The translations under genes were made by a program, and so were the position numbers. 64,000 bases of DNA, taken from Candidatus Dormiibacterota bacterium (GTDB lineage: Bacteria > Chloroflexota > Dormibacteria > Aeolococcales > Aeolococcaceae). Below are positions 1 through 64,000 of this stretch, one piece after another. Numbering within the stretch: position 1 is the stretch's first letter; the number at the start of each line of letters is the position of its first letter. The DNA lies in contig CAVPXI010000004.1 in the NCBI GenBank assembly GCA_963709585.1, positions 96,001-160,000 on the forward strand, in the 5' to 3' direction. The notes under the pieces were generated by a model. It was not told the DNA's origin. It did not search any database and saw only the letters and a list, made by a program, of their open reading frames with translations.

Positions 1-1
1 G

Positions 2-526
2 CCGTCATTCGAAGCGGTCCCGAAGCCACCCCCAACCGCGGCGCCGCCGTTGAAATTGCCCGCATTCGAGGCCGTCCCGGCCTCGGTCGCCGTCGCTCAG
101 CAGCGACTCTCGAAACCCACCATCGGGATCCGTCCAGAGGCCGTCGACGTCGCCGGCCCGTTGAGTTCCGGCGGTTCCGGATGGAACATCCGCCGACGCG
201 AGGCGTGGAGGCCGAAGCGTGGACACCCAGCGCCGGCGGGCGGCCCCGCCTGGCAGACCAGGACGCTCCCGAACGCCAACCGAGATCGATCGGCGTGGAT
301 GGTGCCGGAAGCCAAGCGGATCCGCACGATCTCCCGCCGCCGCGTGGTCGGGACCGCGCTCGTGCTGGTCCTCGTGGCGATCGTGGCGTTCGCCGCCTAC
401 CTGTGGTTTGCCGGGCAGGCCCATCCCGCTCACACCAGCAGGACTTCGTCGGCGGTCGGCGCGCTCACCGCGATCCACACGCCGGTGACCCCGTCGAGCT
501 GGTCATGGACGGTGCCCACCCGCTGA
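2..526 (+). CDS. Hypothetical membrane-anchored Pro-rich protein (5'-truncated by window edge)
   Basis: Frame open from base 2; repeated P(S/A)FEAVP; basic stretch followed by one TM helix (VVGTALVLVLVAIVAFAAYLWF). Confidence 0.55.
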   Translation, partial: PSFEAVPKPPPTAAPPLKLPAFEAVPASVAVAQQRLSKPTIGIRPEAVDVAGPLSSGGSGWNIRRREAWRPKRGHPAPAGGPAWQTRTLPNANRDRSAWMVPEAKRIRTISRRRVVGTALVLVLVAIVAFAAYLWFAGQAHPAHTSRTSSAVGALTAIHTPVTPSSWSWTVPTR

Positions 527-559
527 CTTGCTCTGCGCCGACGATCGCGGCGTCTGAAC

Positions 560-1219
560 TCAGCGGCGCACGCCTCTGGAAGTCTGGACGACGACACTCG
601 CCGGCAACGCCGGGTCCGCGACGAGGGCATCCGCCCGTGGTGCGCCGAACGCCAGGCTCAGTGGTATCTCGCCAGCCCACACAGGCAGACTTCGGTCCGC
701 AGCGCCGTCGATGGGTGGCCCACTGCGCACCTTGGTCGATAGGTGATCGAGGGGAAGCTCCAGCACAAGAGTCGTGGCGATCTCCTTGACGCTGGGCTGG
801 CGCACCTCGGCCCAGCGACCCGGCAGCACGTGCTCCACCAAGCAGCGCATGGCTGCGAGCTTGGCGTCCGGATCGCCAATCTCCAAAGCCCTGCCGGCGA
901 TCACCACGGACCGGTAGTTCATGGAGTGCGAGAACGCGGAGCGAGCGAGCACCAAGCCGTCGAGCAACGTGACCGTCACCGACACGTCAATGCCGCCGGC
1001 CAGACCGCGAAGCATTCGGCTTGCCGGCGATCCGTGAAGATAGAGCAACTCGCCCTGTCGGGCGTACATGGTCGGGATGACCCATGGACGGCCCCCAACG
1101 ACGAACCCGACGTGGCAGATCAGCCCCTCATCGAGGATGGCGCGGGCAACGGCGCGGTCCGCCACCGCGCGCTCAGGGTGGCGCTCAACCTTTAGGGATG
1201 GTGCTAGATCGTCGCTCAT
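560..1219 (-). CDS. Pyridoxamine 5'-phosphate oxidase-like flavin-binding protein
   Basis: ILDEGLICHVG, LYLHGS, DGLVLARSAFSHSMNYRSVV, WAGEIPL motifs. Confidence 0.88.
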   Translation of the reverse strand: MSDDLAPSLKVERHPERAVADRAVARAILDEGLICHVGFVVGGRPWVIPTMYARQGELLYLHGSPASRMLRGLAGGIDVSVTVTLLDGLVLARSAFSHSMNYRSVVIAGRALEIGDPDAKLAAMRCLVEHVLPGRWAEVRQPSVKEIATTLVLELPLDHLSTKVRSGPPIDGAADRSLPVWAGEIPLSLAFGAPRADALVADPALPASVVVQTSRGVRR

Positions 1220-1370
1220 GACCCAACCTTTGTATCACTACGAACTGCGTAACGTTGCAGAACAAGCCTACCAAAGAGAGCGTTCGTCCGATCAGCGTCA
1301 TACCCCGGGCCCCCTCAAGCTGAAGACGTTATGCCCCAGCCAACGCGAGCGCCGGCCGACTGAGCATGCA

Positions 1371-2204
1371 GTGGTGATCGCTGAGCGCGCCCTGTCGAAT
1401 CGCCTTACCGGCATCACCGACCGCCGACGCATCGCGGTGGTGCAGGTCCGTGGCGCGATCGGAGGCGCGGCGCGCACTGATGATCTGATCCAGGCGCTCG
1501 GCCATGCGCGCCGGAGCGCGAGGATCCGCGCCGTTCTCCTCGAGATCGACTTACCCGGCGGCACCGCGATCGCGTCCGAGCAGCTGTACGTCGCGGTGCG
1601 GCGGCTCGCCGCGGGCAAGCCGGTGGTCGCATGGATCAAGGGTGTCGGAGCCTCGGGCGCGTACTTCCTGGCGTGCGCGGCGACACGTGTGCTCGCGTTT
1701 CCAAGCGCGCTGGTCGGGTCGATCGGGGTCATCAGCGTCCGCCCGGTCGTGGTCGACGCGCTCCGCCGCGCCGGCGCACGCGTCGTTGTCACCAAGACGG
1801 GCCCATTCAAGGATCTCGGCGCGCCCTGGCGGGAGCCCAGCGACGAGGACCAGGCGCACGAGCGCGAGCTCGTCGACGCCATCTTCCGGCGCTTCACCGG
1901 CGCGGTGCGAGCGGCCCGCGGCTACGACGACGAGGCCCTCGCGAGGGTCACCACAGGCGAGGTGTGGCTCGGCACCCGCGCCGCCGAGCTCGGGCTGATC
2001 GACGGGCTTGCCGATGACGAGGACACCGCCCTCGTGGCTGCCCAGGACCTGGCTTCCCTGCCGCATCACCTGACGGTCAGGCTCGGCGGGCGGCGCACAC
2101 TCCTGCAACGGCTGGGCGTCCCCGGCGCCGGCATGGGCCCGCCCGGCGAACGCTGGCTCGTCGAGATGGAGAGCTGGCTCGGCACGCCGAGGCTGCGCGC
2201 CTGA
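1371..2204 (+). CDS. sppA: S49 family signal peptide peptidase (SppA-like)
   Basis: D(L)PGG, GASGAY nucleophile, GSIGV, GPFKD, GEVWLG...GLID; start set at GTG 1371 because the ORF-track extension overlaps the divergent gene. Confidence 0.82.
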   Translation: MVIAERALSNRLTGITDRRRIAVVQVRGAIGGAARTDDLIQALGHARRSARIRAVLLEIDLPGGTAIASEQLYVAVRRLAAGKPVVAWIKGVGASGAYFLACAATRVLAFPSALVGSIGVISVRPVVVDALRRAGARVVVTKTGPFKDLGAPWREPSDEDQAHERELVDAIFRRFTGAVRAARGYDDEALARVTTGEVWLGTRAAELGLIDGLADDEDTALVAAQDLASLPHHLTVRLGGRRTLLQRLGVPGAGMGPPGERWLVEMESWLGTPRLRA

Positions 2205-2222
2205 GGGTCGTCTCGGACGCGA

Positions 2223-2924
2223 TCAGCGGGCGGCGCCGCGGCGGCGGTCGAGGCTGAAGAGCACCACCACCAGGACGACGAGCACGCCCACCAGTCCCCC
2301 GATGATGGCCACCCCGGGGATGCCGCCGGCGGCCGCTGGAGGCGTCGTGCCGTTGCCCCCCGGCCGTACAGCGGCGAAGTCACCCAGCTGGATCGAGGTC
2401 ACTTCGAAGGTGTTGCCGCAGCCGGCGTTCAAAGTGGACACCGGCGTCCACGAGGTGCCGTTGAAACGATCGATGGTGGGCGCCGGGATCGATGTCAGGC
2501 CGCGCAGGATGATGAACACGGCCAGCGATGGCGATGGCTCGAGCTCGGTGCCGGACGGATCGACCGCCGAGAACCGGTAGACGTTGCCTTCGATGCTGCC
2601 GTTCGGGGGCTTGGTGGCGGGTGCCGGCACCGGGGTGATGCTCACGGTCACCGGGGTCGAGTTGTCGAAGGTTCCGGCTTCCATGAGGATCGTGGCCTGG
2701 GGTGGGGTCTCGCCGGTGAGCACCTGCGACGGGGGGAAGCTGGCGGCCTTGGGAAAGGTCCTGCTCGCGGGCTGTGGGGCCGGACTGCCGCCCAGGGTCA
2801 CGTAGGGGTTGGCGATGCACTGCCCGTCATAGATCGGCGGCGAACCGGCGGGAAGGAACCGCCAGACCAGTGTCAGCGCGACCACCGAAGTGAGGATCAC
2901 AACCCAGCCCCGTCGCGCGGTCAC
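2223..2924 (-). CDS. Exported protein with C-terminal TM anchor and basic tail
   Basis: GTGA overlap with upstream stop at 2921-2924; N-terminal hydrophobic segment; Pro/Thr-rich body with 2 Cys; ends GGIPG-TM-DRRRGAAR. Confidence 0.7.
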   Translation of the reverse strand: MTARRGWVVILTSVVALTLVWRFLPAGSPPIYDGQCIANPYVTLGGSPAPQPASRTFPKAASFPPSQVLTGETPPQATILMEAGTFDNSTPVTVSITPVPAPATKPPNGSIEGNVYRFSAVDPSGTELEPSPSLAVFIILRGLTSIPAPTIDRFNGTSWTPVSTLNAGCGNTFEVTSIQLGDFAAVRPGGNGTTPPAAAGGIPGVAIIGGLVGVLVVLVVVLFSLDRRRGAAR

Positions 2925-3520
2925 AGCAACCACCCGCCCGCGAGGTCGGCGATGACGTGGGCCACCGCAGGGGCGAGGACGCCGCCGCTCACGATGCGCA
3001 GCCCGCCGAGGAGCATCCCGGCGGCGAGATCGAGCGGCAGCGAACCGATGCCGTAGAGGGGCACGTGCATCGCCGCGAAAAGCAGCGTGGTGGCGACCAG
3101 GGCTCCACGGTCGCCGCCAAAGGATCGGACGGTGTCGAAGAGCGCCCCACGCAGCGCCACCTCCTCGCTGACAGCGACCAGCGTGACCACCGGCGTCCAG
3201 AGGGCCAGACCCGCGTTGACCGGGGCCACCTGGATGCCGGGGCCGCCATGCGCGACAACCCACGTCGCGATCAGGGTTCCGCCTCCGGCAGCCCCGAGCG
3301 CGACGGCGGCCATCCTGGGTCGCGCCGGACGCCATCCGGCGGCAACCGCGACCGCCAGCAGCGCAACCGCGAACCCAACGCCTGCCGGCATCGAAGCGGC
3401 GGTGTACGGCGCGCCGAGGGCGCTGCGCAGCGCGGCGGCGGTGGCGATCCCGGCGATGCACAGCGCCGAGCGCGTCGCGCCACGCCCGCGGATCATGACC
3501 CGATCGCGTTCGGAAACCAA
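2921..3520 (-). CDS. CPBP (type II CAAX/Abi) intramembrane glutamic endopeptidase
   Basis: EEVALRG, FAAMH, AHVIAD motifs; multiple TM helices. Confidence 0.88.
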   Translation of the reverse strand: MVSERDRVMIRGRGATRSALCIAGIATAAALRSALGAPYTAASMPAGVGFAVALLAVAVAAGWRPARPRMAAVALGAAGGGTLIATWVVAHGGPGIQVAPVNAGLALWTPVVTLVAVSEEVALRGALFDTVRSFGGDRGALVATTLLFAAMHVPLYGIGSLPLDLAAGMLLGGLRIVSGGVLAPAVAHVIADLAGGWLL

Positions 3521-3540
3521 CGCCCCCGCCGCCGTCGGAG

Positions 3541-5077
3541 CTACCTCGCCGGTCCGGGCGCGGCTCGCGCCGGGGCAACCTCAGGTCGGCCCGGCTGGTC
3601 GCTCGAGGCGGCGGTCAGGAGCGGCTCGATCGCGGCCACCGCCAGGGTCGCGGTCTCGAGTGCGGCCGCCTCGAAACCACCGGGTGCGAAGCGTTCGCAC
3701 ACCACCACCGCGGCGACCTGGTCGTCACGAACCACCGGGAGCAGCAGCCGCGAGGCCGTCTCGATGTTGGATCGCCGCTGCGCGCGATACGACGCCGCCT
3801 CGGTCACCAGCACCGGCCGCCGGTGGGCGATGACATGCGCGAGCAGGCCGTCGGGCAGGCCGGAGGAGGCGTCACCCCGCGCCGGAAGGAGATACGCGCG
3901 GTCTGCACCGACCTCGTTGGCGAGGCGGGCGAGGCCGCCTTGCACGCCGTGGTCGATTGCGACCGACGCCCACATCGACGGGCTGTGGTGGAGGTGCGCC
4001 CGGTTGACCAGGCCGTTCAGCAGCATCGCCACCAATGCCGCCGCAAGACCGGCGATCACACTCGCGACCCCGATGTCGAGGAGCACGGCGTAGACGCAGA
4101 ACATGACGCACCCGCTCAGCAGTGCGAACTCCAGGTAGTGACGCGGCCCCCCGCCGCCGCGACGCTGGTCCCCGAAGGTCAGGCGCCAGTTCAGCGCGGT
4201 GTTCCAGGCCGCGCTCAGCCCGAAGGCCGGGATGAAGGCGATGAGCGGGTTCAGACGCACAATCCCGGCGAGGATCGCGAGCACAGGTAGGAACACGCAC
4301 AGCCCGCTAAGCCCGACCAGCCCGAACTTCCACACCCGTGCCGATCCCGGGACGTCGAAGAAGAGTGACCTGAGGTGGCGCAGGTAGAGCAGCCCCTGCC
4401 GAGCCGTCGCCTTGCTCACTCCTTCCGCGCGTGCTGCCTGGGTCACCGGGACATCGACGACGCGCAGGGCGGGAACGCAGACGAGGAGCTCGAGGAGGAT
4501 CTTGAATCCCACCGGCCGGAACTCGATGCCGTCGATCAACGCGCGCCAGGCACAGGAAAAAGCCCGAGAGCGGGTCGGAGCTCTGGCGCGCCTCCTTGAA
4601 CAGCAGGCGCGCGACGTCCGTGGCCGCGCGGCTCACCAGACGTCGCACCGGGGTGCCGAGGCCCTCATGGCTCCCGCCTGGCGCGTAGCGGCTCGCGACC
4701 ACGAGATCCGCGCCGCGTTCGGCCTCGCCGAGCAGCACCGGGATGAGCTCGGGCGGATGCTGCAGGTCGGCGTCCATGACGCAGACATACAGCCCGCGAG
4801 CCATGTGCAGCCCGGCGACGACCGCCGTGCTCAGGCCGCCCTTGCGGTCGGCTCCCTGACGGAGGAGGCAGCGGATCGACGGGTTGGACTGGGCCAGGTC
4901 GAGGAGCAGATCCCCGGTGCCGTCGTCGCTGTCGTCGACAAAGCAGATCTCGAACGGAGTGGCGGCGAGTGCGGCGGTGACCCTGCCGACCAGGGGTTGG
5001 ATGTTGTTCGCCTCGTTGCGGGTCGGAACGACGAGGCTGACGACTGGCGCGCCGCCGCGCGGCCGTTCGGGGGTCAC
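3541..5077 (-). CDS. Polyprenol-phosphate mannose synthase-like GT2 fused to GtrA-like and GAF-like domains (frameshift at ~4548)
   Basis: VVPTRNE, FVDDSDDGT, MDADLQHPP, DPLSGFF, then GFKILLE, KFGLVGLSG TM bundle and a GAF-like tail in the next frame; removing A4548 joins the frames. Confidence 0.8.
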
Positions 5078-5144
5078 GGGCAAAGAATAGGCGCGAAACC
5101 CCGCGACGGCGAAACGCCGGGCGATCGGCGGTCGCGCGAATCGC

Positions 5145-5696
5145 TCAGAGGCTGGCCGCGACGAGCAGCGCGATCAGGATGAACAGCAGCACCGCGTCGG
5201 GCAGCATCGCCAGCGCGACCGCGACGAACGGGGTCACGTCGAACACCGAGTACACGGCGAGCGCAGTCAGATAGAGAAACCAGGCGAGCAACGGCAGGGT
5301 CAGCCAGGCGATCAGCAACTCGGCGACGCTGCCAGCGCCGGCGGCGGCTTCGATGACGGAAAGGAGCGCGTAGGCGATCCAGGGGATGAACGTGAACCCG
5401 CTCACCGCCAGGTAGCGGCGCCACCGGCCCGATCGTGCAGACAGTCCCGCCGCGGCATCGATGATCAGCGCGGCGGCGACCCAGTAGACAAGAAAGAGCA
5501 GCGGGAGCAGTAGGGAGGCCACCGTTCCCGCACCGCCCCCGCCCCCGATCTGGTTGGCGAGCAAGCCGAGCGCGAGCGCGATGACCGCGCTGCCCACGAC
5601 CGCGGCAAAGCCGAGCGCGAGGCGCGGCGAACCCGCGAGTGCGGCGAAGGCGCTTCTCGGCCGGACCACGACCCCGATCACCGTCACGGGCACCAC
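5145..5696 (-). CDS. Yip1-family membrane protein
   Basis: RPRSAFAAL start motif, about 5 TM helices. Confidence 0.7.
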   Translation of the reverse strand: MVPVTVIGVVVRPRSAFAALAGSPRLALGFAAVVGSAVIALALGLLANQIGGGGGAGTVASLLLPLLFLVYWVAAALIIDAAAGLSARSGRWRRYLAVSGFTFIPWIAYALLSVIEAAAGAGSVAELLIAWLTLPLLAWFLYLTALAVYSVFDVTPFVAVALAMLPDAVLLFILIALLVAASL

Positions 5697-5751
5697 GGTA
5701 GACGACGCACCCTGGGGTGTGACCCGGGGCGCCGGGAGTAGCGGCGCACCC

Positions 5752-5782
5752 TGTTATACTTGCTTAGGTCAATCTGACCTAA
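5752..5782 (+). promoter_or_regulatory. nadA extended -10 (TGTTATACT) plus palindromic operator TTAGGTCAATCTGACCTAA
   Basis: Perfect 8-3-8 inverted repeat at 5764-5782 over the predicted start site; GT-N7-AC core as in NrtR boxes. Confidence 0.75.
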
Positions 5783-5818
5783 ATCCACAGACCCTGTGCA
5801 AACAGGACAGGTGGCGGG

Positions 5819-6826
5819 GTGATCACAGCAGAGCGGGACGTTGCCACAGAGGACCGGGCCAGGCTTCTGGACCGGATCGAGCGGTTGCGACACGAGCGCA
5901 ACGCGGTGATCCTGGCGCACAACTACCAGCGTCCCGAGGTCCAGGACATCGCCGACTTCGTCGGCGATTCGCTCGGTCTCTCGCAGCAGGCAGCCGCCAC
6001 CGACGCATCGGTGATCGTCTTCTGCGGCGTCCATTTCATGGCCGAGACCGCGGCGATCCTTTCACCCACGAAAACGGTGCTCCTGCCCGATCTCGAGGCA
6101 GGCTGCTCGCTCGCCGCAACCATCGACGCTGACCAGCTGCGCGCGTGGCGGGCTCAGCACCCCGGAGCGGTCGTCGTCTCGTACGTCAACACCACCGCTG
6201 AGGTCAAGGCCCTCTCCGACTACTGCTGCACCTCCTCGAACGCCGAGGCGGTGATTCGATCGATCCCGCCGGACCGGGAGATCCTCTTCTGCCCCGACAT
6301 GTTCCTCGGCGCCCACCTGGAGCGGGTCACCGGTCGCACGTTGCACGTCTGGATGGGGGAGTGCCACGTGCATGCCGGCATCGTCCCCGAGCGGCTCGAC
6401 GCGATGCGCCGCGAGCACCCGGACGCCGAGTTGCTCATCCACCCCGAATGCGGGTGCACGTCATCGACGCTGTATCGCATGTCATCCGGCGACATCACCG
6501 GCCCGGCAACGGTGGTGACCTCCACCGAGGGCATGGTCAGGCGGGCGGCCGATTCCCCCGCGTCGACCTTCATCGTCGCCACCGAGGTCGGCATCCTCCA
6601 CCGCATGCGCGAGCAGTCGCCGGGCAAGCGCTTCCTGGCGGCGTCCGAGGCCGCCGTCTGCCCCTACATGAAGAAGATCACCCTCGAGAAGGTGGCGCGT
6701 TCCCTCGAGGTCATGGGACCGCGAGTGACCGTCGACCCTGCTGTCGCCGCCCAGGCGAGAGGCGCCATCGATCGGATGCTCGCGATCGCCCCGACCGGCG
6801 CTCCCCGGATCTCGACCGCGGCCTGA
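5819..6826 (+). CDS. nadA: Quinolinate synthase
   Basis: ILAHNYQ, GDSL, FCGVHFMAETA, AGCSLA, YVNT, CHVH, HPEC, CPYMK. Confidence 0.97.
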   Translation: MITAERDVATEDRARLLDRIERLRHERNAVILAHNYQRPEVQDIADFVGDSLGLSQQAAATDASVIVFCGVHFMAETAAILSPTKTVLLPDLEAGCSLAATIDADQLRAWRAQHPGAVVVSYVNTTAEVKALSDYCCTSSNAEAVIRSIPPDREILFCPDMFLGAHLERVTGRTLHVWMGECHVHAGIVPERLDAMRREHPDAELLIHPECGCTSSTLYRMSSGDITGPATVVTSTEGMVRRAADSPASTFIVATEVGILHRMREQSPGKRFLAASEAAVCPYMKKITLEKVARSLEVMGPRVTVDPAVAAQARGAIDRMLAIAPTGAPRISTAA

Positions 6827-6932
6827 GCGCCGGCACGTCCACGGGGCTGACGCCTATGTCAGCATCCCTCGCGTGTGCGATTCCCCCGAGGTGCGCGAGT
6901 GCCGAACCGGTCGTGCGAGACCGGCAATGGGC

Positions 6933-6967
6933 AAAAAAAAGACCGGAGGGGGAACCCTCCGGCCTTT
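6933..6967 (-). terminator. Intrinsic terminator on minus strand (may act weakly for nadA on plus)
   Basis: Minus strand reads GGCCGGAGGG-TTCC-CCCTCCGGTC-T8. Confidence 0.85.
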
Positions 6968-7035
6968 CAGGAAGGGAATGAGTTTCACACGTGGGCAGCC
7001 TGGGAACTGCGGGCCTTGACTGTACCCCTCGCCTC
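6933..7035 (-). ncRNA. Candidate ~100-nt small RNA
   Basis: TGC-TATCCT extended -10 at 7046-7038, strong terminator, no minus-strand CDS to explain them. Confidence 0.55.
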
Positions 7036-7075
7036 TCAGGATAGCAGTAAAGGAACCTCCAATTCTTGTAAATAG

Positions 7076-9022
7076 ATGTCAACCGAAGTACTGACCTCAG
7101 AGCCTAGCAAACTCGAGAGCGACGGCGGCGTCCCGCTGGTCCGGGCGGGGCTTCGGGGGTTCCTGGACCTGGGGCGCTTCGATGTCATCGCGGTGATCGC
7201 GCTCGTGCTGGTGGCGTTCGGGCTGCGCGTGGCCAGCCCGATCTTCCCGGACTTTCTGAGCGGGGGCGGGACCGTGAGCGCGCTCGGGGTCGGCTATCCG
7301 ACCACCCGCGGGTCGAGCGCCGAATGCACCCAGGTGCCCGTCGGCCCGCCGGGGGTGGTTGCCGGCGTCAAGGTCAGCCACATCGATGTGAGCGTCTGCG
7401 GCTACGTCTTCGACGAGATCTATTTCCCGGTCGACGCCGCCAAGGACCTGCGCCAACCCGCCGAGTCGTACTTCGACCCCGAGCCGCCGCTGGCCAAGCT
7501 GCTGATGGCCCCACCGATCGCGATTTTCGGCTTCAACAGCTGGACCTGGCGGCTGAGCACGACCCTCTTCGGCAGCCTGCTCGTCGGAGTCATGTACCTG
7601 GTTGCGCTGCGCCTCCGCCGCGATCGCTTCTTCGCCCTCGTCACCGCGGCGCTCATCTGCTTCGACGGGCTCGCGTTCGTCGAATCGCGCACCGGCGTCA
7701 TCGACATCATCGCGATCTTCTTCGTCGCGCTCTTCTATTACGTGTTCCTGCTCCACTGGCAGGCACGGACCCGCGCGCAATGGCGCGCCACCTTGTACGT
7801 GATGGCGGGCATCGCCGGACTCGCGTTTGCGGCAAAGCTCACCGCGCTCGCTCCACTGGTGGTGGCCGCTGGCCTGATCGTGGTGCGCGGGATCGCCCCG
7901 TACCTCGCCGGATTCATTCCCTGGCTGCGCCGCATCGCCGGGCCGGGACGCGCCGAGACGATCATGTGGCGGCACGCTGCGGGCTCACGGGCGATCCTCC
8001 ATTACGTCGCGGGCGGCCTCATAGCGCTCGCCATCTTCGGCGCGTCCTTCTCGCGCTACGAGACGATCCAGCACCAGGACGTGTACTTCTTCACGAGCTG
8101 CAATCCCGCGGTTCCCGGCCTGCCCGGGACGCCGAAGACGCTCAACGTCCCCGTGGTGCACGTCGGATCAGTGCCGGTGCCGAACCCCGTCGAGGCGATC
8201 GACAACATCGTGCAGATCACCGCGGCGTCGCTGCGCTACCACGCCGAGGAATGTCACAGCCATCCGTACTCCTCGCTCTGGCTGACCTGGCCGATCATGG
8301 AGCACCCGGTGCTCTTCTATGCGACGTCCCAGCCGAACAACGGGCCGGTCGCGGAGATCACCGACATGGGCAACCCCGCGCTCTGGTGGCTCGGCATTCT
8401 CGCCCTGCTGTTCTGCGTGTGGCGGATGACACGCGGGCCGAACTGGTGGCGCCTGCTGGTCGCGCTCATCGGGCTCGGCTCGCTCGCCGCGATGATCATC
8501 CTGTACCAGGCGGCCGTCCGTTATCACAACCCAACCAACTTCAACACGTCGTACACCGCGGCGCAGTTCACCGCGTTGTTCCACCAGCAACCGTCGTCAC
8601 AGTACGAGATCGCGCGAACCTCACCCGGGTTCGGTTTTGTCGTCGCTTTCGCGGGCATGTTCGTCTTCGCGGCGCTGGTCACCGTGTCCGCGGTGATCTC
8701 ACGACGATTCGTGCCGGCGTTCATCGTGCTCGGGTACATCGCGTCGTGGATGATGTGGGTGCCTGGCAATGAGCGGCGAGTCCTGTTCTTCTATCACGCG
8801 CTCGGCATCCTGCTGTTCACCGCGCTCGCGCTCGCGTACGCGCTGACCGCGCTCCGCGGCGTCCGAGTGCGCATCGGCGGCCGGCGGATATCGCTGGCGC
8901 CGGTCGCGTACGCCCTGGTCGGCAGCGTGCTCGCCGCATTCATCTTCTTCTACCCGATCTGGACGGCCATGCCGCAGAGCCCGGCCGACCAGCAGATGAG
9001 GATCTGGGTCGACGTCGGGTGA
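7076..9022 (+). CDS. Protein O-mannosyltransferase-like GT-C (PMT/GT39)
   Basis: VFDEIYF, EPPLAKLL, SRT..ID, HPYSS..WP, GNPALWW, FFYH, FFYPIW. Confidence 0.85.
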   Translation: MSTEVLTSEPSKLESDGGVPLVRAGLRGFLDLGRFDVIAVIALVLVAFGLRVASPIFPDFLSGGGTVSALGVGYPTTRGSSAECTQVPVGPPGVVAGVKVSHIDVSVCGYVFDEIYFPVDAAKDLRQPAESYFDPEPPLAKLLMAPPIAIFGFNSWTWRLSTTLFGSLLVGVMYLVALRLRRDRFFALVTAALICFDGLAFVESRTGVIDIIAIFFVALFYYVFLLHWQARTRAQWRATLYVMAGIAGLAFAAKLTALAPLVVAAGLIVVRGIAPYLAGFIPWLRRIAGPGRAETIMWRHAAGSRAILHYVAGGLIALAIFGASFSRYETIQHQDVYFFTSCNPAVPGLPGTPKTLNVPVVHVGSVPVPNPVEAIDNIVQITAASLRYHAEECHSHPYSSLWLTWPIMEHPVLFYATSQPNNGPVAEITDMGNPALWWLGILALLFCVWRMTRGPNWWRLLVALIGLGSLAAMIILYQAAVRYHNPTNFNTSYTAAQFTALFHQQPSSQYEIARTSPGFGFVVAFAGMFVFAALVTVSAVISRRFVPAFIVLGYIASWMMWVPGNERRVLFFYHALGILLFTALALAYALTALRGVRVRIGGRRISLAPVAYALVGSVLAAFIFFYPIWTAMPQSPADQQMRIWVDVG

Positions 9023-11230
9023 CCGCCTTGCTCGTCGTCATCGACGCCGCGCTGACGCTCGCGGCCGGAGCAGCCCTGTCCGGGCTCGTGCGCACCCACC
9101 TGACCCTGATGGAACGCGCGCTGATCGGCATCACCAGCGGGCTGCTGGTCGGTACCGCCGCAACCTACGGGCTCTCGCTGCTCGCGGGCCTCAACATCGC
9201 GACCGTCCTGGCCGGGCCCGGCGCTCGCTCTGGTCGTTGCGCTCGCGGTGTCCTTGCTGACCGTGAATCCACGCGCGACGTGGCGCGCGTCGTGGGTGGA
9301 GTCGAGGGACCGCTGGGCTCAGCGCATCCCCTGGTTCTCGATTCTGGCGATGGCCGGTGGGGGGGCGGTGGTGATCGCGATCTTCGCGCACACCGTCTAC
9401 TCGGACGCGGGCGGACTCGAGGCCGGCTATCCGACGGTCTGGGCGGACTGGTCGCAGCACCTGACCACCGCGGCGAGCTTCGCGTCGGGCGGCAACATCC
9501 CCCCGGTCAACCCCCTCTTCAGCGGCACCACGTTGCTCTATCCGTTTCTGCCCGACTTTCACGCGGCGACCTTGATCACGCTCGGTCTCGCCCCCGGTCT
9601 GGCGCTCGCGATTCCGGGCGGAATCCTGGTCGCGGTCATCGCCATGCTGGTGGTCGCGCTGGGGCGGCGCCTCGGCCTCGGCACCGCGGCCGGGGTGATC
9701 GCAGTGCTGATCTGCTTCATCGGTGGCGGCCTCGGATTCATCGGCGCGTTCTCCGATGCGTGCACCAGCCATGGATTCAGCGCGACGCAGTGCACGCTGC
9801 AGTACGTCGTGACGCATCCCGGTACGGGTGTGTCCATCGTCGCGTGGACGCTGCACGACCTTCCCGGCACGATCGCCGCGCAGCCGCGTGCCTATGACGG
9901 GCTGCCGTCCGACGGGGGTGCGGCGCCGCTGCCCAACATGCAGTGGTACACGCCGCTCATGGCTTGGTGGCTTCCGCAACGCACGCTGCTCTTCGGTTTC
10001 GCGGCCGCGATCTCGGTGCTGCTGCTCGTGCTCGCCGGGGCGTCGTCGCACGGTCCAAGCTGGGAGCCGTTCGCGCTGGCCGGAGTGCTCATCGGTCTGC
10101 TCCCGATCGTTCACGTCCAAACCCTCATCGCGTTGTCGATCCTGCTGTTCGTGCTGTTCTGGCGCCGACGGCGGCGCGACTGGTTTGCTTTGCTCGGCGT
10201 CGCGGTGGTGCTCGGCGGCGTCCGGCTCGCGCAGCTGGTGCTCTCGCAGCACGGCGCACTGGTCACGCCCTACGGCACCAACGTGTACCCATGGCTCGAG
10301 CCGGGGTGGCTCGCCAATGCCGGCACCTTCGCCGACCCGAGCGGGAGGCTGACGCTCTCGATCGGCAACGTGTTCACCGGCGCGATCCAGGCGGTGGGGA
10401 TGCTCGGCACCGCCCGGTGGTGGGGATTCTGGGTTGCCAATCTCGGTATCGCGGTCCCGCTCCTCGCCTTTGTCGCGATCGCCACCGCGACGCGGCTCGG
10501 TGGCTGGAAGGTTGGACGCTCGCTGACCAGTGCATTCCCGGTGCCCCTGCTCGAGCTCACGCTCGGCGCGCTGGTCATCTTTGCCGCGTGCAACCTCGTC
10601 GTCTTCCAGTCCTGGAACTGGGACAACACGAAGTTGCTCGTGTACTGGTACCTGGTCATCGGATTGCTGATCGGGGCGCTCGCCGCGCACTGGTGGCGGC
10701 GCGTGTGGCCACGGGTGGCGGCGATCATGCTGGTGGCGCCGGTGCTCCTGACTGGCGCGCTCGTCGTCCTCCGGCTCTTGCCCTGGACGCCCCCGGCGAG
10801 CGCGATCACAGGACCGTACACGATTGCGAACACGCAGGAACTACAGCTTGCATCGACAATCGACCGCGTGACTCCCGGAGACGCGGTCGTCCTGACCTTC
10901 GGCCGCCCCAACGATCCCGTCCTCGCCGTGGCCGGTCGCATCGGCGTGATGGGTTACGGCGGCTGGCTCTGGAGCTACGGCATCAGCTTTGAGACCCGCT
11001 ACAACGACGTGCAGACCATGTACAACGGATGCACAGCCGGCCAGGCAACATGCCCGGTCTTCAGCCTGCTGCGCACGTACGGCATCAGCTACGTCGAGAT
11101 CGACAGCCGGCTCACCGACCCGGGCGCGATCGACTCCCGGGTCGGGCTCAGCTGGTGGGCGGACCAAGGGCTCCCGGTCGTCGCGCGCACCGACCACATC
11201 ACTATCTACGACGTCCGTGGCAGGGGCTGA
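9019..11230 (+). CDS. Large polytopic membrane protein, probable GT-C glycosyltransferase (frameshift at ~9218)
   Basis: GTGA coupling to upstream gene; WADWSQH...PPVNP...YPFL, PQRT, WDNTK, GWLWSYG; deleting one C at 9217-9219 joins the frames. Confidence 0.7.
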
Positions 11231-11231
11231 C

Positions 11232-11972
11232 GTGGTCGACGACTCCACGGCCACGCGCTCCCATCCATCGGTGAGCGCGGTGCTTCCCGCCTACAACGAG
11301 GAGGCGGTGATCGCCGAAACGGTCAGGCGCACCGCTGCAGCGCTCACCGATCTGGGCGTCGCCGATTTCGAGATTCTGGTCATCGACGACGGCAGCAAGG
11401 ATGCGACCGCGGCTCGCGCGTCGAGCGCCGACGGCGCTGGCGCGCGGGTCCGTGTCGTGTCGCATCCGCGTAACCGCGGCTATGGTGCAGCGCTGCGCAC
11501 CGGGTTCGACGCGGCCACCCGCGACGCCGTGTTCCTCATGGACAGCGACGGTCAGTTCGACCCCACCGAGATCTCCCGGCTCCTGGCCATGTACGGACCC
11601 GACCGCGTCATCTGTGGATACCGCATCCGGCGCCAGGACACGTGGGCGCGGCGCTTCTATCACACGGCATTCTTCGGCCTCGTCCGCCTCGGATTCGGAC
11701 CGACCGCTCGCGACGTCAACTGTGCCTTCAAACTGTTTCCACGAGCGGTCGGCCGGGGGCTCCACGCTGAAGGGGCTCTTGTCTCCACCGAGCTCCTGAT
11801 CCGCGCGCGCCGGAGTGGATACCGGCTTATGAATGTCGGCGTTCATCACTATCCACGCACCACCGGTCGCGCCACCGGAGCCGATGTCCGCGTGGTTGTG
11901 CGTGCGTTCCGCGAGCTCTGGCGGTTGCGGAGTGACCCCGCGATGCTCGGCGGGCTCGAACCGCCCGCGTGA
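11232..11972 (+). CDS. GT2 glycosyltransferase (polyprenol-P-sugar synthase-like)
   Basis: VLPAYNEE, IDDGSKD, NRGYG, MDSDGQF, DVNCAFKL. Confidence 0.9.
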   Translation: MVDDSTATRSHPSVSAVLPAYNEEAVIAETVRRTAAALTDLGVADFEILVIDDGSKDATAARASSADGAGARVRVVSHPRNRGYGAALRTGFDAATRDAVFLMDSDGQFDPTEISRLLAMYGPDRVICGYRIRRQDTWARRFYHTAFFGLVRLGFGPTARDVNCAFKLFPRAVGRGLHAEGALVSTELLIRARRSGYRLMNVGVHHYPRTTGRATGADVRVVVRAFRELWRLRSDPAMLGGLEPPA

Positions 11973-13081
11973 GGCGGGGGCCTGCCACGCGGTCATCGTG
12001 GCGCACCGCGCTGGCGGCCGTGGCGCTTTCGCGTCTGCTCTGGGTGGGCGTCTTCGTCGCCGTGCTCGCCATCGATTTCCCGTCGACACCGCTGCTGACC
12101 GGCATCCGCGATCACCTGGTCGGGTGGGACGCGATCAGCTATCTGTCGATCGCGGCCCACGGGTACCCGGCGCACCTCGATTACCGCGATGCATTCCTCC
12201 CGGGCTTTCCCCTGGTCATACGTGCGATCGCGGTGGTCACGCGCGACGACGTGACCGCGTCGTGGCTGGTCAACGCGGTCGCTGAGACGATCGCCCTCTG
12301 GTACATCGGCCGCCTGGTGCTCGGCGAGCGCGACCAGTCCGCGGCGACGTTCTCGGTATGGCTGCTTGCGCTTGCGCCCACGGCGCTGTTTCTGATCGCC
12401 CCCTTCAGCGAGAGCACGTTCATCGCGTCGGCCGCCGCCAGCCTGTACTACGCGCGCGCCGGTCAATCCGGCAAGGCGATCGTGGCCGCGGCAATCGCCT
12501 GCGCCTTCCGGCTCACCGGACTGGCGCTGATCCCGGCGCTCGCCGTCGAGCAACTCCGACGAGGCGGATGGCGACCGCGACCCGAGATGCTCCTGGTCCT
12601 GCTCGCCGCCGTGCCGCTCGCGCTCTACGGCCTGTACATGCAGATCCATATCGGCGATGCCCTGGCGCTCCTGCATGCCGATCACCTGGCGTCCTTTGGG
12701 TTGCAGCCCACGCCGCCCTGGACCGGGTTCGCGGCGACCTGGCAGACGCTCATCAACGCCGACAACGGGGAGACGCGCTCGATCTTCGCCCGCGAGGTCG
12801 CGTTCGGTCTGCTCGGCCTGGCGCTCTGCGCCGGCATGTGGATGTCGCCGCGGATTCCCCGATCGCTCGCTGTGTACTGCACCATCGCGTGGTTGATGAC
12901 CGCCTCACTGCCGTTCTGGCGCTCCCAGCCTCGCTACAGCCTCGCGCTGTTCCCGGTGGTGCTGCTCGTCGCCGATCTCACCCAGCGCTATCCACGTGCC
13001 CGGCCGGCGATACTCGGCGCCAGCGGCCTGCTCATGTGCGCGGGCACCTGGATCTTCGCCCAGGGGCGGTGGCTCGGGTGA
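11969..13081 (+). CDS. PIG-V-like mannosyltransferase (GT76-like GT-C)
   Basis: WDAISYLSIAAHGY...AFLPGFP, FSES, RLTG, S.PRY...FP. Confidence 0.82.
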   Translation: MRRGPATRSSWRTALAAVALSRLLWVGVFVAVLAIDFPSTPLLTGIRDHLVGWDAISYLSIAAHGYPAHLDYRDAFLPGFPLVIRAIAVVTRDDVTASWLVNAVAETIALWYIGRLVLGERDQSAATFSVWLLALAPTALFLIAPFSESTFIASAAASLYYARAGQSGKAIVAAAIACAFRLTGLALIPALAVEQLRRGGWRPRPEMLLVLLAAVPLALYGLYMQIHIGDALALLHADHLASFGLQPTPPWTGFAATWQTLINADNGETRSIFAREVAFGLLGLALCAGMWMSPRIPRSLAVYCTIAWLMTASLPFWRSQPRYSLALFPVVLLVADLTQRYPRARPAILGASGLLMCAGTWIFAQGRWLG

Positions 13082-13908
13082 TCATCGACAGCCACGTCCA
13101 CATCCTGCCGGGGAGCATGCGCGACGCCCGTGGCCACCTCGCGCTCCTCGATCCGTGGTTTGACGTGTGTCATCAAGGCGAGCGCTCGATCGTCACCGCC
13201 GGGGAGTTGCTGGCGACGATGGATGCGACCGGGGTCGATCGCTCGGTGTGCTTCGGCTGGCCGTTCGCCGACCCCGCGCTCTGCGCCGAGGTCAACGATC
13301 ACCTGATCGCCGTGCAGCGCGATCATCCCGACCGGCTCACATGCTTCGCTACGGTGAGCGCGGCCCGACCGGGTGCCGTCGCCGAGCTGCAGCGTTGCGC
13401 CGAGGCGGGGCTGCGCGGTGCCGGTGAGCTCAATGCCGACGCGCAGGGATTCGCCCTCGATGCTGCGGCGATTGACGACGTGGCGGTGGCGTGCACCGAC
13501 CTGGGGATCCCGCTCGTCCTGCACTGCAGCGAGCCGGTGGGTCACGACTACCCGGGCAAGGGCACTGCGACGCCCGGACTGGTCGCGGCGTTCGCGCTGC
13601 GCCACCCCAAGCTGCGCCTCGTCTGCGCGCACCTCGGCGGAGGCCTACCGTTCTTCGCGCATATGCCCGAGGTGGCCGAACTGTGCCGGCGGCTCTGGTT
13701 CGACACCGCCGCCGGCCCGTTCCTCTTCGCCCCGACGGCGTACCGCGCGGTCATCGACCTCTGTGGCGCGGACCGCTTGCTCTTCGGCTCGGACCACCCG
13801 CTGCTACCCGCGCGGCGCTACATCGACGCGTTCGCGCAGGCGGAGCTCACGCCCGCGGAGCGAGCGCTGGTGATGGGCGGCAACGCCGTGCAGCTGCTTG
13901 GTCTGTGA
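13078..13908 (+). CDS. Amidohydrolase family protein
   Basis: IIDSHVH, GELN, LH, AHLGGG, FDTAA, LFGSDHP, GGNA. Confidence 0.9.
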   Translation: MIIDSHVHILPGSMRDARGHLALLDPWFDVCHQGERSIVTAGELLATMDATGVDRSVCFGWPFADPALCAEVNDHLIAVQRDHPDRLTCFATVSAARPGAVAELQRCAEAGLRGAGELNADAQGFALDAAAIDDVAVACTDLGIPLVLHCSEPVGHDYPGKGTATPGLVAAFALRHPKLRLVCAHLGGGLPFFAHMPEVAELCRRLWFDTAAGPFLFAPTAYRAVIDLCGADRLLFGSDHPLLPARRYIDAFAQAELTPAERALVMGGNAVQLLGL

Positions 13909-13983
13909 CAACGTGCCCCTCCCGTTACGAATCTGTGTCCCAGCATCGGAGGCTATGTTCGGGCCCTTTGCGACACTTTCCCC

Positions 13984-14138
13984 GGGCGGAGAAACCGGCG
14001 CCCGCCAGCCGGTCCTTCGCCTCTTTCGTGACCAGGATCGGGGGCTTCGGCCCCCATCCGTGGTCGCAACCGACGCTCCGATGAGGGACCGGGTGCATGT
14101 CGAAGCCGGCACCTCCGTGGGCCGGTTTCGCGCTGTCC
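13984..14138 (+). ncRNA. Candidate structured ncRNA (long irregular hairpin, 6S-like topology)
   Basis: Five nested stems ending in a C(UUCG)G loop, in a gap between convergent genes; G-U pairs favour the plus strand. Confidence 0.45.
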
Positions 14139-14192
14139 TCGCCAGCCCACGGCCAAATCGCGCCGCGAGGCGAACGACCGAGCCTTCTACTT

Positions 14193-14645
14193 TTACGCGG
14201 GTGGAAGTGCGATCGACAGGCCGTAGACACCGTCGATGATCGTCACGTTGATCGACTGAGCCAGATCGATCGTGCTTGGAACCTGAATGTCGCTCGTGGT
14301 AGGCGCGGCGTCAGCGGTACATGAAGAGCCGGCCGGTGCCGCGCCATCGCTCATGGTCACCGACAGTGCGTTTGATGGCGCAGTGACCAATCGGATGGGC
14401 AACCTCGGACAGCCTGAACTGCCCCACGTGACAACCTCGAGTTGGGCAGCCCCGGAGCGGAGGACAACGTCGCGGGCGCCCAATCCCGGCAGACCGACCG
14501 TCGTGACCCCCTTCGGCAGGCCGAGGTGATCGCTCAGCAGCCACGACGGGCGACCTGCGTCTCCGAATGGGGAGGTCCCCCCGCACGCAACGACCGCGAA
14601 GGTCACAGCCGCAACGGCGGGGATGAGGCGCAGGCGCGCGGTCAC
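14193..14645 (-). CDS. Putative lipoprotein
   Basis: Signal peptide with lipobox VVAC; TWGSSGCP and CTAD motifs. Confidence 0.72.
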   Translation of the reverse strand: MTARLRLIPAVAAVTFAVVACGGTSPFGDAGRPSWLLSDHLGLPKGVTTVGLPGLGARDVVLRSGAAQLEVVTWGSSGCPRLPIRLVTAPSNALSVTMSDGAAPAGSSCTADAAPTTSDIQVPSTIDLAQSINVTIIDGVYGLSIALPPA

Positions 14646-14708
14646 GAACCAGTATCTACACAAACGGGACGCGCCGCAGGGTCCCGAAGTCTCGCAAACT
14701 GTGCGGCG

Positions 14709-16010
14709 ATGTTCACTCCTGAAACGCTCGACGTCGTCATGGTGTCCTTCGAGGGACCCGATCAGTACAGCCAGGCGGGCGGTCTCGGGGTGCGCGCCCG
14801 GGAGCTCTGCCGTGCATTCGCGGCGCTCGGATTTCGGACCACGCTCGTCTTCGTCGGCGACCCTGACAAGCCGGGTGTCGAGCTCGACCAGGGAGTGCAG
14901 CTCGTCCGCTGGTGCCAGCAGATCAGCGATCGCTACCGCACCGGCGTCTACGAGGGAGAGCTGGCGAAGATTCGAGACCTGACCGCCACCCTCCCCGACG
15001 CCCTCATCGACAGCATCCTCCGCCCGGCGGCGGAGGCGGGGAGAGTCACCGCGGTCCTGTGCGAGGAGTGGCACACGGCGTGGTTCTGCAAGGCCCTGAG
15101 CGACCGGCTGCACGCGCTCGGTCTGCGCCAGAACGCGGTGCTGCTCTGGAATGCCAACAACCTCTTCGGCTTCGAGTCGATCGACTGGCCGGTGCTCGAC
15201 TACGTCGCCTCGATCACCACGGTCAGCAAGTACATGAAGCACCTCATGTGGCCGTACGGCGTCAACCCGGTGGTGATTCCCAACGGGATCCCCAAGGGCG
15301 CGCTTGCCCCGGTGGACGGCTCGGCGGCACGGGCGATCCGGGCCGCCGCGGGGACGCCGTCGCTCGCCTTCAAGATCGGCCGCTTCAGCCCGGACAAGCG
15401 CTGGAATCAGGCGGTCGCCGCCATCGCCGGCCTGCGATCCGACGGGATGCCCGCTCGCATGCTCATGCGCGGCGGCATGGAGCCGTACGGTGCGACCGTG
15501 CTCGCGTTCGCAGCCGAATGCGGCCTTGCGGTGACCGACTGGTACGAGCCGGTGGAGGACGCGGGGGGCATCGTGCGCTCACTCACCGAGACCGACGGCG
15601 CGGCGATCGTGCACCTCCGCCGCTTTCTCCCCGACCAGGTGATCACCGAGATCAACGTCGGCGCGACCGCGGTGCTCGCCAACTCAGGGCACGAGCCGTT
15701 CGGGCTCGTCGGCCTCGAGGCGATGGCCGCGGGCGGCGTCGCCATGGTCGGTGCGACCGGCGAGGAGTACGCCCGCCCCTATGGCAACGCCATCGTGGTC
15801 GAGACCGACGACCCGGCCGAGATCTCGAGCGCGCTTCGCGGTCTCGTCGAGCAGCCGGCGCTGGCCGAGCGGCTGCGCATCGCTGCTCGCCGCGACGCAG
15901 CCGACTTCGCCTGGCCGATCGTCATCGACGGGTTGCTCGAACGCCTCCGCTTCATGTGCCTGCATCAGCGGGTGCTGCTCCCGGCCGGCGGAGCACCGTC
16001 GCGCGCGTAA
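14709..16010 (+). CDS. GT4 glycosyltransferase
   Basis: SFEGPD.YS.AGGLG, VIPNGI, GRFSPDK, HEPFGLVGLEAM. Confidence 0.88.
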   Translation: MFTPETLDVVMVSFEGPDQYSQAGGLGVRARELCRAFAALGFRTTLVFVGDPDKPGVELDQGVQLVRWCQQISDRYRTGVYEGELAKIRDLTATLPDALIDSILRPAAEAGRVTAVLCEEWHTAWFCKALSDRLHALGLRQNAVLLWNANNLFGFESIDWPVLDYVASITTVSKYMKHLMWPYGVNPVVIPNGIPKGALAPVDGSAARAIRAAAGTPSLAFKIGRFSPDKRWNQAVAAIAGLRSDGMPARMLMRGGMEPYGATVLAFAAECGLAVTDWYEPVEDAGGIVRSLTETDGAAIVHLRRFLPDQVITEINVGATAVLANSGHEPFGLVGLEAMAAGGVAMVGATGEEYARPYGNAIVVETDDPAEISSALRGLVEQPALAERLRIAARRDAADFAWPIVIDGLLERLRFMCLHQRVLLPAGGAPSRA

Positions 16011-16068
16011 TTCGTCGCGGTGCGCCATATGATCTGAACGAACAGACCGGCGCCGAGGAGGTGGCTGC

Positions 16069-18588
16069 GTGAAAGCAGTGGTCATGGCGGGAGGTGAAGG
16101 GGCGCGACTCCGCCCTCTGACCAGCCGCCTGCCCAAACCGCTCGTGCCCGTGGTCGGCACCCCGGTGCTCGAGCACATCCTTCGCCTGCTCAAGGAGCAC
16201 GGCATCACTCAGGTCGTGGTCACGCTCGCCTACCTGGGTGCGGAGATCCGCAACCGCCTCGGCGACGGCGCCGAGCTGGACATGGAGATCGAGTACGTGG
16301 TCGAGGACCGGCCACTCGGTACGGCGGGCAGCGTGCGCAACGCCGCTCACCTCCTCGATGACACCTTCCTGGTGATCAGCGGCGACGCGCTCACCGACAT
16401 CGACCTCACCGCGGTGATGCGCGCGCACACCGAGCGCGGCTCGCACGCGACCATCGTGCTCCACTCCGTACCGAACCCCCTCGAGTACGGCGTCGTCGTC
16501 ACCGACGACGAGGGAAACATCAAGCGTTTCCTGGAGAAGCCGTCATGGGGTGAGGTCTTCAGTGACCACGCCAACACCGGCATCTACGTGATCGAGCCGA
16601 AGGTGCTGGAGCACATCAAGGAAGGCGCCAATGCCGACTGGTCGCAGGACGTCTTCCCGACCATGCTCCGGCGCCACGAACCACTCCACGGCATCGTCGT
16701 CGACGACTACTGGTGCGACATCGGGTCGATACAGTCGTACATGCAGGCGAACTGGGACGCGCTCGATGGCAAGGTCCGCTGCCACATCACCGGGCGCCGC
16801 GAGGGCAACGTGTGGATGGGCGAGGGCGTGGAGATCGGCATCGGGGTGCAGCTCGACGGCCCGGCGTTCATCGGCGACGAGGTGAAGCTCAAGGCGGGAA
16901 CGCACGTCAACGAGCACGGGGTCATCGACCGGTACAGCGTCATCGACGACAACACCAAGGTCAGCAACAGCGTGGTGTGGCCCCACTCGTACATCGGCGA
17001 GCGCTGCAGGCTGCGCCAGGCGATCGTCTGCCGCAACGTGACCATCAAGAACGATTCCCTGCTCGAGGAGAATTCGGTGATCGCCGACGAGTGCGTGCTT
17101 GGCAGAGGTTCGCAGATACGCGCCGGCGTCAAGATCTGGCCGAGCAAGACGGTCGAACCCGGCTCCACGGTGAACGAGTCGGTGATCTGGGCGGGCGAGT
17201 GGCGGAGCGGCTTGTTCTCGTCGTACGGGCTCGGTGGTTTGATCAACGTGGAGCTCACGCCGGAGTTCTGCGCGCGGCTCGGGGCCGCGTTCGGCGCGAC
17301 CCTCGCCAAGGGAGCGTGCGTCGTCGTCGGCCAGGATCACGCGCGCTCGTCACGGATGATCAAACGCGCGATCGTCAGCGGCATCGTCAGTGCCGGCGCG
17401 AAGGCTCGTGACGTGCGCGAGCTGCCCGTGCCGGTGACCCAGTGGGCTACGCGAGACGCGGAATGCGCGGCGGGCATCCACGTGCTCGTGTCGCCGCTCG
17501 ATCAGCGCAGCGCCGACATCCGGTTCTTCGACTCCGACGGTCTGCAGATCGACAAGCGCGCCGAGCGCAAGCTCGAGAACTTGCTGTTTCGCGAGGACTT
17601 CCGCCGAGCGGGGTTCTACGAGATGGGCGACATCGAGTACGGCGAGCCGATCCCCGGTTACATCGACCATCTCTTCAAGTCCGTGGACGCGGACAGCATC
17701 CGCAACGCCGGATTTCGCGTGCTGATCGACTACGACTACAGCGACGCGTCCGCGGTGCTCCCGACCATCCTGAACGATCTCGGCGTCACCACCATCCCGC
17801 TCAACGCGGGTATGCGTGAGGGTGGACACCATCGCACCGTGCCCGACGAGACAGCCCTGATCAGCAAGACGGTTCGCGCCGACGTCGGTTGCATGATCAA
17901 CCCGACAGGGGAGCGCATCACGATCATCGATGACCAGGGTGTGGTGCTGACCCCGCACGAGTGCCTCGCGCTGCTGGCGTCCTGGTGGGTGCGCTCCAAC
18001 CCGGGGGCGGTGCTCGCTCCGGCGGCGACGCCGATGTGGATCAGCGACCTGGTGCGCAAGGAGGGCGGCAGCTTCAGCGCGACCCCGGGCGACCCGGCGT
18101 CGGTGCTGCGCGCGTCGACGATGTCGGGGACGAGCATCGCATCGGATGGGGAGGGCGGGTTCGCGTGGCCGGGGCATCTCGGTGCCTTCGACGCCATGTA
18201 CACGCTGGTGAAGCTGCTCGAGTTGCGCGCCAAGATCGGGATTCCGTTGAGCGAGGCGCGCTCCGCGCTCCCGCGAGTGGCGTACATCACCGCCACCGAG
18301 TTCTGCCCGTGGGAAGCGAAGGGTCGGGTGATGCGCATCCTGCTCGATCGCCATCGCACCAACTCCGTCGACCTGGTCGACGGCATCAAGGTCTACGTCG
18401 ATGACGGGTTCGTGCTGGTGCGGCCGGATCCCGACGAGCCCGCGTACCACGTGGTCGCGAGTGTCGCCGACCCTGAGCGCGGACGCCAGCTCGTCGACGA
18501 GTATCTCGCACAGGTGCGTGAGGCCGAGGGGACCAACGGCAGCCACGCCGCTCTGGTCGAGGCGTCTGCGGTAGCCGACGCCGAATAG
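16069..18588 (+). CDS. Mannose-1-phosphate guanylyltransferase with LbH and phosphomannomutase-like domains
   Basis: [30 protein letters not shown], hexapeptide region, C-terminal PGM/PMM-like fold (CPWEAKG.VMR, DGIK). Confidence 0.9.
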
Positions 18589-18610
18589 CGACCCGGGGCG
18601 CCAGACCGTC

Positions 18611-19261
18611 TCAGCGCGGCAGCGCGACCGTCGCCAGGATGAACACGAAGTAGACGGCCGACGCGGCGATGACCAGGATGTGGAACACCTCGTGATAGCC
18701 GAAGACCTTCGGCCACAGTTGCGGGCGTTTCAGGGCGTACACGACCGCGCCGGCGCAGTACAGCGCGCCGCCGATCGCGAGCACGAGCAGCCCACTGGTG
18801 TGGATGCGCTCGCCGAGCGCCGGCAGGAAGAACACGACTGTCCAGCCGACGCCGAGGTACAGCACGACGGTCACCCAGCGCGGCAGGGGAATCCCAGTGG
18901 TCGCGACCACCACGCCGCTTCCCGCCAGGACCCAGATGGCAACCAGCAACACGATGGACGGCCAGCCCCGCAGGACGTTGACGACGACCGGGGTGTAGGT
19001 GCCCGCGATGGCGAGAAAGATGGTCGCGTGGTCGAGTCGGCGCCAGACGCGACGGGTCCGCGGTGACCACGGTCCGCGGTGATAGCTGGCGCTGACCGAG
19101 AAGAGCAGGATGAGACAGACCCCGTAGACACCCAGGGAGATCTGGCGCGCCAGGTTGCCGCCGCTGACCACGACGAGCGTGATCGCACCGGCGATGGCGG
19201 GTGGCACGGTGACGAGGTGACTCCACCCGCGCAGCGTTGGGCGGGGGGGCGCGGCGATCAG
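18611..19261 (-). CDS. Hemolysin III (PAQR) family membrane protein; start uncertain
   Basis: PTLRGWSH upstream of the called GTG; SASYH, RLDHATIFLAIAGTYTP, GYHEVFH. Confidence 0.88.
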   Translation of the reverse strand: MIAAPPRPTLRGWSHLVTVPPAIAGAITLVVVSGGNLARQISLGVYGVCLILLFSVSASYHRGPWSPRTRRVWRRLDHATIFLAIAGTYTPVVVNVLRGWPSIVLLVAIWVLAGSGVVVATTGIPLPRWVTVVLYLGVGWTVVFFLPALGERIHTSGLLVLAIGGALYCAGAVVYALKRPQLWPKVFGYHEVFHILVIAASAVYFVFILATVALPR

Positions 19262-19268
19262 CGTTGTC

Positions 19269-21497
19269 TCAGGCAGCGGGGGCGATCTCCCGAGGTTCGG
19301 GCTCGCGGCGGCGAAGCCAGGTGGGCGCCCACCAGTTTGCAGTCCCGAGCAGGCGCATCACCGCGGGCACGACGAGTGCGCGAACCAGCGTGGCGTCGAC
19401 GATCACCGCGACTGCCATCCCGACGCCGATCGACTTGATGGTGACCACGCTGGCGAGCGCGAACGCGAGGAACACGCACGCCATGATCGCCGCGGCTCCG
19501 GTGACGAGGCGGCCGCTGCGCTCGAGGCCGTCGGCGACCGCGGTTCGGTTGTCGCTGGTGCGAACCCAGGCCTCCTGCATGCGGGTGAGCAGGAACACCT
19601 CGTAGTCCATCGACAGCCCGAAGACGACGCAGAACAGCAGCACGGGGATGGTCGGATCGAGCGGGCCGGCGGTGAACCCGAGAATGGAGGAGAGGTGTCC
19701 CTGGTCGAAGATCCACACCAGCGCCCCGAAGGCGGCGCTCAAAGACAGCGCGTTCATCAGCACCGCCTTGAACGGCAGGACGAGCGAACGGAGCAGCACG
19801 GTGAGCACGATCAGGGTGGTGATCAGCACGAACCCGATCGCGAGTGGCGTGTGGTCGATCATGTAATTGACGAGGTCGATGTCGAAGGCTGTGTCGCCGG
19901 TGACCTGAACCGCTGCACCCGGCACCGAGTCGATGGAGCGGATGTCGCGTACGAGGTTGTGCGCCTGGTCGCTGGTGACGAAATACGGATTGGCCACGTC
20001 GAGGACCGCGATGCTCGAGCCGGTCAGGGTGGTGAGCAGGGCCTGCGCTGTGGCGGGCAGCGAGGGCCTGGGCTGTGCGTATAGGGTCTGGTACGACGCC
20101 AGGGTCAAGGTGGGATCGACGGTCACGTAGCTGCGCACCCCTGTGACCCCGTTCAGTGCGGCAAGCCGTCGCGCGAGCTGGTACGCCACCGCGACGTTGG
20201 CAGGACTGGTCGGTGCGCCGTTCTGGAAGTTGACGACCACGGCGATCGTGTTCTGGCCGACGCGCGGAAACTGCGCCTGGAGTAGGTCAGCACCTCTGCG
20301 CGCTTCAGCCGAAGGCGGCAGCTGGTTGACATCGCTGTTGGCAAGTTGGAGGTCGAGAAACGGCGATCCTGCGACGAGAAGGATCGCCACCGTCGGGATC
20401 AGTACCATCCACGGCCGGCGCATGACCCAGATTGCGAGGCGGTGCCACGCGCCCTGGCCGAATGGCTTGGGCTGCAGGATGGGAACGCGGATGCTGTTGA
20501 TGCGCGGTCCAAGAACTGCCAGCATCGCGGGCAGCAGTGTGACCGCGTACAGCACCGATATGGCCACGACGATCGCGCCGGCGATACCCATCGAGACGAG
20601 TGCCGTACCGGTGTAGAAGAGCAGACCGGAGAGCCCGATTGCGACGGTGAGGCCGCTGAACATGATCGCTCGACCGGCGGTGGCCATCGTGGTGGCGAGC
20701 GCGTCTTCAACGCTCCGGCCGGACGCCAGCTCCTCGCGGAACCGCGTCACGATGAACAGCGAGTAGTCGATGGCGATCCCGAGACCTACCAGGGTGACAA
20801 CGTTGACCGCATACGTCGAGATGTCGATGGCGTGAGCGAGCGCCAGCGCCGCTCCCACGCCGCCGAGCACAGCGAAGACGCCGACGCCCAGGCAGAGAAG
20901 TGCGGCCACACCGGTGGCGAACACGATGACGAGCAGGATGAGCGCAAGCGGCAGTGACACAACCTCGGAGCGGCGCAGATCGCTCGCGAGATACGTGTCG
21001 AAATCTGAAGCCAGCGGCACGTCGCCGGTCGCGGTGATGGCAAGCGACGGCGACATCACCTTGCCCCGAATCGCGTCGTATTGCGACCGAGCCTGCGAGA
21101 AGTCGATCTTCAATCCCACCTGCACGAGCACGCTGTGGCTGTCTGTGGAGACCATCAGCGGGACCGCCGCAGGGGCGGCTGTGAAGGGTGTGGCCAGCGC
21201 GCTCACGCGCGAGTCGCCGCGCAGCTTCGCGAGGGCTGCATTGACCGCCGTCTCGAACGCGGGCTGACCAAAGGTCAACCGTGAGCTGGTGAGGATCAGC
21301 GTGAACGACGAGCCTGTCGCCGACGGGAGTTGCGCACTCTCGAGGTTGGCGGCACGCACCGACTCGACGTCGTAGTTGCTCGCATTGATCGGCTGCCCTC
21401 CGGTGAGCAGTCCGGCGATCGAGAGTACGAAACACGCGATCGACAGGGCGAGCACTGCGATGCGACGGCGGTAGACAAAGTGCCCCCAGCGCCTCAC
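19269..21497 (-). CDS. MMPL family RND transporter
   Basis: GIAIDYSLFIVTRFREE, FGLSMDYEVFL, DATLVR...NWWAP; AAGGAG ahead of GTG 21497. Confidence 0.93.
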   Translation of the reverse strand: MRRWGHFVYRRRIAVLALSIACFVLSIAGLLTGGQPINASNYDVESVRAANLESAQLPSATGSSFTLILTSSRLTFGQPAFETAVNAALAKLRGDSRVSALATPFTAAPAAVPLMVSTDSHSVLVQVGLKIDFSQARSQYDAIRGKVMSPSLAITATGDVPLASDFDTYLASDLRRSEVVSLPLALILLVIVFATGVAALLCLGVGVFAVLGGVGAALALAHAIDISTYAVNVVTLVGLGIAIDYSLFIVTRFREELASGRSVEDALATTMATAGRAIMFSGLTVAIGLSGLLFYTGTALVSMGIAGAIVVAISVLYAVTLLPAMLAVLGPRINSIRVPILQPKPFGQGAWHRLAIWVMRRPWMVLIPTVAILLVAGSPFLDLQLANSDVNQLPPSAEARRGADLLQAQFPRVGQNTIAVVVNFQNGAPTSPANVAVAYQLARRLAALNGVTGVRSYVTVDPTLTLASYQTLYAQPRPSLPATAQALLTTLTGSSIAVLDVANPYFVTSDQAHNLVRDIRSIDSVPGAAVQVTGDTAFDIDLVNYMIDHTPLAIGFVLITTLIVLTVLLRSLVLPFKAVLMNALSLSAAFGALVWIFDQGHLSSILGFTAGPLDPTIPVLLFCVVFGLSMDYEVFLLTRMQEAWVRTSDNRTAVADGLERSGRLVTGAAAIMACVFLAFALASVVTIKSIGVGMAVAVIVDATLVRALVVPAVMRLLGTANWWAPTWLRRREPEPREIAPAA

Positions 21498-21574
21498 CGT
21501 GACACTCCTTCGATCACCGCGATCGAGTATATCGACCCGAGGTTTCACCACCGCGTAGACTCCCGAGGACCGCG

Positions 21575-22693
21575 ATGGCAACGCATGTCCCACCTCTGGT
21601 CGGGGAGATCAACTCGATCTCGCATTTCGCGAACGTCGCACGCGAGCGCCAGCCGGGGCGTCAGCTCGACCTGATCCGGCAGGCAGCGCCCGGCTTTCGA
21701 GAGTGGTTCCGAGCCACGGGGATGCCCGACTGGATCGGCACCTTCGATCTCGTATCGCTGCCCTACCCGACTCGATTCGGGCTCTTTCGCGCAGCGATGA
21801 GCCCGGCGCCGTATCTCTCCCTGACGCACCAACTCGTGGTGGTGCGCTGGCGCGAGCCGGACGGGAAGCCGAGAGTGCTGCTCTTCGAACCCACCGACGT
21901 GGACCTCGCCCGGCGCACGCCGTACTTCGCGCGCCTGCGCGAATCGACGCCCGCGGCATTCGAGCGCGCCTTCGCGCGTCCACTCGGTGACGTCGTCACT
22001 CATCTGCGCAGCGTCGGCATCGAGACCGGTGACGTCGACTGGATCACGTTCGATCACCTGCACACGCAGGACGTGCGCCGTTGGGTCGGCACCACCGAAC
22101 CCGCGCGCGATCTCTCCCCGATGTCCGCGATTCCGGCGGCGCTGCCGCGCGCGCGGTTGATCGTGCAGCGCGCCGAGCTCGAATCGCTCGAGGCGCTGCA
22201 TCCGTTGCAGGTGCCGTGGTATCAGGCGTCCACCTTCGCCGCGCTGCGACAGGAGGCGCTGTTCCCGATCGACGGGGATGTGTTGATCGGACCGGGCGTC
22301 GCACTGGTCTCGACGCCTGGACACACGATCGGCAATCACACGCTCGTGGTGAACACCGAGACCGGCATCTGGGCAAGCAGCGAGAACGTGATCGCCGCCG
22401 AGTGCCTGACTCCGGAGCACAGCCGGATCCCGGGCGTGCGCCGCTTCACGCGCACCTGGGACCAGGAGATCGTCCTCAACGCGAACACGCTCGAGGACAC
22501 TGCACGGCAGTACAACTCGTGCGTGCTCGAGAAATCGATCGTCGATGTCGCGCGCGCCAACTCGCGCTTTCTGCAGTTCATGCCCTCCTCCGAGCTCACC
22601 GGCACCGTGCTCAGCCCGGGAACGTCGCCGACGTTCACGCACTCGGGGATCTTTCACGGCACCCTGACGCCGACCGGTGCGGTCCGATCCTGA
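21575..22693 (+). CDS. MBL-fold metallo-hydrolase
   Basis: FDHLHTQD, TPGHT. Confidence 0.75.
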   Translation: MATHVPPLVGEINSISHFANVARERQPGRQLDLIRQAAPGFREWFRATGMPDWIGTFDLVSLPYPTRFGLFRAAMSPAPYLSLTHQLVVVRWREPDGKPRVLLFEPTDVDLARRTPYFARLRESTPAAFERAFARPLGDVVTHLRSVGIETGDVDWITFDHLHTQDVRRWVGTTEPARDLSPMSAIPAALPRARLIVQRAELESLEALHPLQVPWYQASTFAALRQEALFPIDGDVLIGPGVALVSTPGHTIGNHTLVVNTETGIWASSENVIAAECLTPEHSRIPGVRRFTRTWDQEIVLNANTLEDTARQYNSCVLEKSIVDVARANSRFLQFMPSSELTGTVLSPGTSPTFTHSGIFHGTLTPTGAVRS

Positions 22694-22724
22694 CTCCCCG
22701 ACCGATAGGATGGGAGGCGTGACC

Positions 22725-23580
22725 ATGACGCTCGCGCGCCGTGCGTGGACTCTCTTCGAGCCGATCCATGCCATCGTCTACTTCGCGCCGGAGGCGAGCG
22801 AGCACTACAAGGCGGCGGGGCTGCGCGGCGGATGGATGGGGTACTTCGCCTCGCGTTCGGCGCCGATGGGAGCGGTGACACCGGGCGTGGTTACGGCCGT
22901 GTTCCACGGTTTCCAGCCGGCGATGGTTGCGAGGGCGATTCCCGATGCGTGGCAGTATTCCAGCCCGGCGTTGGCGCTGACGGCGCGAACCGCGATCGCC
23001 AACTCCGCGTTGCGCCGTCTGTGGGGCGATGACGTCGCGTCCGCCGAGGTCGCGGAGGCTGCGACCGCGGCGATGGCCGTGGCGCACGGCCTGGGCGGTG
23101 GCGGGCGCCCGCTGTATACGGCGACGGCGGCGCTCGAAGAGCCGGATGCGCCGCATCTCAGGCTCTGGCACGCGTGCACCCTCCTTCGTGAGCACCGGTT
23201 CGACGGCCACGTCGCCGCGCTCACAGTGCATGGCCTCGACGGGCTGGAGTCGCTCGTCACCGCGATTGCCGCCGGCTCCGGGGTCGACGCCCCCACGATT
23301 CGCCGTTTTCGCGGCTGGACCGAGGAGGAATGGGATCAGGGAGTGGAACGCCTTCGCGATCGCCGGATACTCGACACAGCGGGGGGGCTCACCACCGAGG
23401 GACGCTGGCTACGGACAGATGTGGAGGAGATGACCGACCACCTCGCCGGTGACGTCTGGGCGGCGATGGACGAGCCGTCACGCGAGCACCTCTTCGTCAG
23501 CCTGCGCCGGCTCGCCGTGCTCCTCGAGCACCCCGATGGCATCCGCTACCCGAATCCGATCGGGGTGGCGGCCCGCCTGA
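22725..23580 (+). CDS. SCO6745-like conserved protein; 3' end probably at out-of-frame TGA 23578-23580
   Basis: EPIHA..YFA, GYFASR.APMG, LREHR.DGH, RGW...W. Confidence 0.75.
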
Positions 23581-23588
23581 GAGCGCGG

Positions 23589-24533
23589 TCAGGAGACCGG
23601 TGCCGACACGGCTCGTTCGCGTTCGCGGTCGACGACGGCGGCAAGGGCGCGGATGAAGGTTGGCTGCGTGTTCGGCAGTGCGATCCGGTGCATGGCGATA
23701 CCGGCGGCGGTTGCCTCCTCTCCGGCGGCGATGTCGATGTCGTAAAGGATCTCGAGGTGATCGGCGAGGAACTGGAGGGGTACGATGAGGATCTCGGTGA
23801 TCCCGCGGGTATGAAACCCGGGAAAGAGATCCTTCACGTCCGGCGTCAGCCATTCCTCCGGCGTGTGCCCGGCGCTTTGATACGCGAAGCTCCAACGATC
23901 GTGGTCTAGATCGAGCCGGGTCGCGATCGCGGTGGCGGTGTCGCGCAGCTGGGTGATGTAGCCGGGATCGCGTTCGACGACCGGGCGGGGGAGGCTGTGA
24001 GCGGTGAAGATGATTGGAATGCGGTCACGGACCTGCGCACCGAGACCCGCCAGGGCGTCCTCGACGCGCTCCGCGAGTGCGGCGATCCACTCGGGCATCA
24101 GGTGCCACGCACCCGCGATGTGCACGTCGACCTCAGGGTGCCCGGCTCGCCACGCGGCGACGGTTCGCTCGTATCCGGCGAGGATCATCGGCGAATACTG
24201 AGGCGCGAGCGCCACCACGACGATCCGGCGCGTGCCGCCGGCCACGAGCGTGTCGAGCGCGTCTGTCAGTGACGGGTCCGAGTGGAGCATCCCGGCGACG
24301 ACCCGGGTGTCGTCGTCACTCTGGGAGTCGAGCAACATCTGGAGCGCGGCACACTGCGCCTCGGTGATGTCGATGAGCGGGGATCGACCGATCAGGTCGT
24401 AGCGGCGCTGGAACTCCGCGATCAGATCCGCGGGTACCTCACGCCCGCCGCGCACCGAGGCGAGGTACGCGGGAACGTCATCGGCGGTCACCGCCGATCC
24501 GAAGGTGGCGAGGACGACGCCCAGCTGAGCCAT
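23589..24533 (-). CDS. hemH: Ferrochelatase
   Basis: RYDLIG.SPL, LAPQYS, FTAHSLP, AYQS, WLTPD, FLADHLEILYDID. Confidence 0.93.
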   Translation of the reverse strand: MAQLGVVLATFGSAVTADDVPAYLASVRGGREVPADLIAEFQRRYDLIGRSPLIDITEAQCAALQMLLDSQSDDDTRVVAGMLHSDPSLTDALDTLVAGGTRRIVVVALAPQYSPMILAGYERTVAAWRAGHPEVDVHIAGAWHLMPEWIAALAERVEDALAGLGAQVRDRIPIIFTAHSLPRPVVERDPGYITQLRDTATAIATRLDLDHDRWSFAYQSAGHTPEEWLTPDVKDLFPGFHTRGITEILIVPLQFLADHLEILYDIDIAAGEEATAAGIAMHRIALPNTQPTFIRALAAVVDRERERAVSAPVS

Positions 24534-24569
24534 GTCGCAAGGGTAGAGGCTGGCCGCCCGGGCTCGCGG

Positions 24570-25627
24570 TCAGCTCTGGGCGGTGTCCTCGTGGACGAGC
24601 TCCGCGAGACGGCGGAGATGGTCGCTCGACGTCTCGGGGAGCACGCCGTGGCCGAGGTTGAAGATGTGCCCGGCCGGCCCCCGGCGAGCTCGAGGATCTT
24701 GCGCGCCTCGCGGGCGACGACCTCGAACGGCGCGAGCAACGCCCCTGGATCGAGGTTGCCCTGGATGCCGCGGTCGCCGATCCGGCGCCAGGCCTCGTCG
24801 AGAGGCAGACGCCAGTCGACGCTGATGACATCCGATCCGCAGCGTGCCATCGCCTCGAGCAGGTGCGCGGTCGTTGTCCCGAAATGGATCGTCGGGACGC
24901 CGGTCTCCGCCACCGCATGGAGAATGCTCCGGCTGTACGGGAGCACCATCTCCTCGTACGCTGACACCGACAGCGCGCCGGCCCACGAGTCGAACAGCTG
25001 GACGATCTGGGCACCCGCCTCGACCTGGGCCAGCAGGTAGCCGATCGTCACCTCGGTCAGCGTGGCCATGAGGCGATGCCAGAGCTCCGGCTCCCCGTGC
25101 AGCATCGCCTTGGTGGAGGCGAAGTCCTTGGTGGGCTTGCCTTCGATCATGTAGGAGGCGACGGTGAACGGCCCGCCCGCGAACCCGACCACCGCCGTCC
25201 TGCCGTCGAGCTCGTGGCGCACGAGTTTGATTGCCTCGAACAGCTCGGGGGTCGCCTCGCGCGGGTCGACGACCCGCAGCGACGCGATGTCGGCGTCGGA
25301 GCGCACCGGCGCGTGAACCAGCGGCCCAATCCCGGGGTCGATCGAGAAGGGGACCCCCATCCCGATGAGGGGCAGCATGATGTCGGCGTACATCACCGCG
25401 GCGTCGACGCCGAATTCCTCGACCGGCATCAGCGTCACCCGGGCGCAGAGCTCGGGCGTTCTTGTGATCGTGAGGATGTCGTACGTCTCGCGAAGCGCCC
25501 GGTAGCCCGCGAGACAGCGTCCTGCCTGGCGCATGAACCAGATCGGGGTCCGGTCGGCCGGCTGCCGGCGAGCGGTGGCGAGCATGCGTTCCGCGCCGGT
25601 CATCGAGCCTGTCTGGGTGACTGCCAT
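24570..25627 (-). CDS. hemE: Uroporphyrinogen decarboxylase (frameshift at ~24670)
   Basis: PIWFMRQAGR, GPFTVASY, QLFDSW, QGNLDP; HIFNLGHG lies in the adjacent frame. Confidence 0.93.
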
Positions 25628-25764
25628 GGGCATCGAGGGTAGCGAAGCAACAAGCCGGCACGGATGCTGCACAGCGTGCGGGATGCCAAGTACGATCTCG
25701 ACGACCTGGCTGCCCGTGGGTGGCGCCTGGTCAGCGCCAGAACGTGCAGAGGAGAGTGGTACCG

Positions 25765-27384
25765 ATGAACTCGACCATGCAGGACGCGCAGCTGAGCATC
25801 ACAGAGCTCTTTCGCCATGGTGCGGAAGTGTTTCCGGACAGCGAGATCATCACGTTCGAGGGCGAGCGGGCACGGCACACCAGCTACGCCAAGGTGGCGG
25901 AGCGGGTCAACCGCCTGGCCGGGGCGCTGCGCACGCTCGGGATCGTCCCCGGCGATCGCGTCGGCACGCTCTGCTGGAACCACCAGCAGCACATCGAGGC
26001 GTACTTCGCCATCCCCTGCATGGGGGCGGTGCTGCACACGCTCAACCTGCGGCTGCCACCGCCGCAGCTGGCGCAGATCATCAACCACGCCGAGGATCGC
26101 GTGATCATCGTCGACAACTCGCTTGCGCCGCTGCTCGCGGCGGTGATCGACCAATGCCCGAGCGTCGAAAAGGTGATCGTGGTGGGCTCGGAAGGGGTGT
26201 CGGGTCTTGGCGAGGCGCTTGCCTACGAAACATTGCTGGCCGCGGAGTCGCCGACCTTCGCTTGGCCCGACATCGACGAACGCAGCGCAGCGTCCATGTG
26301 CTACACGACAGGAACCACGGGCGATCCCAAGGGTGTTGCGTACAGCCACCGCTCCGTCTACCTGCACTCGTTCGCGGTGTGGGCAACGTTCCGCCTCGAC
26401 GACAAGGGCCGCCTGCTGATCATCGTCCCCATGTTCCACGTCAACGCGTGGGGGACGCCGTATGCGGGCTGGTTGGTGGGCAGTGACCTCCTGCTCCCCG
26501 GGCGGTTCCTGCAGCCTCAGGGACTCTGTGACTTCATCCAGCAGGAACGGCCGACGTTCACCGGTGGCGTGCCGACCATCCTCACCGCGTTGCTCAACCA
26601 CGTGCAGGCAAACGGTGGCGATGTGTCCAGCATCAAGACCGCGGTCTGCGGTGGGTCCGCCGTCCCCGCGACGTTGATCGCAGCATATCGAGATGTGCTC
26701 GGCATCGAGCTGTGGCAGGCGTGGGGAATGACCGAGACGAGCCCGATCGCCACGATCGCCTTCCCGCCCAAGGGCACCGCAGCGGAGGACGAGATGATCT
26801 ACCGGTCCAAAACCGGTCGGGTCGTCCCGGGCGTGGAGCTGCGCCTCGTCGATGACAGCGGCGCCGAGATTCCGCGCGACGGCGAGGCAGTGGGCGAGAT
26901 CGAGGTGCGCGGTCCGTGGATCACCGCGTCCTACTACCACGCAGAGGCGCCCGAGAAATTCCACGACGGATGGCTGCGCACCGGCGACGTCGGCAACATC
27001 GATGGGCGCAATTACGTGCAGATCACCGACCGTTCCAAGGATGTGATCAAGTCGGGCGGCGAATGGATCTCATCGGTCGAGCTCGAAACGCTGCTCGTCG
27101 GTCATCCTGCGGTTGCGGAGGCAGCCGTCGTCGGCGTCCATGACGACCGTTGGGCGGAGCGGCCGCTGGCCCTTGTCGTGCTGAAACCGGGAGCATCGGC
27201 GACACCAGAGGAGCTGCGCGAATTTCTCGCACCGAAGGTGGCGCGCTGGTGGCTGCCCGAGCGCTGGACCTTCGTCGACGAGCTGCCGAAAACGAGCGTG
27301 GGCAAGCTCGACAAGAAGCTGATTCGTTCTGAATACGGACACGCGAAATACTCGGTGGTCGAGCTCGAGGCAACCAAGCGGTAG
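25765..27384 (+). CDS. Long-chain fatty acid--CoA ligase
   Basis: YTTGTTGDPKG, WGMTE, GWLRTGD, DRSKDVIKSGGE, PKTSVGK. Confidence 0.92.
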   Translation: MNSTMQDAQLSITELFRHGAEVFPDSEIITFEGERARHTSYAKVAERVNRLAGALRTLGIVPGDRVGTLCWNHQQHIEAYFAIPCMGAVLHTLNLRLPPPQLAQIINHAEDRVIIVDNSLAPLLAAVIDQCPSVEKVIVVGSEGVSGLGEALAYETLLAAESPTFAWPDIDERSAASMCYTTGTTGDPKGVAYSHRSVYLHSFAVWATFRLDDKGRLLIIVPMFHVNAWGTPYAGWLVGSDLLLPGRFLQPQGLCDFIQQERPTFTGGVPTILTALLNHVQANGGDVSSIKTAVCGGSAVPATLIAAYRDVLGIELWQAWGMTETSPIATIAFPPKGTAAEDEMIYRSKTGRVVPGVELRLVDDSGAEIPRDGEAVGEIEVRGPWITASYYHAEAPEKFHDGWLRTGDVGNIDGRNYVQITDRSKDVIKSGGEWISSVELETLLVGHPAVAEAAVVGVHDDRWAERPLALVVLKPGASATPEELREFLAPKVARWWLPERWTFVDELPKTSVGKLDKKLIRSEYGHAKYSVVELEATKR

Positions 27385-27400
27385 CGCGCGCCCCCGGGTT

Positions 27401-28504
27401 CTAGCCGTGCAGGATCGGCCCGGTCTCGACGACCTGGAACGCGTTCCCCGGGACTGACTTCAGCTGATCGAGATTGCTGTCGTTCCAGCGTGGATCAGTC
27501 GCGCCGCTGATGTACCAACTGCTGCCGTTGTCGGCGACGATCATGCCGTACGTCTTCAGCGCCTTGAGGATCACCAGCGCCTCGCCGCTGTATCCCGCGA
27601 GACTGAACGACGCCTCGAGACGCAACCGGAGTCCCATCGGCGGAAGGCTCGGATTGCTGACGCCCGCCTGGTGCGTCGCGGGGTGGATGAAACCGTTCTG
27701 CGTCTCGGCAACCGTGAAGCGGAGTGCGTGGTTGATGACGCCCGAGGCAACCTCGTTGTAGAGGGCGAGTCCCGGAAGGATCGGCAGGCCGGCCGCGTCG
27801 GCCGACGTCCACCCGTCCGGACGCAGCGCGTTGCTGCTCAGGTTGAACACCGCGCCCGATGCGCAGACCCATCCGCTGCCGGCCCGCTGCGCGTTGTACA
27901 TCTCGTACAGGTGGCAGTTTCCCGAGTCGACGACGAGCACATGGTGGTCGCTGCCCGATTCCACGGGTGCGTTGAGCGGCACCGGGTACGGCCCGGGATT
28001 GCTTTCGCTGCCATACGCGTTGAAGGTGATCGGCACGAACTTCTGAGACGCCGGAACCACTGTGTACGGAATGCCGTACGTCGGGTTCGACCCGAAGTCC
28101 GGGTGCAGGAACTGCTTCGTGGCGTCGATTGCGGCGATGTACGTCGATGACATCGGATCGAGCGGGGCGTTCGCGATGTTCTGGTTCCACGCGTTGTTGG
28201 TCGGGAAGACCTGGCATCCGCCGACGATGGTTCGAGGGCCTGACGCGGCGGCCGGTCTTGTCGAGGTGGTGTGGGATACGGGCTTTGCGCTGGGCCTCGC
28301 CGTGGCCCGCGCCGTCGACGCGGGCTGCGATGAGGCCGATGCGGTGGGAGGTCCGGGGAGATGAGGCAGCGCGCCGAGGATGGCTCCGGCCGGAGTCGGG
28401 ACCGCCTGCCCGGAGGGGCCGCTGCAGGCGGTGACCACAACAAGTGAGCACACCAATGTCATGCCACACCGGAGGCTCGGCGTCGCTGCTCGCAGCCGGA
28501 TCAC
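27401..28504 (-). CDS. Conserved hypothetical lipoprotein
   Basis: Lipobox VTAC, Pro/Ala linker, globular domain with DHHVLV, LYEM, WTSADAAGLPI, HALRF. Confidence 0.75.
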   Translation of the reverse strand: MIRLRAATPSLRCGMTLVCSLVVVTACSGPSGQAVPTPAGAILGALPHLPGPPTASASSQPASTARATARPSAKPVSHTTSTRPAAASGPRTIVGGCQVFPTNNAWNQNIANAPLDPMSSTYIAAIDATKQFLHPDFGSNPTYGIPYTVVPASQKFVPITFNAYGSESNPGPYPVPLNAPVESGSDHHVLVVDSGNCHLYEMYNAQRAGSGWVCASGAVFNLSSNALRPDGWTSADAAGLPILPGLALYNEVASGVINHALRFTVAETQNGFIHPATHQAGVSNPSLPPMGLRLRLEASFSLAGYSGEALVILKALKTYGMIVADNGSSWYISGATDPRWNDSNLDQLKSVPGNAFQVVETGPILHG

Positions 28505-28573
28505 GAACGTAGCATGGCCGCCCCACGACCGTGGATCGTGACGAGCCGGTCACGACGCCGGCGGATCAGCGGC

Positions 28574-28602
28574 TGGCATAGGCGCATCGCACGCGCTATC
28601 CT
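28574..28602 (+). promoter_or_regulatory. tRNA promoter TGGCAT-N17-TATCCT
   Basis: 17-nt spacing; -10 ends 11 nt upstream of the tRNA. Confidence 0.55.
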
Positions 28603-28613
28603 CCCAAGTTCGT

Positions 28614-28685
28614 GCGGGAGTAACTCAACGGCAGAGTGCAACCTTCCCAAGGTTGAAGTTGCGGGTTCGAGCCCCGTCTCCCGCT
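28614..28685 (+). tRNA. tRNA-Gly(CCC), CCA not encoded
   Basis: Acceptor GCGGGAG/CTCCCGC, anticodon arm CAACC-TTCCCAA-GGTTG, T arm GCGGG-TTCGAGC-CCCGT, U discriminator. Confidence 0.97.
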
Positions 28686-28764
28686 GACAGCGTCAGTTTC
28701 GAACGGGATCGGATCAGTCTCGATGGCCGCCTAAGTAGCCTGCAAGTTGAATTGAGACCGTTTC

Positions 28765-28875
28765 TCAATCGGTTTGTGAGCAAATCTGAGAAGGCGGCGC
28801 GCGTGAAGCCGGGTTGGGCATCGGACACGCCGGTTCCGCGGCAGGGGGAGGAGACATCCCCGCCGACCCGTGCAT
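28765..28875 (-). CDS. Putative 36-aa peptide or gene remnant
   Basis: AAGGAGGT 6 nt before ATG 28875; no recognisable homology. Confidence 0.3.
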   Translation of the reverse strand: MHGSAGMSPPPAAEPACPMPNPASRAPPSQICSQTD

Positions 28876-29460
28876 CGATTTACCTCCTTGGCCGCTGTGT
28901 GCTCGGACGAGCAAACGTGTCCGCAACACCCGTGCAGGCCCACGGGACGCGTCCCGATAGGAAACGCGGCGCGTAGCTGATCGTCCGAGTTGACGGAAAC
29001 CCTGTATGCGAATCGGGGTCCTGCGTGATCGAATGTGGTCGTGAGTGCCGAGTGCCGCGTTGATTCCGGGGTTGCCTTCTCTTGTATCCCAATGCTGTGA
29101 GCGATCTTGCAACAACCCCCGCTCTCGCCACACGCGCCGCTCCGGCTCTGCCCCGCCTCCGTCGTCCGCGGTGCGGGCGCAACGCTTCGCTTTGATTCGT
29201 GTGTGTCGCGCCGCCCACCAGACGTCAATGGCACGTCCGCGGCACCGTCATCGATTTCCGCGACAAGCCGGTGTCCGAGCGGCTTGGCCTGCATCGGCGA
29301 ACGGAGCGCTGGGCAGTCACCATCGTCCAAGGATGGCGGCGGTCTCTACCGCGCGCTGTGGCTACGGCCCAGCTCAGGCCCCACTGAGACCCACCGTTCG
29401 GACGTACACGCCTCGCCAGGGCCGCGGTCGATCCGCCACCCCTAGCACGCGCCTCCTGGA

Positions 29461-31098
29461 TCAGCAGCTGGGATTGGCTTCGATCGGGCCGGTGAAGGCG
29501 CCGAGGCTCGTAGCGGTCACCCTGCCGTACTGCGCGTCGCCGCCGAACGTATTGCCGTTGCGCATCTGTCCGAACTCCCACATGCAAGCTCCCTCGACCT
29601 TGGCCAAGGTCCAGTACGGATAGAACGCGGCACCGGACGGCGGCATGACACAGCCATGGCCGTTGGCAAGGTTGCAGCCTGGCTGCGTCGCCGAGTTGTC
29701 CGTCTCGAGCTGAATGGATTCGTAAGTCTTGCCGCGACTGGTCGGCTGGCTCTGCAGGAAGGTTGCTGGGTACCTGTCTGGCACCAGTGAATCCGGCCAG
29801 TCGGCGACGTAGTTGCTGCCGTCGTAGTCGAGATCGCCAACCGCGGTGAAGAAGACGTCACAGCCGGTTACCAGGTTGGGCGGGGTAGTGCCGCCGTGCG
29901 TGTCGCCCTTGGTGTAGCAGGGGGCGTCGCCGGGCTCGTTGACACTACCCGTGTCTCGTGGCACCTCGTACGGGCCGACGCAGTGGAGCGCGTACTTGTC
30001 GGTAAAGGTGCCGTCGGTGAACGTCGCGCTGCCGGTCACCTTGCTGCAGGGCTCGAAGTGACCAATTTCGAACTGGCTATTGATGGCGTACGGGCCGGCG
30101 CCCCACGGAAGGATGTTTTGCGCGCTGTCGCTGTTGTACTCGGGCTGGAAGTTGTACGGCGTCCCCGAGCAGTCCGCGATGTTCGTGTTCATGAACCCGT
30201 TCGCCGCGGACGCGATCATGTAGCCGGATTGGCCGGTGGCGAGATCGGTTTCCAACGCCTCCAGCGCGTGTCCTCCATTGATCGTGGCATTGAAGATGTG
30301 GACGTTCACCCTGTCGCCTGGGTTCATGAGGAACGTGTTGTGGTTGGGGGTGAACGTGGCCAGATTCGTCAGTTGTGGGCTCGGTGGCCCCGTCGGTACG
30401 CCGTTGGTCTGGATGAAGGCGAAGTTGACCGGCTCGACACAGTTGTTGTTGCAGTTGCCGTTGGCGGCGCATTCCAAGCTGTCGATGTTTAGCGCCGAGC
30501 ACCAGTGCGAGTTGTCGCAGCTAACGTTGTCAGCGAATGGCGCGAAACCAGGCGCGTAGAACTGTAGTTCGAGGAATGCTCCCCCGGCACCCGGATACCG
30601 GCCGCTGGGTGCGTTGCCATCCCTCTCGGGCGTGCACGGTAGCTGCGGGAAGGAATTCGAATCGCATAGCGACATGGAGAACCACGGCGCAACCGAAAGC
30701 TCGAAGTTGTGCGTGATGTCCGAGCCGGGATGGGCGACGGTCGGATCCGCTACGGGATCCTTGCCGATCGTCTCGGTGATGTTGAAGTCGTTGCCCGTCC
30801 CCGGCTTGTTCGAGACGAAGCGCACGGTCGGCTCATCGTGGCCGATGTACCAACCGTTGTCTTCGAAGCGCTTGGTTGGATTGGTGCGTGGGTCCGCGCA
30901 CACGAGGGTCGGTTTGAGCGTCTTCTGGAGCTTGCTGAAACCGTTGCAATCCAGCTCGCCGGTGGCGCTGGGCCGCACTCTCATCGGCGACGTCTGAGCG
31001 GCGACGCCGGTGAACGCGAGCTGTCCACTCATCAGTCCGAGTGTGCTGAGCAGCACTGCGACCTTCGCCAGGCGCTTCGGTGTCGTTCGACCTGTCAT
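29461..31098 (-). CDS. Secreted Cys-rich hypothetical protein
   Basis: Signal peptide; YIGHDEP and FLELQFY motifs; 18 Cys; GGGAGG RBS. Confidence 0.82.
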   Translation of the reverse strand: MTGRTTPKRLAKVAVLLSTLGLMSGQLAFTGVAAQTSPMRVRPSATGELDCNGFSKLQKTLKPTLVCADPRTNPTKRFEDNGWYIGHDEPTVRFVSNKPGTGNDFNITETIGKDPVADPTVAHPGSDITHNFELSVAPWFSMSLCDSNSFPQLPCTPERDGNAPSGRYPGAGGAFLELQFYAPGFAPFADNVSCDNSHWCSALNIDSLECAANGNCNNNCVEPVNFAFIQTNGVPTGPPSPQLTNLATFTPNHNTFLMNPGDRVNVHIFNATINGGHALEALETDLATGQSGYMIASAANGFMNTNIADCSGTPYNFQPEYNSDSAQNILPWGAGPYAINSQFEIGHFEPCSKVTGSATFTDGTFTDKYALHCVGPYEVPRDTGSVNEPGDAPCYTKGDTHGGTTPPNLVTGCDVFFTAVGDLDYDGSNYVADWPDSLVPDRYPATFLQSQPTSRGKTYESIQLETDNSATQPGCNLANGHGCVMPPSGAAFYPYWTLAKVEGACMWEFGQMRNGNTFGGDAQYGRVTATSLGAFTGPIEANPSC

Positions 31099-31343
31099 GG
31101 CCCACCCTCCCGGCGGGATCTATTTGCCCCTGGCCGCCGCGATTGGGAACCCTACTGCCGGACGGCCACCCGCGTCAAGCCGGCCTCGAGGCGAAGGGTG
31201 GTGCTGTTTACGAACCCTCAACGTACGTCGTCTCCTCCGGCTCGCCGAAACGCTGCGCACTCCGCAGCTCCACCACCCACCCGGCTGGGGGGTCGTACGG
31301 CACCCCAATATGGCGCACGCTCGAGTTCAAAGTCGGACCAGCT

Positions 31344-31390
31344 CCTTCCCAAGGTTGAAGTTGCGGGTTCGAGCCCCGTCTGCCGCTGAC
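31344..31390 (+). repeat. attR-like copy of the tRNA-Gly 3' half
   Basis: 46/47 identical to 28642-28688; starts in the anticodon arm. Confidence 0.93.
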
Positions 31391-31521
31391 CTAGCCAGTT
31401 TCAATCAGCTTCGTATAACCATTGATTGCAGTTGATCCGCCGCTTCGGCAGCCCGGACACCGTCGCCGCCAGGTCCGCGATTGTCCGCAGTCAGGTCGCG
31501 ACGACCCGCTTCGATTCGTGC

Positions 31522-32007
31522 ATGTCGCGCCGTCATGGACAAGCAGCTGGCGGCGGCACTCGCACGTACCACGCCTGGAAGGGCATGCTGAGCCGTTGCA
31601 GGAATCCCTTTAGTGCCGATTGGGTGCGCTATGGCGGGCGCGGCATCACCGTTTGCCGTCGCTGGCATCGCTTCGAGCACTTTCTCGCCGACATGGGCCC
31701 ATGTCCTGACGGCCTCACCCTGGATCGGATCAACAACGAAAGCCATTACGAACCGGGCAACTGCCGTTGGACGACCTGGGAGCAGCAGATGCTCAATCGG
31801 CGCTCAATCCGCGGCGAGCGCCATCCCAATGCGAAGCTTACAGTCGATGACGTGTCGTCTATCCGGCGCTTGGCGCGCTCCGGAGTCACGTACCGGGCCA
31901 ACGCATCAGTGTTCGGAGTCAGTTCAGCGAACGTGGGGTACATCGTGCGAGGGGAGGCATGGCGCGAGCTCGTCAGAGACCCCGGCCAGGAAAGTAGGGG
32001 GCTATAG
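31522..32007 (+). CDS. Phage-type HNH-like endonuclease with C-terminal HTH
   Basis: W..M..RC, YGGRGITVC..W, TLDRINN...YEPGNCRW, GERHPNAKLT. Confidence 0.85.
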   Translation: MSRRHGQAAGGGTRTYHAWKGMLSRCRNPFSADWVRYGGRGITVCRRWHRFEHFLADMGPCPDGLTLDRINNESHYEPGNCRWTTWEQQMLNRRSIRGERHPNAKLTVDDVSSIRRLARSGVTYRANASVFGVSSANVGYIVRGEAWRELVRDPGQESRGL

Positions 32008-32086
32008 CTCACCCTGCTGAAGCTAGGAAATTGAGGCGACACGAAGTGCAGGGAGCAAAGACCGCGCATCTGCTCCAGAATCCATC

Positions 32087-34234
32087 GTGATGCGCCTTGC
32101 CCCCGAGGTCGAGCGCGACGTTGCGCCGCCGATCCATCAGGCGATCAAGCGCATCGCGGCGCGCTCCAACTACGCCACCACCCTTGACGGCGCGGGCTTC
32201 AATACCATGGACGCCGAGTTTGGTCACAAGCTCGCGGAGGGGCACCCGAGCGAGTGGTCGCCGAAGATGCTCTATCAGGCGTGGCGCATCTGCAAGCGCT
32301 ACCGCGGCCAGCTTGCGAACGAGGGCATCGACTTCGACGCCTTGCCCGCGCCGCCGAACCCCTACGACGGCGTGGTCACCATGGTGATCGACAGCAGCCG
32401 GATGGACGACACGGGCGGCACACCGCTTGCACCGCCGCGCTCGTCCACCGCTGACCGGCGCTGCGTGCTCGTGCGCGACCGAGCCGGCATCCCGCTCGAA
32501 TTTGCCATCGCCTTCGAGTACAACCCGGCGCTGGTGGAGGCTATCAAGACGCTCTCCCGCCGGGCGTGGAATCAGGTCACGAAACGCTGGACGGTCCCGG
32601 CGTCGACGGATCTGCTTTCCGAGCTCAACGACTTCCTGCACAACTACGGCTTCCACGGAGATCACGACACCGTGACCTTCATGCAGGAGTGCCTGCTGTC
32701 TGCGCGGGAACAGCGCGATCAGGCGGAGGCCATGGCCGAGCTGAGCCGCGCGAAGGTCAGCGAGTTCGACGTGCCGACGATGTCGAAGGTCGATCAATAC
32801 GGCCGGCCGCAGTCACTGAAGCCCTGCCAGCGGGCGGGCATCGAGTACGCGGTCAAGGCGAAGCGGACGTTCATCGGGGATCAGCAGGGCATCGGCAAGA
32901 CCGCGGAGGGCATAGGAACCGTCGAGCACCTGAGCGCATTTCCTTGCCTCATCGTCTGCAAGAACCGGCTCAAACCCAACTGGGCGCGGGAGCTCGCGAA
33001 GTGGGTGCCGCACCGCAGCGTCACCGTGCTTGGCGCGAGGCCGGATCTCTTCGCGTCGAGCAGCGATTTCGTCATCATCAACTACGAGGCGCTGAGCAAG
33101 TTCAAGGTGTTCCTGCACGGCCGGCAGTGGGCGTCCGTGATGGTCGATGAGAGCCAGAAACTCAAGTCCCCGAGCGCGATTCGGACGGCCGCCGTGCGCA
33201 GGCTGGTCGAGGCGCAGGACACCGAGGTCCGGCTGCTCCTCACCGGCACGCCGATCATGAACAATCCGGGTGAGTTCGTCGCCCAGATCGTTATTCTCGG
33301 CCAGATGGATGCCTTCGGCGGCAGCCCGAAAGCGTACAAGCGCCGCTACGTGAACGGCATGAATCTGCAGGCTCTGAACGACACCCTCCGCAAGACGTGC
33401 TACATCCGCCGCACGAAGTCAGAGGTGATGACGGAACTCGAGCCGAAGTTGCTCGCGCCGGTCACGCTCGAATTGACCAACCGCGAGGAGTACGCCCGCG
33501 CTGAGGACGATGTGATCACCTGGATCGAGCGTCACGCGGCGGAGGATGCAGCCTTCCTACGCACGCTCGACGGCATGAGCACGCTCGGCCGCCAGGAGGC
33601 CACCAGGGAACACGCCGCCGACGCGGGGCGGCGAGCAGCGCGGGCCGAGGCGCTGGTCCGGATCAACGCGCTCAAGTACCTCGCCGTCAAGGGCAAGCTG
33701 GAACCCGCTATCGAATGGATCGAAGACTTCCTCGAGTCCGGCGAGAAGCTCGTCGTGTTCGGGGAGCGCGTGGAGGTTCAGCGCGCCATCGCCGACCACT
33801 TTCCCGGCTGCGCGCGGCTCGCCGCCACCACTCGGGACGGTGCCCGGCCCACCACCAACGTCGAGCTGTATGCCGAGATGGACCGCTTCCAGACCGACCC
33901 GGACTGCCGCCTGATCGTCTGCGGCATCGACGTGGGCGGCGAGGGCTTCACGCTCACGGCGGCAAGCGACGTGGTGCTGCTGGAGTTCGGCTGGACGCCC
34001 ACCGGAATCGACCAGGCGGGGGACCGCTGCCACCGCGAGGGGCAGACTGACAGCGTGACCGTGTGGCATCTGCTGGCGGAGAACACGATCGACGACTGGA
34101 TCATGGAACTGATCGATCGCAAGCGCCGGGTGGTCGTCGCAGCCACCGATGGCCAGGAGGTCGACGACGTCGACCTGCTCACCGAGATCATGAAGCGGCT
34201 CGTCGAGAAGCGGCGGGCGGGCGCCGCGGCCTGA
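32087..34234 (+). CDS. SNF2-family ATPase/helicase (SMARCAL1/HARP-like)
   Basis: GDQQGIGKT, VDESQ, LTGTP, GEGFTLT, QAGDRCHREGQ; N-terminal FEYNPALVEAIK...WN...W segment. Confidence 0.88.
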   Translation: MMRLAPEVERDVAPPIHQAIKRIAARSNYATTLDGAGFNTMDAEFGHKLAEGHPSEWSPKMLYQAWRICKRYRGQLANEGIDFDALPAPPNPYDGVVTMVIDSSRMDDTGGTPLAPPRSSTADRRCVLVRDRAGIPLEFAIAFEYNPALVEAIKTLSRRAWNQVTKRWTVPASTDLLSELNDFLHNYGFHGDHDTVTFMQECLLSAREQRDQAEAMAELSRAKVSEFDVPTMSKVDQYGRPQSLKPCQRAGIEYAVKAKRTFIGDQQGIGKTAEGIGTVEHLSAFPCLIVCKNRLKPNWARELAKWVPHRSVTVLGARPDLFASSSDFVIINYEALSKFKVFLHGRQWASVMVDESQKLKSPSAIRTAAVRRLVEAQDTEVRLLLTGTPIMNNPGEFVAQIVILGQMDAFGGSPKAYKRRYVNGMNLQALNDTLRKTCYIRRTKSEVMTELEPKLLAPVTLELTNREEYARAEDDVITWIERHAAEDAAFLRTLDGMSTLGRQEATREHAADAGRRAARAEALVRINALKYLAVKGKLEPAIEWIEDFLESGEKLVVFGERVEVQRAIADHFPGCARLAATTRDGARPTTNVELYAEMDRFQTDPDCRLIVCGIDVGGEGFTLTAASDVVLLEFGWTPTGIDQAGDRCHREGQTDSVTVWHLLAENTIDDWIMELIDRKRRVVVAATDGQEVDDVDLLTEIMKRLVEKRRAGAAA

Positions 34235-34417
34235 GCGACTGTGCGCGCGGTGGACTCGGGCAACTCAGTTACTTGTTTGCCGATGCCCGATGGAACGACC
34301 GGTGGCAACTGACAGGTTGGCATCGAGCACGTGCCAAACGACCCTTCATCCAGTCCTGACGGTCTTCGTTCTCCCTCCCGAGCCGCATTCCCGAACTTCT
34401 ATGCCGCTTCGGCACGC

Positions 34418-36025
34418 TCACACAGCGGCCCCCGCGCCGTCAGGTACCCGTCCGGGATAGAAGCCGAGCCTCGCGAGCGGCTCCACCAGCTCCTGCTCCT
34501 CGTACGCAAGGTGTGACAGGAGGGCGTCGGTCAGGAAGTCAATCGCCTCCTGGATGGCATCGTGACCCTCCGGTCGCGTCATGTGCTGAACCAACGCGTG
34601 GTCGACTTGCTCAATCGCGTCGTGGATAACGAGGTGCTCATCGGTCAAGCGATCGATCACCGGTTTGAGCTGCGGTTCGCGGCCCGCCAGGTGGGGGAAC
34701 AGCACGAAGTCTTCGCCGCTGTGGTGCGCGGCTACGACGCCGCAGTAGCGGGAGCAGATCGTTCCCAGCGTCCAATCGTTTTGGCGCAGGGCCATCTCGT
34801 TCAGCGCCCCTCTGGCGTCCGCGGCCTGCATCGCGCCGTCGCGTACCTGCCGCAGGATATCCCGTAGCTCCGACAACTCCTGCCGGAGCATGTCGTGCAC
34901 TCCTACGAGTGTCTTGGAAGCGCGGCGCCCCGCATCGCTGTAGCGGACCTTTAAACCGAGACGGTCGCGCCGCGGCCGTACCAACTCGTCCCACGGCGCC
35001 CGGTCGCTGAGACGGGTTGTTCCGTCGGGCGTCGGGGTGACCCCAAGCCCGTCGACCTCGGTCTCAGCAACCGGCGCCGCCAGCCCCGCCGGCGCACCGA
35101 CACCAACCGTGGTACGGGGGGTGGCCCCCGCTGAATCGCCCGGCCCGCGCTGACGCGCCTGTGTGACCGCCTCACGCACGCGGGGCGCAACCTCAGCCGC
35201 GAAGTCCACAATGGCGCGAGGTTCGGTTACCGTCACGATGAAGGTGTCTATCCCGTCCTCCAGCGCGAGCTTGGTGAACTCCGAGGCCGTATCTCGTGCG
35301 GGCGAGTCGACTCTGCCCACGTTCAGTAGGCGGCGGATCGCGTGGGGCTCGCGGTCGGCCTCCACAGCGGCAGCATCGATCGCGGCGTTGCCCGCAGTGA
35401 GGTCGCCGGGTTTCAGGCCGGCGGTTGTGGGCAGCCAACCGTCGGCGAGCCGGCCGACCAGCCTGAGCATCCGGGGCTTGAATGCGCCGACCCAGATGCC
35501 AATGTTGTGCACCGGCACCGGCCCGCGGGCGGCGCCGGCCAGCCGATAGTGCCGCCCGTCGAACCACGCGTCGCCCGACGCACCCGTGTTCCACAGTTCG
35601 CGGATGACGTGGATGCCCTCCTCGAGTGCCTCCACGCTCTCGCCAGGGCCGAGGCGTCGCCCATCCATCGTCTCGATGGCGTCCCAGGCCATGCCCGCGC
35701 CGATGCCAAGCTCGACGCGTCCGTGGCTGAGGACATCGAGGCTCGCGGCAGCTCGGGCGACCACGGCCGGTGGCCGGAGTGGCAGGCTCAACACGTTGGG
35801 CGACAGTCGAACGCGGCGCGTTCGCGCGGCGACGAAGGACATCAACGTCCAGGCGTCCAGCCGGGTCGCGGAGTAAGGATGGTCGTTGAACGTGACAAGG
35901 TAGTACCCCGCCTCCTCGGCGAGCTCGGACCAGGCAACCACTTCATCCGCCCACTCGGCCGCGGGTGTGATGAAGACACCGAACTCAATGTCGTGACCGT
36001 AATCGCCCATGCGACTTCCGCTCAT
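34418..36025 (-). CDS. LLM-class flavin-dependent oxidoreductase fused to a hemerythrin-like domain
   Basis: DHPY, LDVLSHGR.ELGIGAG, ADGW; C-terminal HDMLR, HHSGED, EH..IH, HLAYEE. Confidence 0.85.
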   Translation of the reverse strand: MSGSRMGDYGHDIEFGVFITPAAEWADEVVAWSELAEEAGYYLVTFNDHPYSATRLDAWTLMSFVAARTRRVRLSPNVLSLPLRPPAVVARAAASLDVLSHGRVELGIGAGMAWDAIETMDGRRLGPGESVEALEEGIHVIRELWNTGASGDAWFDGRHYRLAGAARGPVPVHNIGIWVGAFKPRMLRLVGRLADGWLPTTAGLKPGDLTAGNAAIDAAAVEADREPHAIRRLLNVGRVDSPARDTASEFTKLALEDGIDTFIVTVTEPRAIVDFAAEVAPRVREAVTQARQRGPGDSAGATPRTTVGVGAPAGLAAPVAETEVDGLGVTPTPDGTTRLSDRAPWDELVRPRRDRLGLKVRYSDAGRRASKTLVGVHDMLRQELSELRDILRQVRDGAMQAADARGALNEMALRQNDWTLGTICSRYCGVVAAHHSGEDFVLFPHLAGREPQLKPVIDRLTDEHLVIHDAIEQVDHALVQHMTRPEGHDAIQEAIDFLTDALLSHLAYEEQELVEPLARLGFYPGRVPDGAGAAV

Positions 36026-36042
36026 GTCCTCACCGCTATGGG

Positions 36043-36603
36043 TTACGTGTTCAGCTTCGCTTCGATTTCGAGCTGGAGGTCTACCTGGTCACCGACGACG
36101 ACGACGCCGGCTTCGAGGATCGTGCTGAAGTCGACCCCAAAGTCACGCCGGTTGAGCCGGCCGACGGCAGTGGCTCCGGCGCGCGTGCCCGCCTTCGGGT
36201 CGGTCGCAAAGCCTCCCAGGTCGAGTCGGAGCGTGATTGGTCTGGTGACAGCCTTGAGCGTGAGCTCGCCGTCGAGCGCGTAGTGGTCGCCATCGGGGCG
36301 AACGGCAGTCGAACGAAAGCTCATCGTCCGGTACTGGTCGACTTGGAGGAAATCTGCTGCGCGAATGTGCTTGTCCCGATCCGCGTTCCCGGTATCGATG
36401 GAACTGAGATCGATGGTGGCCGTGACGCTCGAGTCGAGCAGGGACTCGCCGGTCACGATCTCGCCGCTGAAGGATGTGAATTTGCCGCGAACCTTGCTGA
36501 CCATCATGTGGCGCACTGAGAACCCGATTTCGGAGTGGGTCGGGTCGATCGTCCAGGTGCCGACGACGTAGCCGGGGATAGTCTGTTCTGCTGTGGTGGT
36601 CAT
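36043..36603 (-). CDS. YceI family lipid/polyisoprenoid-binding protein
   Basis: WTIDPTHSEIGFSVRHMM, RDKHIR..DF, RRDFG. Confidence 0.93.
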   Translation of the reverse strand: MTTTAEQTIPGYVVGTWTIDPTHSEIGFSVRHMMVSKVRGKFTSFSGEIVTGESLLDSSVTATIDLSSIDTGNADRDKHIRAADFLQVDQYRTMSFRSTAVRPDGDHYALDGELTLKAVTRPITLRLDLGGFATDPKAGTRAGATAVGRLNRRDFGVDFSTILEAGVVVVGDQVDLQLEIEAKLNT

Positions 36604-36647
36604 GGGGGACGCTCCTTGGTTGGTGGTTCAGATATGAATGGTATAGC

Positions 36648-36660
36648 ACAAATCATTTGT
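36648..36660. promoter_or_regulatory. Palindrome ACAAATCATTTGT, probable MarR operator
   Basis: AT-rich inverted repeat between divergent yceI-like and marR-like genes. Confidence 0.5.
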
Positions 36661-36698
36661 ATAACACAAGTAGCAGGTTGCTGATATACTGTTGGTTC

Positions 36699-37175
36699 AT
36701 GACCAACACTCAGATCGAAGCCAACACCGCCACCACCACGTTGGCCGACAAGCAGCTGCTGCCCCTTGTTGACCACCTCGCGCGCGCTGCCCGCCGCTCG
36801 GGCGAAGCGACTCTTGAGCCTGGGGGGCTGCGCCCCCGTCATCTCATCGCTCTGAGGCTGCTCAGCGAGGGCGGACCCACGAGCCAGCAGGCGTGCGCGG
36901 ACTCGCTCAGCCTGGATCCGAGCAATGTTGTCGGCCTGCTCAACGAGCTTGAGGAGCGGCAGCTGATCACCCGACGTCGGGATCCCGCCGATCGCCGCCG
37001 CCACATCGTCGAGCTGTCACCCCGCGGCGAGGACGAGCTCTGTCTGGCCTACGGCCGGCTCCGCCTCATCGAGGACGATCTGTTCAGCGCCCTGAGCGCC
37101 GCGGAGAGGGCAACGCTCTACGACCTGCTCGTCCGGGCCGTCAGTGGCGCGTCGCCTCAATGCGAGGTTGACTGA
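36699..37175 (+). CDS. MarR family regulator
   Basis: LDPSNVV.LLNELE, DPADRR...L...G. Confidence 0.9.
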   Translation: MTNTQIEANTATTTLADKQLLPLVDHLARAARRSGEATLEPGGLRPRHLIALRLLSEGGPTSQQACADSLSLDPSNVVGLLNELEERQLITRRRDPADRRRHIVELSPRGEDELCLAYGRLRLIEDDLFSALSAAERATLYDLLVRAVSGASPQCEVD

Positions 37176-37463
37176 GGCATCGCCCGCGCTCGCCAAGCCC
37201 TCGCCCAGCGGAGTCTCATCGGATGAGGCTTTGCAGCGCATGCGGGGACTGCTCATCGCGGCCGAACGCCACGGTTCATGGCCCAGCGACCGCTCAGATC
37301 CATCGAGCCGCTCGACCTGGACTCGCCCAATCCAACTCCAGTAGAGCGCGCGGTCATCAACGGTCAGCGCCGCTGACGCGGCCGCTGGTTCGGGTCCGGC
37401 TCGGCATCAAGCTGGTGCTGGGTTCAGTCCGCCCACGCTTTGCAACGGCGACGCGCCAGGGAT

Positions 37464-37955
37464 CTACGTGCCTTTGAGGATCCGCGTCAGGTTGTCGACC
37501 ACCGAACTTGCTTGACGCAGCGCGGCCTCACCGATCTCGCGTCCGACGCGGTCAGCCCAGGCCCGTTGAGCGCGGCGAATGGTGGTCAGCGTCTTCCGAC
37601 CGAGAGGCGTGATCCGAACCAGCTGTGATCGCTGGTGCGCGGGATTGATGCCGTACTCGGTGAGCCTGTCTCGCTCTAGGAGATCGGCTACCCGCTGAAC
37701 GCTCTGGCGCGTGTACCCCAATCCACGGGCGATCCGCGCGACGGGAGCCGGCGCATCCGCCACGGCCTCGAGCACCAACCAACGCGCCATCGTCTGGCCA
37801 CCGGTCGCCGCGATGCCTTCCCCGGCGCGGCTGAAATGGGCCTCGAGCTGGATCACCGGAACGATAAGCGACGTCAGCACTTCGCCTGCCGGAGAGACAT
37901 GCTCCTCGCCCTGGGGCACATTGACAGCATGCTGTCGCTTTGCTATAGTCGTCAT
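37464..37955 (-). CDS. MarR family regulator (start uncertain)
   Basis: ARW.VL, IAR.LG.TRQSVQR.AD.L, NPAHQRS. Confidence 0.85.
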
Positions 37956-37971
37956 GACAGCATTCTGTCAT
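37921..37971 (+). promoter_or_regulatory. Promoter TTGACA-N17-TATAGT with two GACAG-N4-CTGTC operators
   Basis: -35 at 37921-37926, -10 at 37944-37949; palindromes at 37923-37936 and 37954-37971. Confidence 0.85.
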
Positions 37972-38001
37972 ACAGCCAGTAGTCTTGAGGAGGCGAAAAC
38001 G

Positions 38002-39150
38002 TTGGCCGTGACCACCGACCGCAGAATCCGATCCTTTCGCATCGAAGTCCCCGAGTTCGATCTGGAGGATCTCCGAGACCGCCTAGCCCGCACCCGCTGG
38101 CCCGAAGAGCTGCCGGGGGTGGGATGGAGCCGAGGTGTGCCCCTGGGCTACCTAAAGGAGCTGGCGGACGACTGGCGCCAACAGGAGGCGAGGCTGAACG
38201 AGGTGCCTCAGTTCACTACGGAAATCGACGGCGCGACGGTTCATTTCCTCCACGTGGTCTCCCCCGAATCCGGGGCCCTTCCGCTGATCCTGACCCACGG
38301 CTGGCCCGGGTCGATCGTCGAATTCCTCGATGTCATCGGTCCGCTGACCGATCCACGCGCTCACGGCGGAGATCCGGCCAACTCCTTTCACGTCGTGATC
38401 CCGTCGATCCCCGGCTTCGGCCTATCCGGACCGACACATGAAACGGGATGGACCACCGCTCGGATCGCCAAGGCGTGGGCCGAGCTGATGGACCGCCTCG
38501 GCTACCAACGTTACGGGGCGCAGGGCGGCGATTGGGGGGCGTTCGTGAGCCCCGAACTGGGACGCATCGCATCGGACCGCGTTGCCGGCGTTCACGTCAA
38601 CGCGGCCACCTTCGGGTTCATTCCATTTGGGCCCGTCGACCCCGCCGACGCCGCGACCTTCTCGGACAGGGAGAAGGCGCGCATTGAACGGCTAAACCGG
38701 TTCATGAACGACGGGAATGGCTACTTCCAGCTTCAGGCCACGCGGCCGCAGACGGTGGCGTATGGGCTGACGGACTCGCCGGTCGGTCAGCTGGCGTGGA
38801 TCGTGGAGAAGTTCAAGGAGTGGTCACACGCCGACGAAACGCCCGAGGGTGCGATCGACCGCGATCTCATGCTTACCGACGTGATGCTCTACTGGCTGAC
38901 CCGAACCGCTGGATCGTCGGGCCGCCTCTACCACGAGAACATGCACGGCAGCTCATGGGGCCAGCAACCGGGCAAGACACCCACTGGAGTGGCGGTGTTT
39001 GCCGAGGATGTGGCCATTCGCCGCTACAGCGAAGCCGGGAACAACATCGTGCATTGGTCGGAGTTCGAGACCGGCGGCCACTTCGCGGCGATGGAGGTTC
39101 CCGACCTCCTCGTCCAAGACGTGCGCACCTTCTTCCGCGGCTTGCGCTAA
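38002..39150 (+). CDS. Epoxide hydrolase (EHN family)
   Basis: HGWPGS, PSIPGFG, QGGDWG, DSPVG..AWI.EKF, GGHFAA; GAGGAGG RBS. Confidence 0.93.
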
Positions 39151-39280
39151 GACACGGGTTTCAATCGCCGCCATCCGGAAGGCTTTCACTCGCGCCAGGC
39201 CACAGCCTCCTGGGGACTTGACCCCGGAACAGACGCCACCAGCCCGTTACCGGCCTGAACACCTTCGCAACCAGGATCGC

Positions 39281-39382
39281 TTTAATCGGACGACGATCGC
39301 GGAGATCCGCGCGGAAACCTGGAGGGTTCACGCCCGCGTCGCTGCTGCCAACGAGCGGCGGCTACTCCTGGATCGCATCATG
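39281..39382 (+). pseudogene. Possible remnant of a DDN-type deazaflavin-dependent oxidoreductase
   Basis: FNRTTIAEIRA resembles the family N-terminus and ARVA...ER..L resembles a later segment; the middle is missing. Confidence 0.3.
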
Positions 39383-39441
39383 AGCGCCACTCCGTCAGCC
39401 GCTGCAGCAGCAATACCCGGCGTGAGATCCCCGTCGTGGTG

Positions 39442-40461
39442 CTACGTCATCTTCGTCCATGTGACGAGCTCGTCCGCCGGCATGGTGTTGATGACTATTT
39501 CGGCCAAAACACCGCAGGCGGCAGCGCGCTCGCACCCGCGAAGCTGCCACTCGAGCTGACCCGGCGCGTGTGCGTCGGTGTCGACGGCGAGCCGGCATCC
39601 GGTCTCGACCGCGAGCTTCAGCAGGCGCATCGGGGGATCGAGCCGTTCCGGACGTGAGTTGATCTCGACCGCGACGTGATGCTCGCGGCACGCCGCGAAG
39701 ACGGCGGCCGCGTCGAACTCCGACTCGGGTCTCCCTCGGCCGACGACGATGCGCCCGGTGCAATGGCCGAGGACGTCCATGTGCGGGTTGCGGATGGCGG
39801 TGAGCATCCTCGGTGTCATCTCCCTCTCCGGCATGCGGAGCTTCGAGTGCACGCTCGCCACCACGACGTCGAGCTGCGCGAGCAGGTCTGGCTCCTGATC
39901 GAGCGAGCCGTCGTCGAGGATGTCGACCTCGATGCCGGTCAGGATGCGAAACGGCGCGAGTCGTTCGTTGATGCCGCGCACGACGTCGAGTTGATCGCGG
40001 AGCCGCGCGGCGCTCAGCCCGCGGGCCACCGTGAGCCGCGGTGAGTGATCGGTGAGGACGATGTACTCGTGACCAAGGGCGATCGCGGTCCGAGCCATGT
40101 CCTCGATGGGGCTACCGCCGTCCGACCAGTCCGAGTGCACGTGGCAGTCACCGCGTAGTGCCCGTCGCAGCGCCAGGGCAGCCTCCGCAATGGGCGGGAC
40201 CTCCGTTTCGAGGCGTTGCAGGTACGCGGGTGTCGCCCCCGCCAGCGCCTCGGCGATGACCTGCGCGGTGACCGGGCCGATCCCCGCGAGGCCGTGCAAT
40301 GTGCGGCGCCTGCTCCGCTCCTCGAGGTCCGCATCTGGAAGCGCACGAACGACGGCGGCCGCGTTGCGAAAGGCACGCACGCGGTAGGTAGGTTCGCGCT
40401 CGCGTTCGAGGAGGTAGGCAATGCGCTCGAGAGCTGCGATAGCGTCGTCGCGGCTTGTCAA
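39442..40461 (-). CDS. PHP domain protein with PolX-type N-terminal HhH domain
   Basis: YRVRAFR.AA, GIGP, HVHSDWSDG, TDHS, GH, EINS...RLD, TDAH. Confidence 0.9.
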   Translation of the reverse strand: MTSRDDAIAALERIAYLLEREREPTYRVRAFRNAAAVVRALPDADLEERSRRRTLHGLAGIGPVTAQVIAEALAGATPAYLQRLETEVPPIAEAALALRRALRGDCHVHSDWSDGGSPIEDMARTAIALGHEYIVLTDHSPRLTVARGLSAARLRDQLDVVRGINERLAPFRILTGIEVDILDDGSLDQEPDLLAQLDVVVASVHSKLRMPEREMTPRMLTAIRNPHMDVLGHCTGRIVVGRGRPESEFDAAAVFAACREHHVAVEINSRPERLDPPMRLLKLAVETGCRLAVDTDAHAPGQLEWQLRGCERAAACGVLAEIVINTMPADELVTWTKMT

Positions 40462-40470
40462 CTTCGTGCC

Positions 40471-41169
40471 TTAGGCTTCCTTGCTCTCGGCCGCGCGCTG
40501 CTGCGCCTGCCCCCGACGCTGGGCCCGCTGACCGTACGCGATGGTGAGCACGAGTGTGAGCGCGAAGACGCCGAAGAAAAGCAGCGGCGAGACGACTAAC
40601 AAGAGTGTGGTGGAGAGGAGGAAGCTGAGGCCGGCACGAATCAGTGCGTCCGCGATAAATGCAATTCCCCACATGGCCGTCATCATCCGCATGGAGTGCC
40701 GAAAGCCCGGGTACTGCCAGAGGTCGGTCCAGACGTGCGATCGCTGCGGGTCACCGCCGGTGGCGAACTCCTGGATGATGTAGAACATGAGGGGGCGCGG
40801 GGCAAACAGGGAGCCGAGGAAGACCAGACCGGAGAGGCCCGTGAAGAATGACTCCTTGACGAACGTGAAGCGAGGAGTCCCCGAGATGAGGCTTGCGGCG
40901 GCACCCACGACGATGAAGAAGAGCGATATTGCCGCGATCACGTCGATGCGTCGGGCGCGCGCCAAATCCCAGGCGGTGTACCCCAGCGGGAACACCGCGC
41001 CGGCCACGAGCGCTGGGACGTCGGCGACGCCGCGTCCCTTGAGCACCACATACAGCAGGACTGGAAACCCGCCATTGATGACCAGGTTGGGGATGAGCGA
41101 GCGGAGCACCCTGGCTGCGGAAGGCTGCTCGAGCCCTCGGGGCGGACGATTCGGATCGGAGTCGGACAT
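40471..41169 (-). CDS. VC0807-like membrane protein
   Basis: KES..TG..G.VFLGSL...RPL, FR......T..WG; about 6 TM helices. Confidence 0.75.
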   Translation of the reverse strand: MSDSDPNRPPRGLEQPSAARVLRSLIPNLVINGGFPVLLYVVLKGRGVADVPALVAGAVFPLGYTAWDLARARRIDVIAAISLFFIVVGAAASLISGTPRFTFVKESFFTGLSGLVFLGSLFAPRPLMFYIIQEFATGGDPQRSHVWTDLWQYPGFRHSMRMMTAMWGIAFIADALIRAGLSFLLSTTLLLVVSPLLFFGVFALTLVLTIAYGQRAQRRGQAQQRAAESKEA

Positions 41170-41265
41170 GCTCTCGACGGTCAAGCCTGATGCGTATCGT
41201 CCGACATCGTCAGCCACGCGGGCAGACCGCTCAGGATTTTCTCGGTGTCGCACGATGAGGGGAAG

Positions 41266-41568
41266 GTGACGCTGATCGCAGAGGGCGCGACCGGTTCCAC
41301 GCTGACCCATCTCGATGGCGCGCTCAGTCATGTCGCCTATCCAGCCGACGAGCTCGCGACCATCGACCCGCTCGATAGCCGTCCGCTGCTCGCCCGCTAC
41401 GACCTCGAGCGCGCGGCGAGGACCCTGAGCGATCGGCAGCGCGACCTGCGCATGCCCATCCGTGGGGTCTGGCGATGGCATGAAGTGCTTCCGGTGCGTG
41501 AGTGGTCGAACGTCGTGACGCTGGGGGAGGGCTCGACCTGCTGGGTCCCGATCATGGTCGGCCGGTAG
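41266..41568 (+). pseudogene. thrC: Truncated threonine synthase N-terminal fragment
   Basis: PLLARYDL, WRWHEVLPV, VTLGEGST then breaks before the PLP lysine motif. Confidence 0.7.
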
Positions 41569-41826
41569 GGATGGTGCTGAGCCGCTTCGCCGAGCTACAT
41601 TCGCCCCGTGACGGGTTCGTTCGCGCCCCGGCGTTTTAACGCGCGGCCCAGCGGGCGTGGCATTTGCAACGGTTCGCATGCGCATGCAGGAACGGTCCGG
41701 TTGCGGCCGAGTGTGGCTCGCCACCGCGCATGACACCCTCGACCCCATGGAAAAGAAGAGCCGCGCGGGTGCCAGGGCTGCCGATGACTGCAAACCCGTG
41801 CGCATCAACACCGCCGGTGCGTCGGC

Positions 41827-43574
41827 GTGAGCACGGCCGGCTCGCCTGAACCGCCACCGCTTCCATCGCCCGCTGAGCCCTCCGCCTTGCAGCCGCCCGC
41901 GGCGGTGCCGGATAGCGACCAGGCACTCCCCACGCCTCGCCGCGAGCACTCGAAGGCGTTCCGGGCGGTCGCGGGTGGCGGGATCGCGGTTCTTGTGGCA
42001 GGCGGCGTCGCGGCGGCCGTACTCGCCTTCGGCTTCCTTCGCGGTACCGCTGAACTCGATGGTGTCGTTCGCTCCGAGCGACACGTCGGTTTATGTCAAT
42101 GTCGACCTCGAGCCGTCGGGTGGCCAGTTGCTGGCCCTCAACAGCATCCTCGGCAAGTTCCCCGGTCTGGGCGGTTCGTCGCGTGATGCGACGATCAACC
42201 ACTGGCTCGACAGCGCGCTGCAGTCCTCGGGGCTCTCTCACACCGACGTTCGCACCTGGCTCGGGTCGCAACTCTCCCTGATCATGTTGGGAAACCCCGG
42301 AGCCGTCACGCCGTCAGAGGTCTCGCTTCTGGCGAGCACCAATGACGCCTCTGCGCAGGCTATGTTCACCAAGTACAAGTCGGGGCCGGTCGGGCACACC
42401 CAACGCTGGACAGCGGCGACCTACGACGGCGTGACCGTCAATGTCGGACAGGACTCTTCGGCCGCCACGCAGGTATGGGCGATCACCGCCGGCACCGTCA
42501 TAGCGGGGACATCGGAGACGGCTGTCGACGAGGTCATCGACACCTCCCAGGGCAAACACGCGAACCTCCTGTCGACTGCCGACTACACGGCGGTGCAGGC
42601 GCAGCTTCCCAGTGATCGCCTCGCCTTCGTCTACCTCAACGTTCCCAGCCTTGATTCGCTGATCCCATCCGCAGCCTCCACGGCGAGTGTGACATCGGCC
42701 CTGAACGGATACGGAGGAATCGGAGAGGCGGTCGTCGCTTCGTCATCGGGGATCACGGTGTCCGGCACCATCGACTACGACGCCGCCAAGCTCAGCGCTG
42801 CGGCGCGCGCAATGCTCGGCGTGCCAGGCTCACGCGAACGGCGCACTTGCCTACGTGCCCGCGCATGCCCTGGGTTTCCTCACGCTGGTCGGTCTTCCTC
42901 AGATCCTGAAGAGTGTCGTCTCCCTGGCCGGCCCGAGCATCGGCTCGTCTGCGAGCCAGGCGTTGCAACAGCTTGGCATCACCGGGTCGTCGGGCATCAT
43001 CAATCACCTCACCGGTGACGCCGGTATCGAAGTAGAGCAGACGCAAGGAGCGCAGGTGCCCTCGGGCGCGCTGCTCATCGGGACGAATTCGTCTGCGGCC
43101 GCGCAGACCTTCCTCGACGGGTTGACGAGCGCCGCCTGCTCCGCGGCGGGCGCCTGCGGCTCGTCCACCGTGACCCGCCAGACCTATCAGGGTGTGACCA
43201 TCTCCACGATCGCCATCCCCAACGTCACCGCCTCCGAGCTCGGCCCGTCGTACGCGGTCGACGACGGCTGGGTGATCGTTGCGTCGACAGCCGCCGAGGT
43301 GCGCGCGGTGATCGATGCCAAACGCTCCGGCAACATCACCACCTCACCGCAGTACCGGGTCGTTGCCGGCCAGGTCGGCGCGAGCAATGACGGCATGTTC
43401 TATCTCAACGTGCAGGCGATCGTCGCCGCTGTGCGCACGGTGCTCCCGGCGGATTTCCGCGTCTACTTCGATCAACAGGTTGCTCCCTATCTGACGCCGA
43501 TACAGGCGATAGGGAGCAGTGCGCAGTTCTTCAAAGACCATGTGGCCACTTCGGAGTTCGTACTGATTCGGTAG
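41827..43574 (+). CDS. DUF3352-like membrane-anchored protein (frameshifts at ~42045 and 42826)
   Basis: Pro-rich N-terminus plus TM; P.DT.VY, WLG, two similar halves (TY.GVT...); three consecutive frames. Confidence 0.7.
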
Positions 43575-43615
43575 GCGCTTGTGTTGAGCGCCGCTGACTA
43601 CAGCGGCCGAGGAAC

Positions 43616-43834
43616 TCACGTCGACGAGCGCATGGGGGCGCCAGCGATGCGGCGACGGCACACGGTGTGTTGAATGTAATCCGGGGTGGGAAGTTTCACC
43701 GCCAGCCGGCAGCGGGCCGCACCCGGAAAGCCACCGTGTTGCGAAACCGGGAGGTAGTAGCGGCACCCGGTCACCGTTTCCTCTGAATACGGGCACGAAC
43801 CAAGCGCGTCGCTGAGATCGATGCCTTTGGCCAT
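43616..43834 (-). CDS. Small protein with four Cys
   Basis: AGAGGAG RBS, ATG, 72 aa filling an otherwise empty gap. Confidence 0.55.
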   Translation of the reverse strand: MAKGIDLSDALGSCPYSEETVTGCRYYLPVSQHGGFPGAARCRLAVKLPTPDYIQHTVCRRRIAGAPMRSST

Positions 43835-43923
43835 GTCTCCTCTGATGTGGTCTGCCTATGTCCGCTATTCATGCTCGGCGTTGGGGACTGCGGCCGCCAG
43901 TGCCGTTGGTCCTCAAGTTGGCA

Positions 43924-44274
43924 TCACCCGGTCGCGATCGCGCGGAGCGCGAAAAGCATCGTCAGTACCGCGCCTCCGACCAGCCAGACCCGTGCCTCAC
44001 GAGCCCCCAACCGCTTCCCGATCGTCATCGCGACTGGTAGCGTCAGTAACGTCGCTGCACCATAGAGCCAGTGAAGGAATTGATGGGGGCGCTCGCCGGT
44101 CGCGACCAGCACGATCCCGATCGCGACCTGAACCGCCGCCAGCACGATCGTCGCGCGGAGATACAGACGGACAATCGGGAGAATTCGGGGACGGAACAGG
44201 CCGACGATCGCGGCGAATGCCCCAACCGCAGCTAGAATCGTCAGTACGAAACCGTACCGATCGTGGATCAGCAC
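43924..44274 (-). CDS. Small 4-TM membrane protein
   Basis: H near N-terminus, Q...G, HWLYG, RA..TG end; TACCAT 7 nt before GTG. Confidence 0.72.
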   Translation of the reverse strand: MLIHDRYGFVLTILAAVGAFAAIVGLFRPRILPIVRLYLRATIVLAAVQVAIGIVLVATGERPHQFLHWLYGAATLLTLPVAMTIGKRLGAREARVWLVGGAVLTMLFALRAIATG

Positions 44275-44436
44275 GGCGGCTATGGTATCGGGACGGTGGG
44301 ACACCTCAGTAGAGGCCATTTGTCACATCCAGCGCTGGCCGAGGTCACCCTATTCCGCGACCTCGTGCCCTGTGAATCCGTGGGCGGGACCACGCACACT
44401 CCCGTTTGACACTCCAACGAAACACGGAGGCTGCCA

Positions 44437-44586
44437 ATGGACGCGCCGGCTCCCTACATTCACTGGGGCTTCATCCTCATCTCGCTGCCGAATTTCGTCC
44501 TCATCTGCGTGATGGTGTTGCTCTTCGTGCTCGCACTCGTTGCGCCGTTCCCATCCCATCGTCCGAAGAAGCCGCGTGATGAGTAG
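44437..44586 (+). CDS. 49-aa single-TM protein (absent from the ORF track)
   Basis: GGAGG RBS; MDAPAPYIHWGFILISLPNFVLICVMVLLFVLALVAPFP...; stop overlaps the cytochrome b ATG. Confidence 0.75.
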   Translation: MDAPAPYIHWGFILISLPNFVLICVMVLLFVLALVAPFPSHRPKKPRDE

Positions 44587-45256
44587 CGACACCGCACCGG
44601 AACCCATCGACCGGGTGGCCCCGCCCACTCCGTCCGCAGCGGACGATGAAACGGGCTGGACGGCGTCCATTCGCCGAAGGGTCGAAAAGACGCTGCCCAT
44701 CACCGAATTGCTGCCCACGAAGCAGCCGGCGTACATCGGTTCGTGGGTCTACATCTTTGGCGTCGTGACCATCGCCGCTCTGTTCTGGTTGGTCATCAGC
44801 GGGGTGGTGCTCGCGTTCTTCGGATCCGCGTGGTGGCACGTATCATCCGTCGGCCACTTCTTCAACAGCACTCATTTCTGGTCCGTCCAGATGTTCTTCA
44901 TCTTCATGGTGCTTCATCTCTGGGGACAGTTTTGGGGAGCCGGCTGGCGCGACGGGAGAGCCAAGACTTGGATGGTGGGCGTTGTCATCTTCAGTGTCAG
45001 CGTCGGCACCGCCTTCACGGGATATGTCATCCAGCAGAACTTCGACTCCCAGTGGATCGCCATCAATGCCAAGGACGCCATCAACTCGACGGGGTTCGGG
45101 GGACTATTCAACGCACTCAACTTCGGTCAGATGTACGGGCTGCACGTGATGCTGATGCCGATCGGGATTACCCTTCTGGTGGTGCTGCACGTCATCCAGG
45201 TGCGGGCGAAAGGCGTGGTCCGGCCGATCGACGATCCGATGCAGGTGGCGCCGTGA
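44579..45256 (+). CDS. Cytochrome b/b6 N-terminal-domain protein (4 TM)
   Basis: H-x13-H and H-x14-H heme pairs, SG..LA, W..G, FTGY. Confidence 0.9.
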   Translation: MSSDTAPEPIDRVAPPTPSAADDETGWTASIRRRVEKTLPITELLPTKQPAYIGSWVYIFGVVTIAALFWLVISGVVLAFFGSAWWHVSSVGHFFNSTHFWSVQMFFIFMVLHLWGQFWGAGWRDGRAKTWMVGVVIFSVSVGTAFTGYVIQQNFDSQWIAINAKDAINSTGFGGLFNALNFGQMYGLHVMLMPIGITLLVVLHVIQVRAKGVVRPIDDPMQVAP

Positions 45257-46260
45257 AAGCGTCCAAAGTCGACAAGAAGACCTACTACCGCGGAATCGCC
45301 ATGATGCCCTACGACCTCCTCAAGGAGGTCACTTTCGCCACGCTTGGCATCCTGGCGGTCGTCCTCATTCTTTCAGCGGTGCTCTCATCACCTGACGTGC
45401 CATCGGTGACGCTACAGAGCTGGTCGAAGGCGAACCCGGTGGATTTCCTCACGACCGCCTCGGGCGAGCTGTCCGGTTCCACGATCGTCGCCGGATACGG
45501 ACCGCCCTACAACTCGGGCAGCGGATCGGTGCAGAGCTGGGGCCCGCTGTCGCCGCAGTCGTGGGCCGGCGTGCACATTCCGATCAATGCCCCCAACGAC
45601 TTCGTGCTTCAGCCGCTCACACAGGCAACCGCCGGGGATTCGGGGCTTGCCTTGGCGTTGACCGCATACAACACGGCGTCGGGCGATCAGCAGCAGAAAT
45701 GGCTCACCAACTACACCACCGGTCTCGGTACGGCGACCGTTGCGGCGGACGGAACCGTGACTGTCCCATCCGGGGACTACGGCCCGGTGTCGGTGCTCAT
45801 GGATCGCATGCTCACGCTGGCCAGATCAGGCGGCCTGGACGCGCTGCTCCTCACGAGCGACCACTTCTATCAGACGGATTTCTCGCGCGCTCTGCTATTC
45901 CTCGATGATGGCGGCTACATCGCAGATCTCGCCACCCAGCAGAAGCTCATCGGCAGTGACTGGGGGGTCATGAACGAGACCGGACGCTACCCGGGTTCAG
46001 CGTGGCTCTGGCTCTATACGATGTGGTACCAGGTTCCACCCTTCAACTCGTCCACCGGATTCCTCGGCATCAGCTCTGCGAACACCGACCTGGCAGTGGT
46101 CGGGGTGATGCTCCTGCTGACCGCTCTGCTCCTGTTGGTGCCCTTCATCCCAGGTCTGCGCGACATCCCCCGCTGGATTCCGATTCACCGGTTGATCTGG
46201 CGGCGTCATTACGCGGACATGAGGCGGCAGGCGGCCGCGAGTGTCCAGGACGCGCCGTGA
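45253..46260 (+). CDS. Cytochrome b partner (subunit-IV-like ends, large external domain)
   Basis: GTGA coupling; YDLLKE+TM, PGSAWLWLYTMWYQVPP, TM+PFIPG. Confidence 0.7.
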   Translation: MKASKVDKKTYYRGIAMMPYDLLKEVTFATLGILAVVLILSAVLSSPDVPSVTLQSWSKANPVDFLTTASGELSGSTIVAGYGPPYNSGSGSVQSWGPLSPQSWAGVHIPINAPNDFVLQPLTQATAGDSGLALALTAYNTASGDQQQKWLTNYTTGLGTATVAADGTVTVPSGDYGPVSVLMDRMLTLARSGGLDALLLTSDHFYQTDFSRALLFLDDGGYIADLATQQKLIGSDWGVMNETGRYPGSAWLWLYTMWYQVPPFNSSTGFLGISSANTDLAVVGVMLLLTALLLLVPFIPGLRDIPRWIPIHRLIWRRHYADMRRQAAASVQDAP

Positions 46261-46272
46261 GAGCTGATCCGA

Positions 46273-46752
46273 TCAGTGGCGGCGGCGGACTCCACGAGTT
46301 GGGGCGACAAACACCATGGCGCAGTAGATGATCGCCGCGATGGCCACGTGCATCGCCATCAGCACTGCGACCGCCGCCGCCGGCGCGCCCCTGGTGAGGA
46401 GCCACGCGTCGGGCAGGAAGAGCGCCAGGCTGATCAGGATTGTGAGCCGGCCGTAGAGCCAGCGCGGCGCGGAACTGATGCGGGTGAGCACGGGCCACCC
46501 CGCAGCGCCGATCAGGACGCCGATGATGGTGAGCTTCGCGTAGTCGTCGAAGCGGAAATGCCCGTATCCGGCGATGCCGGGAACGATGCGCGTGCCGGCG
46601 GCGACGAGGATCGCGTCGGCGGCGAGCGCGCCGATCATGGCGATCACGGTCGCGACGACCAGCCGCGCCGGCGTGGGCTGGCGATGGGAAGGAGCCCAGT
46701 CAACGCGAGCGATTGCCAGGGTGCGATCGATCAACGGAGTCTCTGCCCTCAC
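46273..46752 (-). CDS. Small membrane protein (4 TM)
   Basis: Hydrophobic pattern, LMAMH motif. Confidence 0.65.
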   Translation of the reverse strand: MRAETPLIDRTLAIARVDWAPSHRQPTPARLVVATVIAMIGALAADAILVAAGTRIVPGIAGYGHFRFDDYAKLTIIGVLIGAAGWPVLTRISSAPRWLYGRLTILISLALFLPDAWLLTRGAPAAAVAVLMAMHVAIAAIIYCAMVFVAPTRGVRRRH

Positions 46753-46857
46753 ACCGGCAGCCTATCGCTCGTTCCCTTGCAGAACGGTGAAGGCATGGTC
46801 CCGGAGTAGGCTCAGTTCGCGTGTGCCAGCCTCATCCTTCCCCGATCATGTTCCTCG

Positions 46858-47532
46858 ATGCGTGTCCTCGTCGCTGAAGACGACGCGAAGCTGCGCGAGG
46901 TCCTCTCACGAGGGCTGCGCTCCGCCGGTTACACGGTGGATGTCGCCGCGCGAGGCGATGAGGCGCTCGACCTGCTGCTGCTGAATCGCTATGCGGCGGC
47001 AGTGATCGACTGGCGCATGCCGGTCATGGATGGCATCGACGTGGTGTCCACGATCCGATCACGAAATCTGTCCACCCCGGTGCTCATGCTCACCGCGCGC
47101 GACACGCCGTCGGACCGCATTCGCGGTCTCGACGCCGGGTGTGACGACTACCTGGTCAAACCGTTTGATTTCCAGGAGATGCTCGCCCGTCTCAGAGCCC
47201 TGATGCGACGCCCCTCAGCGACACTCGGCGTGCGTCTCCGCGCCGGGGGGTTAAGCATCGATCCGGCGACACGGCTCGCATCGGTGAACGGCGCCGCGCT
47301 CGCGCTGACGCCGACCGAGTACGCGATCGTCGAGCTGCTGGTGCGACGGAGCCCGGCGGCGGTGAGCCGCGACACCATCGCAAACCACGCGTGGACCGAC
47401 GCCCTCGACCCGATTGCATCCAACAGCATCGATGTGCATGTCACCAGGCTGCGCGCCAAGCTGGTCGGCGCGGGGCTCCGGTTGGAAGCCGTCCGCAGCG
47501 TCGGATACCGGCTCGTGGAGCGGAGTCCGTGA
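46858..47532 (+). CDS. OmpR-family response regulator
   Basis: AEDD, DWRMP..DG, LTAR, DDYLVKPF, VHVTRLR.KL, R.VGY. Confidence 0.95.
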   Translation: MRVLVAEDDAKLREVLSRGLRSAGYTVDVAARGDEALDLLLLNRYAAAVIDWRMPVMDGIDVVSTIRSRNLSTPVLMLTARDTPSDRIRGLDAGCDDYLVKPFDFQEMLARLRALMRRPSATLGVRLRAGGLSIDPATRLASVNGAALALTPTEYAIVELLVRRSPAAVSRDTIANHAWTDALDPIASNSIDVHVTRLRAKLVGAGLRLEAVRSVGYRLVERSP

Positions 47533-48752
47533 ACACGCGCTTGAGCAGACATGCACTGCGCATCGCTCTGATCACCACCTTGGCGGTCGCCGGCGTCATG
47601 GTCGCGCTGTGCATCGCGATCGATGTGATCGTCGCTGAGTCATTGCGCTCATCGGCCACCACTCGCCTCACCACCGAGCTCACGCAGCTGGCGCACAAGC
47701 CGGGCGGACAGAACCTTGCGGAGCCCGACGTCGATGACCCCGTGCTGGTCTGGAATGTGAGCAACGCGGGCGCGATCCTTGCGTCAACTCCCGGTGCACC
47801 GGCGCTGCCCGCACGCGAGCTCAACGCAACCGCACCCTCGGAGACAAGCATCGCCGGCGCCGACGTTCTGGTGGCCGGCGTGGGAACTCCGACCGGCAGG
47901 CTCATCGGCGCCGTGAGTCTCGGCAACGAGTCGAAAGCGCTCACAGCGCTCACGATCACCGAGGCGATCGTCGGACCGGTCCTGCTCGTTCTGGTGTTTG
48001 CGGGCGCGTTCGTTGTGGGACGGCAGACCGCAGGACCGATCGAACGGGCACGGCGGCGCCAACTCGAATTCACCGCCGACGCATCCCACGAGCTGCGCAC
48101 GCCGCTGGCGGTGATCGAAGCGGAGACGTCACTCGCCCTCGCGAACCTCGAGAGCGGTGGCGCCGACGATGCGACGCTCCGCCAAGTCGCGGACGAGACC
48201 CACCGGATGCGCAGAATCGTCGAGGATCTTCTTTGGCTCGCTCGCTTCGACGCGGTGCCCCCCGACCCGGTCACCGAGCCCGTCGATCTCACCACTGCCG
48301 CGACGGTCGGGGCTCAGCGGTTCGTCCCGATCGCCGAGCACGCGCGGCTGCATCTCGAGCATCGCAGCGACGGAGCGGCGCTCGCCCTCGTCGACGCTCC
48401 CGCGGACTGGATCGACCGCCTCATCGGCGTGCTGCTCGACAACGCGTGCCGGTATACACCGCCGGACGGCACCGTGAGCATCTCGGCGGTGCGCGAGCGC
48501 GACCATGTCCGCCTGACCGTGAGTGACACCGGTCCCGGCATCCCGGCAGAGCGGCGCGCCCGGATCTTCGAGCGGTTTCGCCGCGGCACCAGCGAAGGCG
48601 ACGGCGCCGGGCTCGGCCTGGCGATCGGCAATGCGATCGTGGAGGCGACCAAGGGCCGCTGGCAGATCACCGGCGTGCCCGGCGGCGGTACGTCAGTCGG
48701 GGTCGTCTGGCCGGTTTCGCGCGCCCGGATCGTCGATCAGATCCACCCGTAG
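47529..48752 (+). CDS. Sensor histidine kinase
   Basis: 2 TM, DASHELRTP, LLDNA, DTGPGI, GAGLGL. Confidence 0.95.
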   Translation: MNTRLSRHALRIALITTLAVAGVMVALCIAIDVIVAESLRSSATTRLTTELTQLAHKPGGQNLAEPDVDDPVLVWNVSNAGAILASTPGAPALPARELNATAPSETSIAGADVLVAGVGTPTGRLIGAVSLGNESKALTALTITEAIVGPVLLVLVFAGAFVVGRQTAGPIERARRRQLEFTADASHELRTPLAVIEAETSLALANLESGGADDATLRQVADETHRMRRIVEDLLWLARFDAVPPDPVTEPVDLTTAATVGAQRFVPIAEHARLHLEHRSDGAALALVDAPADWIDRLIGVLLDNACRYTPPDGTVSISAVRERDHVRLTVSDTGPGIPAERRARIFERFRRGTSEGDGAGLGLAIGNAIVEATKGRWQITGVPGGGTSVGVVWPVSRARIVDQIHP

Positions 48753-48932
48753 GGCGGAGCGGGGACACTCATCGACCGCACGACGGGCGTGCTCAAGCAC
48801 GTCATCGGACAGCGCGCGCAAGTCGATGATCGGGTATCCCCAGTCGTCCATCCGGATGCGTTCAGGGAACAGCTCGCCGCACATGCCGTGCGCCTTGCAC
48901 TTGATTGGATCGACGCGCAGGCGGACCCTCAC
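48693..48932 (-). CDS. Ferredoxin (CxxHxxC...CP, 3Fe-4S type)
   Basis: VDPIKCKAHGMC, DDWGYP, ECP; GTGA coupling. Confidence 0.88.
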   Translation of the reverse strand: MRVRLRVDPIKCKAHGMCGELFPERIRMDDWGYPIIDLRALSDDVLEHARRAVDECPRSALRVDLIDDPGARNRPDDPD

Positions 48933-50215
48933 CACCATCCAACCTCGATCGCTGGCACCGGCAGCAACGACGGCTGCGCGGAGAACCTGCACTCACCGTG
49001 CCTGAGGTGATGGCGGAGATCGGCGGCGAAAACCTCCATCGCGCTGCCAAGGAACAGCATCGCCCCATCAGGATGCCTGCACGCGCCCCGCCCGACCACG
49101 TCGTTCGACCATCGGATGAGGAGGTCGAGCGCAGCGGGGCGGGCCCGCCCGGTGGCGACCTTGTGGAACGTCTCGGCGATCGCCGGCAGGCCCACATGAC
49201 ACGGCCCGCACTGTCCCGCGGTCTGGCTTGCGAGGAAGCTCAGCACGCGATCGGTCTCGGTGATCCCGCAGGTCGTGGCCGGCGCGACCACGAGCACGCC
49301 GGTCCCCAGGGATGCGCCGACCGATCGGAGCGAATCGGCATCGATGGTCGTGTCCCAGATCCGGTCGGCCGCCACCCAGCGGCCGAAGTACCCCCCCAGC
49401 AGGACGGCGGCGGGCTCCGCCTCGACACCGCCGGCGCGATCCACGATCGTCCCGACCGTGGCGTCACAGGCCGCCTCCAGAACGCCCGGGGTTCGCACCG
49501 CCCCGCTGACGGTCAACAGCGCGGTCCCTGGCGATCGTTTCGTGCCGACCGATCGAAACCATGGGGCACCGAAACGGGCCACGAGTGCTGCGTGGGCGAG
49601 CGTCTCGACGTTCTGGACGAGGGTTGGCAGCCGGTCGACACCGTGCTGAAACGGCCGCGGGGGCACAACCTTCGGCTTGGCAAGATGGCCGGAGACACGC
49701 GAGACCACCGCCGTCTCCTCCCCGGAGACGTAGCGGTTCGGACCGATCTGCACGTCGATGAAGCGCTCGCTGTCGCTGCGCCGTCTCCGCTCTCTGATTG
49801 CAACGCGAAGCGCCGCCTCGATGTCGCTGTGGGATCGGGTCGTATAGATGACGGCCCGTCGCGCCCCCACCGCCTCGGCGGCGTGCTCGAGGCCGTCGAG
49901 AACGAGGTGCGGCCGGTAGGCGATCAGGAACCGATCCTTGAAGCTCGCGGGCTCGCACTCGGCGGCGTTCGCGACCACCACGGCTTCACCGCCGCGCTGG
50001 GCATGCTCCCTCACCGCCCGCCACTTGACACCAGTCGGAAAGTCGGCGCCGCCGCGTCCGCGAAGGCCGCTCTGGTCCAGGGCCGTGATCATGTCGCTCG
50101 AATCGAGGACCGGGCGTGGTCCCATGCCGTCCAGGTGGGCGTCGAGGTCTTCCGGCACGGGACGCCGGGGCAGCAGACGCTGTGCGGTGCGTTCGACGTC
50201 CATCGAGAGGCTCAC
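48929..50215 (-). CDS. Stand-alone NuoF-like NAD(P)H/FMN/4Fe-4S protein
   Basis: GLRGRGGADFP..KW, NAAECEP, YVSGEETA, NVET, GGYFG, GQCGPC...GACRH. Confidence 0.88.
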   Translation of the reverse strand: MSLSMDVERTAQRLLPRRPVPEDLDAHLDGMGPRPVLDSSDMITALDQSGLRGRGGADFPTGVKWRAVREHAQRGGEAVVVANAAECEPASFKDRFLIAYRPHLVLDGLEHAAEAVGARRAVIYTTRSHSDIEAALRVAIRERRRRSDSERFIDVQIGPNRYVSGEETAVVSRVSGHLAKPKVVPPRPFQHGVDRLPTLVQNVETLAHAALVARFGAPWFRSVGTKRSPGTALLTVSGAVRTPGVLEAACDATVGTIVDRAGGVEAEPAAVLLGGYFGRWVAADRIWDTTIDADSLRSVGASLGTGVLVVAPATTCGITETDRVLSFLASQTAGQCGPCHVGLPAIAETFHKVATGRARPAALDLLIRWSNDVVGRGACRHPDGAMLFLGSAMEVFAADLRHHLRHGECRFSAQPSLLPVPAIEVGWW

Positions 50216-51231
50216 GCGCTCTGCTTCTGGGTCGTGAGCGTTCCGCCGATCGAGCCGTTGCCCTGGTCGACGACCTGCACGGAGGCGAGGACAGACCCAC
50301 ACCGGGCGGTGACCGAAGTGTTGCCGATGGTCGCGGCCGCCTGGCAGACGAGTGCCCCGGATCGGGTGACGGTGAGCGTTCCGGTGCCGTCCGGATTGGC
50401 GACGACCACGAGTTGAAGTGTGCTGTCACGGGTATCGCTGAGCGTCGCGGTCACGTTTGCCGCCGAACGGACGAGCCTGCCGATGAGCTGATCGTTCAGG
50501 CCGGCCGCGAGCGCGGCGACCGGGGCGGCTGTGCTCGCCGGGGTGGCCCCGATGCCGGCGAGGAGATCCGCCGGCATGCCGGCTGACTTGGCCCAGCCGT
50601 GCTGCAATGGACCGGCGGCCATCCAGACCACCAGGAGACCGGTCGCGGCCACGCTGCCGGTGATGCCCAGGAGACGGAGCGCGGTGAACCTCGGTCCCGC
50701 TTGCGCGAGGCGCCATACGAGTGCTGCGACAACTGCCAGCACGCACACCGCGACCAGCAGGAGCGCCCAGATCGACTTGGTGTCCGAGCCGGTTCCCAGA
50801 CCGTGGATGACGGCGATCGGCCAGCTGGCGTAGGCGAAGAGGTGCACGAAACGCCATGACCGCCATCCCATGCGATGGCGCATCAGGCTGGTCGCGGTGA
50901 TCGCGATCAGCAACTCGAACCCCACGACACCGAGGCCCAGCCACAGCGGACGGTATGAGGCGATGAACGGCACGAACGCGTCGACGAACGTGAGCTTCGC
51001 GAAGGGGTCGATCACCGACGTCAGGATGTGAATGATCAGGAAGAGGCCGACCAGCAACGAGAGGTTGCGGTGCAACGACTGGACCACGAACCTCGGCCAT
51101 TCCCGGCGGCTCTCACGCGATGACGTGAGCACTCCCAGCACGACGCTTGCGCTCAGCAACAGGAGGGCGGTGTAACCGCTGGCACGCGTCGCGTACCACA
51201 TCGGGGTTGGTCCGGCGAGTGCCGCTGGCAA
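50212..51231 (-). CDS. Ferric reductase-like (MsrQ-like) heme b membrane protein with external C-terminal domain
   Basis: WYATRASG, LHR, HIL, TSL.R, W..VH..AY, HG..TGSD. Confidence 0.88.
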   Translation of the reverse strand: MPAALAGPTPMWYATRASGYTALLLLSASVVLGVLTSSRESRREWPRFVVQSLHRNLSLLVGLFLIIHILTSVIDPFAKLTFVDAFVPFIASYRPLWLGLGVVGFELLIAITATSLMRHRMGWRSWRFVHLFAYASWPIAVIHGLGTGSDTKSIWALLLVAVCVLAVVAALVWRLAQAGPRFTALRLLGITGSVAATGLLVVWMAAGPLQHGWAKSAGMPADLLAGIGATPASTAAPVAALAAGLNDQLIGRLVRSAANVTATLSDTRDSTLQLVVVANPDGTGTLTVTRSGALVCQAAATIGNTSVTARCGSVLASVQVVDQGNGSIGGTLTTQKQSA

Positions 51232-51244
51232 CGGACGGCTCGGG

Positions 51245-51532
51245 TCAGGATCCGCCCGAGATCGCTACGGGTGCCCCGCCATATGCTTGTTGAGGGAGCT
51301 GGACCGGCGCGCTCAGCCCCGGTTGAGTGACGCCGCTGTTGTCGGTCGAACCAGGCTGCGTTGCCGGCGCGCTGGAGGGCGATCGTCCGGGAAAGCTGGT
51401 GGCGGCCACCAGCGCGAAGACCCCGGTGAACGCGGTGGCTCCGACCGCCGTGTAGACGGTCAGCCGCCGGGCGCGGGCCAGGCCGAGGTCTCTCCGAAGG
51501 CGGGCGGAATCCAACTGCGACTGTCGCGGCAT
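51245..51532 (-). CDS. Small membrane-anchored low-complexity protein ending in SGGS
   Basis: RRLT+TM, Ser/Pro/Gln linker, PVAISGGS-stop. Confidence 0.75.
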   Translation of the reverse strand: MPRQSQLDSARLRRDLGLARARRLTVYTAVGATAFTGVFALVAATSFPGRSPSSAPATQPGSTDNSGVTQPGLSAPVQLPQQAYGGAPVAISGGS

Positions 51533-51551
51533 GGATGGAAGCCTACCCGGC

Positions 51552-52892
51552 TCACCCTTGCGGAATGGTGAAGATCCCGGGTCGCAGCCGCAGCGTCAGC
51601 GCCACGAGCATCGCCGCAGCGCAGATCGCGGGGAGCGAGGCAACCTGAGTGATCCACCACCACCAGAGGGTGTGACTGAGTGCGACCAGCTGCGTCGAGG
51701 ATGTCACATTGGCGATCAGCAGCGGCGCGAGGACGGCGATCGCGACCACGAACGCTGCGGTCGACGCGACCAGCGCGCGAGATCTCCACGCTCTGTCCAG
51801 GGCCATGAGCCCGACAGCGGCGAACACGATGATGATCGCGGTCACGTAATGCGCGTACCAGGTGATCGTGCTGGCGAGCAGCATGAGCAGCGTCGCGGCA
51901 GCGAACTCGGCGCCGCTGATCTGCCGGCTCCGAGCCGTGGGACCGATCGCGAAGAAGAGCAAGCCAAGCATCACTGCCAGCACGGCGTATGTCACGAGGC
52001 TGATGAGCAGGGAGTCGGCTTGGGGGACGAGGACGGCGTGCCCGAAGAGACGGCTGACCACCCCGCTGATCGACTGGTTGTACAGCCACCCGTCCTGCGC
52101 CGACAGGACGGGAAGAACGCGAGTGACGTACTCATGCAGCGTCGCCGTCCCGAGGGTGACAACACCAACAGCCACACCCACGGCAACCGTGACGGCACAA
52201 GCGGCGGCAGCACGCCACCATCTCCGCCGGACGATCAGAACGATCAGGAGAATCGGGGCCAGCTTGATCGATGCCGCGATGCCGATCAGCACGCCGAAGC
52301 GCGTTTGCTGCTGGTGCACCCACGCGTGGAGGGCAAGGGCGAGCAGCAGGAAGATCAGCGGATTCATCTGACCGTGCCAGTAGTTGTACGTTGCCGCCGA
52401 GAAGAGAAAAGTGCCCAGTGCGGCGATCTCAAGTCGAGGCCATGTTCGCGGCAGCAGGGCGAATGCTGCGATAGCCGCCGCAACGGCGGTGCACACAATC
52501 GTCAGCCACAGCCAGAGCATTGCCGCGGTATGCGCCGGGACCCAGGCGAGCGGCTGCAGAAGGAAGGCGACAACCGGCGGGTAGTCGAACCCGCTCAGGG
52601 CCACGTTTGGCGTCTGGTGGATGAACTGTGTGTACAGGTCGGTGTGATTGACCACCGAATGCGCGGCGGCAATATAGGCGCCGAAGTCCTCGAACTCACC
52701 GGTGAAGGTGCCCCGGATCGGCGCGATCACGAAGGTCACCACCCCGGCGATGACCGAGGCGATCGCCGCGGCACGCAGCAGGAGCAATCCGAGTGCTCGG
52801 TTACGGGCGTCCGGGCGCAGCCGACCACGGATCCCAGAAGGGCCGCCGGTGGCGGGCAGGCTGAGTTGGCCCCGCTCGATCACTTCCGCCAT
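51552..52892 (-). CDS. GT87 (DUF2029) glycosyltransferase
   Basis: DF.AY, YPP, GQ.N, IKL.P, NQS, WYAH. Confidence 0.88.
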   Translation of the reverse strand: MAEVIERGQLSLPATGGPSGIRGRLRPDARNRALGLLLLRAAAIASVIAGVVTFVIAPIRGTFTGEFEDFGAYIAAAHSVVNHTDLYTQFIHQTPNVALSGFDYPPVVAFLLQPLAWVPAHTAAMLWLWLTIVCTAVAAAIAAFALLPRTWPRLEIAALGTFLFSAATYNYWHGQMNPLIFLLLALALHAWVHQQQTRFGVLIGIAASIKLAPILLIVLIVRRRWWRAAAACAVTVAVGVAVGVVTLGTATLHEYVTRVLPVLSAQDGWLYNQSISGVVSRLFGHAVLVPQADSLLISLVTYAVLAVMLGLLFFAIGPTARSRQISGAEFAAATLLMLLASTITWYAHYVTAIIIVFAAVGLMALDRAWRSRALVASTAAFVVAIAVLAPLLIANVTSSTQLVALSHTLWWWWITQVASLPAICAAAMLVALTLRLRPGIFTIPQG

Positions 52893-52983
52893 ACCAGAAC
52901 GACTTTGATCCCGGGCCGGTGTGCTCGGGTGAATTTCTGGCAACAATCGTTGGCCGGCCGGTCATCCCCGCTACGGTGCCCAC

Positions 52984-54196
52984 ATGGCTCGCGTTCCGCT
53001 CCGTCGCGCGGCCCCGTGGATCGGCGTGCTCCTGCTCCTGGCGGTGCTCGGTTCATCGTTGGTCCTGGAGGCGCGTCGGGAGATAACCGATCCCGGCAAC
53101 AGCGACGCGATCGCCTTCGTCACCGGCGCCGATCTGGTCAGCTCGGATCCGCAGCATCTCTATTCCCCGCAAGCGCAGGAGCGAGTCGAAGCTCGGCTCC
53201 TCGACCTGCCGATGGCGGATCACTTCCTCAACCCGTATCCGAACATTGCCGCGGGAGCGCTGCTCCTCAGTCCGCTCGCGCATGTCGACCTGCAGGCTGC
53301 CACCGGGATCGCAGTGCTGACCTCGGCGTTGCTCTTTGCTGTCGCCCTGCTGCTCACACTTCGGCTTCTGGCCGCCGTCGCCTCGCGGCCGGTACGCCTG
53401 GCGATCGCACTCTCCGCCGTGTTGTGCATTCCCGCGGTCGAGGCGATCTTTCAGTGGGACGCTCTGATGACCGTCGCGCTGGTTGGATCAGTCTTGCTCG
53501 CGGGGCGACGGCGTTATGGCCTGGCAGGGTTGGTGCTCGCAACCCTCATCCTCAAGCCGCAGGTGCTCTGGCTGGTGGTGCCGGCACTGGTCGCGGCGAG
53601 GTCGTGGCGGTATCTCGGCGGGTTGCTCGTGGGCTCGGCGGTATGGATCGCGGTGAGTGTCGTTATCACCGGTCCCCATGGCCTGGTTGCGTTGGCCGAG
53701 CTCGTCGCCGGGAACTACCCGGGCCAGTCAAACCGGAGTATCGGCATTCCTTCTCTCATCTCGGCCGCGACCGGGAGCGGCGAGGTCGGGTTCATCGCGG
53801 CAGGCTGCCTCGGGGGGATTGCCACTGTCCTGCTGCTCTGGCGAGGCGACTTCCTGCGAGGTCAGCCGGTCGCCGCGGTCACGATCGGCGTGGTCCTCTC
53901 CCTGCTGTGCTCGCCGCACGTGACCATCGAGGACTTCATGCTCTGCGTCCTGCCCATAGCGCTCATCGCGCGTCGGTGGCCCTTCCTTGCGCTGGCCGAG
54001 GCCGTGGCGATCAGCGCAGTGGAGGTCGTCCAGCTCCAACTTCCGAGCGGCGCGCAACACCTGCAGCCGTTCCTGCTCGTGGTCATCGCCGTCTCAGACT
54101 CTGCTGGCGGTGCGGCCCGTGGTCCCGTCGATCTCCACTGGGCGGGCGACCGATCCACGGCTGCACAACCGAGGTGCCGGAGCCATCAGCGCCTAG
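52984..54196 (+). CDS. GT87-like glycosyltransferase (frameshift at ~54096)
   Basis: D..AF, LY, Q.D, LKPQ, SPH...D; removing A54096 gives a stop at 54194-54196. Confidence 0.78.
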
Positions 54197-54221
54197 GGCA
54201 CTTGCATTCCGTCGCAAGCAA

Positions 54222-54551
54222 GTGGGACCATCTCGCACGACCGAGTCGTGTGGGGGGCCAGACATCAGCGGACTCTCGTTGTTTGCGGAACTTGCAGCCG
54301 CGATTGCCTGCGCGGGCTTTGCGCTTTCGCTCGCCGAGCTCGCGGGGGTGCGGAATAAAGTCACGATCGCTGCCGCAGGTGCGGCCGCGGGCTTCTTCAT
54401 CGGCTTCGTGACCCAATTGGGGGTGCCGCTGCTCGCGCTCCCGATTGCCGTCATCGCCGCCTCCTGGCTGGATCGCTGGATCGATCAGCAGTCGCAATCT
54501 CCGGGTCGCGCGCTCGACCTGGCCACGGCCGCGCATCACCCCTTGCGGTAG
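54222..54551 (+). CDS. Putative small membrane protein (start uncertain)
   Basis: Three hydrophobic segments at the end of the long shadow ORF 51531-54551. Confidence 0.4.
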   Translation: MGPSRTTESCGGPDISGLSLFAELAAAIACAGFALSLAELAGVRNKVTIAAAGAAAGFFIGFVTQLGVPLLALPIAVIAASWLDRWIDQQSQSPGRALDLATAAHHPLR

Positions 54552-56124
54552 ACGGTCTCCAGCGCAGGCCTCGGCGCCGCGGCGTCAAGCGGATTCGCTG
54601 GCCCACGCTCGGTCGCGACCAGCGTCCAGACGCCCGGCGGAGCCAGATCGGCTGCCGCGAGCACGAGCATGTCTCCCGCCGACGCCTCGCTCTCGGCAAA
54701 CTCCGGCGGGACCACCTGCATGCCCAGCGCAGCCAGCCCCGGGGTGGCGTTATCGGTGACCTGGTGTGCCGGCGGCGGTGGCAGGAAGGCGAAGAACGCC
54801 TCGATGTACGGCGGTTCGAGCGTCGAAGAGAGGTAGACGCGGTGACCCGCGGCGTCGTTGTGCGCCGTGGTGATCGCGGCGATCTCGCCGGTGTCGAAAA
54901 ATGGCGCGGCCCGGTTGGGATATGCCGAGTAGAGATCGATGCTGAAAAGCACCGCCTGCGCAACCAGGCCGATGGCGAGCGCGCCGGCGACCAGGCGGCG
55001 GAGGCTGGCGTGACTGGCGAGAGCGCTTCGGATGCCGTCTAAGCCGAGCACCGCGAGGATCACGAGGAAGGGGAGGAGGCCCGATGAGCGCAGTGCGTGC
55101 GGCGTCCCGTTGTTGGTCAGGGCGGCCGCGATGGGGGCGAGCACGATCCCGGCGACCAGAAAACGCACCAGGGGCTCTCCGCGCCGCTGCCAGCAGACGA
55201 CGATGCCCGCGATCAACAACGGAGCCATCGCCCAGAGCAGCATCCCCCCGATCTCCGTGTTCTGGCGCGGGTTCGCATCGCCCTGGAGCAGGAGGAAGTT
55301 CGGGCTGAAATACGCAAGGTAGTTGGTGAGGAACCGATCGATGACTACGTTGAGCGGGGCGCCGTCGGCCCAGATGCTGATCGCGGCGAAGCGCCCGGTG
55401 AGTGCCCCGGGGTTGAGCAGCGCGTAGGCGCCCAGACCCAGATAGCCGGCACCGATCGGTATCAGGGCACGCCACCAGCCAGGTGTCTTTGCCAACCCCC
55501 AGGCAATCGCGAGGGCAGCGGCCAGCAGCAAGATCTCGAGCCTCGCCGTGGTGTAGGCGTAGATCGCCAGCGCGAGGAACACGCCCGCGATCGCGAACCG
55601 GCGTGGGTTCGGCCGCCGTCCGGCGAGGCACCAGAGTGCGGCCGACAGGAGCGCGACCATGGAGATGGTCTCGAAGCCCACTCGGCTCTCGATGACCAGC
55701 CACGGCGTGAACGCGGTCAGCGCGAGGGCGCCGAGCGTGACCGCCCGCGAGCCGGTCAGCCGCCACGCGGCCGCGGTGAGGAACCCGACCGCCGCGAGAC
55801 CGAAGAGCGCCGCCGGCAACCGCTCGACCGCAACAGTCAGCGGCAGAAAACGGACCAGCGCCGCGACGGCGTAGACGTAAATCGGGTTCTTGTACTCGCC
55901 GAACGCCTCGAAGAAGAGCGGGATGTGAATCCCATGCTCATCAACGCCGAAATGGGCGATGGTCCAGGCGTTGTAGCCGATCGACGCCTCGTCCACGTAG
56001 AGCCCGGGCGGTGAAGCGGAGAGGTCGACGAGGTTGCGGAGGACCACGAGTACCGCGAGCACCGCGATGGCGCCGATCCAGACCGGCGGCGCAACCGATC
56101 TGCGCCGACTTCCGTTTCAGCCAC
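54536..56124 (-). CDS. ArnT/PMT-like GT-C glycosyltransferase (frameshift at ~56083)
   Basis: PPGLYVDEASIGYNAW, YK.P, SR, YFSP.FL...GD.N.R, PHALR. Confidence 0.82.
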
Positions 56125-56269
56125 GCGGGTTACGGTCCAACTCGCTCGGGGATGTTAGTGCATGGATTCCAGAGTCGGGATGTTGATGTCCCAACTCGAC
56201 GAGCGGCGCTGGTCGTGCACCCATGTGAAGATGCGCGCCATGCGTGCTGTTCAGCAGGACGATGCGGTC

Positions 56270-57824
56270 ATGAACAGGCGACCGTGGTGGCGCAACCGAT
56301 TCGCCTACGTCGTGCTGGTCATGATCGCATTGGTCGCGGCGCTCTATCTCTACAGAATCGGCAGTGATCCTCCGGGCTTGTACGCGGATGAGGCCAGCAT
56401 CGGCTACAACGCCTGGACGATCGCGCATTACGGCACCGATCAGTACGGCATTCACTTTCCACTGTTCTTTACGGACTTCGGGGACTACAAGGGCCCGATC
56501 GCGACCTATCTGGTAGCGCCGCTCACGTGGGTCTTCGCCGGCGGCGCTGCAGTGGTGCGCTTGCCGAGCGTCCTGGCCGGAATCGCCCTCTCCGTGGTGG
56601 CAGGGCGAATCGCCTTGGTCAGCACCGGTTCCAGGCTTGTCGCACTCGTGATCATCGCGCTCACGGCGTTGCAGCCCTGGATCTTCCTGCAGAGCCACAC
56701 AATGCTCGAGGGCAACATTCTCATGGTGCTCGCCGTGATGTGCGCCTGCTGGTGCATCGTCGAGGCGAATGTCGCTGGGGCGTCAGGGAGATGGTGGACC
56801 GGTGCCGGCGTCGCGCTGGCGATCTGCATCTACACGTACTCCGTTGGCCGCCTCCTTGCTCTTCTGATCGCTGCGGTTGCGGTGCTGAGCTTCGCTCGAG
56901 TTCGGTCGCGAGAAGATGCTCCGCTTCCTGTTCCCCATCGCGGCCGCCTACATCATCCTCGCCATCTGGTCGTTCGATAACCCTGGAGCGCTGCTGGCGC
57001 GTTTCCAGGGCGTGGGTCTGCTCGCCGACCATCCAACCGTGATCGCCGCGCTGGCGAGATTTCTGGGGAACTACGGGAGCTACTTCAGCCCCGGATTCCT
57101 GGTGCTGCACGGTGATGGGAACCTCCGCCAGACCACGGGATTCGGCGGCGTCCTGCTCGACGCCACCATCCCGCTCATGATCATCGGCGCGGCGCGGCTC
57201 GTCCGGTCGTGGCGCAACCCGTATTCGCGGTTCGTCGTCCTGGGCGCGCTGGTCGCCCCCGTTCCGGCTGCCCTGACGCTGGTCGCCCCGCACGCGCTCC
57301 GTGGCGCCGGACTGATCCCATTTCTCATCCTCATGATGGTGGAGGGCGTCTCGTGGGCCTGGACGCTGCTGCAGTCGCGCAGGCTGATCGCGTTCGGGCT
57401 GGTTGCAGTCGTGATCGCCAGTGCCGCTCCGTACTTTGTTGATTTCTTCAACGGCTACCCGGCACGGGCTGAGCTTGAGTTCGAAGCAGGCGAAGGAGCG
57501 GCGATGGCGATGGCGTATGCCAGGGCCGAGGCGGGGGGACATCAACTCTTTCTCTCCGCAACGCTCAATCAACCGGCCCTGCAGCTCATGTACGCGGTCG
57601 ACGCACCACCCCCGCAGAACGACTTCGTGCGGCGAGCCCGGATCATCGTCGTCAGAACGCTGGCGCAGATGGACACTGCGAAACCCGGTGACGTGCTGGT
57701 CATCGGTCCTCACGACGCTCCGCCCCCGGCCGCCCGGCTGCTCTTCGTCGTGGACGATGGTCGCATCGTGCAGGCTCCGGCCACGGTGGCGAGCAGTGAT
57801 CTTCTCTGTGTCTACCAAGCTTGA
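56270..57824 (+). CDS. ArnT/PMT-like GT-C glycosyltransferase, paralog (frameshift at ~56899)
   Basis: PPGLYADEASIGYNAW, YK.P, YFSPGFL..GD.N.R, PHALR across two frames. Confidence 0.82.
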
Positions 57825-57871
57825 CCGACGCATGAGCGGAGCACGACACCGCCGCACTAGGATGTCCCGCC

Positions 57872-58858
57872 ATGCGGGCTATGATTCTCGACGCGCCCGG
57901 CACCGCCCTTCGCGAAGGCACTGTCGCCGATCCAGTGCACGGTGACGGTCAGGTCCTCGTCAAGGTCGGAGCATGCGCGCTCTGCCGCACGGACCTGCAC
58001 ATCGTCGACGGCGAGCTGACCCGTCCCAAGCTGCCACTCGTTCCCGGTCACATGATTGTGGGAGAAGTCGTCGCGGCCGGGACCGCGGTGGAGACCGCCC
58101 GGGTGGGAGATCGTGTGGGCATCCCCTGGCTTGGCTGGACTGACGGCACGTGCATCTACTGCACGACGGGGCGCGAGAATCTGTGCGACAACGCTCGATT
58201 CACCGGCTACGACATCGACGGTGGGTACGCCGAGTACACGGTTGCCGATGCGCGATTCTGCTTTCCACTCGACCGCTCGTACAGCGACGTGCAAGCCGCG
58301 CCACTGCTCTGCGCAGGGCTGATCGGCTACCGCGCGCTCAACGCCGCCGGCGACGGCGCGCGCCTTGGGCTGTACGGTTTCGGGGATTCGGCCCACATCG
58401 TTGCTCAGGTGGCCCGATATCAGGGACGGCGCGTCTTTGCGATAACGCGCCCGGGCGATACCGCGAGCCAGGAATTCGCCATGCGCCTCGGGGCGACCTG
58501 GGCCGGAGACACCGACCAGATGCTGCCCGAGGAGCTCGACGCGGCCATCATCTTCGCGCCCGTCGGAGCGCTCGTCCCACTCGCGCTTGGCGCTGTCGCA
58601 AAGGGTGGGATCGTGGTATGCGCCGGGATCCACATGAGCGACATACCGTCGTTCTCGTACGACCTGCTGTGGGGGGAGCGCACGGTGCGATCCATCGCCA
58701 ACCTGACGCGCCGCGACGGCACTGAATTCCTGGCGCTCGCGCATCAGATTCCGGTGCGCACCCAGGTCGACACGTTGCCGCTCGCCGAGGCGAACACGGC
58801 GCTCGCCCGGCTGCGCAACGGCAAGGTGCAGGGTGCCATCGTCCTGACAATCAACTGA
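57872..58858 (+). CDS. Zinc-dependent alcohol dehydrogenase
   Basis: CRTDLH, PGH, C..C...ENLC, APLLCAG, GLYGFG. Confidence 0.93.
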   Translation: MRAMILDAPGTALREGTVADPVHGDGQVLVKVGACALCRTDLHIVDGELTRPKLPLVPGHMIVGEVVAAGTAVETARVGDRVGIPWLGWTDGTCIYCTTGRENLCDNARFTGYDIDGGYAEYTVADARFCFPLDRSYSDVQAAPLLCAGLIGYRALNAAGDGARLGLYGFGDSAHIVAQVARYQGRRVFAITRPGDTASQEFAMRLGATWAGDTDQMLPEELDAAIIFAPVGALVPLALGAVAKGGIVVCAGIHMSDIPSFSYDLLWGERTVRSIANLTRRDGTEFLALAHQIPVRTQVDTLPLAEANTALARLRNGKVQGAIVLTIN

Positions 58859-58883
58859 GCGAGCGCTGCGCGATCATGTCAGC

Positions 58884-60975
58884 GTGAACGACATCAGGCT
58901 TCCCTCGACAGCAGGCGCGCACGCGTCGTTTCAGCCTCGGGGTCCCGAGGGACTTCGTGATCGCGCCAGACGGCCGCCGCGTGGTGTTTCTGCGCACTCG
59001 GAGCGGCACCGACCCGTCCACCTGTCTCTGGCAGGTCGATGTCGACGGCGGTGCGGAGCGTCTGGTCGTGGACCCGGGCGAGCTGCTGCGCCACGACCGC
59101 GACGAGGTGCCGGCCGAGGAGCGGATGCGTCGCGAGCGGGCGCGCGAAGCCTCCGGCGGCATCGTTCGGTTCTCCACCAACCGCGAGGTCACGCGCGCGG
59201 TGTTCGACGTCGCCGGAAGGATCTACGTCGTGGACCTTGCGTCGGGTGGCGTGGTGGAGCTGCCGGCGAGTGGCCGGGCGATCGATCCGCGGATCGATCC
59301 GACCGGCGCAGTGGTCGCATATGTGGAAGCCGGAGCGCTGCATGCGGTGAAGGTGGACGGCGGTGAGGCGCGCGCGCTGCTCAACCCTGAGAATGACGAC
59401 GTCACCTACGGGCTTGCGGAGTTCGTCGCCGCTGAGGAGATGGGGCGCCAGAGCGGCTACTGGTGGTCTCCGGACGGAACTCGGTTGCTCGTCGCCCGCG
59501 TGGATGTCGCGCGGGTGCGTCGCTGGTACATCGCCGATCCCTCCAATCCCGAACGTCCCGCAGTCGCGGTCGCGTACCCGGCGGCGGGGACCGACAACGC
59601 CGAGGTCACGCTGCACATCGTCGATCTCATCGGCTCACCGTCGGTCGAGGTGCACTGGGATCGCGCGGGCTTCGAGTACCTGACGGCAGTCGACTGGTCG
59701 GAGCACGGGCTGCTGATCGTCGTGCAGAGCCGCGACCAGCGCACCATGCGAATCCTCGACGTGGATGCGTCGACCGGCGCGACGTCCGTGCTGCGTGAGG
59801 ACACCGACGATGCGTGGGTCGACATCGTCGATGGGGTGCCGGCGAGGATGGCGGACGGGATGTTGGTCTGGACCGCCGAACGCGACGGCGCCAGGCGACT
59901 CCTCAGCGGCGATGAACCGGTGACTCCACCGGATCTGGAAGTGCGTGACGTTCTTGATGTCAACTCCGACGTCGTCCTCTTCAGGGGGTCGACCGAGCCG
60001 ACCGAGGTGGGTGTGTACACGTGGTCGCCCGCTGCCGGCGTCGCGCAACTGCTTCCCGACGGCGTCACCCCAGGTGTGTGGCGGGCGCGCCGAGCCGGCG
60101 GCACCACCGTGCTGGTGTCCCGTGATCTCGAGCACCTGCATGCTCGCGTATCGATGCACCGCGGGGGGAGACTGGTTGGGGAGATCGACTCGGTCGCGGA
60201 GACCCCGGCGATCTCGCTCAACCTCCGCCTCGTGACCCTGGGCGAGCGCGAACTCCGCGCCGCGATCCTGTTGCCGAACGGGCACGTGCCCGGGAGCGGC
60301 ACGCTTCCGGTGCTGCTCGACCCGTACGGCGGTCCGGGTTTCCAGAAGGTGACCGCGTCGGCAGGCGCCTACCTGGAGTTGCAGTGGTTCGCGGATCAGG
60401 GCTTCGCCGTGCTCGTGATCGACGGCAGGGGCACGCCCGGTGGTGGCCCCGACTGGGCCCGGTCGATCCACGGCGACCTGGCGGGCCCCGCGCTCGAGGA
60501 TCAGGTTGATGGCCTCCACGCCGCCGCGGCTGCGTGGCCGGATCTCGACCTCTCCCGCGTGGCCATCCGCGGTTGGTCGTACGGCGGGTTCCTCGCTGCC
60601 CTCGCGGTGTTGCAGCGACCGGACGTCTTTCGTGTGGCGGTATCGGGGGCACCGGTGACCGACATGCACCTGTACGACACGCACTACACCGAGCGCTATC
60701 TGGGGCATCCCGACCAGGAGCCCGCCAACTATGAGAGAGGGTGGCTCATCCCGAATGCCGGCCGTCTCATCCGCCCGCTGATGCTCATACACGGCCTCAG
60801 CGATGACAATGTCGTCGTCGCCCACACGCTGCGCTTCTCGGCCGCGCTGCTTGCGGCGGGACGCGAGCACACCGTGCTCCCGCTCACCGGTGCAACACAC
60901 ATGGCGAACGACGAGACGGTTGCCGAGAACCTCCTGCTCCTGGAACTTGAGTTCATCCGACGCGCGCTCGCGTGA
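58884..60975 (+). CDS. S9 family peptidase (DPP IV-like; frameshift at ~58896)
   Basis: FPRQ.ARTRRF, EFVAAEEM, YGGP, GWSYGG, DDNV, H. Confidence 0.92.
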
Positions 60976-60995
60976 TCTGAGGGCTCGCCCGAGGC

Positions 60996-61834
60996 TCAGG
61001 TGATCGCGATCATGGCGATGGCGACGATGGCCAGAACCGCGCCCATCATCTGCAGCGGGGTCATGCGCTCATGGGTGAAGAGACGCGCGCAGAGGACCGT
61101 GAACGCGGGGTAGAACGAGGTGAGCAACGCGGTCACCGACAGGAGCCCCGTGTGCGTCGCGTACAGGTACAGCACCACCCCGGTGCCATCGAAGATGCCG
61201 CCGACGGCGATCAGGCGAACCACGCTGCGACTGATCACGGGAGACGTCCGGCTGACTGCAGCCGCCGCAAGCGCGGCCGTCATGGAACCGAGGCGTCCGC
61301 TCACGAATGCGGTCAAGCCAGCATGGCTCGCCGCGTGGAACAGAATGAAGAACAGTCCAAAGGTGACCCCCGCGAGCAGCGCCAGGATCACGCCGAGCCG
61401 GGCGTTGCCGGATCCATCGCCGCTCGGGCCGTTGATCAGTACGAGCGCGACGAGCCCGACCGCGATGCCGCCCAGCTGCCAGATCTGGAGGCGGTCGCCG
61501 CCCACCAGTCCCACCGCGACCGGCAGGGCTGCGGCAACGAACCCCGTGATCGGGGCGACCACGCCGATGAGGTTCAGCGACATCGCGCGATAGAAGGCGA
61601 GCAGCCCGAGACCGCCCACCCCGCCGCCGGCGAAAGCCAGGAGTGCGGCCTGCGGATCCCAACCGTGGGGCAGCAGCACGAACGCGAGTGGGACCGCGAC
61701 CAGGCCCACCAACTCGATCCCGATGGCAACACTCGGGGCGCTGCTTCGCCTGCCGCGATCCCGCCCGAGAAGTCGGCGATGCCGAGAGTTACCGCGGACG
61801 CCATGGCCGTCAGCGGGGAGAGGGGGAGGGTCAT
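60996..61834 (-). CDS. EamA/DMT family transporter (frameshift at ~61755)
   Basis: G.ADFSGG, FYRA.....VVAP, YP..TV..A....ER. Confidence 0.85.
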
Positions 61835-61942
61835 GGCCGCGGTCACGGTACACGTGCCCCTGGTTGCGGAGCCCGTGGCCGCTGGTCGATACTTCCGCCC
61901 GCACGCCGCCTGTGAGGCGGATCACGCTCGGAGGAGGCGCAG

Positions 61943-63566
61943 ATGAGTGGCGGAACCGTGGTCTCGACGCCAGAGGCGGGTGACGCCGACGCCGCCCAAC
62001 TTGCGAGGTTTGGATACGGGCAGGAGTTGCGGCGCGTCCTCAACCTTTTCGAGAACTTCGCGGTCGCTTTCTGCTACATCTCGCCGGTCGTCGGCATCTA
62101 TTCGCTGTTCATCCTGGGAGTTGGCACCGGCGGGCCGCGATACCTCTGGCTGCTGCCGATCGTGGTGGTCGGTCAGCTCTTCGTGGCGCTCGTATTCGCT
62201 GAGCTGGGAAGCCACTACCCGATTGCGGGCGCGCTCTTTCAGTGGGGCAAGAACCTGATCGGGCCGAGCTACGGCTGGTGGGTTGGGTGGATCTACGGTT
62301 GGGCGTTGATCATGACGGTCGCCTCCGTGGATACGGAACTTATCATCTATGTCGGTCCGCTGATCAACAACATCTTTCACACAGCCATCAATTTCGCCGA
62401 CCCCAATCAGATTCTCATCTGCACGGTTCTGCTGATCCTGGTGCAGCTTACGTTCAACGTCGGAGGCGTCAACTTCCTCGGGCGCATCTCTCAGATCGGT
62501 GTCTACTTCGAGATCGTCGGGACGTTCGGCATCGCGATCATGCTGGCGATCACCGGGTTTCACCACGGCTTTGACTACCTGTTCTCGACGCAGGGCACCG
62601 AGAACGCGGCGACGAGTTCCGCTCGGCGTCGACTTCGGCGGTAACTGGTGGCTGGGGGCGGCGTTCGTGGCCATCCTGGCGCACGTCTACATCTTCTACG
62701 GCTTCGAGTCCGCCGGCGACGTGGCCGAGGAAGTGGTGCACGCGTCCAAACGCGTGCCCCGAGCAATCATCTCGTCGTTGCTGACCGCGGGGGTCACGAG
62801 CTTCGTGCTGGTGGGCGCGCTCATCCTGGCCATCCCGTCCGGCCCGAAAGGGCTGAGCAACACGGTGAGCGGTGGGGTGCCGTTCCTGATCAGCTCGAAC
62901 GTCTCGAGTCAGGTCATCCAGGACATCGCGCTGTTCGTCGTGTGTTTCGCCTTTTTCAGTTGCGGCCTGGCGATCCAGGCGGCCGCCGCCCGGCTCATCT
63001 ACTCCTACAGCCGCGACCGCGCGCTCCCGGCGAGCGGCACGCTTTCGAGCGTTTCGCCGCGGTTTCGCACGCCGGTCAACGCGCTCATCGTCGCGTCGGT
63101 CATCCCGGCGCTCTTCGCGGTGCTCGCACGGTTCACGCCGTCATCGAACATCACCATCGCGTTCATCACCATCCCGGCGAAGGTCAACGCGCTCTTCCTG
63201 CTGGTCTCGTTCGCGGTCTCGGGAATCTACCTCTCGTTCCTGCTCGTGGTCATCGCGGCACTGATCGCACGGCTGCGAGGCTGGCAGGCGCAGGGGGCGT
63301 TCCGGCTCGGCGCCTGGGCGGTTCCGGTGATGGTTGTCGGAGGCCTGTGGCTCCTCTTCATGCTCGGGAATATCCTCCTCCCGTCGGGGATCACCAGCGC
63401 GAGAGGTGCGCTCTTCAACTACGACTGGATCACCCTGGTTGTCGTGGTGATCATCATCCTCATCGGTGCCATCTACACGGTCATCGCACACCCGGCACGC
63501 CGTATCGAGACGCGTCCTCAGCGGGGCACCGGCCCCTCGGTAGACCCCAGACCGGTCACGCGCTGA
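61943..63566 (+). CDS. APC amino acid/polyamine permease (frameshift at ~62617)
   Basis: GGAGG RBS; FGY.QEL.R, ELGS.YP.AG, YGFE.A..AEE, R..YS.SRD, TP.NA. Confidence 0.9.
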
Positions 63567-63749
63567 CGACTGCGCGGTCGCGTCGATAGCCGGCTGCGGC
63601 ACCCGGCAACGCGTCCATGCACGCGCACCCTCCCAGCGCATGCACCGATTTCGAGGACCCGCGTTACTACCTCGTCACCCTCTGGGATGGCGTCGCGTCG
63701 CAGTGGTCTTAAGACAATCGTCCTACCGCAAAAGGGGGGCGCGCGTCAT

Positions 63750-64000
63750 GGGGAGCCCGAGCTGCCGGGGTCAGGCCGGTGGCGTCGGACTCCTCAGGGG
63801 ATGGAATCGACGATGTGAGGGGGCTGTCCCGCAAGGGCGGCCGGAGTGATGGATGTGATGCCGGCAGACGAGCGACACAGATTCGTCTGACGCTCGGTGC
63901 GAAGGTGTGACGGGACTACGGGGGAACAGTGCCGAATAGAGAACCAATGTGAGGGACAGCTTGAAATCCGCAGTGATGGGCGGCATCTCGACCAGCCCGG
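63750..64000 (+). ncRNA. Candidate multi-stem structured RNA, possibly continuing past the window edge
   Basis: At least 5 stems, GCAA tetraloop, duplicated ATGTGAGGG...CCG(G/C)AGTGATGG module. Confidence 0.4.

Follow-up and report, generated by a model that had tools for sequence, protein, structure and literature searches.

A predicted small RNA gene with an invariant C/U-rich single strand in Dormibacteria

A minus-strand locus in a Dormibacteria genome was identified which very probably represents a real, independent gene for a small non-coding RNA (sRNA), as judged from comparative sequence data. It is situated in the intergenic gap between two plus-strand genes, nadA (5819..6826) and a PMT-like glycosyltransferase gene (7076..9022), within the 64,000 nt of DNA that were analysed (the window). 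The unit is composed of a sequence-variable 5' hairpin, an invariant single strand of 13-22 nt and an intrinsic terminator (Table 1). An earlier note had described the locus as an unannotated promoter-terminator unit and not merely a bidirectional nadA terminator. This view was confirmed, since conservation reaches well beyond the terminator, and the letters listed there (TGC-TATCCT, the stem with U8 and three UUCCC motifs) were all found on the minus strand. As a joint statement, an sRNA gene of about 80 nt with pairing to ribosome-binding sites as its most likely mode of action is considered rather probable. The genome of 3.5 Mb is a metagenome-assembled genome (MAG) of an uncultured organism; its assembly is about 89% (88.8%) complete.

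Table 1 Positions of the features of the predicted sRNA locus in the window
Feature	Position	Strand	Description
Four phased direct repeats of TTnACA type	7082..7046	minus	TTGACA 7082..7077, TTTACA 7072..7067, TTGGAG 7062..7057 (degenerate), TTTACT 7051..7046
TGC-TATCCT, earlier-proposed -10	7046..7038	minus	Valid TAnnnT hexamer, confined to one genus
TACAGT, conserved -10 hexamer	7024..7019	minus	TAnnnT preceded by GG; T, A, T invariant across genera
Predicted sRNA gene	~7012..6933	minus	~80 nt; presumed start 7 nt downstream of the -10 (~7010..7014), end within the U8 tract
5' hairpin GCAGUU-CCCA-GGCUGC	7010..6995	minus	Sequence drifts, pairing kept
Invariant single strand GAAACUCAUUCCCUUCCUGAAA	6986..6965	minus	22 nt; core UCAUUCCCUUCCU at 6981..6969; presumed seed, anti-Shine-Dalgarno-like
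Intrinsic terminator	6968..6933	minus	GC-rich stem 6964..6955 / 6950..6941, tetraloop UUCC 6954..6951, U8 6940..6933

Within the genus, a stretch of 181 nt matches 22 of the 24 other species at 85-95% identity. In bins of 30 nt, an alignment of 23 species was 0.997 identical at 6980..6951 and 0.962 in the promoter bin 7070..7041; the flanking coding DNA mostly reached 0.75-0.93, and just past the terminator (6920..6891) identity fell to 0.52, with indels. An exact 31-mer was present in 49 species-representative genomes, and 42 of the 49 titles name Dormibacterota, Dormibacteraeota or Dormibacteria. The neighbouring genes vary between genera: nadA, an FGGY kinase, ROK or PNP_UDP gene is found downstream, and the PMT-like gene or a gene for an unknown protein of 190 aa upstream. 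Thus, the unit appears to be independent of its surroundings, as its own upstream region and terminator are kept while the neighbours change. No reading frame is conserved on either strand, indels that are not multiples of three breaking the ORFs. Features generally expected of an independent trans-encoded sRNA gene were found, namely a conserved promoter element of its own, a Rho-independent terminator on the same strand and a covarying structure.

The predicted transcript of about 80 nt folds into two hairpins and leaves the conserved stretch open (RNAfold, -31.4 kcal/mol, z = -4.07); none of 200 shuffled sequences folded as well. Covariation in relatives, suggested as a check in the earlier note, was detected as compensatory changes in both helices, with G-U pairs that fit the minus strand only. 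In the 5' hairpin, all five helix pairs and the closing pair change on both sides. Most species have GCAGCC-CGCA-GGCUGC at this place; in the source genome both U's pair with G's of the stem. Other genera have wholly different sequences and yet form a hairpin at the same position, with CGCA, GAAG, CCCA and others as loops. The stem of the terminator is formed by GGCCGGAGGG/CCCUCCGGUC. The stem of 10 bp with U8 proposed earlier is present (6964..6941, then 6940..6933), one of its pairs being G-U. GAAA at 6968..6965 can lengthen this stem onto the U tract, giving 10-14 bp. Across genera, six of 12 terminator pairs change on both sides, e.g. from GGCCGGAGGG to GACCCGGGGC, and the G-U pair of the terminator in 49 sequences fixes the strand as minus. 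For 64 orthologues, 96.8% of the helix cells were paired compared to 84.9% after shuffling (none of 500 shuffles came up to the observed value) and 12 of 18 helix pairs changed on both sides, as counted on an alignment fitted to the model, a fitting that favours structure. Sliding the partner by 1-3 columns lowered pairing to 33-66%.

These data also bear on the question whether an RNA gene is present at all. The hairpin could be a bidirectional nadA terminator and the conserved upstream DNA the promoter or 5' leader of the glycosyltransferase gene, with a leader ORF of 13 codons starting at the ATG complementary to CAU. The position of the hairpin 3' of nadA would agree with this, as would the plus-strand sequence AGGAAGGGAATG, which reads as a Shine-Dalgarno (SD) sequence with start codon and opens the 13-codon ORF. 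In contrast, only the minus strand has a U tract, the stem being followed by CCUUUC on the plus strand. Read from the plus strand, the G-U pairs would turn into A-C mismatches, and the plus-strand fold of the locus is no better than shuffles (z = -0.30). Furthermore, 1- and 2-nt indels straight after the putative start codon break the ORF in several species, and the unit also occurs without nadA, beside the alternative downstream genes given above, and with another upstream gene. Absence of an RNA gene is considered highly improbable, and the bidirectional-terminator reading appears to be largely refuted already by the comparative data.

The earlier note had placed the promoter at TGC-TATCCT, resulting in a transcript of about 100 nt. 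This has to be revised: the conserved -10 is TACAGT, and from its position the length of the sRNA is predicted as about 80 nt. In the 5' half of alignment A1, no positions other than the T, A and T of TACAGT are invariant. A TAnnnT hexamer was found 38-54 nt upstream of CCCTTCC in all 64 orthologues, in nine sequence variants, and TACAGT fits the (G)G-TAnnnT consensus found upstream of the tRNA genes of the same genome. The -35 region is atypical, as the proximal upstream box ends 21 nt before the -10. A simple promoter and terminator scan listed neither the hairpin nor a sigma-70 promoter at the locus; with the weak -35 elements of this organism such a scan is uninformative. TTTACA-N17-TACTGC was also considered as a -35/-10 pair and dropped, because the tRNA promoters gave the TAnnnT consensus and TACAGT is the invariant hexamer.

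The statement that TATCCT is the same -10 hexamer as in a tRNA promoter was correct: it is present 12 nt upstream of the tRNA-Gly gene (28597..28602) and precedes tRNA-Met, too. A real sRNA could be driven from TGC-TATCCT, starting near 7031 with a length of about 100 nt, in which case TACAGT would represent a motif conserved in the RNA and no -10. Besides its use before two tRNA genes, the preservation of TATCCT throughout the genus speaks for this start. However, in the 49-sequence alignment other genera have TTTCGG, TTTCCC, ATTCGA and similar sequences at the position of TATCCT (g1 sequences have TATCCT), which means no TAnnnT hexamer outside the genus. TACAGT varies like a -10, with T, A and T fixed and the middle free, the stretch between both hexamers is not conserved between genera, and the RNA of family f3 would begin just before the seed. 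A start near 7031 as the sole one is therefore regarded as unlikely. In addition to the start governed by TACAGT, a second, genus-specific start site from TGC-TATCCT may exist.

Upstream of the conserved -10, the TTnACA-type repeats follow each other with a period of 10-11 nt, the first box overlapping the plus-strand ATG (7076..7078) of the divergent PMT-like gene. Across genera they are conserved as TT(T/C/A)ACA repeats, and phased boxes also precede the RNA forms of families f5 and f3. They are candidate binding sites for a response regulator of the OmpR/PhoB family. The box pair TT[N]ACA-N4-5-TT[ACT]ACA, a pattern defined from the sRNA promoter itself, occurs three times in the 3.5-Mb genome compared to no occurrence of the reversed control. 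The only other intergenic copy precedes a two-component operon coding for a small membrane protein, a regulator with Response_reg and Trans_reg_C domains and a HisKA/HATPase kinase, in this order. In genome G000 (locus L173) the operon promoter consists of TTCACA-N5-TTCACA followed after 23 nt by the -10 TACCGT. The exact TTCACA-N5-TTCACA was found in 26 of 29 readable g1 loci, L183, L191 and L192 having a variant first box (TTCATA or CTCACA), and most of 20 loci inspected from other genera have TTCACA-N5-yyCACA before the operon.

Because this only other intergenic box pair fronts an OmpR-type two-component operon, its regulator is suggested as the driver of the sRNA. We regard this as a tentative assignment, slightly short of an even chance. 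In this scheme, the sRNA would be driven by binding of the regulator to the phased repeats that precede the -10, and the operon with the same box pair would regulate itself. The regulator gene is frameshifted in the source assembly and intact in three relatives. The protein scored below every NCBIfam equivalog cut-off, with MtrA (226.8 bits, cut-off 300) as best match and PhoB at 222.9 bits (cut-off 296.2). Genera with and without the operon marker mostly coincide with those with and without the RNA (covariance model R1), a coincidence of little weight, since related genomes are not independent of each other. In genus g106, the marker was found in 12 of 16 genomes and the RNA in 0 of 16 by R1; in g102 the numbers are 2 of 2 and 0 of 2.

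The invariant part of the RNA is the single strand between the hairpins. GAAACUCAUUCCCUUCCUGAAA showed no difference among the 23 genus sequences retrieved by BLAST, the core is kept as GAAGCUCAUUCCCUUCCUUGGAAAG in divergent genera, and 13-22 nt comprising CUCAUUCCCUUCCU are invariant across at least 12 genera. This stretch is unpaired in the consensus fold; in the centroid of the single sequence, only three bases at its 5' end are paired. Three UUCCC motifs (7006..7002, 6978..6974 and 6954..6950) had been emphasized in the earlier note. Only the middle one, contained in CAUUCCCUUCCU, proved to be invariant and unpaired. In the motif ascribed to the hairpin loop, the U's pair with G's within the variable stem. 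The terminator-loop motif consists of the tetraloop UUCC and the first C of the stem, and the tetraloop is UUCG, CUCG or CUUG in other genera.

The 13-mer TCATTCCCTTCCT was detected in 91 of 117 genomes of the family and its reversed control in none. As 31 of the 117 genomes have two or more copies, some would carry at least one sibling RNA with the same seed and a different hairpin and flanks. The covariance model R1 matched 86 of 117 family genomes from 12 of 22 genera; among 151 genomes sampled evenly from the phylum, it matched three, all in the same family. With model R2, weaker relatives were found in family f5 (11 of 11 genomes), f3 (23 of 43) and f4 (16 of 48), and none of 15 genomes of family f2 gave a match. 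The inspected matches of f5 and f3 contain AUCCCUUCCUU or UUCCCCUUCCUU followed by a terminator, and CCCUUCC is the core common to the related forms in these three other families of the class. A further set of covariance model matches ('class C'), including C6:224180-224294 of the source genome, proved to be groEL 3' ends with their terminator and was rejected as false positives caused by UUCCUGAAAGG and a hairpin.

Concerning the mode of action, the most likely partners of the C/U-rich stretch are ribosome-binding sites rich in purines (type GGAAGGG(A)AUG); pairing with them in trans would block the initiation of translation. We put the masking of ribosome-binding sites as the function of this sRNA at about an even chance. 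The sRNA would act without Hfq, ProQ or CsrA; no match to the profiles of Hfq (PF17209), CsrA and ProQ was found in the 88.8%-complete genome. The dominant SD sequence of the genome is GGAGG (313 counts), with GAAGG (80) and GGAAG (43) being rarer; perfect pairing with the seed is thus limited to a minority of SD variants.

A search among 2295 crudely called start regions did not yield seed pairing above that of shuffled seeds (contiguous-pairing score, 30 shuffles): 16 start regions scored at least 9 compared to 10.1 +/- 5.5 for shuffled seeds, and 49 scored at least 8 compared to 38.9 +/- 17. Duplex energies calculated for the same crude start regions did not let any target stand out, and once the antisense strands of the RNA genes were set aside, the best genome-wide duplexes by energy had no consistent context. 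The start regions of the divergent neighbours showed no complementarity to the seed. Among the best-looking start regions are those of an ECF sigma factor, a GH3/NagZ-like enzyme and an integrase, named by the appearance of their sequences and without a family search. The seed complement AGGAAGGGAATGAG was found with at most one mismatch in 113 of 117 genomes. Of 20 inspected loci, 13 carry AGGAAGGGGATGAG, the antisense of Leu-Ile-Pro-Phe-Leu codons in rpoB and other genes; these have the seed-like sequence in sense and were rejected as targets.

That no mRNA target was enriched over shuffled seeds would also be expected if the RNA bound a protein instead of mRNAs, the 22 invariant nucleotides serving as a docking or decoy site for factors whose usual ligands are C/U-rich single strands or the 16S tail, e.g. 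a ribosomal protein, a maturation factor or a nuclease. Such a length, kept in 23 of 23 genus sequences, exceeds what a pairing seed usually needs. Additionally, the C/U-rich stretch resembles what we take to be the 3' tail of 16S rRNA, with agreement at 10 of 14 positions; the 16S gene is not assembled in the source genome. On the other hand, each RNA has one copy of the motif, unlike known sponges with many repeated sites, the other families keep only CCCUUCC(U), which is of seed size, and no candidate protein was found, with CsrA, Hfq and ProQ unmatched in the genome. A protein partner in place of mRNAs thus seems unlikely, and pairing with ribosome-binding sites is retained as the preferred explanation.

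The resemblance to the 16S tail permits a more far-reaching proposal, which we consider possible with a fairly low probability. The RNA could be a class-wide family in Dormibacteria that mimics the 16S 3' tail and forms the conserved output of one OmpR-type two-component system. Upon the signal of the kinase, it would compete with ribosomes for a subset of SD sites or act as decoy for a factor binding the 16S tail. If this were true, such a mimic would have a global effect on translation, re-programming it in a lineage without Hfq, ProQ and CsrA, and the minimal form in f3, with little beyond seed and terminator, would be among the smallest regulatory RNAs known.

Regarding known RNA families, one tRNA was the sole Rfam 15 match that reached gathering level anywhere in the window. 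Thus, the check recommended in the earlier note gave no family; at E values up to 10 only sub-threshold matches resting on the terminator were obtained. The best of them was the alphaR8 family (RF00519 'suhB'; MmgR of Sinorhizobium meliloti, SisA-D of Caulobacter crescentus) with 23.7 bits compared to a gathering score of 41 (E = 0.017 in a search of 801 nt), mostly over the terminator and the C/U run. An unpaired 10-mer with anti-SD signature is reported to be the hallmark of this family (PMC12559287). The unpaired 10-mer upstream of the terminator in the RF00519 consensus, UUUCCUCCCU, and CAUUCCCUUCCU of the sRNA described here agree in composition and position and differ in sequence. Both RNAs have sibling copies at other loci. 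In contrast, alphaR8 is associated with Hfq and belongs to Alphaproteobacteria, whereas the present sRNA was found in the class Dormibacteria, with no Hfq match in the 88.8%-complete genome. The likeness is one of design and not of membership.

RsaE/RoxS and RNAIII-type RNAs of Firmicutes and 6C RNA of Actinobacteria likewise use C-rich single strands for pairing with G-rich ribosome-binding sites, and Hfq is not strictly required for their action. In their hairpin loops, UCCC or C-rich motifs are present several times, whereas here a single conserved motif lies in a linear linker between hairpins; no Rfam family of the 6C or RsaE-RoxS type matched the locus even at E up to 10. Enterobacterial sRNAs as outputs of OmpR/PhoB-family systems are OmrA/OmrB and MicF under EnvZ-OmpR and MgrR under PhoQ-PhoP. 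Comparable to these, phased direct repeats of the kind bound by such regulators precede the promoter of the sRNA, and the two-component operon shares the boxes, but no relationship in sequence exists.

Permafrost, peat and desert soils harbour Dormibacteria (formerly candidate phylum AD3 or Dormibacterota) in abundance, and to our knowledge no member has been cultured. Full-text literature searches for small RNAs or sRNAs of Dormibacter found no paper, and none was found on the sRNA itself. Hence, this is apparently the first candidate regulatory RNA described for Dormibacteria. The gene model for the new sRNA family comprises promoter, covarying structure, invariant seed, terminator, sibling copies and a candidate regulator. 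As an independent case, the family would join the recurring examples of an anti-SD-like seed design, here from a lineage seemingly devoid of the usual RNA chaperones. With this model the family can be annotated in hundreds of MAGs, and it could possibly be used as read-out of an unknown signalling pathway in stranded soil metatranscriptomes.

Among 24 listed sequencing runs, 20 contain part of the 181-nt stretch, nine of them being recorded as RNA. From four metatranscriptomic runs (X2, X3, X6 and X7), 11 contig pieces with a depth of 2-10 were obtained, as contigs without strand, ends or expression level. Three metatranscriptome contigs extend past the unit into the genes beside it or into intergenic DNA, a pattern also expected from carried-over DNA or from read-through. 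In run X2, the summed depth of the contigs, which contain neither strand nor level, was highest over the invariant core, with 31.9 compared to about 5 beside it.

The element lies on the minus strand (about 7012..6933) of the spacer (6827..7075, 249 nt) between nadA and a PMT-like glycosyltransferase gene, both encoded on the plus strand of a 3.52-Mb genome (24 contigs, G+C 66.6%, completeness 88.8%). The earlier note had described here an sRNA of about 100 nt with three UUCCC motifs; all letters quoted in it are present on the minus strand of the spacer. Its TATCCT hexamer, claimed to be shared with a tRNA promoter, also occurs upstream of the window's tRNA-Gly (28597..28602).

Positions of the features and identity of the aligned segments (23 species)
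Feature	Position	Strand	Remark
nadA	5819..6826	+	Pfam NadA, E = 5e-118
PMT-like glycosyltransferase gene	7076..9022	+	
TGC-TATCCT	7046..7038	-	read in sequence
UUCCC copies	7006..7002, 6978..6974, 6954..6950	-	read in sequence
GC-rich 10-bp stem, loop UUCC	6964..6941	-	terminator
U8 tract	6940..6933	-	directly after terminator stem
30-nt bin	7070..7041		identity 0.962
30-nt bin	6980..6951		identity 0.997; 28 of 30 columns invariant
Segment just past U tract	6920..6891		identity 0.52, indels present
nadA and glycosyltransferase coding DNA			identity mostly 0.75-0.93
Two-component operon	C15 (contig of the same genome), ~3620..5840	-	outside the window; preceded by TTCACA-N5-TTCACA

BLAST with a stretch of 181 nt gave matches in 22 of the 24 remaining species of the genus (85-95% identity) and in none of the 16 genomes of the sister family f2. 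Identity to the window was counted per 30-nt bin in a 1.4-kb alignment of 23 species (table), and GAAACTCATTCCCTTCCTGAAAGGCCGGAGGG was invariant in all 23 aligned sequences. The region immediately upstream of it is variable, with indels of 1 and 2 nt. Since these disrupt a 13-codon plus-strand ORF (starting at the ATG complementary to CAU) as well as a 44-codon minus-strand ORF, the element is, judged from the alignment, non-coding. Its conservation extends beyond the terminator; a restriction to the terminator, together with a missing minus-strand transcript, had been named in the earlier note as the argument against an sRNA. A second conserved block was observed directly 3' of the nadA stop codon (6833..6875), with a hairpin at 6846..6863 on both strands that reads GCUGAC-GCCUAU-GUCAGC on the plus strand, has GGG/CCC flanks and no U tract. 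Within the genus this block hardly varies (20 of 30 columns are invariant in bin 6860..6831, at an identity of 0.896), and the spacer past it is variable; the hairpin may be the U-less terminator of nadA itself or a protein-binding site.

For the structure, a covariance model (R1) was derived from 49 distinct sequences and used to re-align 64 orthologues of at least nine genera. On this alignment, which is fitted to R1 and hence biased toward the structure, standard pairs were counted in 96.8% of the cells versus 84.9 ± 0.6% in shuffles, and none of 500 shuffles came up to 96.8%; in controls in which the 3' partner was displaced by 1-3 columns, 33-66% were paired. Changes on both sides were found in 12 of 18 pairs: in the 5' hairpin all five plus the closing pair, in the terminator six of twelve. 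The raw sequences show unrelated stem-forming sequences at the hairpin position in different genera, e.g. GGCGAC-GATG-GTCGCC, GCGGG-UGUGUU-CCCGC and CCCGG-UUU-CCGGG, and the terminator stem GGCCGGAGGG/CCCUCCGGUC is replaced by GACCCGGGGC/GCCCCGGGUC or GACCGGGAGG/CCUCCCGGUC. A pair of the terminator reads G-U in 49 sequences and a pair of the hairpin U-G in 12; read from the plus strand, both would be mismatched. The U tract is exclusive to the minus strand, and the plus-strand fold was no better than shuffled sequence (z = -0.30).

Only the middle one of the three UUCCC motifs, CAUUCCCUUCCU, is invariant and unpaired. The first is not conserved: most species have GCAGCC-CGCA-GGCUGC, and in the hairpin of the window (GCAGUU-CCCA-GGCUGC) half of the motif is stem, as both U's pair to G's. 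The terminator has a tetraloop, which reads UUCC within this genus and UUCG, CUCG or CUUG elsewhere; the C's after it belong to the stem.

The 49 tRNA genes of the genome are preceded by a clear -10 element, (G)G-TAnnnT (e.g. TACACT, TACAGT, TAGAAT, TATCAT, TATCCT), and a -35 element was not recognisable. TATCCT is thus a legitimate -10 hexamer, but other genera read TTTCGG, TTTCCC or ATTCGA at its place. In the 5' half of the alignment nothing is invariant except the T, A and T of GG-TACAGT (7024..7019). In all 64 orthologues CCCTTCC is preceded, at a distance of 38-54 nt, by a TAnnnT hexamer: TACAGT in 44, TATCGT and TAGAGT in five each, TACATT in three, TAGATT and TATAGT in two each, and TAAAGT, TAATCT and TATGGT in one each. 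With T, A and T fixed and the middle free, the hexamer evolves, as far as sequence comparison tells, as a -10 element and not as an RNA motif. This places the predicted start near 7012 and shortens the RNA from the proposed 100 nt to about 80 nt; TATCCT may provide a second start specific to the genus. The 80-nt RNA folds into the hairpin, an open linker bearing the invariant C/U-rich stretch (the seed) and the terminator (-31.4 kcal/mol, z = -4.07, 0 of 200 shuffles fold as well); for a longer version of 122 nt z was -1.49.

An exact 31-mer of the conserved core was detected in 49 species-representative genomes, all metagenome-assembled. The records are titled Dormibacterota, Dormibacteraeota or Dormibacteria (42), 'Chloroflexi bacterium' (2), 'Saccharimonadales' (2), 'Acidiferrales' (2) and 'Candidatus Amunia macphersoniae' (1). 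To our knowledge, the lineage has no cultured member. R1 matched three of 151 genomes in an even sample of the phylum, all within the own family, and 86 of 117 genomes (12 of 22 genera) in the whole family, where the matches of G005 and G022 are no more than marginal or of sibling type and the count becomes 83 of 114 without G194, G203 and G247, flagged as unpublished. By genus, matches were obtained in 40/41 genomes of the own genus (g1), 17/19 of g8, 8/8 of g105, 4/4 each of g107, g111 and g114, 3/3 of g112 and 0/16 of g106. A second model (R2) built from the 64 orthologues and run on a class sample gave 25/33 in the own family and 11/11, 23/43, 16/48 and 0/15 in the families f5, f3, f4 and f2. 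Among 20 weaker R2 matches inspected across families, the forms of f5 contain ACUCAAUCCCUUCCUUGGAAAAG and those of f3 CGCUUCCCCUUCCUUGAAAGG, each followed by a terminator; those of f4 are heterogeneous and may in part be plain terminators. The core common to the inspected forms is CCCUUCC(U). Flagged unpublished genomes also enter the R2 counts (G194, G203, G247, G323, G337), the operon-marker counts (G193, G194, G203, G247) and the seed-complement and 13-mer counts (G194, G203, G247); no claim other than the family R1 count depends on them.

The convergent downstream gene is nadA in the own genus and one g114 genome, an FGGY kinase gene at g6, g8, g105, g107 and g108 loci, and a ROK protein or PNP_UDP phosphorylase gene in two other g114 genomes. 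Upstream, the PMT-like protein is the product of the divergent gene at the present locus and in one g114 genome; seven other examined genomes have in its place a gene for an unrelated protein (about 190 aa, RRRRRR tail, no Pfam match). Since the flanking genes differ between genera, the sRNA appears as a unit that moves together with an upstream region and terminator of its own. The 190-aa neighbour (L078, L079, L112, L113, L115, L119, L122) is a conserved protein that starts with MPxRHPxLYDxxRWR, and two hydrophobic stretches are apparent from the aligned sequence; its gene has TATGCT or TATCCT as -10 just 12-20 nt before the ATG and no Shine-Dalgarno (SD) sequence. The ATG of the PMT-like gene (7076) has no SD at usable distance, the sole purine run, AAAGGAA, lying about 25 nt upstream (7040..7078, plus strand). 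As this start codon also falls partly within the sRNA promoter's first box (TTGACA), the two divergent genes may share control DNA.

The 13-mer TCATTCCCTTCCT was found in 91 of 117 family genomes (reversed control 0/117), with at least two copies in 31 of the 117, including 22 of 42 g1 genomes, the own genome counted. The second copy of the own genome (C13:101283-101386, plus strand, outside the window) has the identical seed AACUCAUUCCCUUCCUGAAG and, after it, a different hairpin that lacks a U tract. Its counterparts share the seed, have a different hairpin (GGCCCyUGGCAUCGCGCCrGGGGuC), no U tract and unrelated flanks. Similar loci elsewhere in the genus (L024-L027, L123, L128) have unrelated flanks too, and each is preceded at 30-65 nt by a -10-like hexamer. 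A third group of model matches was discarded as the end of groEL with its terminator. There the groEL 3' end (C6:224180-224294, minus strand, in the own genome; also L125-L127 and L129) is followed by CAACUGAUCCGAUUCCUGAAAGG and a terminator; this region resembles the 3' half of the sRNA and scores 41 bits with the model. The shared arrangement of UUCCUGAAAGG, hairpin and U tract may be a preferred terminator context in the lineage. Furthermore, a repeat of about 150 nt (containing CAGTTGCAGCCGATTCCAACTTGCGGGGATCAG and TTTGCAGGGACTAGTACTCATTCCCTGATTGATG) occurs in the own genome, outside the window, at four places (C13 ~56335, 134719 and 198706; C14 ~71537) after the tRNA-3'-end-like sequence GGTTCGAGTCCTGTCTCCCCGA; these copies look like tRNA-linked integration sites or mobile-element copies.

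The invariant stretch is C/U-rich, open and complementary to AGGAAGGGAAUGAG. At 10 of 14 positions it matches what we take to be the 3' tail of the 16S rRNA, whose gene is not in this assembly. A trans-acting RNA masking ribosome-binding sites would be the most economical reading. Pairing of the seed with 2295 crudely called start regions was no better than that of shuffled seeds, and the dominant SD of the genome is GGAGG, not GGAAGG. The many family-wide matches to the seed complement were rejected as targets; 13 of the 20 loci inspected carry the antisense strand of codons for Leu-Ile-Pro-Phe-Leu, in rpoB among other genes. The core is also present in metatranscriptome contigs, which as such cannot reveal a transcript. 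No profile match to Hfq, CsrA or ProQ was detected in the genome at its completeness of 88.8%. Rfam 15 gave no match at gathering level, the best sub-threshold one being RF00519 (suhB/MmgR; 23.7 bits versus a gathering score of 41). This alphaproteobacterial family, alphaR8 (MmgR, SisA-D), is the closest in design, having a 10-mer with anti-SD signature and sibling copies (PMC12559287). Nevertheless, the sRNA is not a member of alphaR8, because it fails the model score, the motif, and the taxonomic and Hfq context. No paper combining 'Dormibacter' with 'small RNA' or 'sRNA' was found in the library searched, and a search on Chloroflexi, sRNA and anti-Shine-Dalgarno gave nothing relevant among the matches listed. 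We consider the RNA a new family belonging to an already known type of regulator, the gene being well supported and the function putative.

Upstream of the -10 element, direct repeats with a period of 10-11 nt were identified: TTGACA (7082), TTTACA (7072), TTGGAG (7062) and TTTACT (7051), the last ending 21 nt before TACAGT. Such boxes recur in other genera, e.g. in g8 (TTTACA-gccc-TTTACA-gttc-TTCACT-gggcg-TTTACA) and g107 (TTAACA-acaa-TTCACG-gaacc-TGAACA), and in families f5 and f3 as well. The pair TT[N]ACA-N4-5-TT[ACT]ACA, a pattern defined from the sRNA promoter itself, occurs three times in the 3.5-Mb genome versus zero for the reversed control. One pair is that of the sRNA promoter, one lies inside an ORF and the third is intergenic. 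The latter precedes an operon of three genes, whose products are a membrane protein of 92 aa, a response regulator of the OmpR/PhoB family (Response_reg and Trans_reg_C) and a histidine kinase (HisKA/HATPase). In G000 (locus L173), 23 nt separate the operon's boxes TTCACA-N5-TTCACA from the -10 hexamer TACCGT, after which come the SD (AAGGAG) and the ATG. The exact operon box pair was present in 26 of 29 readable g1 loci (a 30th was cut); L183, L191 and L192 have TTCATA or CTCACA as first box. Most of 20 loci in other genera show TTCACA-N5-yyCACA. As a lead, the pattern suggests that the two-component system regulates itself and that the sRNA belongs to its regulon, the repeats being candidate binding boxes. 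In g106 the operon marker was found in 12 of 16 genomes, with no detectable RNA. The regulator scored below every NCBIfam equivalog cut-off. In the own assembly it is frameshifted by one base within the winged-helix domain, either by an assembly error or by a real lesion, and it is intact (229-233 aa) in three relatives. The motif TT(A/T/C)ACA resembles what we take to be the PhoP box of Bacillus subtilis.
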